DNA of 32,000 nucleotides from Erysipelotrichaceae bacterium. GTDB lineage: Bacteria; Bacillota_I; Bacilli_A; Erysipelotrichales; Erysipelotrichaceae. This document shows positions 1 to 32,000 of this stretch, one piece after another. Below the pieces are notes generated by a model, which saw only the letters and a program-made list of their open reading frames with translations, made no database searches and had not been told where the DNA came from. Positions within the stretch are counted from its first letter, which is position 1; each line of letters starts with the position of its first letter. Location: contig OY781039.1 of assembly GCA_963676105.1 (NCBI GenBank), positions 1 through 32,000 on the forward strand, written 5' to 3'. The position numbers were made by a program, and so were the translations under genes.

Positions 1-3000
1 CAACAAATCCAGTAGTAGGTGTATATGAGAAACCACCATTAGCAGCTAATACTAGAACACCATTTACAACGTTAACATTTAGAACTGAGGTTAAAGGATC
101 AGCTTCAACATCAGTATCGTTAGCTAAGATACCAGCTGCAGCAACTGTCAATGTGGTGTTACCAACTACTGTATACGTATTAGCAACAGCTACAGGAGCA
201 TCATTTACTGGTGTAACTTCGATGGTAATTGTTGCAGGATCAGAAACTAATCCTTCTTCATCTTCAACTGTAAAGGTGAAACTATCACTACCAACAAAGT
301 TAGCATTAGGTGTATAAGTAATCGCAGAACCTGTACCACTTAGAACACCATTAGTAGGAGTAGTTGTAGCATAGATTAAGGTTGCACTTTCTATATCATC
401 ACCATCTAAAGTAACATCTAGAGCAGTATCTTCAGGAGTTGTTAACTCTTGACCTTCAGCTGTAGGAGTATCATTAACTGGTGTCACTTCGATGGTAATT
501 GTTGCTGGATCAGAATCAACTGTTCCATCATTTGTAACGAAGGTAAAGCTATCTGTGCCAACAAAGTTAGTGTTTGGTGTATAAGTGATTTCAGTTCCTG
601 TACCACTTAGAACACCATTAGTAGGATTGGATGGGAAATAAGTTATGAGATCACCATCAACATCATCGCCAGTTAAGGTAATCGCTAATGGAGTATCTTC
701 AGGAGTTGTTAATTCTTGTGAATCAGCAGTAGGTGCATCATTGATTGAATTAATGGTAATTGTAACGGTTGCAGTATCAGTTAACAAACCATCTGTAATT
801 GTATAATCAAAGGAATCTAAACCATTGAAGTTTAGAGCAGGTGTGTAGTTGAATGAACCATTAGTATTCATTACAACGCTACCACCTAGATTTGTTGTAA
901 TTGAGGTTTCAACAACTTCAATTGCATCACCATCAGGATCACTATCATTTAATAAAATACTTTGTTCAACAGGAACTACTAGGATGGTATCTTCATCAGT
1001 TGAGAATGCATTATCTTCAGCAACTGGAGCATCATTGATTGAATTAACAGTAATTGAAATATTAGCAACTTCAGAATATAGTTCACCATCATAAACTCTA
1101 AAGGTGAATGAGTCAGAGCCATGATAATCAGCAGCAGGTGTATAAGTAATATTTTCACCTGTTCCACTTAATGTACCATTTGTTGGATTTGAAACAATAC
1201 TGAAGCTTAGATTTGAACCCTCAAAGTCAGAACCTGTAAGAATGATATCTAAAGGTGTATCTTCATCTGTATCTAGAGTTTGATCATCTGCTACAGGAGC
1301 TTGATTAACTTCAGTAACATTGATTGTTACAGTAGCAGTATTTGAATCAAGATTCCCATCATTAGCAACGTAAGTAAAGCTATCTGTTCCATTAAAGTTG
1401 GTATCAGGAGTATATGTGAATGAACCATCAATACCAAGAATTAAAGTACCGTCAGTAACATTACTTACTAGACTTGATGTTAATGTATCACCATCAATAT
1501 CACTATCATTATCTAAAACACCATCAACAGGAACATTTAAAGTACCATTTTGAGAAACAGTATAAGAGTCATCTGCAGCAACAGGTGCATCGTTAACTGG
1601 TGTAACGTTAATTGTAACGGTTGCAGTATCAGTTAACAAACCATCTGTAATTGTATAATCAAAGGAATCTAAACCATTGAAGTTTAGAGCAGGTGTGTAG
1701 TTGAATGAACCATTAGTATTCATTACAACGCTACCACCTAGATTTGTTGTAATTGAGGTTTCAACAACTTCAATTGCATCACCATCAATATCATAGTCAT
1801 TCAATAAAACGCTTTGTTCGATAGGAACATTAAGTTCAGTATCTTCAGCTGTTGTATATGAATTATTAACTGCAACAGGCGCGTCATTCACAGGATTAAC
1901 AGTAATTGTAACTGTTACTGTATTTGAATTTAATAATGTATCATTTGCTACATATGTGAAGGTATCAATACCTGTGAAATCTACATCTGGAAGATAGGTG
2001 AATGAACCATCAAGATTTAATGTTAATGTACCAAAATTAACATCTGTTACTAAAACAGCAGACAATGGATCACCATCAACATCACTATCATTCGCTAAAA
2101 CTCCACCAGCAGGAATTGTTAATAATGTTTCCTCATCGGTTGAGAAACTATCATTTATAGCCACAGGTGCATCATTAACTGGTGTAACTGTGATTGAGAT
2201 GGTTGCTGGAGTTGATGTTAAATCACCATCACTTGTTGTGAATGTAAAACTATCTGTACCTACATAGTCTAAATCAGGTGTGTATGTAATGTTTGCACCA
2301 GAACCGCTTAATGATCCGTGTGCAGGAGTGCCGGTAATAAAGGTTAAATCATCACCGTTAGGATCAGATCCAGATAAAGTAATCGCTAGAGCTGTATCCT
2401 CAGGAGTTTCCAAATTTTGAGCATCTGCAATAGGTGCGGTATTTGAAACTGTAATATTCACTGTTGCGAAAAGAATAGAATCATCAGTTGAATCATTTGC
2501 GAAATATGTAAAACTATCTGGACCTACATAATCAGTTGTAGGAACATAAGTGAATGAACCGTCGGAATTTAGCGTTAATGTTCCATTTGAAACGTCAGTA
2601 TTTAAACTTGCGCTCAAGGAATCGTTTTCAATATCAGTATCATTAGCTAAAACGCCATTAGGTACTATTGTTAATGAACCGTTCTTATCGACTGAATAAC
2701 TATCATCGACAGCCACAGGTGCATCATTTATTGGATTAACTGTAATGTCTACTGTTACAGTTTCTGAATCATAACCAACGAATCCATCGTTAGCAAAGTA
2801 AGTAAAGCTATCTGGACCGAAGTAATTTGGCACAGGAATATAGACAAATGAACCGTCAGCATTCAATGCAACAACACCATGTAATGCTTGGGTGTCTAGA
2901 ACAGCATTCATTGAATCGCCATCAGAATCGGTATCATTTCCTAAAACACCAGGGGCAACAATTGTAAGTGGTGTATCTTCATCAGTTGAATATTCATCAC

Positions 3001-3685
3001 CAACTGCCACAGGAGCTACATTACTTCTGAAGTAAGCAGTAATACGAACAAATTTTACTGCACCACCTTGATTTGCATTTTCATATTCAATACTTTCTAC
3101 AAACCAGTGATCAAAGACGAATCCATCAATTGTAGCTGGGACAATGGTATAACCATTAGCATTATAATATGCGACAATTGCGTCAGCGTTATCATCTTCT
3201 TCATAAGTTGCCCAGAATGTATTCCATTCATCCACAGGGATAGTAACGATAATCTCTTCATCACCACCATTACCCTGTCCATTATTGGCAGATCCATCGA
3301 CATCAAAGTGCATTTCAAATTGATCGGCAATAACCTCTAAAGTGACCGTTGCGGTATCAGTATCAGTGCCATCAGTTAATGAATAGGTAAATGTATCTGT
3401 ACCATACCAATTTGAGTTTGGGGTATAAACAAAACTACCATTTGAATTCAAGGTCAATGATCCATTGACAACATCAGTATCTAATGAGACTGTAAGTCCG
3501 CTACCAATATCATTATCTAGAACACCTTTATTTGCAGCTACTGAAATTGAAGTATTCTCAGCAACTTCATAAGAGTCATCTATAGCATCAATAGTTAATG
3601 CATAGATTGGTAAGGTGCTCCACGAATTAAATGATAGGGTGAAAACCATTAAGATTTTCGTTAATCGTGTAATTAATTTAAGCAT
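1..3685 (-). CDS. Giant secreted tandem-repeat surface protein / putative adhesin with cadherin-like / VCBS-type Ig-fold repeats. Only the N-terminal ~1228 aa are in the window; the C-terminus lies beyond position 1.
   Basis: Absent from the supplied ORF track because there is no in-window stop. The minus-strand frame from ATG at 3685 stays open to position 1, with GGAGGA at 3693-3698 upstream. The N-terminus MLKLITRLTKILMVFTLSFNSWSTLPIYA looks like a Sec signal peptide. There are at least 12 tandem modules of ~88-98 aa (period 262-295 bp). Subtype A reads VNDAPVA.DDSY...VLANDTD.DGD.L....G.L.L..DGSFTYTP....G.DSFTY. Subtype B reads Q.L.T.EDT.L.I.L.G.D.DGD.L.F...P..G.L.G.G..ITYTP...VG.DSFTF. 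Translated by eye, so a hidden frameshift cannot be fully excluded. Confidence 0.85.
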   Translation of the reverse strand, partial: MLKLITRLTKILMVFTLSFNSWSTLPIYALTIDAIDDSYEVAENTSISVAANKGVLDNDIGSGLTVSLDTDVVNGSLTLNSNGSFVYTPNSNWYGTDTFTYSLTDGTDTDTATVTLEVIADQFEMHFDVDGSANNGQGNGGDEEIIVTIPVDEWNTFWATYEEDDNADAIVAYYNANGYTIVPATIDGFVFDHWFVESIEYENANQGGAVKFVRITAYFRSNVAPVAVGDEYSTDEDTPLTIVAPGVLGNDTDSDGDSMNAVLDTQALHGVVALNADGSFVYIPVPNYFGPDSFTYFANDGFVGYDSETVTVDITVNPINDAPVAVDDSYSVDKNGSLTIVPNGVLANDTDIENDSLSASLNTDVSNGTLTLNSDGSFTYVPTTDYVGPDSFTYFANDSTDDSILFATVNITVSNTAPIADAQNLETPEDTALAITLSGSDPNGDDLTFITGTPAHGSLSGSGANITYTPDLDYVGTDSFTFTTSDGDLTSTPATISITVTPVNDAPVAINDSFSTDEETLLTIPAGGVLANDSDVDGDPLSAVLVTDVNFGTLTLNLDGSFTYLPDVDFTGIDTFTYVANDTLLNSNTVTVTITVNPVNDAPVAVNNSYTTAEDTELNVPIEQSVLLNDYDIDGDAIEVVETSITTNLGGSVVMNTNGSFNYTPALNFNGLDSFDYTITDGLLTDTATVTINVTPVNDAPVAADDSYTVSQNGTLNVPVDGVLDNDSDIDGDTLTSSLVSNVTDGTLILGIDGSFTYTPDTNFNGTDSFTYVANDGNLDSNTATVTINVTEVNQAPVADDQTLDTDEDTPLDIILTGSDFEGSNLSFSIVSNPTNGTLSGTGENITYTPAADYHGSDSFTFRVYDGELYSEVANISITVNSINDAPVAEDNAFSTDEDTILVVPVEQSILLNDSDPDGDAIEVVETSITTNLGGSVVMNTNGSFNYTPALNFNGLDSFDYTITDGLLTDTATVTITINSINDAPTADSQELTTPEDTPLAITLTGDDVDGDLITYFPSNPTNGVLSGTGTEITYTPNTNFVGTDSFTFVTNDGTVDSDPATITIEVTPVNDTPTAEGQELTTPEDTALDVTLDGDDIESATLIYATTTPTNGVLSGTGSAITYTPNANFVGSDSFTFTVEDEEGLVSDPATITIEVTPVNDAPVAVANTYTVVGNTTLTVAAAGILANDTDVEADPLTSVLNVNVVNGVLVLAANGGFSYTPTTGFV
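757..935 (-). repeat. Copy 1 of a 179-bp perfect direct repeat inside the adhesin gene
   Basis: Base-for-base identical to 1609-1787 by direct comparison. The offset is 852 bp (284 codons, three repeat modules). Flanking sequence is clearly diverged. Confidence 0.9.
1609..1787 (-). repeat. Copy 2 of the 179-bp perfect direct repeat inside the adhesin gene
   Basis: Identical to 757-935. It encodes ...AIEVVETSITTNLGGSVVMNTNGSFNYTPALNFNGLDSFDYTITDGLLTDTATVTI. Confidence 0.9.
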
Positions 3686-3701
3686 ATAATTATCCTCCTT
3701 T

Positions 3702-3815
3702 TTGAAAAAATAAAAATGACCGGTTTTCTGCTTTTGTGCAGTTGACCGGTCATAGATTACTCTTTAGACGCCTAACTTTGTGCCCTTAACTTTCGCTAAG
3801 TTTACCTTTTAACAA
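3702..3815 (-). promoter_or_regulatory. Proximal c-di-GMP-I (GEMM-I)-like riboswitch aptamer (about 3741-3812) plus intrinsic terminator (3702-3753), immediately upstream of the adhesin RBS
   Basis: The minus-strand RNA reads AAAAGGUAAAC-CUUAGC-GAAA-GUUAAG-GGCACAAAG-UUAGGC-GUCUAAAG-AGUAAU-CUAUGAC-CG-GUCAAC. GGUAAAC...GAAA...GCACAAAG resembles the GEMM-I core GGCAAAC...GAAA...ACGCAAAG. A 6-bp hairpin is capped by a GAAA tetraloop. GUCUAAAG/CUAUGAC resembles the 11-nt tetraloop receptor (CCUAAG/UAUGG). A 9-bp stem AUGACCGGU/ACCGGUCAU follows, then UUUUUAUUUUUU. Confidence 0.6.
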
Positions 3816-3997
3816 GACGATTCAGTTTTTGTGTCCCTCATTCAATAATCATTCCTCCTTTGAGATATCGATCATCTCTAAGGAATAAAAATGACCGGTT
3901 CTCTGCTATGTGCAGTTGACCGGTCATAGATTGCTCTTTAGACGTCTAACTTTGTGCCCTTAACTTTCGCTAAGTTTACCTTTTAACAATACGATTT
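3711..3997 (-). repeat. Two ~112-bp direct repeat blocks (3711-3823 and 3886-3997, 175-bp period) carrying the riboswitch-like elements
   Basis: Direct alignment by eye gives ~95% identity. Sequence outside the blocks is unrelated. Confidence 0.9.
3880..3990 (-). promoter_or_regulatory. Distal c-di-GMP-I (GEMM-I)-like riboswitch aptamer (about 3915-3986) plus intrinsic terminator (3884-3927); tandem duplicate of the proximal element
   Basis: Same motifs as the proximal copy. Block 3886-3997 differs from 3711-3823 by 5 substitutions and 1 indel over ~112 nt. The terminator stem is AUGACCGGU/ACCGGUCAU followed by UUUUUAUU. Confidence 0.6.
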
Positions 3998-4026
3998 AAT
4001 TGTAAATTTAATAGATAAGAAATCGG

Positions 4027-4078
4027 GGTGCATAAAACAAATTTTTACATACATATATAGATATATAGTTTATGCACC
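4027..4078. promoter_or_regulatory. 10-bp perfect inverted repeat GGTGCATAAA / TTTATGCACC with a 32-bp TA-rich spacer, at or just downstream of the predicted adhesin transcription start
   Basis: The arms at 4027-4036 and 4069-4078 are exact reverse complements. The element sits directly downstream of the -10 box at 4082-4087 on the minus strand. Confidence 0.5.
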
Positions 4079-4081
4079 TAA

Positions 4082-4109
4082 ATTATATACCCTTAAAAAT
4101 CTATGTCAA
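4082..4109 (-). promoter_or_regulatory. Near-consensus sigma-A type promoter for the riboswitch-adhesin transcript
   Basis: Minus strand: TTGACA (4109-4104), 16 nt, TATAAT (4087-4082). Confidence 0.65.
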
Positions 4110-4167
4110 TGTATACGCACATGAACTTTATATCACATAGTAAGCACTTAAAATATGTACCTATAAA

Positions 4168-4192
4168 ATAAAAAGCCTAATTGGCTTTTATT
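4168..4192 (-). terminator. Intrinsic terminator downstream of tRNA-Trp
   Basis: Minus strand: AAAGCC-aatta-GGCUUU followed by UUAUUUUAU. The stem is short, so this is moderate evidence. Confidence 0.5.
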
Positions 4193-4199
4193 GAATATC

Positions 4200-4273
4200 T
4201 GGCAGGGGTAGTAGGAGTTGAACCCACATTATTGGTTTTGGAGACCAGTGCTCTACCATTGAACTATACCCCT
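4200..4273 (-). tRNA. trnW: tRNA-Trp (anticodon CCA), 74 nt with encoded 3' CCA
   Basis: The reverse complement folds as a cloverleaf. Acceptor stem is AGGGGUA/UACCCCU with discriminator G and CCA. D stem is GUUC/GAGC. Anticodon loop is CU-CCA-AA. T arm is GUGGG-UUCAACU-CCUAC. Confidence 0.93.
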
Positions 4274-4287
4274 ATAGGTGCTAAAAC

Positions 4288-4316
4288 ATAATAGCATAGC
4301 ACTTGGGTGTTTTCAA
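4288..4316 (-). promoter_or_regulatory. Promoter for tRNA-Trp
   Basis: Minus strand: TTGAAA (4316-4311), 17 nt, TGcTATTAT (-10 at 4293-4288). The predicted start is ~8 nt before the tRNA 5' end. Confidence 0.55.
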
Positions 4317-4338
4317 TCCTAAACTGTTTAACTATACT
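4310..4338 (+). promoter_or_regulatory. Putative promoter of the GDPD gene (leaderless arrangement)
   Basis: TTTTCA (4310-4315), 17 nt, TATACT (4333-4338). The ATG lies 6 nt after the -10 box and there is no Shine-Dalgarno. Confidence 0.4.
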
Positions 4339-4344
4339 TAAATT

Positions 4345-5145
4345 ATGGAAATCATTTATTCATTTATAGTGATCACACTATTTATCTTTATATATAGACA
4401 ATTTGTTCCAAGAAAAAGAGTCTTTAAATATCCATGGTTGACCACTTATTTTGCACATCGAGGTTTGTATGCAAAAGATCAAAGTGTTGCCGAAAATTCA
4501 ATGTCAGCTTTTAGCTTAGCCAAAGAAAACAATTATGGGATTGAGTTGGATATTTCTTTGAGTAAAGATAATGAACTAATGGTTTTTCATGATGATGATT
4601 TAAACAGGATGTGTGGTATAAATCAAATTATCTCAGAGATGGATTCAAATGAATTAAAAGGAATTAGATTAAAAGATACAGAGGATTTTATTCCTTGTCT
4701 AAGTGACGTGTTCAATTTAATAAAGGGTTCAGTTCCTTTAATGATTGAACTAAAAACTAATCCTAATCGTAAAAAAACAGTAACTTTGCTTAAAGAACAA
4801 TTGAAAAACTATCAAGGGAACATTTGTGTGGTAAGTTTTGATCCATTAATTTTATGGGAAGTAAAACGACAGCTACCTTATGTATTAATAGGTCAAGTTG
4901 TCGAAGATTTTAAATATAATGAAAAATTATCAAAACCTGTACGTATTATTTTAAATTACGCATGTCTTAATTTCTTAGTTAGACCTGATTTTTTGAGTTT
5001 TAAGATTCAAGCCATTAATTGGGTCTATAAACTTCACATTTTTATGAAAGGTTTTGGCGCATTATGGGCCATAAATAGCCTGGATTGTGAAAAAAAATAC
5101 CAAAATTTGGCAAATCTCATTATTTTTGAACATTTTCGTCCATAA
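4345..5145 (+). CDS. Glycerophosphodiester phosphodiesterase family protein with N-terminal membrane anchor
   Basis: GDPD signature AHRGLY...ENSMSAF....GIELDISLSKDNELMVFHDDDLNRM. The N-terminus MEIIYSFIVITLFIFIY is hydrophobic. Confidence 0.85.
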   Translation: MEIIYSFIVITLFIFIYRQFVPRKRVFKYPWLTTYFAHRGLYAKDQSVAENSMSAFSLAKENNYGIELDISLSKDNELMVFHDDDLNRMCGINQIISEMDSNELKGIRLKDTEDFIPCLSDVFNLIKGSVPLMIELKTNPNRKKTVTLLKEQLKNYQGNICVVSFDPLILWEVKRQLPYVLIGQVVEDFKYNEKLSKPVRIILNYACLNFLVRPDFLSFKIQAINWVYKLHIFMKGFGALWAINSLDCEKKYQNLANLIIFEHFRP

Positions 5146-5156
5146 AAAAATTAGAG

Positions 5157-5165
5157 TGCTATACT
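5157..5165 (+). promoter_or_regulatory. Extended -10 promoter element of the MATE gene (leaderless arrangement)
   Basis: TGcTATACT, with the ATG at 5173 seven nt downstream and no Shine-Dalgarno. Confidence 0.45.
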
Positions 5166-5172
5166 TTTATTC

Positions 5173-6585
5173 ATGAGCTTAGTAAATTCAATTTTGAATT
5201 TGTTTAGAGTAGAGAATTTAATCCCGAAAAAACATCAAACACATCCTTTGCCTTCTTCTAGTGAAGTCTATAAAAATACGCTAAATACAGCATGGCCATC
5301 TGCGTTAGAGTCGCTTTTAATTGCCTTAGTTTCGATTGTTGATATGATTATGGTTTCTTCGATTGGAACTGAAGCTATTGCGGCAGTTGGAATTGTCACA
5401 CAACCGCGTTTTATTGTGATGTCTTTTGTAATGGCGCTAAACTTAGGGACAACCGTTGTGGTCGCAAGACGTAAAGGTGCTAATAATCCTGAAAGTGCGA
5501 ATGTTGCGCTCAAAAATGCCTTTATGTTGAGTATTGCTTTGTCGTTAGTCACAACTGTCGTTGGGGCAATTTTTGCGCCTCAAATATTAATCTTCGCAGG
5601 GGCAACTGCTGATTATATGGATTATGCAGTCGGATATTACCGTATTATCCTAATTGGTGCCTTTTTCTTACTTGTGTCGTTGACCATTTCATCTGCTCAA
5701 AGGGGAGTTGGAAATACAAAAGTCTCAATGGTCATTAACATTAGTGCTAACTTAGTTAATGTGCTATTTAATTATTTATTGATTAACGGAATATGGATTT
5801 TCCCAAAACTTGGGGTTATTGGGGCTGCAACTGCAACCTCAATTGGTAACTTTGTTGGTTTTTGTTTAGCTTTATATAGTGTTATGCATCATGATCGTTT
5901 CTTGAGTTTTGTTTCGCATAAAGATTGGCACATTGATATTGAATCAATCAAAATCCTTTATAACATTAGTATGCCAGCCTTTATTGAACAGATCTTTATT
6001 CGTTTTGGTTTCTTGATGTATCAAAAAGCTGTTGCGGGCTTAGGAACCCTTCAATTCGCAACACACTTTATTATTATGCAAATGATGCAGTTAAGTTTCA
6101 GTATTGGGAATGGCCTATCGATTGCAACATCAAGTTTAGTTGGACAAAGTTTAGGGGCAAAAAGAAAAGATTTAGCTTTAATCTATGGCAAAGTTTCACA
6201 ACGACTAGGATTAATCGCTGCCATAAGTTTGTCACTTCTAATTATTATTTTTAGAGTTCAATTTATAGGTTTCTTCACTGAAGATCCAGAAATTATTAAA
6301 CTAGGTACAAACATTATGTTGATATTGGCAATAATTGTTATCTTTCAAATATTACAAGTAATTACGATTGGATCTTTGCGGGGTGCAGGAGATGTTAAGT
6401 TTGTCGCAAAATTATCCATGTTTAGTGTGACACTCATTCGGCCGGCGCTCACTTATGTCTTAGCTTATATGGTAGGTTTAGAGATTTACGGAGCTTGGTT
6501 AAGTGTAATACTAGACCAATTTATACGATATATAGTCAGTCGAATACGTTTTCATAATGCCGAATGGCTATCAATTGAAGTCTAA
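5173..6585 (+). CDS. MATE family efflux transporter
   Basis: 470 aa and highly hydrophobic, with about 12 TM segments. The N-terminal region (NTAWPSALESLLIALVSIVDMIMVSSIGTEAIAAVG) is typical of MATE/NorM-like proteins. Confidence 0.85.
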   Translation: MSLVNSILNLFRVENLIPKKHQTHPLPSSSEVYKNTLNTAWPSALESLLIALVSIVDMIMVSSIGTEAIAAVGIVTQPRFIVMSFVMALNLGTTVVVARRKGANNPESANVALKNAFMLSIALSLVTTVVGAIFAPQILIFAGATADYMDYAVGYYRIILIGAFFLLVSLTISSAQRGVGNTKVSMVINISANLVNVLFNYLLINGIWIFPKLGVIGAATATSIGNFVGFCLALYSVMHHDRFLSFVSHKDWHIDIESIKILYNISMPAFIEQIFIRFGFLMYQKAVAGLGTLQFATHFIIMQMMQLSFSIGNGLSIATSSLVGQSLGAKRKDLALIYGKVSQRLGLIAAISLSLLIIIFRVQFIGFFTEDPEIIKLGTNIMLILAIIVIFQILQVITIGSLRGAGDVKFVAKLSMFSVTLIRPALTYVLAYMVGLEIYGAWLSVILDQFIRYIVSRIRFHNAEWLSIEV

Positions 6586-6639
6586 AAAAAATTCTTTGAA
6601 AGAACAGGGAATTTTTTTTCATTTTGTGATTTATTGGAG

Positions 6640-6645
6640 TATAAT
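6640..6645 (+). promoter_or_regulatory. Candidate -10 box (TATAAT) upstream of the PFOR gene
   Basis: TATAAT lies 23 nt upstream of the ATG, with RBS AGGAGGA at 6658-6664. The -35 (TTTTCA, 18-nt spacing) is weak. Confidence 0.4.
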
Positions 6646-6668
6646 TAATAAGTCTATAGGAGGATTCC

Positions 6669-9600
6669 ATGTCTGAGAAAAAATATTTATCGATGGATGG
6701 TAACCAAGCAACCGCGCACGTAGCGTACGCATTTACTGAAGTTGCGGCTATCTATCCAATCACACCATCTTCTCCAATGGCTGAACATGTCGATGCCTGG
6801 GCTTCAAAAGGCCGCAAAAACTTGTTCGGTGACGTTGTTAGAGTTGTAGAAATGCAATCAGAAGGTGGCGCATCTGGTGCCGTTCACGGTGCCTTACAAG
6901 GCGGTGCATTAGCCGCTACATTTACTGCATCACAAGGTTTACTATTGATGCTTCCAAACCTTTATAAATGGGTTGGTGAATTATTACCTGCAGTTATGCA
7001 CGTATCTGCACGATCACTAGCTACTCGTGCTTTATCTATCTTTGGTGATCACCAAGATATCTATGCCGTTCGTCAAGCTGGCGCAACGATGATTTCAGCA
7101 CACTCTGTCCAAGAAGCAATGGACTTAGCGGGTGTTGCTCACTTAACAGCTATTAAATCTGAAGCTCCGGTTATTCATTTCTTTGATGGTTTTAGAACTT
7201 CACATGAAATTCAAAAAGTTGAAGTTATTGATACTGATGAGCTTTTTAAATTGATTGATAAAGATGCATTAGAACGTTTCCGTGCTCGTGCCCTCAATCC
7301 ACATACAAATCCAGTAACACGTGGTGGTGCTGAAAATGATGACGTTTACTTCCAAGCTCGTGAAGCTCAAAACGAACACTATAACCAAGTACTTCCAATT
7401 GTTGAAGATTACATGGCTAAAGTGTCAAAAATTACTGGACGTCATTACGCGCCATTTACTTACTATGGTGCAGCTGATGCAGACCGCGTTATTATTGCGA
7501 TGGGTTCTGTAACTCAAGCAACTGAAGAAGTTGTTGATGCGATGAATGCAGCTGGCGCAAAAGTCGGGCTTGTTAAAGTCCACCTATATCGTCCATTTGC
7601 AGCAGATCGTTTGATTTCTGTATTACCTAAATCTGTTAAGAGTGTTGCAGTTTTAGACCGTACAAAAGAACAAGGTGCTAATGACCCTCTATTCTTAGAC
7701 GTATATGCAGCTCTTAAAGGTGTTAATGACATCGAAGTTATCGTTGGTGGACGTTATGGTTTATCTTCAAAAGATACACAACCTGCTGACATTAAAGCTG
7801 TCTATGACAACTTAGTTGCAGAAAAACCTGTACACAGTTTCACAATTTCAATTATTGATGATGTGACTAACTTATCACTTAAATCAGATGAAAACTTTAA
7901 AGTTGAAACTGATTATACATCTTGCTTATTCTACGGTTTAGGTTCAGATGGTACTGTTAGTGCTAATAAAAATGCGATTAAAATTATCGGTGATAACACA
8001 GATCTTTATTCACAAGCATATTTCGCTTATGACTCAAAGAAAGCTGGTGGTGTAACTCGTTCTAACTTACGTTTTGGTCCATCTCCAATTAAATCAACTT
8101 ATTATGTAAAAAATGCTGACTTCATTTCATGTTCTATGGATTCATTCTTATTGAACTATGATATGTTGAAGAACTTAAAAGACGGTGGTACTTTCTTACT
8201 TAACACTTCATTCACATTAGATGAAATTGAAGGACAATTACCTAACCGAGTTAAGAAACAATTAGCTGACAAAAATGCAAAATTATTCATTATTGATGCG
8301 ACTAAGATTGCTGAATCAATTGGTATGGGTCGTCGTACAAATACCATCCTTCAATCTTCATTCTTTGCATTAAATGAACAAATTCTACCTTATGACAAAG
8401 CACTTGTTTATATGAAAGAAGCTGCTAAAAAATCATATTCTAAAAAAGGTGAAGAAATCGTTAAATTAAACTATGAAGCGATTGATAATGGTAAATCTGG
8501 TTTAGTAGAAGTACCTGTAAAAGTTGAATGGTCTAACTTAACAGTTGTTAAGACACGTAAAGTTACTGGTGATGAATACTTCGATAGCCACGTTGATCCA
8601 ATCAATGCATTAGATGGTTATGAAGTTCCTGTTTCAGAATTCATGAAATATGGTTTACTTGATGGTTCATTCAGAAATAATGTTGCTTATCAAGAACATA
8701 GACAATCGGCTACACAAGTGCCTATGTGGCATCCAGAAAACTGTATCCAATGTGGATTCTGTTCTATGGTTTGTCCGCATGCAACCATCCGTACATTTGT
8801 ATTAACAGATGAAGAAGTTGCGAATGCACCAATGGAATTCGAAACATTACCTGCAATGGGTAAAGGTTTAGAAGATCTTAAATATCGTGTTATGGTTTCA
8901 CCTGACAACTGTGTTGGATGTAACCTATGTGTTGTTGAGTGCCCAGGTAAAGGTGGTCAAAAAGCCCTTACGATGGAAGATGTTAAAGAACGTCTATACG
9001 AAGCACCTCTTGCTGACTACATGTACAAACACACTGAATACAAAACTGACTTAGTTGATTCAAGCACAATCAAAGGCTCACAATTCTTAGAACCTTACTT
9101 CGAAGTATCTGGTGCTTGTGCTGGTTGTGGCGAAACACCTTACTACAAACTTGCATCTCAATTATTCGGTAAAGATATGTTAATTGCCAACGCAACAGGT
9201 TGTTCTTCAATCTATTGTGGTTCTGCACCATCTACACCATTTGTTACTGACAAAAACGGTGAAGGTATTGCTTGGGGTAACTCATTATTCGAAGACAATG
9301 CTGAATATGGTTTCGGTATGAAAGTTGCTCAAGAGTTCAAAGCAAAACGTGTTGTTGAACTTGTAACTGCTGCCAAAGAAGAAGACAGTGCTTTAGCTGA
9401 TGTTGTTGATCGTTATGTGGCTGTTAAAGGTACACGTAATGAAGAACGTCTAGTTGTTAAAGAACTTGTTGCTGCTCTAAAAGCATCTAAATCAGCATCT
9501 GCTGCTCTAGCACTTGAAATGGAACGTGACTTCGTTTCTAACTCAGTCTGGATTGTTGGTGGTGATGGTTGGGCTTATGACATCGGTTACGGTGGCTTAG

Positions 9601-10172
9601 ACCATGTTATCGCTAATAACTTAGATGTTAATATCTTAATCTTAGATACAGAAGTTTACTCCAATACTGGTGGTCAATCTTCTAAAGCTTCTCAAACTGG
9701 TTCGATTGCGAAATTCGCAGCTGGTGGTAAACCAACAGCTAAGAAAGACATCGGTCAAATCGCTATGGCTTATGGACATGTCTATGTAGCTTCCGTTTCT
9801 ATGGGTGCTAATCGTATGCAAACCATTAAAGCTTTCAAAGAAGCTGAAGCGTATAAAGGTCCATCAATGATCATCGCTTACTCACCATGTATCGAACACG
9901 GTATTAAAGGTGGCTTAATGAACCATCAAGCGGTTCAAAAGAAAGCGGTTGAAGCTGGTTACTGGACACTTTATCGTTACAACCCAGAAACTGAAACATT
10001 AACACTTGATATGAAAGAACCTAAGTTCGAATTATTCCGTGACTTCATCATGAATGAAACACGTTTCAATCAATTGCCTAATGCTAACCCAGCTATGGCT
10101 GAAGAATTAATCGAATTATCAGAGAAAGATGCTAAACGTCGTTACGATCGTTTAGTCAAATTAGCTGCTTAA
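6669..10172 (+). CDS. nifJ: Pyruvate:ferredoxin (flavodoxin) oxidoreductase, single-polypeptide type
   Basis: 1167 aa. It has two ferredoxin-type 4Cys motifs (CIQCGFCSMVCPH and CVGCNLCVVECP), a TPP-binding region GGDGWAYDIGYGGLDH, and the conserved N-terminus MDGNQATAHVAY...YPITPSS. Confidence 0.95.
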   Translation: MSEKKYLSMDGNQATAHVAYAFTEVAAIYPITPSSPMAEHVDAWASKGRKNLFGDVVRVVEMQSEGGASGAVHGALQGGALAATFTASQGLLLMLPNLYKWVGELLPAVMHVSARSLATRALSIFGDHQDIYAVRQAGATMISAHSVQEAMDLAGVAHLTAIKSEAPVIHFFDGFRTSHEIQKVEVIDTDELFKLIDKDALERFRARALNPHTNPVTRGGAENDDVYFQAREAQNEHYNQVLPIVEDYMAKVSKITGRHYAPFTYYGAADADRVIIAMGSVTQATEEVVDAMNAAGAKVGLVKVHLYRPFAADRLISVLPKSVKSVAVLDRTKEQGANDPLFLDVYAALKGVNDIEVIVGGRYGLSSKDTQPADIKAVYDNLVAEKPVHSFTISIIDDVTNLSLKSDENFKVETDYTSCLFYGLGSDGTVSANKNAIKIIGDNTDLYSQAYFAYDSKKAGGVTRSNLRFGPSPIKSTYYVKNADFISCSMDSFLLNYDMLKNLKDGGTFLLNTSFTLDEIEGQLPNRVKKQLADKNAKLFIIDATKIAESIGMGRRTNTILQSSFFALNEQILPYDKALVYMKEAAKKSYSKKGEEIVKLNYEAIDNGKSGLVEVPVKVEWSNLTVVKTRKVTGDEYFDSHVDPINALDGYEVPVSEFMKYGLLDGSFRNNVAYQEHRQSATQVPMWHPENCIQCGFCSMVCPHATIRTFVLTDEEVANAPMEFETLPAMGKGLEDLKYRVMVSPDNCVGCNLCVVECPGKGGQKALTMEDVKERLYEAPLADYMYKHTEYKTDLVDSSTIKGSQFLEPYFEVSGACAGCGETPYYKLASQLFGKDMLIANATGCSSIYCGSAPSTPFVTDKNGEGIAWGNSLFEDNAEYGFGMKVAQEFKAKRVVELVTAAKEEDSALADVVDRYVAVKGTRNEERLVVKELVAALKASKSASAALALEMERDFVSNSVWIVGGDGWAYDIGYGGLDHVIANNLDVNILILDTEVYSNTGGQSSKASQTGSIAKFAAGGKPTAKKDIGQIAMAYGHVYVASVSMGANRMQTIKAFKEAEAYKGPSMIIAYSPCIEHGIKGGLMNHQAVQKKAVEAGYWTLYRYNPETETLTLDMKEPKFELFRDFIMNETRFNQLPNANPAMAEELIELSEKDAKRRYDRLVKLAA

Positions 10173-10182
10173 TTTTGACTGA

Positions 10183-10210
10183 CAGGGCTCACTTAGAGCC
10201 CTGTTTTTTT
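10183..10210 (+). terminator. Intrinsic terminator after the PFOR gene
   Basis: CAGGGCUC-acuua-GAGCCCUG followed by UUUUUUU. Confidence 0.85.
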
Positions 10211-10211
10211 A

Positions 10212-10220
10212 TGGTATAAT
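10212..10220 (+). promoter_or_regulatory. Extended -10 promoter (TGgTATAAT) for the glycosyltransferase operon
   Basis: TGgTATAAT at 10212-10220. The ATG at 10235 is only 14 nt downstream, with no obvious Shine-Dalgarno. Confidence 0.6.
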
Positions 10221-10234
10221 TTAGACTGAACGAT

Positions 10235-11242
10235 ATGAAAATTTGTCTATATTTCGAAGCAGAGCGAATCATTTCAGGCTCTGGTATTGGGCGTGCTCAA
10301 ATCCATCAAAAAATAGCACTTGAAAGTGCGGGTGTTTCATATACCTTAGATCCAAATGATGATTATGATTTACTGCATATCAATACAATTGGACCTGTAT
10401 CCATGACAACCATTGCGACAGCAAGACGACGTAAAAAAGCAATCCTTTTTCATGCGCATTCAACCGAAGAAGACTTTAGAAATTCATTTATTTTCTCTAA
10501 TCGAGTTTCCTCTTTATTTAAGAAACATTTAATATCCATGTATACACAAGCAGATGTGATTGTTTCACCAACACCCTATGCGAAAAGATTGCTCGAAGGT
10601 TATGGTATAAAGTTGCCAATTCATGCGATTAGTAATGGAATAGATCTTGAGAAATATAAATATGATAAAGATAAAGCCTACGCGTTTAGACGTTATTTTT
10701 CACTTGATAAAAATCAGAAGGTGATTATTGGAGCTGGCTTATATATCAAACGTAAAGGTCTTCAAGATTTTTTAGACGTCGCATCACATTTTCCTGATAT
10801 TACATTTATTTGGTTTGGTCATTCACCATCCTATTCCATCCCAAGTGATTTAAAGAATAAAATTGAAAACCATTGTGCTAATGTCATTTTACCAGGCTAT
10901 GTAAAAGGACCGATTATTGAAGGTGCTTATATGGAAAGTGATATGTTCTTTTTTCCATCATATGAGGAAACCGAAGGGATTGTTGTCTTAGAAGCACTAG
11001 CTGCTAAGTGTCCCGTATTAATACGAGATATTGGTGTATATGAAGATTGGTTAGAAAATGGCGTTCACTGCTATAAAGCAACGGATAATATTGGCTTTGC
11101 TGAAACAATCAAAGATTTCTACGATAAAAAATTAGAAAATACCGTTGAGAATGGTTATCAAGTGGTACAAGATCGAACACTCGATAAAATTGGTCAACAA
11201 CTAAAAGCTCTTTATGAAAGTATGTTGGAGGGAAAAGAATGA
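10235..11242 (+). CDS. GT4 (GT-B fold) glycosyltransferase, probably a membrane glycolipid synthase (CpoA / diglycosyl-diacylglycerol synthase-like)
   Basis: 335 aa with the C-terminal GT-B motif FFFPSYEETEGIVVLEALAAKCPVL (E-x7-E). It overlaps the next GT gene by ATGA. The paired arrangement resembles the Acholeplasma alMGS/alDGS and pneumococcal cpoA loci. The specific substrate is inferred only. Confidence 0.8.
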   Translation: MKICLYFEAERIISGSGIGRAQIHQKIALESAGVSYTLDPNDDYDLLHINTIGPVSMTTIATARRRKKAILFHAHSTEEDFRNSFIFSNRVSSLFKKHLISMYTQADVIVSPTPYAKRLLEGYGIKLPIHAISNGIDLEKYKYDKDKAYAFRRYFSLDKNQKVIIGAGLYIKRKGLQDFLDVASHFPDITFIWFGHSPSYSIPSDLKNKIENHCANVILPGYVKGPIIEGAYMESDMFFFPSYEETEGIVVLEALAAKCPVLIRDIGVYEDWLENGVHCYKATDNIGFAETIKDFYDKKLENTVENGYQVVQDRTLDKIGQQLKALYESMLEGKE

Positions 11243-13209
11243 GAATCGGCTTATTCAGTGATACATATGCACCAGAAATAAATGGTGTTGTATCATCTAT
11301 TATTACACTTCAACAAGGCTTAGAAGCTTTAGGTCATGAAGTTTATATCATCACCACAAATTCTTCACTCACAAAAGTGTCGTATGAAGATCATGTTTTA
11401 AGATTGCCAGGTATTGAAATAAAGAAAATGTATGGCTATGTTTTATCATCACCCTTACATATTCGTGCTCAAAAAATGGTTAAAGAAATGAACTTAGATG
11501 TGATTCATGCCCATACTGAATTTGGGATTGGTATTTTTGCGAGAATTATCTCACATCAATTTGTATTACCATTAGTTATTACTTACCATACAACATATGA
11601 AGATTATACGCATTATGTTAATGTCTTTAATTCAAAACAGTTTGAAAAAATGGCACGTAAAACGGTTTCTAAACTATCACAAATTTATATCGATACTTCG
11701 GATGCGATTATTTCACCTAGTGATAAAACAAAACAAATGTTGTTGGGTTATGGGGTTAAAAAAGATATTCATGTTATCCCAACAGGATTAGATTTGGATC
11801 GTTTTGATCCTAGACATACAAGTGTTGAAGAAATCAAAACATTGAAAGAATCGATTGGAATAAATGAGTTAGAAAAGACAATCTTATATGTTGGACGAAT
11901 TGCCAAAGAGAAATCAATTGATTTAATCATTGATGGTTTTAATGAAATTCAGAGAGAAGATACACATCTTGTGATTGTAGGAGATGGACCTGAATTAGAT
12001 AACTTAAAGAAACAAGCTAAACGTTTAAGTTCAAATCAACGTATACATTTTTTAGGACGTAAACCTTCCAAAGAAATTCCACAATATTATCATATGAGTG
12101 ATATCTTTGTGTCTGCTTCATTAACAGAAACACAAGGGATGACATTTGTAGAATCCTTTGCCTCACATACACCTGTATTCGCACGGGAAGATGATGTCTT
12201 AAAAGAACTGATTAAAGAAAATGAGACAGGCTATTTCTTTGACACAGCTCAAAACTTCGCACAAAAGATCGAAACCTACTTAGATTTAGATGAAACACAA
12301 AAAAGCACAATACAAAATCAATCCTCAGAAATGGCTAAACCATATGCACGTGATGCTTTTATTGAAAAGGTTTTAAAAGTATATAGACAGGCGATTGAAG
12401 ATGTTAATGAATCAATGCTACTTGAAACAGTGGTGAATGTGGATGATGTGGTGGAATGTCATTTAGTGAATCGTAAGCGTGAACTAGATGTACTTGTCTC
12501 AAGAGAAATGTTTGTATTAGAAGGCTTAAGAAAGGGGAACCTAGTGACTAAAGAAACCATTGAAGAATTGATGAAGAATGAACAATTCACCAAGGCTTAT
12601 CAAAAATGTATTCGAAAATTAGCTAGTAAAGACCGTTCTGTTAAAGAAATGTATGATTTCTTAAGCGAGAAAACAAGCTTATCAATTGGCCAAATTAATA
12701 AGTTAATTGATTATTTAGAGAACAAAGGTTACCTTAACGATGAAGAGTTTGCGCAATCAATGGTACATTCTTATCGATCACTTCTTCAAGGCCGTCATAA
12801 AGTTATTCGTAATCTTCGTAAAAAAGGAATATCTGAAAAGTTAATTGATCGCGTCTTAAGTGATGAAATACTAGAAGATGAAGTTGAACATGCGATTGCT
12901 TGGGCAAATAAAGTTAAACCAAGTCTTAAGGATAAATCTTTACGGGAACTTAAACAAAGTTTAAATCAAAGAATGATTAGTCAAGGCTTTGATTTTGATG
13001 TCATTGAACAAGTCATGGGATCTTTATCCTTTAGTGAAGAAGAACAAGCTGAACTTGATAATTTACGAAAAGCAGCTATAAAAGCACGCAAACGTTATAG
13101 TGCTAAGCATAGTGGTACGGCATTAAGAAATGCCATCTTTACCTACTTAGACCATAAGGGTTATGCTTTAGATGATATTTATATTGTATTAAATGAAATG
13201 GAGTTTTAA
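11239..13209 (+). CDS. Fusion protein: N-terminal GT4 glycosyltransferase (monoglycosyl-diacylglycerol synthase-like, about aa 1-390) and C-terminal full-length RecX-like module (about aa 393-656)
   Basis: The N-terminus MRIGLFSDTYAPEINGVVSSI and the motif SASLTETQGMTFVESFASHTPV are typical of GT4. The C-terminal part has RecX-type helical repeats (KAYQKCIRKLASKDRSVKEMYDFL...LIDYLENKGYLNDEEFAQSMV...VIRNLRKKGISEKLIDRVL...LNQRMISQGFDFDVIEQVM). Before them is a Firmicute-RecX-like N-terminal segment (VECHLVNRKRELDVLVSREMFVLEGLRKGNLV). The ORF is one continuous reading frame. Confidence 0.75.
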   Translation: MRIGLFSDTYAPEINGVVSSIITLQQGLEALGHEVYIITTNSSLTKVSYEDHVLRLPGIEIKKMYGYVLSSPLHIRAQKMVKEMNLDVIHAHTEFGIGIFARIISHQFVLPLVITYHTTYEDYTHYVNVFNSKQFEKMARKTVSKLSQIYIDTSDAIISPSDKTKQMLLGYGVKKDIHVIPTGLDLDRFDPRHTSVEEIKTLKESIGINELEKTILYVGRIAKEKSIDLIIDGFNEIQREDTHLVIVGDGPELDNLKKQAKRLSSNQRIHFLGRKPSKEIPQYYHMSDIFVSASLTETQGMTFVESFASHTPVFAREDDVLKELIKENETGYFFDTAQNFAQKIETYLDLDETQKSTIQNQSSEMAKPYARDAFIEKVLKVYRQAIEDVNESMLLETVVNVDDVVECHLVNRKRELDVLVSREMFVLEGLRKGNLVTKETIEELMKNEQFTKAYQKCIRKLASKDRSVKEMYDFLSEKTSLSIGQINKLIDYLENKGYLNDEEFAQSMVHSYRSLLQGRHKVIRNLRKKGISEKLIDRVLSDEILEDEVEHAIAWANKVKPSLKDKSLRELKQSLNQRMISQGFDFDVIEQVMGSLSFSEEEQAELDNLRKAAIKARKRYSAKHSGTALRNAIFTYLDHKGYALDDIYIVLNEMEF

Positions 13210-13210
13210 G

Positions 13211-14152
13211 ATGGATCGTATTCAAATCAAAGATTTTAAAGAGGGAGATAAAATTCAAACTAGCCTTTTAATTACACAATTAACCAAAGGTGTAACCACC
13301 TCTGGTGCACCGTATGCTTCAATCGCTTTAAGCGATAAAACAGGCGTTATAGATGGTAAGTTGTGGGATGTAAAAGATGGACAATTGGATGGTATTGATG
13401 CAGGTAAAGTAGTCAGTGTAAGTGCTGAAGTTTTAAAGTATCGAAATGCTTTACAATTACGTTTGTATTCACTCAATGCTTTAGATGCATCAGAGTTTGA
13501 TGCTGAGGATTATGTACGCGGATCACACTTAAGCCAGTTTGAAATGAAAACACAAATGGGTAAAATCTTATCTTCAATAAAAGATAAAATCTACCATGAT
13601 ATCTGTGTAGCAGTTGTTAGCGAATTTGAAGATCGTTTATATACTTCACCAGCAGCTTCAAAAAATCATCATGAATTTGCAGGAGGGCTAGCGACTCATG
13701 TCATTGCGATGTGTAACTTAGCAGATTCAATCTGTAATCTTTATCCACAACTAAATCGAGACTTACTCATTGGCGGTGTACTAATGCATGACATGGGTAA
13801 AACCATAGAATTATCAGGACCAATATTAACAGAATATACTTTAGAGGGTAAACTTATTGGACATATTTCGATTATGGAAAGTAAAGTTAAAGAAATTTCT
13901 AAAAAACTAAATGTTGAAGATAGTGAACAATCCTTATTACTCAGACATCTTATCCTATCTCATCATGGTCAACTTGAATATGGATCACCAGTTAGACCGA
14001 TGGTTATGGAAGCTGAAATATTAACTTTTGTAGATAACATTGATGCACGTATGAATATGTTTGATAAAGCGCTGGATAATATTGAAGAGGGTGAGTGGAC
14101 ACCACGTATATTCCCACTTGAAAACAGATCTTTTTATAAACCTAAGAAATAA
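13211..14152 (+). CDS. yhaM: 3'-5' exoribonuclease YhaM (OB-fold plus HD domain)
   Basis: MDRIQIKDFKEGDKI...KGVTTSGAPYASIALSDKTGVIDGKLWD matches the YhaM OB-fold N-terminus. HD-domain motifs HHEFAGGLATH and LMHDMGK are present. I prefer the ATG at 13211 (GGAG 7 nt upstream) over the track start at 13193. Confidence 0.85.
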   Translation: MDRIQIKDFKEGDKIQTSLLITQLTKGVTTSGAPYASIALSDKTGVIDGKLWDVKDGQLDGIDAGKVVSVSAEVLKYRNALQLRLYSLNALDASEFDAEDYVRGSHLSQFEMKTQMGKILSSIKDKIYHDICVAVVSEFEDRLYTSPAASKNHHEFAGGLATHVIAMCNLADSICNLYPQLNRDLLIGGVLMHDMGKTIELSGPILTEYTLEGKLIGHISIMESKVKEISKKLNVEDSEQSLLLRHLILSHHGQLEYGSPVRPMVMEAEILTFVDNIDARMNMFDKALDNIEEGEWTPRIFPLENRSFYKPKK

Positions 14153-14171
14153 GCGATTCATCGCTTTTTTT
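14151..14171 (+). terminator. Intrinsic terminator after yhaM
   Basis: AGCGA-uuca-UCGCU followed by UUUUUUU. The stem is short. Confidence 0.55.
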
Positions 14172-14192
14172 CTTAAGCAATTCTCTTGTTAA

Positions 14193-14211
14193 TATACCCC
14201 TAATGGGTATA
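14193..14211. promoter_or_regulatory. CsoR-type operator overlapping the cop promoter
   Basis: Inverted repeat TATACCC-ctaat-GGGTATA has the GC-tract pseudo-palindrome typical of CsoR boxes. It is embedded in TTGTTA (14186-14191), 16 nt, TATACA (14208-13), and csoR is encoded in the same operon. Confidence 0.65.
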
Positions 14212-14234
14212 CACTATACATGGAGGTACTTAAT

Positions 14235-14441
14235 ATGATTAAAACCTATCGTGTGGAAGGCATGACTTGCATGCACTGTGTGCACCACGTAAAAGAAGCA
14301 CTCACAGAATTAGAAGGCGTTAAAGACGCTAAAGTTTCCTTAGATTCCAAAACTGCAGTTGTGGACTCTGAAACAGAAATTGCATTTGATGTAATCAAAG
14401 CAGCTGTTGAAGAAGTCGGTTACGAAGTTTTCGAGAAATAA
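14235..14441 (+). CDS. copZ: Copper chaperone CopZ (HMA domain)
   Basis: MIKTYRVEGMTCMHCVHHVKEAL contains the MxCxxC metal-binding motif. GGAGG lies 8 nt upstream of the ATG at 14235, which I prefer over the track start at 14220. Confidence 0.9.
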   Translation: MIKTYRVEGMTCMHCVHHVKEALTELEGVKDAKVSLDSKTAVVDSETEIAFDVIKAAVEEVGYEVFEK

Positions 14442-16888
14442 TGGAAAAACAATTTAGAGTAACGGGGATGACATGCGCAAGTTGTAGTGCTGCCGTCTCC
14501 CGCACTCTTAAGAAAATCGAAGGCGTAGAAAAAGCGGATGTTAATCTAACGACTGAAAAAGTTTTAGTGGATTATAATCCGGAAATTGCCTTTGATACCT
14601 TAAAAACTGCAGTTGAAAAAGCAGGTTATGGACTCGAGGAAATTAGTAATCATCGTGAAATTGTTTTAGATGTCGAAGGTATGACATGTGCCTCTTGTTC
14701 GGCTGCAATTGAACGTAAATTAGGTAAACAAGCAGGGGTTGATAAGATTCAAGTAAATTTGGCCACCAATACTGCATCTTTAAAATATGATCCATCTCAG
14801 GTTAAACTTTCAGAACTTGAACAGGTGGTAGATAAATTGGGTTACCACATTAAAGAACAAGAAAAAACAAAGGATTTAAGTGAGGAAGAGCGCAAGAAAC
14901 TTGCTCACTACAAAGATATGACCTTTAGACTTCGTCTAGCAGCTGTCTTTGCGATTCCTTTATTGTATTTAACAATGGGACATATGATACCGGGTTTAAC
15001 ACTCCCACTTCCTTCATTTTTGAATCATCATATGTATCCACTTAATTTTGCCTTAGCGCAAGTATTTTTAAGTATACCTATCCTTTATGCAGGTCGTAAA
15101 TTCTTCACCATTGGCTTTAAAACATTAAAGAGTTTATCACCCAACATGGATAGTCTAGTTGCGATTGGAACTGGTTCAGCTTTTATCTATGGATTATATG
15201 CGACTTATCAAATCGCAATCGGAAATACAGATTGGGTCAATTCTCTATACTTTGAATCTGCCGGTGTTGTTATTACCTTAATATTGCTTGGGAAATGGTT
15301 AGAAGAAAGATCTAAGGCAAAAACATCACAAGCAATTCAAAAGTTGATCGAGTTATCACCAAAAACAGCTCACTTGGTAAAAGGTGATGAAGTCTTAGAT
15401 GTACGTTTAGAAGAAATCTTACATGAAGACATCATTCTTGTTAAACCAGGTGAAAAAATTCCAGTAGATGGATTTGTTGTTGAAGGAGTATCATCTGTTG
15501 ATGAAAGCTTAATCTCAGGTGAATCACTTCCTGTTGAAAAGACGATTAATTCAAAAGTTTTAGGTGGATCCATAAATACTTATGGTTCATTTAAATTTAA
15601 AGCGAGCGCAGTAGGCGAAGAAACAGCTCTAGCTCAAATTATTAAATTGGTTGAAGATGCTCAATCTCAAAAAGCACCAATTGCGGCACTAGCCGATAAA
15701 ATATCAGGTGTCTTTGTACCTGTTGTCATGGGGATTGCAGTACTTAGCGCAATCGTATGGTTTATGGTAGGAAAAGACTTTAACTTTGTCTTAAATATCT
15801 TTGTATCAATTTTGGTTATTGCTTGTCCTTGTGCTTTAGGTCTGGCAACGCCTACCGCTATTATGGTAGGTTCTGGTCGTGGTGCAAGTTTAGGTATCTT
15901 GTTTAAAGGTGGTGAAGCTTTAGAAAATACGCAAGCGGTTGATACCATCCTTTTAGATAAAACAGGTACTCTCACTGAAGGTAAGATGCGTCTAACAGAT
16001 CTTGTTTCTAAGTCGTTAGATGAAGATGCATTCTTACAATTGGTTGCATCAGCTGAGATCAACTCTGAACATCCAATTGCGAAAGCGATTGTGAATGCGG
16101 CCAAAGAAAAAGAGATTAAAACCCTTAAAACTGAAAGTTTTGAAGCAGTTGCGGGTAAAGGTTTAAGTGCTAAAATCAACGGACAAGTTGTCTTTATTGG
16201 CAATGATAAGCTAATGCTTGAAAACAGTATCAAACTTGATTTAGAAGCAGACACCTTATCTAGTCAGGGTAAAACAGTTTTACATGTTGTGATTGATGGA
16301 TCCTATGCAGGTTATATGGCAGTGGCCGATACACTTAAAGAAAATAGTGTTAAAGCGATTGCTGAACTTAAAAAATTAGGGTTAAAAACCATTATGGTGA
16401 CAGGTGACAATAAAAAAACAGCTGAGTATATCGCAACCCAATTGAACTTAGATAAAGTTTTTGCGGAAGTGTTACCACAAGATAAAGCTAAAGTCGTTGA
16501 AGAACTACAAGCTTCTGGAAGAAATGTCGCAATGGTTGGTGATGGTATTAATGATGCGGTCGCCTTAACATTAGCTAATGTTGGAATAGCCATTGGTACT
16601 GGTACAGATGTTGCGATGGAAAGTGCTGACGTTGTGCTTATGCACTCAGATGTATTTGACATTGTTGATGCGATTCACTTATCAAAAGCAACCCTTAGAA
16701 ACATTAAGCAAAATTTATTCTGGGCTTTCATATATAATATTATTGGGATCCCCTTTGCGGCAGGTGTCTTTTATGCCTTTGGCGGAGTTCTCTTGAACCC
16801 AGTTATTGCGGGCAGTGCAATGGCTATGAGTTCAGTATCAGTCGTAAGTAATGCCTTAAGATTACGTACACTGAAGTGGAGGAAGTAA
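14441..16888 (+). CDS. copA: Copper-translocating P1B-type ATPase CopA with two N-terminal HMA domains
   Basis: It has two GMTCASCS motifs, the transmembrane CPC motif (ACPCALGLATP), the phosphorylation site DKTGTLT, SEHPIA, and GDGINDA. Confidence 0.95.
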   Translation: MEKQFRVTGMTCASCSAAVSRTLKKIEGVEKADVNLTTEKVLVDYNPEIAFDTLKTAVEKAGYGLEEISNHREIVLDVEGMTCASCSAAIERKLGKQAGVDKIQVNLATNTASLKYDPSQVKLSELEQVVDKLGYHIKEQEKTKDLSEEERKKLAHYKDMTFRLRLAAVFAIPLLYLTMGHMIPGLTLPLPSFLNHHMYPLNFALAQVFLSIPILYAGRKFFTIGFKTLKSLSPNMDSLVAIGTGSAFIYGLYATYQIAIGNTDWVNSLYFESAGVVITLILLGKWLEERSKAKTSQAIQKLIELSPKTAHLVKGDEVLDVRLEEILHEDIILVKPGEKIPVDGFVVEGVSSVDESLISGESLPVEKTINSKVLGGSINTYGSFKFKASAVGEETALAQIIKLVEDAQSQKAPIAALADKISGVFVPVVMGIAVLSAIVWFMVGKDFNFVLNIFVSILVIACPCALGLATPTAIMVGSGRGASLGILFKGGEALENTQAVDTILLDKTGTLTEGKMRLTDLVSKSLDEDAFLQLVASAEINSEHPIAKAIVNAAKEKEIKTLKTESFEAVAGKGLSAKINGQVVFIGNDKLMLENSIKLDLEADTLSSQGKTVLHVVIDGSYAGYMAVADTLKENSVKAIAELKKLGLKTIMVTGDNKKTAEYIATQLNLDKVFAEVLPQDKAKVVEELQASGRNVAMVGDGINDAVALTLANVGIAIGTGTDVAMESADVVLMHSDVFDIVDAIHLSKATLRNIKQNLFWAFIYNIIGIPFAAGVFYAFGGVLLNPVIAGSAMAMSSVSVVSNALRLRTLKWRK

Positions 16889-16889
16889 T

Positions 16890-17168
16890 ATGAAACACAC
16901 ACATCGTGATGAAAAAATTCAAAAAGATTTAAATGTACGTTTAAATCGATTAGAAGGTCAAATTAGAGGAATACGTGGCATGCTTGAAAATGAAGCTTAT
17001 TGTGATGATATCCTTATTCAAGTCGCCGCTGTTAAATCAGCATTAGATGCCTTTGGGATGAAACTATTTGAAGATCATGTTCATCACTGTGTTGTGCGTG
17101 ACATTAAAAACGATGATCCTGAAATCATCGATGAGTTATTTACAAGCATTAAACGATTAAGTCGTTAA
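16890..17168 (+). CDS. csoR: CsoR-family copper-sensing transcriptional repressor
   Basis: 92 aa. LNRLEGQIRGIRGMLENEAYCDDILIQVAAVKSAL...HVHHCV carries the Cys...His...Cys ligand pattern of CsoR/RcnR (DUF156). Confidence 0.9.
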   Translation: MKHTHRDEKIQKDLNVRLNRLEGQIRGIRGMLENEAYCDDILIQVAAVKSALDAFGMKLFEDHVHHCVVRDIKNDDPEIIDELFTSIKRLSR

Positions 17169-17171
17169 AGG

Positions 17172-17200
17172 AAAGGCTATCCAATTTGGATAGCCTTTTT
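17172..17200. terminator. Bidirectional intrinsic terminator between csoR and the convergent HIT gene
   Basis: GGCUAUCC-aauuu-GGAUAGCC is flanked by an A-run and a T-run. The HIT stop codon lies within the stem. Confidence 0.8.
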
Positions 17201-17578
17201 AGTTGAATCATCAAGTTTATATTCATCTTTAGGGTTAAAATGACAATCTAAACCATCGCCACTTTCATATCGTGGTATTAAATGAAAATGTACATGGAAG
17301 ACTGATTGACCAGCGATTTCTTTCGCATTAGATAGGAAGTTATAACCATCTGGTTTTAAGACTTCATCATATTTCTTAGCTAATAACTTTGCGATGCCAT
17401 GGCATCTTGCGGCAAGTTCACTGGAAACTTGAGTAAAGTCATCATAATGCTTTTTAGGAATGATAAGAGTGTGACCTTTAGATGTTGGATTAATATCCAA
17501 AAAGGCTAAAACATGTTCGTCTTCATACACGGTATCACTAGGTATTTCATGATTCGCAATTTTACAAAATAAACACAT
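17177..17578 (-). CDS. HIT family (histidine triad) nucleotide hydrolase
   Basis: MCLFCKIANHEIPSDTVYEDEHVLAFLDI plus the histidine triad VFHVHFHLIPR. I prefer the ATG at 17578 (GAGGA upstream) over the track start at 17611. Confidence 0.9.
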   Translation of the reverse strand: MCLFCKIANHEIPSDTVYEDEHVLAFLDINPTSKGHTLIIPKKHYDDFTQVSSELAARCHGIAKLLAKKYDEVLKPDGYNFLSNAKEIAGQSVFHVHFHLIPRYESGDGLDCHFNPKDEYKLDDSTKKAIQIG

Positions 17579-17611
17579 AAATAAATCCTCGCTTTTAATT
17601 ATTATACACAA

Positions 17612-17640
17612 ATAAAAAAACCGTGTGTGAACACGGTTTA
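17612..17640 (-). terminator. Intrinsic terminator after the foldase gene pair
   Basis: Minus strand: AACCGUGU-ucac-ACACGGUU followed by UUUUUUUA. Confidence 0.8.
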
Positions 17641-18492
17641 TTCTGCTAAGTAGTCTGGGTAAGATAGAACGAATTGATCGTAGATACTCTTATCATAAAG
17701 AGTGAAACCATTTCTTACAAAGGCATCTTGAAGAGCCATTTCAATAAAGGTTGTATCGAAACTGAAAGCACTCACTACATCATCTTCGATCTTATTTGGA
17801 TCAGCAACAGTAATTTGAACAATATAGTTTGTTTCACTATCTGTGTCTGGAAGCACTGGAGATAAAGTTGGTGATACTTGAGTATTCATCCAAGTTAAGA
17901 TAACACTTGGTAATTCAGATGCGGTATAGACCATTTCTTCATCACCAGGATAGGCAGCTGTTGTATACTGTGCTGCAACAGATGTAAAATCTGTACCTGC
18001 TTGAATTGAAGCAAGTGCTGCATCAGCTAAGTCAGAATCAGTAACTTCTATAATACGAACCATTTTAGGTAAGTAGTTATTACTGATTTCAACATAGTTT
18101 TCACGTAAGTAGTTTTGAACTAAGATATCTTGTTGAAGAGTAGGAAGGATACCATTTGTATAGTAGTCATCCATATCTTTGTAACCATAGTATTGTAGAT
18201 AAACATCAGCGTTTTCACCCATGGTTTCTGTAAAGTTAGCAAGTTCTAATTCTGCTTCAGCAACCATTTCAGCTGTTTGTTCAACTTCAGCATTCAAGAT
18301 AACTTGAGTTGCCATTTGTTTAACAATACCAGCAGCATCTTGTGCGATAAGTGCTGTATAAACTTCTTCATTAGTGATTTTACTTCCACCCACTGTAATA
18401 AGTACTGTATCTTTATCACTGATTTCTGTTGTGACATTACCACAAGCAGTTAATGTTAAGGCAACGAGTGCTGTTAGTAATATTTTTTTCAT
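17638..18492 (-). CDS. PrsA/SurA-like foldase lipoprotein with a degenerate parvulin-like domain
   Basis: MKKILLTALVALTLTACG is a lipoprotein signal peptide with a lipobox. The SurA_N-like region is followed by a parvulin-like segment (I.AGTDFTSVAAQY) that lacks the usual His residues (NYIVQI in place of GYHII). The ATG at 18492 has GAGGAGG upstream. Confidence 0.65.
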   Translation of the reverse strand: MKKILLTALVALTLTACGNVTTEISDKDTVLITVGGSKITNEEVYTALIAQDAAGIVKQMATQVILNAEVEQTAEMVAEAELELANFTETMGENADVYLQYYGYKDMDDYYTNGILPTLQQDILVQNYLRENYVEISNNYLPKMVRIIEVTDSDLADAALASIQAGTDFTSVAAQYTTAAYPGDEEMVYTASELPSVILTWMNTQVSPTLSPVLPDTDSETNYIVQITVADPNKIEDDVVSAFSFDTTFIEMALQDAFVRNGFTLYDKSIYDQFVLSYPDYLAE

Positions 18493-18493
18493 C

Positions 18494-19477
18494 TTATTCA
18501 GCCTCCTCAATGCCCATATAAGCTAAGATTTCTGCTTTTAATTCATCGTTGCCACCAAAGTCAACGCCGATTTCTTGTGCTTTATCCCATAAAACAGTTT
18601 GTGTAATCGTTGTATCTGAATTGATAATCGCATCATAGAATTCTTGGTATTCTTTAAAACTATCAACAGTTAATGAATCTAAACGAATGAGATGATATCC
18701 ATAAGATGTTTGGACCCAATCACTTACTTGACCTTCTTCAGATAAAGCTAAAGCTGCATCTAAGAATTCTGTCACAAATTGTGTAGTCGCATCCATATAA
18801 CCTAAGTCACCACCAATAGTATTGTTGGATGTATCATCAGAATAAGTGGTGACCATTTCTTCAAATGATAAACCACTTTCCCAAGCTGCTTTTGCTGCTT
18901 CGAAACGTTCTGTTTCTTCAGCTGTTGGATTTGCTGGATCATCCATCATGACTAATACATGAGAAATGATGCGTGGTTGATATTCTAGTGCGAATGCTTC
19001 ATACATACTATCTAAGTTAGCATCAACATAATCATTCATAAGTTGTTGGTATTTATAAGTAAATACAAAGTAGTCTTCTAAATCATCAAGTGAGTCGTAA
19101 CCCATTGTTTTTAAAGCATCTACGAGATACTCTTCATATAGGGCTTCACCATAATAATCTAAGAAGTTGGCTTTTACACCATCAATATCAACTTCAGCTT
19201 TGGTGCGCATAACATCAGTTGTGTCTAGTGCTGCATGAACCACAGCTCTTTCAAACAACATGTATACAACATCAATCCCTGCTTGTTGATACAATTGACC
19301 ATACACTTCATCAGTGCTTACGTCAGTGTCTGCCACGCTAAATACGATGTCCTTTCCATCGACAGACTTGGATGGAAGGTTGTCTTTATTTTGATCATAA
19401 ACAAAATAAGCAACAGTTGAAACAAGTAGTAGAGCGATAAGCCCAATAAACCATTGCTTCTTTAAAAATTCGAGCAT
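18494..19477 (-). CDS. Membrane-anchored parvulin-type peptidyl-prolyl isomerase (PrsA/PpiD-like)
   Basis: N-terminal TM segment WFIGLIALLLVSTVAYFV. The canonical parvulin segment is RIISHVLV...GGDLGYMD...FVTEF...SYGYHLIRL. I prefer the ATG at 19477 (AGGAGG 8 nt upstream) over the track start at 19525. Confidence 0.75.
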   Translation of the reverse strand: MLEFLKKQWFIGLIALLLVSTVAYFVYDQNKDNLPSKSVDGKDIVFSVADTDVSTDEVYGQLYQQAGIDVVYMLFERAVVHAALDTTDVMRTKAEVDIDGVKANFLDYYGEALYEEYLVDALKTMGYDSLDDLEDYFVFTYKYQQLMNDYVDANLDSMYEAFALEYQPRIISHVLVMMDDPANPTAEETERFEAAKAAWESGLSFEEMVTTYSDDTSNNTIGGDLGYMDATTQFVTEFLDAALALSEEGQVSDWVQTSYGYHLIRLDSLTVDSFKEYQEFYDAIINSDTTITQTVLWDKAQEIGVDFGGNDELKAEILAYMGIEEAE

Positions 19478-19505
19478 GTAAACTCCTCCTAAAACTAACA
19501 TTCCT

Positions 19506-19511
19506 ATTATA
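19506..19511 (-). promoter_or_regulatory. Candidate -10 box for the foldase operon
   Basis: Minus strand: TTGTTT, 16 nt, TATAAT. It lies between the preferred start at 19477 and the track start at 19525, which supports the shorter ORF. Confidence 0.4.
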
Positions 19512-19575
19512 ATACAAAGTTGCAAAGAAACAAGGCGAACTGTAGTGCATGAAAAACCCGTTTCACTTCATCACA

Positions 19576-19584
19576 TGGTATAAT
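19576..19584 (+). promoter_or_regulatory. Extended -10 promoter (TGgTATAAT) for the suf operon
   Basis: TGgTATAAT lies 38 nt upstream of the sufC ATG. RBS AAAGGAG is at 19604-19610. Confidence 0.6.
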
Positions 19585-19621
19585 ACAAACGTTTCACACG
19601 TATAAAGGAGTATTAAAACTT

Positions 19622-20461
19622 ATGGCTTTATTAGAAATAAAAGATCTTCATGTAGAAATTGAAGGTAAAGAGATTCTTAGAGGAATTAACTTATCTTTAA
19701 ATGAAGGTGAAATTCACGCAATTATGGGACCTAATGGTCATGGTAAATCAACCTTACTCGCCGCTATTATGGGACACCCTAAATATACAGTCACAAAAGG
19801 TTCAGTTATTTTCGAAGGAAAAGATGTTTTATCAATGGAAGTAAATGAGCGTGCTCAAGCCGGTTTGTTTTTAGGGATGCAATACCCAATGGAAATTTCT
19901 GGTGTAACAAACTCAGACTTTCTTAAAGCAGCTCTAAATACACGTCGCGAAGAACCTATTTCTCTTTTTAGTTTCATTCGTAAATTGGAAGGAGCTATTT
20001 CAGATCTCGAAATGAAATCAAATTTAGCACACCGTTATGTAAATGAAGGTTTTTCTGGTGGCGAGAAAAAACGTAATGAAATATTACAAATGATGTTACT
20101 TGAACCAAAATTAGCTATGTTAGATGAAATTGACTCAGGCTTAGATGTTGATGCCTTGAAAATTGTCGCAAAAGCGATCAATGAACAAGCTGCAAAACAA
20201 AACACAACTCTAATGTTGGTATCTCACTATGAACGTTTCTATCAACTCGTTCAACCTACTCATGCCCATGTCATTATTGATGGTGTTGTGGTTTATGAAG
20301 GTGGCAAAGAACTGGTTACTAAAATTGATGAACAAGGTTATAACTGGCTCACTGATGAGTTAGGTATTGAGATTAAAGAAGAAGATGAATCAATGAATCG
20401 TACAACAGTTGGTACTTTAGGTACCTGTGCTGTTAAAGATTGGGGAGATGCGAGTGTCTAA
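19622..20461 (+). CDS. sufC: Fe-S cluster assembly ATPase SufC
   Basis: Walker A GPNGHGKST, ABC signature FSGGEKKR and Walker B LAMLDEIDSGLD. It is the first gene of the sufCDSUB order. Confidence 0.95.
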   Translation: MALLEIKDLHVEIEGKEILRGINLSLNEGEIHAIMGPNGHGKSTLLAAIMGHPKYTVTKGSVIFEGKDVLSMEVNERAQAGLFLGMQYPMEISGVTNSDFLKAALNTRREEPISLFSFIRKLEGAISDLEMKSNLAHRYVNEGFSGGEKKRNEILQMMLLEPKLAMLDEIDSGLDVDALKIVAKAINEQAAKQNTTLMLVSHYERFYQLVQPTHAHVIIDGVVVYEGGKELVTKIDEQGYNWLTDELGIEIKEEDESMNRTTVGTLGTCAVKDWGDASV

Positions 20462-21230
20462 TCCAATTGAAAAATTGACACATGTTGTAGATGGGAATAC
20501 ACCTTTAAACATTGTTTCTCAAAAAGACACGTCATCTGATATTATTGTTGAAATCTCAGGTGAAGGACAATGTGATATTGAGGTTGTTGTGAGTGATAAC
20601 TCAAGACTTAATTTATTCTTTATCAATATTGGTCAAAATTTAACTTTAAAAGAAAGTATTACGCTAAAAAGAGATTGTGAACTCAATGTCTCTTATGCGG
20701 ATTTTAATGATGCAAAACTTGAAAGAAACGCTAACTTTGTATTTGAAAAAGAAGGGGCTGTTTGTCATTTAAAAAGTGCCGTCTTAGTTCAATCTGATAA
20801 AAAAATTAAATATAACTTTGATCATGTCGCTCGCAATACTTATGGTGATATGGAAAACTTTGCGGTTACTTTTGAAGAAGGCAGTTTAGTAATGCATGCG
20901 GCTGGTCACATTGGTAAAAATGCAAGTCTATCTGAAACGCATCAGAATACTCGTGTTCTTAACTATAACTCCAGTAAAAAGGCACAAGTTTTCCCTGAGT
21001 TGATTATTGAAAATAACGATGTTAAGGCAAGTCATGCTGAAAGTAGTGGTCAAGTAAATGCAGACCATTTATATTACATGCAGTCTAGAGGTTTAAATAC
21101 TTCGGATGCTGTTCGTTTAATTGTTAAAGGTTATTTGTCAAGCATTCTAGATTCCATCAATGATGAAGCATTACATGATAAACTCATGTTAGAAATAGAT
21201 CAAAAGGTGGAGCAAGTATGTTCGATGTAA
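20448..21230 (+). CDS. sufD: Fe-S cluster assembly protein SufD (short form)
   Basis: The C-terminal motif SSGQVNADHLYYMQSRGL...AVRLIVKGY is shared with SufB/SufD, and the gene sits between sufC and sufS. The start is ambiguous (ATG 20427, ATG 20448 or GTG 20454), giving only ~260 aa. Confidence 0.8.
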   Translation: MRVSNPIEKLTHVVDGNTPLNIVSQKDTSSDIIVEISGEGQCDIEVVVSDNSRLNLFFINIGQNLTLKESITLKRDCELNVSYADFNDAKLERNANFVFEKEGAVCHLKSAVLVQSDKKIKYNFDHVARNTYGDMENFAVTFEEGSLVMHAAGHIGKNASLSETHQNTRVLNYNSSKKAQVFPELIIENNDVKASHAESSGQVNADHLYYMQSRGLNTSDAVRLIVKGYLSSILDSINDEALHDKLMLEIDQKVEQVCSM

Positions 21231-22450
21231 ATCAAATAAGACAAGATTTTCCAATGTTAAAAAAGGCTGATGTGAGTGATAAGCCAATGGCCTATTTAGA
21301 CAATGCCGCAACAACCTTAAAACCACAAGTAGTTGTTGATGCAATGGTGTCTTATTTAACTGAAAAATCCGTTAATATCCACCGTGGAGACTATGATTTA
21401 TCTTATCAAGTCTCTGATGAGTACGAACAAGCTCGTAAAGCAATCGCACGTTTTCTTAATGCGGATGAAAAAGAAGTGGTCTTTACTTCTGGTGCTTCAG
21501 CATCTTTAAACTTAGTTGCCTATGGTTGGGGACAAACATTCCTTAAAAAAGGAGATGTCATTCTATCATCAGAAGCTGAACATGCTTCAAATATTTTACC
21601 TTGGATGAAAGCAGCTGAAGAAACTGGCGCAATCATTGAATATATTGAACTTACCAAAGAAGGTGAGTTAACGATTGAAAACTTTAAAAAAGCGATGCAC
21701 GAAAAAGTTAAAGTGGTTGCGATTGCACACATTACCAATGTCTTAGGTTTTGTCGCACCGATTAAAGCAATCGCACAAATCACACATGACTTTGGCGCTG
21801 TTATATCAGTTGATGGTGCGCAATCTGTTCCGCATATCAAAAGTGATGTAAAGGATTGGGATATTGATTTCTTATCTTTTTCAGCTCATAAAATGATTGG
21901 ACCAACTGGCGTTGGTGTACTCTTTGGTAAATTCCATTTATTAGAAGAGATGAAACCATTTATGTTAGGTGGTGGATCAAATGCACGGTTTGATATTTGT
22001 GGAAACATTCAACTAAAAAATGCTCCTTATAAATTTGAAGCTGGAACCCCAGCAATTGAAGCTGTTTTAGGCTTTAAAGCAGCCGTAGAATATCTTGAGT
22101 CCGTAGGAATGGATGTGATCGAAAAGCGTGAGCATGAACTTCGTGTTTATTTAGTTGAAGCGCTTAAGAAAATGGATCATGTGATTATCTATAACGAACA
22201 TGCGGGCACTGGTATCGTAACGATTAATGTTAAAGAAATTTTTGCCCAAGATGTTGCGGTTTACCTGAATTCAAAAGGAATTGCGGTAAGAGCTGGAAAT
22301 CACTGTGCCAAAATCTTAGTTGAACTAATTGAAACCGGTGAAACGGTTCGTATTTCGATTAATTTCTACAATACGGTTGAAGAACTTGATCGATTAATTG
22401 AAGCACTAAAAACAATCACATTAGAACAATGTATTGATTTGTATTTATAA
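21218..22450 (+). CDS. sufS: Cysteine desulfurase SufS (class II aminotransferase-V)
   Basis: PLP-lysine motif FSAHKMIGPTG, catalytic Cys in RAGNHCA, and N-terminus YLDNAATTLKPQ. Confidence 0.95.
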   Translation: MFDVNQIRQDFPMLKKADVSDKPMAYLDNAATTLKPQVVVDAMVSYLTEKSVNIHRGDYDLSYQVSDEYEQARKAIARFLNADEKEVVFTSGASASLNLVAYGWGQTFLKKGDVILSSEAEHASNILPWMKAAEETGAIIEYIELTKEGELTIENFKKAMHEKVKVVAIAHITNVLGFVAPIKAIAQITHDFGAVISVDGAQSVPHIKSDVKDWDIDFLSFSAHKMIGPTGVGVLFGKFHLLEEMKPFMLGGGSNARFDICGNIQLKNAPYKFEAGTPAIEAVLGFKAAVEYLESVGMDVIEKREHELRVYLVEALKKMDHVIIYNEHAGTGIVTINVKEIFAQDVAVYLNSKGIAVRAGNHCAKILVELIETGETVRISINFYNTVEELDRLIEALKTITLEQCIDLYL

Positions 22451-22464
22451 AAGGAGGGTAAGAA

Positions 22465-22905
22465 ATGTCAGATTTAATGAAAGATCCTATGATTCTAAGA
22501 TCAATCATCATGGATCATTATAAATACCCTCATCATCATAAATTGGTTGAAGATGATCAATATCACAGTGTGCATATGGCATCTGAATCATGTATCGACG
22601 ATATTACAGTTATGGCAAATGTTGAAAATGGTGTTATTAAAGACATTGTTTTTGATGGCGTTGCTTGTACCATCTCAACTGCTTCCACATCGATTATGAC
22701 GGATTTACTTCGTGGTAAAACCATCGAAGAAGCAAAAGCTCTTATCAATGAATACTACAACATGATTGATCTAAAAGATTATGATGAAGAAAAACTGGAA
22801 GAAGCAGTAGCTTTTTATCAAGTCGGTAAACAAGCAAATCGAATCAAATGTGCAACCATTGGCTTCAAAGCGATGGAACAAATCTTAGAGGAGGTTGAAA
22901 AATGA
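22465..22905 (+). CDS. sufU: Sulfur-transfer scaffold SufU (IscU-like, Zn-dependent type)
   Basis: 146 aa. It has conserved Cys/Asp ligands ([23 protein letters not shown]) and sits in the sufS-sufU-sufB context. Confidence 0.9.
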
Positions 22906-24305
22906 GTCAAAAAGACCAACTACCTGAATTAGAGTATCAATACGGCTTTCAAGATAAAGACGTATCCATATATAAAACCAAGAAGGGGATTAATCCTGAA
23001 ATCGTTAAAGAGATTTCTGCGATTAAAAAAGAACCTGAATGGATGACAGAGTTTAGATTAAAAGCATACGACTTTTTTGATAAAAAAGAACTTCAAAAAT
23101 GGGGTCCTGATTTAAGTGATTTAAACTTTGATGATTACACTTATTATATTCGTCCATCTGAAAAAATGATGAATGACTGGAATGATGTTCCAGAAACCAT
23201 TAAAGATACCTTTGATCGTTTAGGATTACCTGAAGCTGAGAAGAAATTCTTGGCTGGTGTCGCAACTCAGTATGAATCAGAAATGGTTTATCACAATATG
23301 CTAGAAGAAGTCGAAGAAAAAGGCGTTATATTTACAGATCCTGATACAGGTCTTAGAGAACATCCTGAAATCTTTAAAAAATACTTTGGGACGATTGTAC
23401 CTTATTCTGATAATAAATTTGCAGCTTTAAATTCAGCTGTTTGGAGTGGCGGATCATTTATCTATGTTCCCCCTGGTGTAAAACTAGATAAACCACTTCA
23501 ATCTTACTTCCGTATTAATTCCGAACAAATGGGTCAATTCGAAAGAACACTTATTATTGTTGATGAAGGCGCGGATGTACACTACGTTGAAGGATGTACT
23601 GCACCAGTTTATTCAAAAGATAGTTTACATGCGGCAGTCGTTGAAATTATTGTCCATAAGAATGCGCGATGCAGATATACGACCATTCAAAACTGGTCAA
23701 ACAACGTTATGAACTTAGTTACTAAACGTGCATATGTTGAAGAAAATGGTGTCATGGAATGGATTGATGGAAACATTGGTTCTCATGTAACTATGAAATA
23801 TCCTGCATGCATCTTAGCGGGTGAACATGCTCGAGGTATGACCATTTCAATTGCAGTCGCATCAAGTATGACGCAAATTCAAGATGCAGGTGCCAAAATG
23901 GTTCACTTAGCCCCTAATACTTACTCCAACATTATTTCTAAATCAGTTGGACGTCATGGTGGTACCGTAAACTACCGCGGTTTAGTGCAACATAGTGCGA
24001 AAGCTGTTGGCGCATTCTCTAAGATTGAATGTGATACTTTGCTTTTAGATGAAGAAGCTAAATCAGATACTTTACCTAACAATATTACCTATACGCCTAA
24101 ATCAACCATTGAACATGAAGCAACTGTTTCTAAAGTGTCTGAAGATCAACTCTTTTATCTCATGAGTCGTGGTCTTAATCGCTCTCAAGCATTAGAGACG
24201 ATTGTAATGGGCTTCTTAGAACCATTTACACGTGAGCTACCAATGGAATATGCTGTTGAACTCAATCAATTAATGAGCCTTGAAATGGAAGGTAGTGTCG
24301 GTTAG
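22902..24305 (+). CDS. sufB: Fe-S cluster assembly scaffold SufB
   Basis: 467 aa with conserved segments [20 protein letters not shown] and [12 protein letters not shown]. Confidence 0.95.
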
Positions 24306-24823
24306 TGGATAAAAAACACTTACGACAAAAACACAAACAAATCAGAAATGAAAAAGACCGCTTTGAACTTTTAGAGCGGTCTTTATCCATTACACAACAA
24401 GTTATCGATATGCTTATTCCTTATGATTCGGTTGGAATTTATATTTCTGTTGATACAGAAGTAAATACACGAGCTATCATTGAGTACTGTTTTGAAAACA
24501 ATAAACGCGTCTGTGTCCCTAAAATTATGAATAAAGAAATGATTTTTGTAGATTTACATAGTATTGATGAATGTATTGAAATTAATGGCTTGTTAGAGCC
24601 GCAAAGTACATTAAAGGCAGAAGATCCAGAAATACAAATCATCCCAATGTTAGCTTTTAATCAACGATATTATCGCTTAGGCTATGGCGGTGGATATTAT
24701 GATAAGTATTTATCTACCTATGACGGATTTAAACTTGGTATCTGTTACAGTTTTGGCAAAGATGAAACACTAATTGAAAGCGATTTCGACATTTCTTGCC
24801 AAATGATTATAAGTGATAAATAA
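24305..24823 (+). CDS. 5-formyltetrahydrofolate cyclo-ligase
   Basis: Hallmark motif RLGYGGGYYDKYL in a 172-aa protein. The GTG start overlaps the sufB stop (TAGTG), suggesting co-transcription with suf. Confidence 0.85.
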   Translation: MDKKHLRQKHKQIRNEKDRFELLERSLSITQQVIDMLIPYDSVGIYISVDTEVNTRAIIEYCFENNKRVCVPKIMNKEMIFVDLHSIDECIEINGLLEPQSTLKAEDPEIQIIPMLAFNQRYYRLGYGGGYYDKYLSTYDGFKLGICYSFGKDETLIESDFDISCQMIISDK

Positions 24824-24837
24824 GACCCCTTAAGCAG

Positions 24838-24846
24838 TGCTATAAT
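24838..24846 (+). promoter_or_regulatory. Extended -10 promoter (TGcTATAAT) for the MFS gene
   Basis: TGcTATAAT is 20 nt upstream of the ATG at 24867. Confidence 0.55.
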
Positions 24847-24866
24847 CATTGAAAAGGGGTTTTTAT

Positions 24867-26027
24867 ATGATTAAACGAAACAATTATTTAATGTTAAAAG
24901 TCATGGTGTTGTTTTTTGTGGTTTTCTTTGGAGCATACATTCCACTGACTCAACGCATACCATATTTAGCATCTATTGGTTATAGCTATACTGAAATGAA
25001 CTTAATCTTTTCAATTCAAGCTGGGGTCGGGTTTGTATATCAATTTCTCGTAGGCTTTTTGTGTGATAAATATAAAACGATTAAGAAGTTTGTTTTTGGC
25101 GCTCAAATCATTGGGACAATTGGAATCTTCTTAATGTTTACATATACACAATATCAATTTTTCTATCACTTAATTGTTATCGCATTAATTGCAGGATTCA
25201 TGAATGTAGTCATTGGTTTATTAGATGCATGGGCATTAGAATTAGACCCTGAAATCAAAGAACATTATGGTGTTGTTCGTGGTATGGGAACTATTGGCTG
25301 GATTGTCGGTGGTTATGCAGTTACATTTGTCATTGAATCATTTGGATATTCTGCCCTTGGTTTAACGTATACAATTATTTCCTTAGTTTTGCTTACAACT
25401 GCTTATTTTGTACGAGACGCTGTAAAAGCACAGCATAGTGAGCCGATAACGATTAAAGATATTAAATTATTATTAACCAATAAACGTTATGTATTAATAG
25501 TTCTGATTTTTTTCTTCACTTTCATTTTAACCAATAGTGATGGCTTAATTGTAGTTACTAAAATGGAAGTTTTAGAAGCTAATGAAATGGAGAAATATCT
25601 ACGTTTTGCGATACAAGCTGTAGCTGAACTTCCAGTTATGTTCTTAGGGGCTTATTTCATGAAGAAATACAAAGCCATTAATTTATTGCTTTTTGCGATA
25701 ATCATGTATTTAATTCGATTTGTTTTATATGCTTTCTCAGGTACACCAACTTTAATGATAGCTGCATCAATGTTTCAATTAGTAACCTTCCCATTTGTCA
25801 TGATCACCTCAAAAGTTTTAGTCTTTGATAATTCTCCAGAACATCTAAAATCATCTGGACAAATGTTAGGTATGGGAATCTATATGGGGATTGGCGCAAC
25901 AGTCACTCCACTTATCACAGCATTCTTTATTGAGATGGGTGGTATTGATTTTTCAATGTTAGCTTTAGCTTCAATATTAATCATTCCTATTGTCCTATCA
26001 TACTTCTATAAGAAACTAGATGCTTAA
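24867..26027 (+). CDS. MFS-type transporter, substrate unknown
   Basis: About 386 aa with ~12 predicted TM segments. I prefer the ATG at 24867 (AAAGGGG 7 nt upstream) over the TTG at 24849. Confidence 0.75.
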   Translation: MIKRNNYLMLKVMVLFFVVFFGAYIPLTQRIPYLASIGYSYTEMNLIFSIQAGVGFVYQFLVGFLCDKYKTIKKFVFGAQIIGTIGIFLMFTYTQYQFFYHLIVIALIAGFMNVVIGLLDAWALELDPEIKEHYGVVRGMGTIGWIVGGYAVTFVIESFGYSALGLTYTIISLVLLTTAYFVRDAVKAQHSEPITIKDIKLLLTNKRYVLIVLIFFFTFILTNSDGLIVVTKMEVLEANEMEKYLRFAIQAVAELPVMFLGAYFMKKYKAINLLLFAIIMYLIRFVLYAFSGTPTLMIAASMFQLVTFPFVMITSKVLVFDNSPEHLKSSGQMLGMGIYMGIGATVTPLITAFFIEMGGIDFSMLALASILIIPIVLSYFYKKLDA

Positions 26028-26191
26028 TCACATAATTTAACACGATTAAGACACGAATTAGACATATTGAATTGTTATATTTTAAGTGCAAGATAATTAC
26101 TTGCCTGTACGAAGAACTCTTCTCTTCAAATAATAATCTCCTTTGAATTAATCGTACAGTATCCTTTCCCCTTTTGAAAAAGCAGATGAAG

Positions 26192-26216
26192 AAAGACGCA
26201 AGCAGCGTCTTTTTTC
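26192..26216 (+). terminator. Intrinsic terminator in the MFS / NAD(P)H-binding intergenic region
   Basis: AAAGACGC-aagca-GCGUCUUU followed by UUUUCAUUUUU. It lies 165 nt downstream of the MFS stop codon. Confidence 0.75.
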
Positions 26217-26286
26217 ATTTTTGTGAGCATAGAAGATGTGATTATCTATAAAGCGCTTTAAACTTTAGTAAAGGAGTAATATTCAT

Positions 26287-26916
26287 ATGAAAATTGGAAT
26301 TGTTGGAGCAAATGGTCGTATTGGACAAATGCTTGTAAATGAAGCCTTAAATAAACAATTGGATACTGTTGCGATAGTACGTAATAAAAATAGAACAAAA
26401 ACTCAACAAGCAATTATTAAAGATTTGTTTGATTTAGTTGAAGATGATGTTAAAGACTTTGATGTCTTAGTCAATTGTTTTGGGACAAAAGACGAATCAA
26501 AGTTTGATGACTTTAAAAGATCAATAGAGCACTTATCAAATCTAATATCAAACACTAATACACGACTGATTGTGGTGGGTGGTGCAGGTAGTTTATATAT
26601 AGATGAATCAAAAACTAAACAGTTATATCAAACAGAAGACTTTCCAAATTTTGTTAGACCTACGGCAGAAGCAGCAGCACATGCGCTAGCTTATTTAAGA
26701 ACTAGAAATGATGTTATATGGACCTATATAAGTCCAGCAGTCATATTTGATTTTAAAGGTGAAAAGAATGGTCACACTAAAGTTGCAGGTGAAATCTTAC
26801 AATTCAATAAAGATGGAAAGAGCTATATATCATATAAAGACTATGCGGTAGAGCTTGTTAATGAATCTAAAGAAGGTAATAACATCCGAAAAAGGATCTC
26901 ATATTATCAAGATTAA
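26287..26916 (+). CDS. NAD(P)H-binding Rossmann-fold protein (atypical SDR / NmrA-like)
   Basis: N-terminus MKIGIVGANGRIGQ (GxxGxxG), 209 aa, RBS AAAGGAG upstream. Confidence 0.75.
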   Translation: MKIGIVGANGRIGQMLVNEALNKQLDTVAIVRNKNRTKTQQAIIKDLFDLVEDDVKDFDVLVNCFGTKDESKFDDFKRSIEHLSNLISNTNTRLIVVGGAGSLYIDESKTKQLYQTEDFPNFVRPTAEAAAHALAYLRTRNDVIWTYISPAVIFDFKGEKNGHTKVAGEILQFNKDGKSYISYKDYAVELVNESKEGNNIRKRISYYQD

Positions 26917-26958
26917 ATGATAGTAGAAAATATTATTGAGTTAATATGATTATAATTG

Positions 26959-26987
26959 TTGACAAATAATTAGAATATTTGTAATAT
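26959..26987 (+). promoter_or_regulatory. Near-consensus promoter driving an unclassified structured leader RNA
   Basis: TTGACA (26959-26964), 17 nt, TAATAT (26982-26987). Confidence 0.6.
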
Positions 26988-26993
26988 ATTTTT

Positions 26994-27088
26994 AGGGTTC
27001 AGACCCGAGTAGATGATTGATTTTTCCAATTAACTTCCCCCACCCATCAATTGGAAAAATAATCCCCCGATACAATCACTACTTCTGC
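26994..27088 (+). ncRNA. Unclassified structured RNA (candidate riboswitch/attenuator leader or small RNA) upstream of the Nudix gene
   Basis: Hairpin GGGU-ucag-ACCC at 26995-27006. Long-range helix GUAG(A)UGAUUG (27009-27019) with CAAUCACUAC (27073-27082). This helix encloses a perfect 12-bp hairpin, AUUUUUCCAAUU/AAUUGGAAAAAU (27020-27060), with C-rich loop AACUUCCCCCACCCAUC, plus a second C-run AAUCCCCCGAUA. Confidence 0.45.
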
Positions 27089-27118
27089 AAAGACATCTAT
27101 CCCTAGGTGTCTTTTTTT
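27089..27118 (+). terminator. Intrinsic terminator ending the structured leader, 16 nt before the Nudix ATG
   Basis: AAAGACAUCUA-uccc-UAGGUGUCUUU (11 bp, one G-U pair) followed by a U-run. Confidence 0.75.
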
Positions 27119-27121
27119 GTT

Positions 27122-27127
27122 TATAAT
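27122..27127 (+). promoter_or_regulatory. TATAAT box 6 nt upstream of the Nudix ATG (possible leaderless promoter)
   Basis: TATAAT-agacac-ATG with no Shine-Dalgarno. I could not identify a convincing -35. Confidence 0.35.
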
Positions 27128-27133
27128 AGACAC

Positions 27134-27652
27134 ATGAAAATTTTAGCTATTTATGATGATCCCTTTTGGGAAGGTGAGAGAATATCTACCATTCGCTTTA
27201 CTTCACGTGTTTTTTTAAGAAATAAAGAGAATAAATATGCCTTTTTAAAAATCGTTGGTGAAGATGCACTTGGAGTACGCAATCACTTAGAAACATTAGG
27301 TGGTGGTGTTGAAGAGAATGAAACCTTCTTAGAAGCAGCTCATCGTGAAGTGATGGAAGAAGCTGGTGCAATTGCGGAAAATTACCAATGCATTGGTGCA
27401 ATCATTGATCGTTTAAGTCCGATTGAAAGAATGACCTATAGTTGTTTCTATGTAGCTGATTTAAAATCGAATCATCATGAAATTAATCGAACAGAAGAAG
27501 AAAAAATCCTCATTGAGGATATTGTTTGGTTAAGTGCTAAAGAAGCGTTTGAACTTTTGAATAAAGCTGAGAGTGCAGTTGATGCTTATGTACATCGTAG
27601 AGACTTGACGGCTTTCTTAGAACTTTTGAAAAATGAGCAAGATCGGACTTAA
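27134..27652 (+). CDS. Nudix hydrolase
   Basis: Nudix box GGGVEENETFLEAAHREVMEEAGA (Gx5Ex7REUxEExGU). I prefer the ATG at 27134; the track's GTG at 27107 lies inside the terminator hairpin. Confidence 0.85.
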   Translation: MKILAIYDDPFWEGERISTIRFTSRVFLRNKENKYAFLKIVGEDALGVRNHLETLGGGVEENETFLEAAHREVMEEAGAIAENYQCIGAIIDRLSPIERMTYSCFYVADLKSNHHEINRTEEEKILIEDIVWLSAKEAFELLNKAESAVDAYVHRRDLTAFLELLKNEQDRT

Positions 27653-28147
27653 CGAATCGTTATCGTAAGTATGTGTTTCAATCAGTTTAATAGTTGCTTG
27701 TTTTATTAACCAAGATGAACAATCTTCATACTCTTCTTGTCCACCCTCGTGTTTACGATAGAAACTTAAAAGCAAATATCCATTTGGGTTTAGTAAATTA
27801 ATCGATTTCTCAAAAGCAGTAATACTGCTTTTTGAATGCGTAATGATGTTAGAATCTGATTTTGGGAGATAACCACCATTAAAGATAAAGGCATCACAAG
27901 ATTGATATATATATTGATCAATCAATTCATGTGACTGATTGATGAATACAATATTTTTATAATCTTTGCATCTTTCTTTGGAATTAAGAATGGCTTCTTC
28001 TTGAATATCAAAGGCAATCACTGTTTTAAAGTGTTGAGCACAAAAAAGGGTATCATTGCCATTACCACAGGTTAAATCACAAACATTAGCGCTACTGTTT
28101 AAGTGATTTATTAAAAACTCGTGTGCAATGGTTGTGATTCTTTTCAA
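27617..28147 (-). CDS. ytqB: YtqB-family class I SAM-dependent methyltransferase (tRNA nm5s2U methyltransferase MnmM-like)
   Basis: SAM-binding motif DLTCGNGNDT followed by VIAFDIQEEA, in a 176-aa protein. It is directly downstream of, and overlaps by 4 nt, a ytqA-like gene, as in Bacillus subtilis ytqA-ytqB. Confidence 0.8.
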   Translation of the reverse strand: MKRITTIAHEFLINHLNSSANVCDLTCGNGNDTLFCAQHFKTVIAFDIQEEAILNSKERCKDYKNIVFINQSHELIDQYIYQSCDAFIFNGGYLPKSDSNIITHSKSSITAFEKSINLLNPNGYLLLSFYRKHEGGQEEYEDCSSWLIKQATIKLIETHTYDNDSLSPILLIFQKF

Positions 28148-29076
28148 AGTTTATCTCCTTGAAAGCAATTTTCTTGTGCCATTTTTTTATCAATATCATT
28201 TAAAACTTGAGTCTTATTTAAAATCCATTTTGGTGCTAATAAATGTTCTTTATCATAATCTCCTGTTAAACGTAGGATGACGACTTCAGGTGGAATGAGT
28301 GAAAGTTGATCAACAATTAGATCAACATAGTCTACTTCACTTAATACTTCAAATGGTTCTTTTAGGTATTGTTGGCCTAAGGCTGAGTCATCTAAAACAT
28401 TTAACATATGTATTTTTAATCCATAAGGTTTAAGTTGCCCTATTCTAAAAGCATTTTCTTTCATCATGTCTATGGTTTCATTTGGATAGCCATTCATTAG
28501 ATGAATAACAAGTTTTAAAGGGCTATTCTCTAGTCTTTTATAAGCATTAAGAAAATATTGATAGGTATAACCACGATTCATATCTTTAGCAATTTCATCA
28601 TGAGTTGTTTGTAATCCTAGTTCTAGATAAACATCTTTGATTTTGGTTAAAGATTCTAAATACGAAATGATAGCCTCATCTAAACAATCAATTCGTGTTG
28701 CAATGGATAATGCGATCACATCATCGTTATAAATAAAAGGTTCATAGAGTTCTTTTAAATGATTAAGTGGCGCATAAGTATTTGTGTAGGCTTGAAAATA
28801 AGCGATGGCTCTGGCATTTGGCCATTTTTTTCTTTGGATTCTTAAGCCATTTTCAAATTGTTGAACTAGGTTTTCTTTTGTATTTCCTTGGAAATCTCCT
28901 GAGCCTAAAGCATTACAAAAACGACAACCACCATACGCCACTTTGCCATCTCTATTGGGGCAAGTAAAATCAGCATTTAAACCAATTTTCGCAACTTTTT
29001 GTCCATATCTTTTTTTAGTATCATAACTGAAGGTATGATAGCGTTTATTGTCGTTTGAGTACTTAAATGAATTCAT
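28144..29076 (-). CDS. ytqA: TIGR01212-family radical SAM protein (YtqA / MnmL-like)
   Basis: N-terminal cluster motif FTCPNRDGKVAYGGCRFCN is characteristic of this family. The protein is 310 aa and is paired with ytqB. Confidence 0.85.
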   Translation of the reverse strand: MNSFKYSNDNKRYHTFSYDTKKRYGQKVAKIGLNADFTCPNRDGKVAYGGCRFCNALGSGDFQGNTKENLVQQFENGLRIQRKKWPNARAIAYFQAYTNTYAPLNHLKELYEPFIYNDDVIALSIATRIDCLDEAIISYLESLTKIKDVYLELGLQTTHDEIAKDMNRGYTYQYFLNAYKRLENSPLKLVIHLMNGYPNETIDMMKENAFRIGQLKPYGLKIHMLNVLDDSALGQQYLKEPFEVLSEVDYVDLIVDQLSLIPPEVVILRLTGDYDKEHLLAPKWILNKTQVLNDIDKKMAQENCFQGDKL

Positions 29077-29083
29077 CTTTCAC

Positions 29084-29092
29084 ATTGTAGCA
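29084..29092 (-). promoter_or_regulatory. Extended -10 promoter (TGcTACAAT) 7 nt upstream of the ytqA ATG (leaderless arrangement)
   Basis: Minus strand: TGcTACAAT-gtgaaag-ATG. No spaced Shine-Dalgarno. Confidence 0.45.
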
Positions 29093-29100
29093 TGACTACC

Positions 29101-29129
29101 TTGCAAAACTTGTCTTTGATGCGTATACT
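29101..29129 (+). promoter_or_regulatory. Promoter of the leuS T-box leader
   Basis: TTGCAA (29101-29106), 17 nt, TATACT (29124-29129). Confidence 0.6.
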
Positions 29130-29135
29130 TGAGTG

Positions 29136-29354
29136 CGTAAGCAATGATAGACCCAAGTAAATAAGACGCTTAAATTAGAGATCTGTAGATGTGCTGAAAT
29201 ACAGATAAGTGATTATTGAAACTCAGTCTTGAGCATAAAAGTGAAAAGCTTTTACGGATATCGCCGTTAACGATTCAAGTGTATACATGTACAATGTATA
29301 AATTAAGGTGGTACCGCGGAGCTCTTCGTCCTTATATGGATGTGGAGTTTTTTT
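29136..29354 (+). promoter_or_regulatory. T-box riboswitch leader with Leu specifier (CUC) and terminator/antiterminator
   Basis: AGAGA box at 29177-29181 and Stem I distal helix AUCUGUA/UACAGAU. The specifier context is GAAA-CUC-A (CUC at 29222-29224). The T-box sequence AAGGUGGUACCGCG is at 29305-29318. The terminator stem at 29322-29347 is followed by UUUUUUU. The downstream gene is leuS. Confidence 0.9.
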
Positions 29355-29374
29355 ATTAAAAGGAGAACTGATTT

Positions 29375-31765
29375 ATGAAAGACCATACTTCAATAGAGAA
29401 AAAATGGCAGAAATTTTGGGATGACAATGAAACCTTTAAATGTGATGTCTATGACTTTGATAAGCCAAAAGCTTATATCCTAGATATGTTTCCATATCCT
29501 AGTGGAAATGGATTACATGTAGGCCATCCTGAAGGTTATACCGCAACCGATGTATTATCTAGAATGCGTCGCATGCAAGGCTATAACGTACTACATCCAA
29601 TGGGTTGGGATGCCTTTGGATTACCAGCTGAACAACATGCTTTAAATACAGGGAACCATCCTGCAGAATTTACAAAGCATAATATTCAAACGTTTAAAAA
29701 TCAAATTAAGAGTTTAGGTTTATCCTATGACTGGTCAAAAGAGTTTGCGACTACTGATCCAGAGTACTATAAATGGACACAATGGATTTTCTTACAACTT
29801 TACAACAAAGGTTTAGCTTATGTGGACGAAATCCCAGTTAACTGGTGTCCTGAACTTGGGGCCGTTTTAGCTAATGAAGAAGTCATCGATGGTAAGAGTG
29901 AGCGTGGGAATTTCCCGGTTTTTAGAGTTCCAATGCGTCAATGGGTTTTACGTATTACAGAATATGCTGAAAGACTCTTAGAAGATTTAGAACTCGTTGA
30001 TTGGCCAAGTAGCACAAAAGAAATGCAGATTAATTGGATTGGTAAATCTGTTGGGGCAAATGTTAACTTCAAAGTTAAAGATCATGCTAAAGAATTCACC
30101 GTATTTACTACTCGTTGTGATACGTTATTTGGCGCGACCTATTGTGTTCTATCTCCTGAGCATCCATTTGTTTCTGAGATCACAACAGCTAACAAAAAAG
30201 ATGAAGTCGAAGCGTATGTTAAAGCTTGTTCAACAAAATCTGATTTAGAAAGAACAGAACTTAATAAAGACAAGACTGGCGTCTTTACTGGCGCTTATGC
30301 GATTAACCCTGTAAATAATCAAGAAGTGCCTATTTGGATTTCTGATTATGTCTTAGTCTCTTATGGAACAGGCGCAATTATGGCGGTTCCTGCACATGAT
30401 GAGCGTGACTATGAATTTGCGAAGAAATTTGATTTAGAAATCATTCCAGTACTAGAGGGTGGAAACATTGAAGAAGAAGCCTTTGTTGGGGATGGTAAGC
30501 ATATTAATTCAGGTTTCTTAAATGGTTTGAATAAAGAAGATGGTATCGCAACCATGATTGAATGGTTGAAGAAAGAAGGAAAAGGGGAAGCTAAAACCTC
30601 ATATAAACTTCGCGACTGGATTTTCTCTCGTCAACGTTATTGGGGTGAACCTATTCCTGTTATCTTAATGGATGACGGTACTCAAAGAACAGTTGATATT
30701 GATGAACTACCTTTAGAATTACCAGTTGTCGATAACTATAAACCTGCCGATACAGGTGAATCACCATTGGCGAATGCGGGTAGTTGGTTAGATGTTGAAA
30801 TTGATGGGATTAAAGGTCACAGAGAAACCAATACCATGCCTCAGTGGGCAGGAAGTTGTTGGTATTACTTGCGTTATTTAGATCCTAGAAATGATAAAGC
30901 GATTGCTGATCCAAAACTTATGGAACACTGGTTGCCAGTTGATCTATATGTAGGTGGTGCAGAACATGCCGTATTACACTTACTTTATTCTCGTTTCTGG
31001 CATAAGGTTTTATATGACTGTGGGGTTGTCCCAACAAAAGAACCATTTGGGAAACTATTCCACCAAGGCATGATCCTAGGTGAAAATGGTGAAAAAATGA
31101 GTAAATCTCGTGGTAATGTCATTAACCCTGATGATATTTTAATCACACATGGTGCTGATGCTTTGCGTGTATATGAAATGTTTATGGGACCACTTGAGGC
31201 AACACTTCCTTGGTCTAATTCAGGCCTTGATGGTACACGTCGTTGGATTGAGCGTGTTGAGCGTGCTTTCTTAGAACTTAATAAACTATCTGATACGAAT
31301 GATCACTCATTAGATAAGGTTTATCATGCGACGGTTAAGAAAGTAACTCACGATATTGAAACATTAAACTTTAATACAGCTATTTCTCAAATGATGATCT
31401 TCATTAATGAATGTTATAAAGTTGAAAGTATTTATAAGGAATATGCCTTAGGTTTTGTGAAGATGTTTAATACCTTTGCCCCTCATATGGGTGAAGAGTT
31501 GTGGACAGAACTCACTGGTAAAGAAGGTATATCTTATGAAGCGTGGCCAACGTACGATGAAAAATACTTAGTTGAGAAGGAAGTTGAAATGGTTTTCCAA
31601 GTTAATGGTAAAATCAAAGCAAAATCAACTGTTGCCTTTGATGCAGATCAAGCAACTGTAGAAGCCATCGCCAAAGAATTAGATGGCATTAAGGATGCAC
31701 TTGAAGGAAAAACAATCCGTAAAGTTATTCACGTTAAAAATAAACTTATTAATTACGTAGTATAA
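29375..31765 (+). CDS. leuS: Leucine--tRNA ligase
   Basis: 796 aa with HIGH-type motif (HVGHPEGY), KMSKS motif ([10 protein letters not shown]) and RBS AAAGGAG upstream. Confidence 0.97.
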
Positions 31766-31766
31766 G

Positions 31767-31799
31767 AAAATGGTTCCCTATTATTGGGAACCATTTTTT
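31767..31799. terminator. Bidirectional intrinsic terminator between leuS and a convergent gene
   Basis: AUGGUUCCC-uauuauu-GGGAACCAU is flanked by an A-run (5') and a U-run (3'). Confidence 0.85.
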
Positions 31800-32000
31800 A
31801 CTTTTGTTTTAATGTGAAGACATAAATACTTGGATCTCTAAATAAGCGTGCTTGATATTCAGAAGTGGATATCCCATTGCTTATGAGAAGTGGATTTTGA
31901 TTTACACTTGTTTGTCCAGAAATATAAATTCCATCAGCTCTTGAATAACTTGGCTTAAACAATGGTAAGTCAACTTGTCCACCATGTGTTTTTGCGGCGA
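31798..32000 (-). CDS. C-terminal fragment (66 aa) of an unidentified protein whose start lies beyond the window end
   Basis: The minus-strand frame is open from the window edge to TAA at 31800-31798 (...AAKTHGGQVDLPLFKPSYSRADGIYISGQTSVNQNPLLISNGISTSEYQARLFRDPSIYVFTLKQK). It is not in the ORF track because no start is in the window. I do not recognise the family. Confidence 0.45.
   Translation of the reverse strand, partial: AAKTHGGQVDLPLFKPSYSRADGIYISGQTSVNQNPLLISNGISTSEYQARLFRDPSIYVFTLKQK

Follow-up and report, generated by a model that had tools for sequence, protein, structure and literature searches.

The adhesin gene and its leader

On the minus strand of the window, by which we mean the whole 32 kb stretch of DNA that was analysed (GC content 35%), a tRNA-Trp gene is followed by a sigma-70-type promoter, a leader containing two aptamer–terminator units and a long open reading frame. 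In the direction of transcription the features are as follows.

4273..4200, minus strand: tRNA-Trp gene (Rfam tRNA, 64.3 bits; ARAGORN tRNA-Trp, anticodon CCA)
4189..4171, minus strand: terminator of the tRNA-Trp gene (terminator scan)
4109..4082, minus strand: predicted sigma-70-type promoter of the leader, TTGACA at 4109..4104, a 16-nt spacer and TATAAT at 4087..4082 (12 of 12 consensus positions matched)
3990..3908, minus strand: aptamer 1, c-di-GMP-I (GEMM-I, type 1) by its match to RF01051 (62.0 bits, E = 5.2e-10)
3927..3884, minus strand: predicted terminator 1 (−19.7 kcal/mol, z = −6.98)
3883..3822, minus strand: spacer between the units, with a copy of the Shine–Dalgarno (SD) 9-mer and a 7-codon ORF
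3816..3734, minus strand: aptamer 2, c-di-GMP-I by its match to RF01051 (62.2 bits, E = 4.5e-10)
3753..3705, minus strand: predicted terminator 2 (−20.0 kcal/mol, z = −6.19)
3701..3683, minus strand: ribosome-binding site (RBS) AAAGGAGGA at 3701..3693 and start codon ATG at 3685..3683 of the regulated gene (sequence reading; kept in the nearest genome, L001)
3685..1, minus strand, open at the window edge: regulated gene, predicted to encode a giant repeat adhesin (ORF translation, Pfam)

The tRNA-Trp gene has a terminator of its own, and the riboswitch leader is thus a separate transcription unit. The promoter that the earlier note had placed at 4082–4109 stands, with both hexamers identical to the consensus. 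A stem-loop predicted at the 5′ end of the transcript (4078..4027, −13.5 kcal/mol, z = −2.8) was considered and set aside as lying outside the device; it is not present in L001.

The reading frame of the regulated gene begins with the ATG at 3685 and stays open through 1228 codons to the window edge, so that the product has at least 1228 amino acids. Pfam finds Big_9, Cadherin_4 and Cadherin_5 in 12 stretches each, the N-terminus has a signal-peptide-like segment and homologs in the databases carry the name tandem-95 repeat or VCBS repeat protein. The most fitting reading of the predicted product is a giant adhesin that is secreted and belongs to the tandem-95/VCBS/cadherin-like type, in agreement with the earlier claim of a repeat protein of more than 1200 amino acids downstream of the leader. 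A homology search with the N-terminus returned no close ortholog; the matches were to generic repeat domains at 30–57% identity and spanned most or part of the query, with one short match at 70%.

Two aptamers of the c-di-GMP-I family

Unit 1 (3996..3884, 113 nt) and unit 2 (3822..3709, 114 nt), both on the minus strand, start 174–175 nt apart and are 95% identical, with five substitutions and one indel between them. They are the near-identical blocks described in the earlier note, and every motif quoted there was found at its place in both units: GGUAAAC, the hairpin CUUAGC-GAAA-GUUAAG, GGGCACAAAG, and the segments GUCUAAAG and CUAUGAC. A 46-nt core pattern matches twice, compared with no match in shuffled sequences. 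The units differ at the 5′ flank, within the loops of P3 (GCAA versus GUAA) and of the terminator, in the terminator bulge and at one P3 pair. This pair, the sole paired position to vary, reads A-U in unit 1 but G-U in unit 2, which bears out the description of the copies as differing in loops or by conversion of an A-U to a G-U pair. Helix P1 is short, with 4 bp (UUGU/ACAA) in unit 2 and only about 3 bp in unit 1, and because it is short and unequal the two units may differ in their affinity for the ligand.

Assignment to the family was examined with an Rfam scan of the whole window at the gathering threshold, which for RF01051 is a score of 35. Both units gave full-length matches to this covariance model (model positions 1–87; E of about 5e-10), with 62.0 bits for unit 1 and 62.2 bits for unit 2. 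Each copy has canonical bases at all 20 pairs of the model. The conserved Rfam columns are matched by the GAAA tetraloop of P2 as well as by the two P3 segments, GUCUAAAG and CUAUGAC, that make up the receptor. The elements of the type-1 contact, a GNRA tetraloop on P2 and a CUAAG/UAUG receptor in P3, are present in the sequence. Judged on these elements, both units are of the type-1 GEMM-I architecture, with predicted docking of the GAAA loop into its receptor, and the earlier identification is upheld.

The fold was further examined in an alignment of seven related units, two from the window, two from L001 and three from a metagenome relative (L081). In the aptamer, 97.9% of the cells are paired, and double-sided changes are seen in seven pairs, of which five lie in P2. 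In 500 shuffles neither the paired fraction nor the covariation score of the real alignment was reached once, and the number of pairs with double-sided changes was reached in 6; in slid registers the paired fraction was at most 42%. The compensatory changes in the seven units thus support the predicted aptamer fold. Every feature of c-di-GMP-I riboswitches and of pseudo-cooperative tandems that can be looked for in a sequence was found at this locus.

At the ligand-contact positions, Rfam columns 11, 38 and 83, both copies have G, A and C in turn. By our own alignment with the Vc2 sequence we take these columns to be G20, A47 and C92 of Vc2. The alignment with the Rfam model would put the G20 equivalents of the two units at 3980 and 3806 and the C92 equivalents at 3912 and 3738. 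In Vc2 the two guanines of the ligand are contacted separately, one being recognised by G20 and the other forming a pair with C92 (PMC6140456). A G at the G20 position goes with c-di-GMP and an A with cGAMP, the A in place of G20 being the hallmark of the cGAMP-sensing GEMM-Ib RNAs (PMC6140456; PMC9481103). Wild-type RNA with G20 has a KD of about 10 µM for cGAMP, compared with picomolar values for c-di-GMP (PMC6140456). The A that marks GEMM-Ib is absent from both window copies and from both copies of L001, all of which have a G; in the L081 triplet an A is found at the equivalent position in the first unit only. The G in both copies means that the sequence favours c-di-GMP over cGAMP, and c-di-GMP is favoured as the predicted ligand of both units.

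No GGDEF, EAL or HD-GYP genes were found within the 32 kb window, and tblastn searches with approximate GGDEF and EAL consensus sequences gave no match in the window or in L001. The same approximate queries detected GGDEF and EAL coding sequences in fragments of related Erysipelotrichaceae MAGs (L005, L012 and L029), from which it follows that c-di-GMP signalling exists in the wider clade.

Overlapping terminators and the predicted switch

In terminator 1, the arm AUGACCGGU (3927..3919) pairs with ACCGGUCAU (3899..3891), with CUGC/GCAG as the inner stem, and is followed by UUUUUAUU. Terminator 2 is built from the same arms, AUGACCGGU at 3753..3745 and ACCGGUCAU at 3724..3716, has the same inner CUGC/GCAG stem and continues into UUUUUAUUUUUU. 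Both end in a run of five U residues, and their predicted energies of −19.7 and −20.0 kcal/mol correspond to z-scores of −7.0 and −6.2 relative to shuffled sequences.

The 5′ arm of each terminator is the P3 3′ strand of the aptamer itself, and the C92-equivalent nucleotide lies within the inner stem; seven nucleotides of each unit take part in base pairs of the aptamer as well as of the terminator. In ViennaRNA calculations on the full units, which ignore tertiary contacts and ligand binding, the terminator conformers have energies of −28.5 and −34.0 kcal/mol compared with −15.3 and −16.0 kcal/mol when the aptamer is enforced. The ligand-free preference for the terminator conformer would thus amount to about 13–18 kcal/mol, and the minimum-free-energy structure of the full unit is the terminator form. 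Across the seven related units the terminator is 91% paired and hardly varies, as is expected of a sequence that must satisfy two structures.

Neither unit contains a separate anti-terminator element, so that the aptamer itself would act as the anti-terminator. Because aptamer and terminator share nucleotides, ligand binding would block termination, and each unit should be a transcriptional ON switch. This call is drawn from the way in which the two structures overlap, which also leads us to infer ON polarity in vivo. The same logic of overlap between aptamer and terminator is present in Bc4 of Bacillus thuringiensis (PMC4759541). The earlier note had predicted mutually exclusive folding and an ON switch, and the seven shared nucleotides and the modelled preference of the ligand-free RNA for termination are in line with that prediction.

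The family match, the fold, the aptamer–terminator overlap and the conservation with covariation in relatives together form the basis for reading the adhesin leader as a series of two c-di-GMP-I riboswitches, each of them complete, acting independently of the other and switching transcription ON, and we consider this reading very probable. Transcription would begin at the consensus promoter, with a likely start near 4075. Binding of c-di-GMP to the nascent aptamer would lock the P3 3′ strand (GAC..GGUCAACU) and the ligand-pairing C in the aptamer, while without ligand the same nucleotides would pair with ACCGGUCAU to form a stem of 9 + 4 bp followed by the U-run, and transcription would stop. 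Full-length adhesin mRNA would require read-through at both terminators. As read-through is needed twice, the output should approximate the product of the two read-through fractions, which would lower the basal leak and make the response steeper and more digital ('pseudo-cooperative'). By analogy with known tandems, a steeper c-di-GMP dose–response is thus expected of the tandem. High c-di-GMP would turn the adhesin on. This messenger has an established role in the motile-to-sessile transition, a high level being a signal for the sessile lifestyle, and expression of an adhesin at high c-di-GMP would fit that role.

Related loci and known tandem systems

Relatives were collected by a PFOR-anchored scan of GTDB species genomes, by which the window falls among uncultured Erysipelotrichaceae. 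Exact-sequence look-ups with the GDPD and PFOR proteins gave no match, which means that the collection searched lacks the source genome under these exact products. The nearest genome is an uncultured Erysipelotrichaceae MAG chromosome (OY760660.1, L001, 1.95 Mb), the PFOR of which is 94% identical; for the next-nearest species the identity is mostly 72–79%, with one partial match at 84%. The locus in L001 is syntenic and comprises tRNA-Trp, a promoter kept as TTGACT-17-TATAAT, two aptamer–terminator units, the RBS and the adhesin gene. Its aptamers score 62.0 and 61.6 bits with RF01051, its adhesin ortholog has 1331 amino acids and is 46% identical, and the adhesin gene is followed by a transglutaminase-like gene and a T2SS-F-like gene. 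Among the 80 PFOR-anchored loci the riboswitch was found in L001 only, using a strict regular expression by which divergent aptamers could be missed. A pattern scan of metagenome contigs yielded L081, in which three aptamer–terminator units (54.6, 70.2 and 67.1 bits) precede a homologous adhesin with the same N-terminal domain, and also two unrelated single riboswitches (L082 and L083).

The number of units among these relatives thus ranges from two (window and L001) to three (L081). Six P2 positions differ in a compensatory manner between the window and L001 (CUUAGC/GUUAAG versus CCAAGU/(G/A)CUUGG), and at all six the state is identical in both copies within each genome. At the terminator loop and bulge sites, copy 1 of the window groups with copy 1 of L001 and copy 2 with copy 2, which would place the duplication before the species split. 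These informative sites are few; they are most simply read as a duplication older than the divergence of the window and L001, followed by gene conversion that homogenised part of the aptamer.

In the spacer between the two units the SD 9-mer AAAGGAGGA of the gene recurs unchanged (3861..3853, compared with 3701..3693), and there is a mini-ORF of seven codons with a TTG start (3845..3822, minus strand, MNEGHKN and stop) that ends at the start of unit 2. All ORFs between the units have ten codons or fewer. The L001 spacer has AAAGGAG and a colinear 7-codon ORF (MRKGIKK and stop), and both the SD-like element and the mini-ORF are absent from the L081 spacers. The SD copy suggests that the original duplication spanned aptamer, terminator and RBS, and the spacer SD and mini-ORF may be a relic of this event. 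The mini-ORF was rejected as a gene, as its amino-acid conservation relative to L001 is no more than the DNA identity gives and it is absent from L081. That it is translated and that ribosome occupancy modulates the folding of aptamer 2 seems unlikely; if true, the array would amount to more than two switches working independently, with a translational input on top of the tandem transcriptional one. Pairing between the units through the palindromic UUAG(A/G)CGUCUAA segments, which appears in the minimum-free-energy fold of the full leader, was likewise rejected as a by-product of the duplication; the palindrome is absent from L081. The apparent concerted evolution of the copies, the copy number of two to three, the A20-type unit of L081 and the SD and mini-ORF of the spacer are of modest interest in their own right.

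Other readings of the leader have to be weighed against these observations. Only one of the units might work, the other being a recent duplicate that has not yet decayed and has no regulatory role. The 95% identity alone could indeed mean a young duplication, and unit 1 has the weaker predicted P1 helix. Yet the doublet occupies the same place in L001, which is a different species, and the terminator loop and bulge sites that group by position point to a duplication older than the split. All model pairs, the ligand contacts and a strong terminator are moreover kept in both copies, and a third relative, L081, has three intact units. Nor can an intact terminator in a leader be neutral, since it attenuates the gene even if its aptamer fails. 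We therefore regard a single working unit as highly improbable.

There is similarly little room for aptamers that sense another cyclic dinucleotide (3′3′-cGAMP, in the manner of GEMM-Ib) or a variant ligand. The window and L001 aptamers have G at the G20 equivalent and A and C at the other contacts, RNA with G20 discriminates strongly against cGAMP (PMC6140456) and the best model within the Rfam clan is the parent c-di-GMP-I, although GEMM-I relatives of altered specificity do exist, including in Clostridia (PMC6140456), and unit 1 of the related L081 triplet has an A at the G20 equivalent. Repression of the adhesin by c-di-GMP, through OFF switches or translational action, has its precedent in OFF-type c-di-GMP-I riboswitches such as Bc1 (PMC11218506), and terminator 2 ends only 15 nt before the RBS. 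We give this reading hardly any weight: the terminator 5′ arm consists of the P3 3′ strand and the ligand-pairing C, so that the bound aptamer excludes the terminator, none of the predicted folds pairs the RBS with aptamer sequence, and the same overlap has been read as ON for Bc3-5, with reporter support (PMC4759541).

The preferred reading, two c-di-GMP-I ON switches in series, has well documented parallels. A 2022 survey counted 347 doublets and 12 triplets of c-di-GMP-I riboswitches, which it calls pseudo-cooperative (Sherlock et al., PMC9481103), and no other known homotypic tandem riboswitch is as common as that of c-di-GMP-I (PMC9481103). A 2025 survey reports significant enrichment of the c-di-GMP class among complete riboswitches arranged in tandem. 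The Bc3-5 triplet of B. thuringiensis controls surface proteins, and its pseudo-cooperative behaviour has been shown with reporters (Zhou et al. 2016, PMC4759541). In line with the earlier note, which counts tandem c-di-GMP riboswitches ahead of adhesins as known, there is ample documentation of such tandems in front of surface-protein genes.

Bc3-5 (B. thuringiensis/cereus) resembles the present locus in consisting of near-identical complete c-di-GMP-I units in series, each with a terminator that shares sequence with P1, the ligand-pairing C and the 3′ strand of P3. Its polarity is ON, as predicted here, and in both cases cell-surface or adhesion proteins are encoded downstream. Bc3-5 has three units whereas there are two here (and three in the relative L081), its host belongs to the B. 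cereus group rather than to the uncultured Erysipelotrichaceae, and its target is an operon of LPXTG-type proteins as opposed to a single giant tandem-95/cadherin-like repeat protein. Bc3-5 has also been tested experimentally. The same architecture as found here, a single 5′ UTR with two independent riboswitches of one ligand class, a terminator for each and no gene in between, characterises the homotypic pseudo-cooperative tandems; examples are the tandem TPP riboswitches of B. anthracis and the c-di-GMP-I doublets, 347 in number (PMC9481103).

Both units share with Vc2 of Vibrio cholerae the GAAA tetraloop in P2, the receptor in P3 and the G20/A47/C92 contacts. They differ from it in the pair that closes P2 at the junction (U-A here, C-G in the consensus), in the very short distal P3 (2 bp and a 4-nt loop), in the short P1 and in having an intrinsic terminator as the expression platform. 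The tandem glycine riboswitch also has two homologous aptamers for the same ligand in one leader, but it has a single expression platform, whereas here there is a terminator per aptamer and about 90 nt separate the aptamers. With terminators of their own and this separation, true cooperative docking of the aptamers is not expected.

A literature search pairing c-di-GMP riboswitches with Erysipelotrich* found only a general review. The locus is a known arrangement in a little-studied lineage and involves no new mechanism. Its analysis gives a confident functional annotation to about 400 nt of non-coding sequence and predicts sharp activation by c-di-GMP of a giant cadherin-like adhesin in an uncultured Erysipelotrichaceae lineage with a small genome of about 2 Mb. 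The set of relatives, in which two species have a doublet and one a triplet and compensatory P2 changes are common to the copies within a genome, provides compact natural data on the origin, homogenisation and copy-number change of tandem riboswitch arrays.

Sequence relations between the tandem copies

When the window units are aligned with those of the closest genome, the sister species L001 (OY760660.1), the P2 stem shows six compensatory differences, and at these six positions copy 1 is identical to copy 2 inside each genome. Unlike P2, the terminator-loop sites of both genomes cluster by position. A P2 stem uniform within each genome, together with terminator-loop sites that group by position, suggests that gene conversion has acted on the tandem pair.

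In the window units, each of the two P3 strands is palindromic:

3764..3775 and 3938..3949, P3 palindrome UUAG(A/G)CGUCUAA
3743..3752 and 3917..3926, P3 palindrome UGACCGGUCA

As a consequence, unit 1 is paired with unit 2 in the minimum-free-energy fold of the full leader. This pairing is probably incidental. The palindrome UUAG(A/G)CGUCUAA is not preserved in L081, a metagenomic relative with three aptamer-terminator units before a homologous adhesin.

The spacer between the units

A Shine-Dalgarno (SD) element and a mini-ORF occupy the spacer in both genomes:

window 3822..3861, minus strand, SD copy and mini-ORF
L001 about 7165..7205, minus strand, AAAGGAG and mini-ORF

Between the window riboswitches, AAAGGAGGA is an exact copy of the SD 9-mer of the adhesin gene, and a TTG 7 nt downstream of it starts a seven-codon ORF reaching to the 5' edge of unit 2. 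The L001 spacer retains AAAGGAG and the colinear seven-codon ORF (MRKGIKK*), neither of which is kept in L081. In the window and L001, the spacer SD could pair with a short UCUC or UCCU upstream.

Neighbouring and related loci

Other genes and elements in the window and in relatives are as follows:

window 29135..29336, plus strand, T-box leader (RF00230, 126 bits)
window 29375..31765, plus strand, leucyl-tRNA synthetase gene, with the T-box leader directly 5'
window 11239..13209, plus strand, GT4-RecX protein of 656 aa
L001 2025..2963, minus strand, transglutaminase-like gene, downstream of the adhesin
L001 994..2016, minus strand, T2SS protein-F-like gene, downstream of the adhesin
L005 about 1670..2893, L029 about 1839..5336 and L012 about 4..942, minus strand, GGDEF/EAL coding sequences

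Among the targets of tandem c-di-GMP-I riboswitches in Bacillota, a 2025 survey (PMC12452182) names transglutaminase-like COG1305 genes as the main one.

In the more distant Erysipelotrichaceae MAGs L005, L029 and L012, the region a few kb upstream of PFOR encodes GGDEF and EAL; in the window, the riboswitch-adhesin locus occupies roughly this place.

The arrangement of T-box leader and leucyl-tRNA synthetase is standard. The 656-aa protein carries a GT4 glycosyltransferase at its N-terminus and RecX three-helix domains (RecX_HTH1/2/3) at its C-terminus, which is an unusual pairing; an ORF of about equal size occupies the syntenic place in L001 (14572..16548, plus strand).

The ligand position in the L081 triplet

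The first of the three L081 aptamers (1542..1459, minus strand) has an A at the equivalent of Vc2 G20 (AUCA|GUAAAC), while tandem units 2 and 3 have a G. If this A gives cGAMP or dual specificity, the L081 triplet would be a mixed cGAMP/c-di-GMP array before the adhesin.
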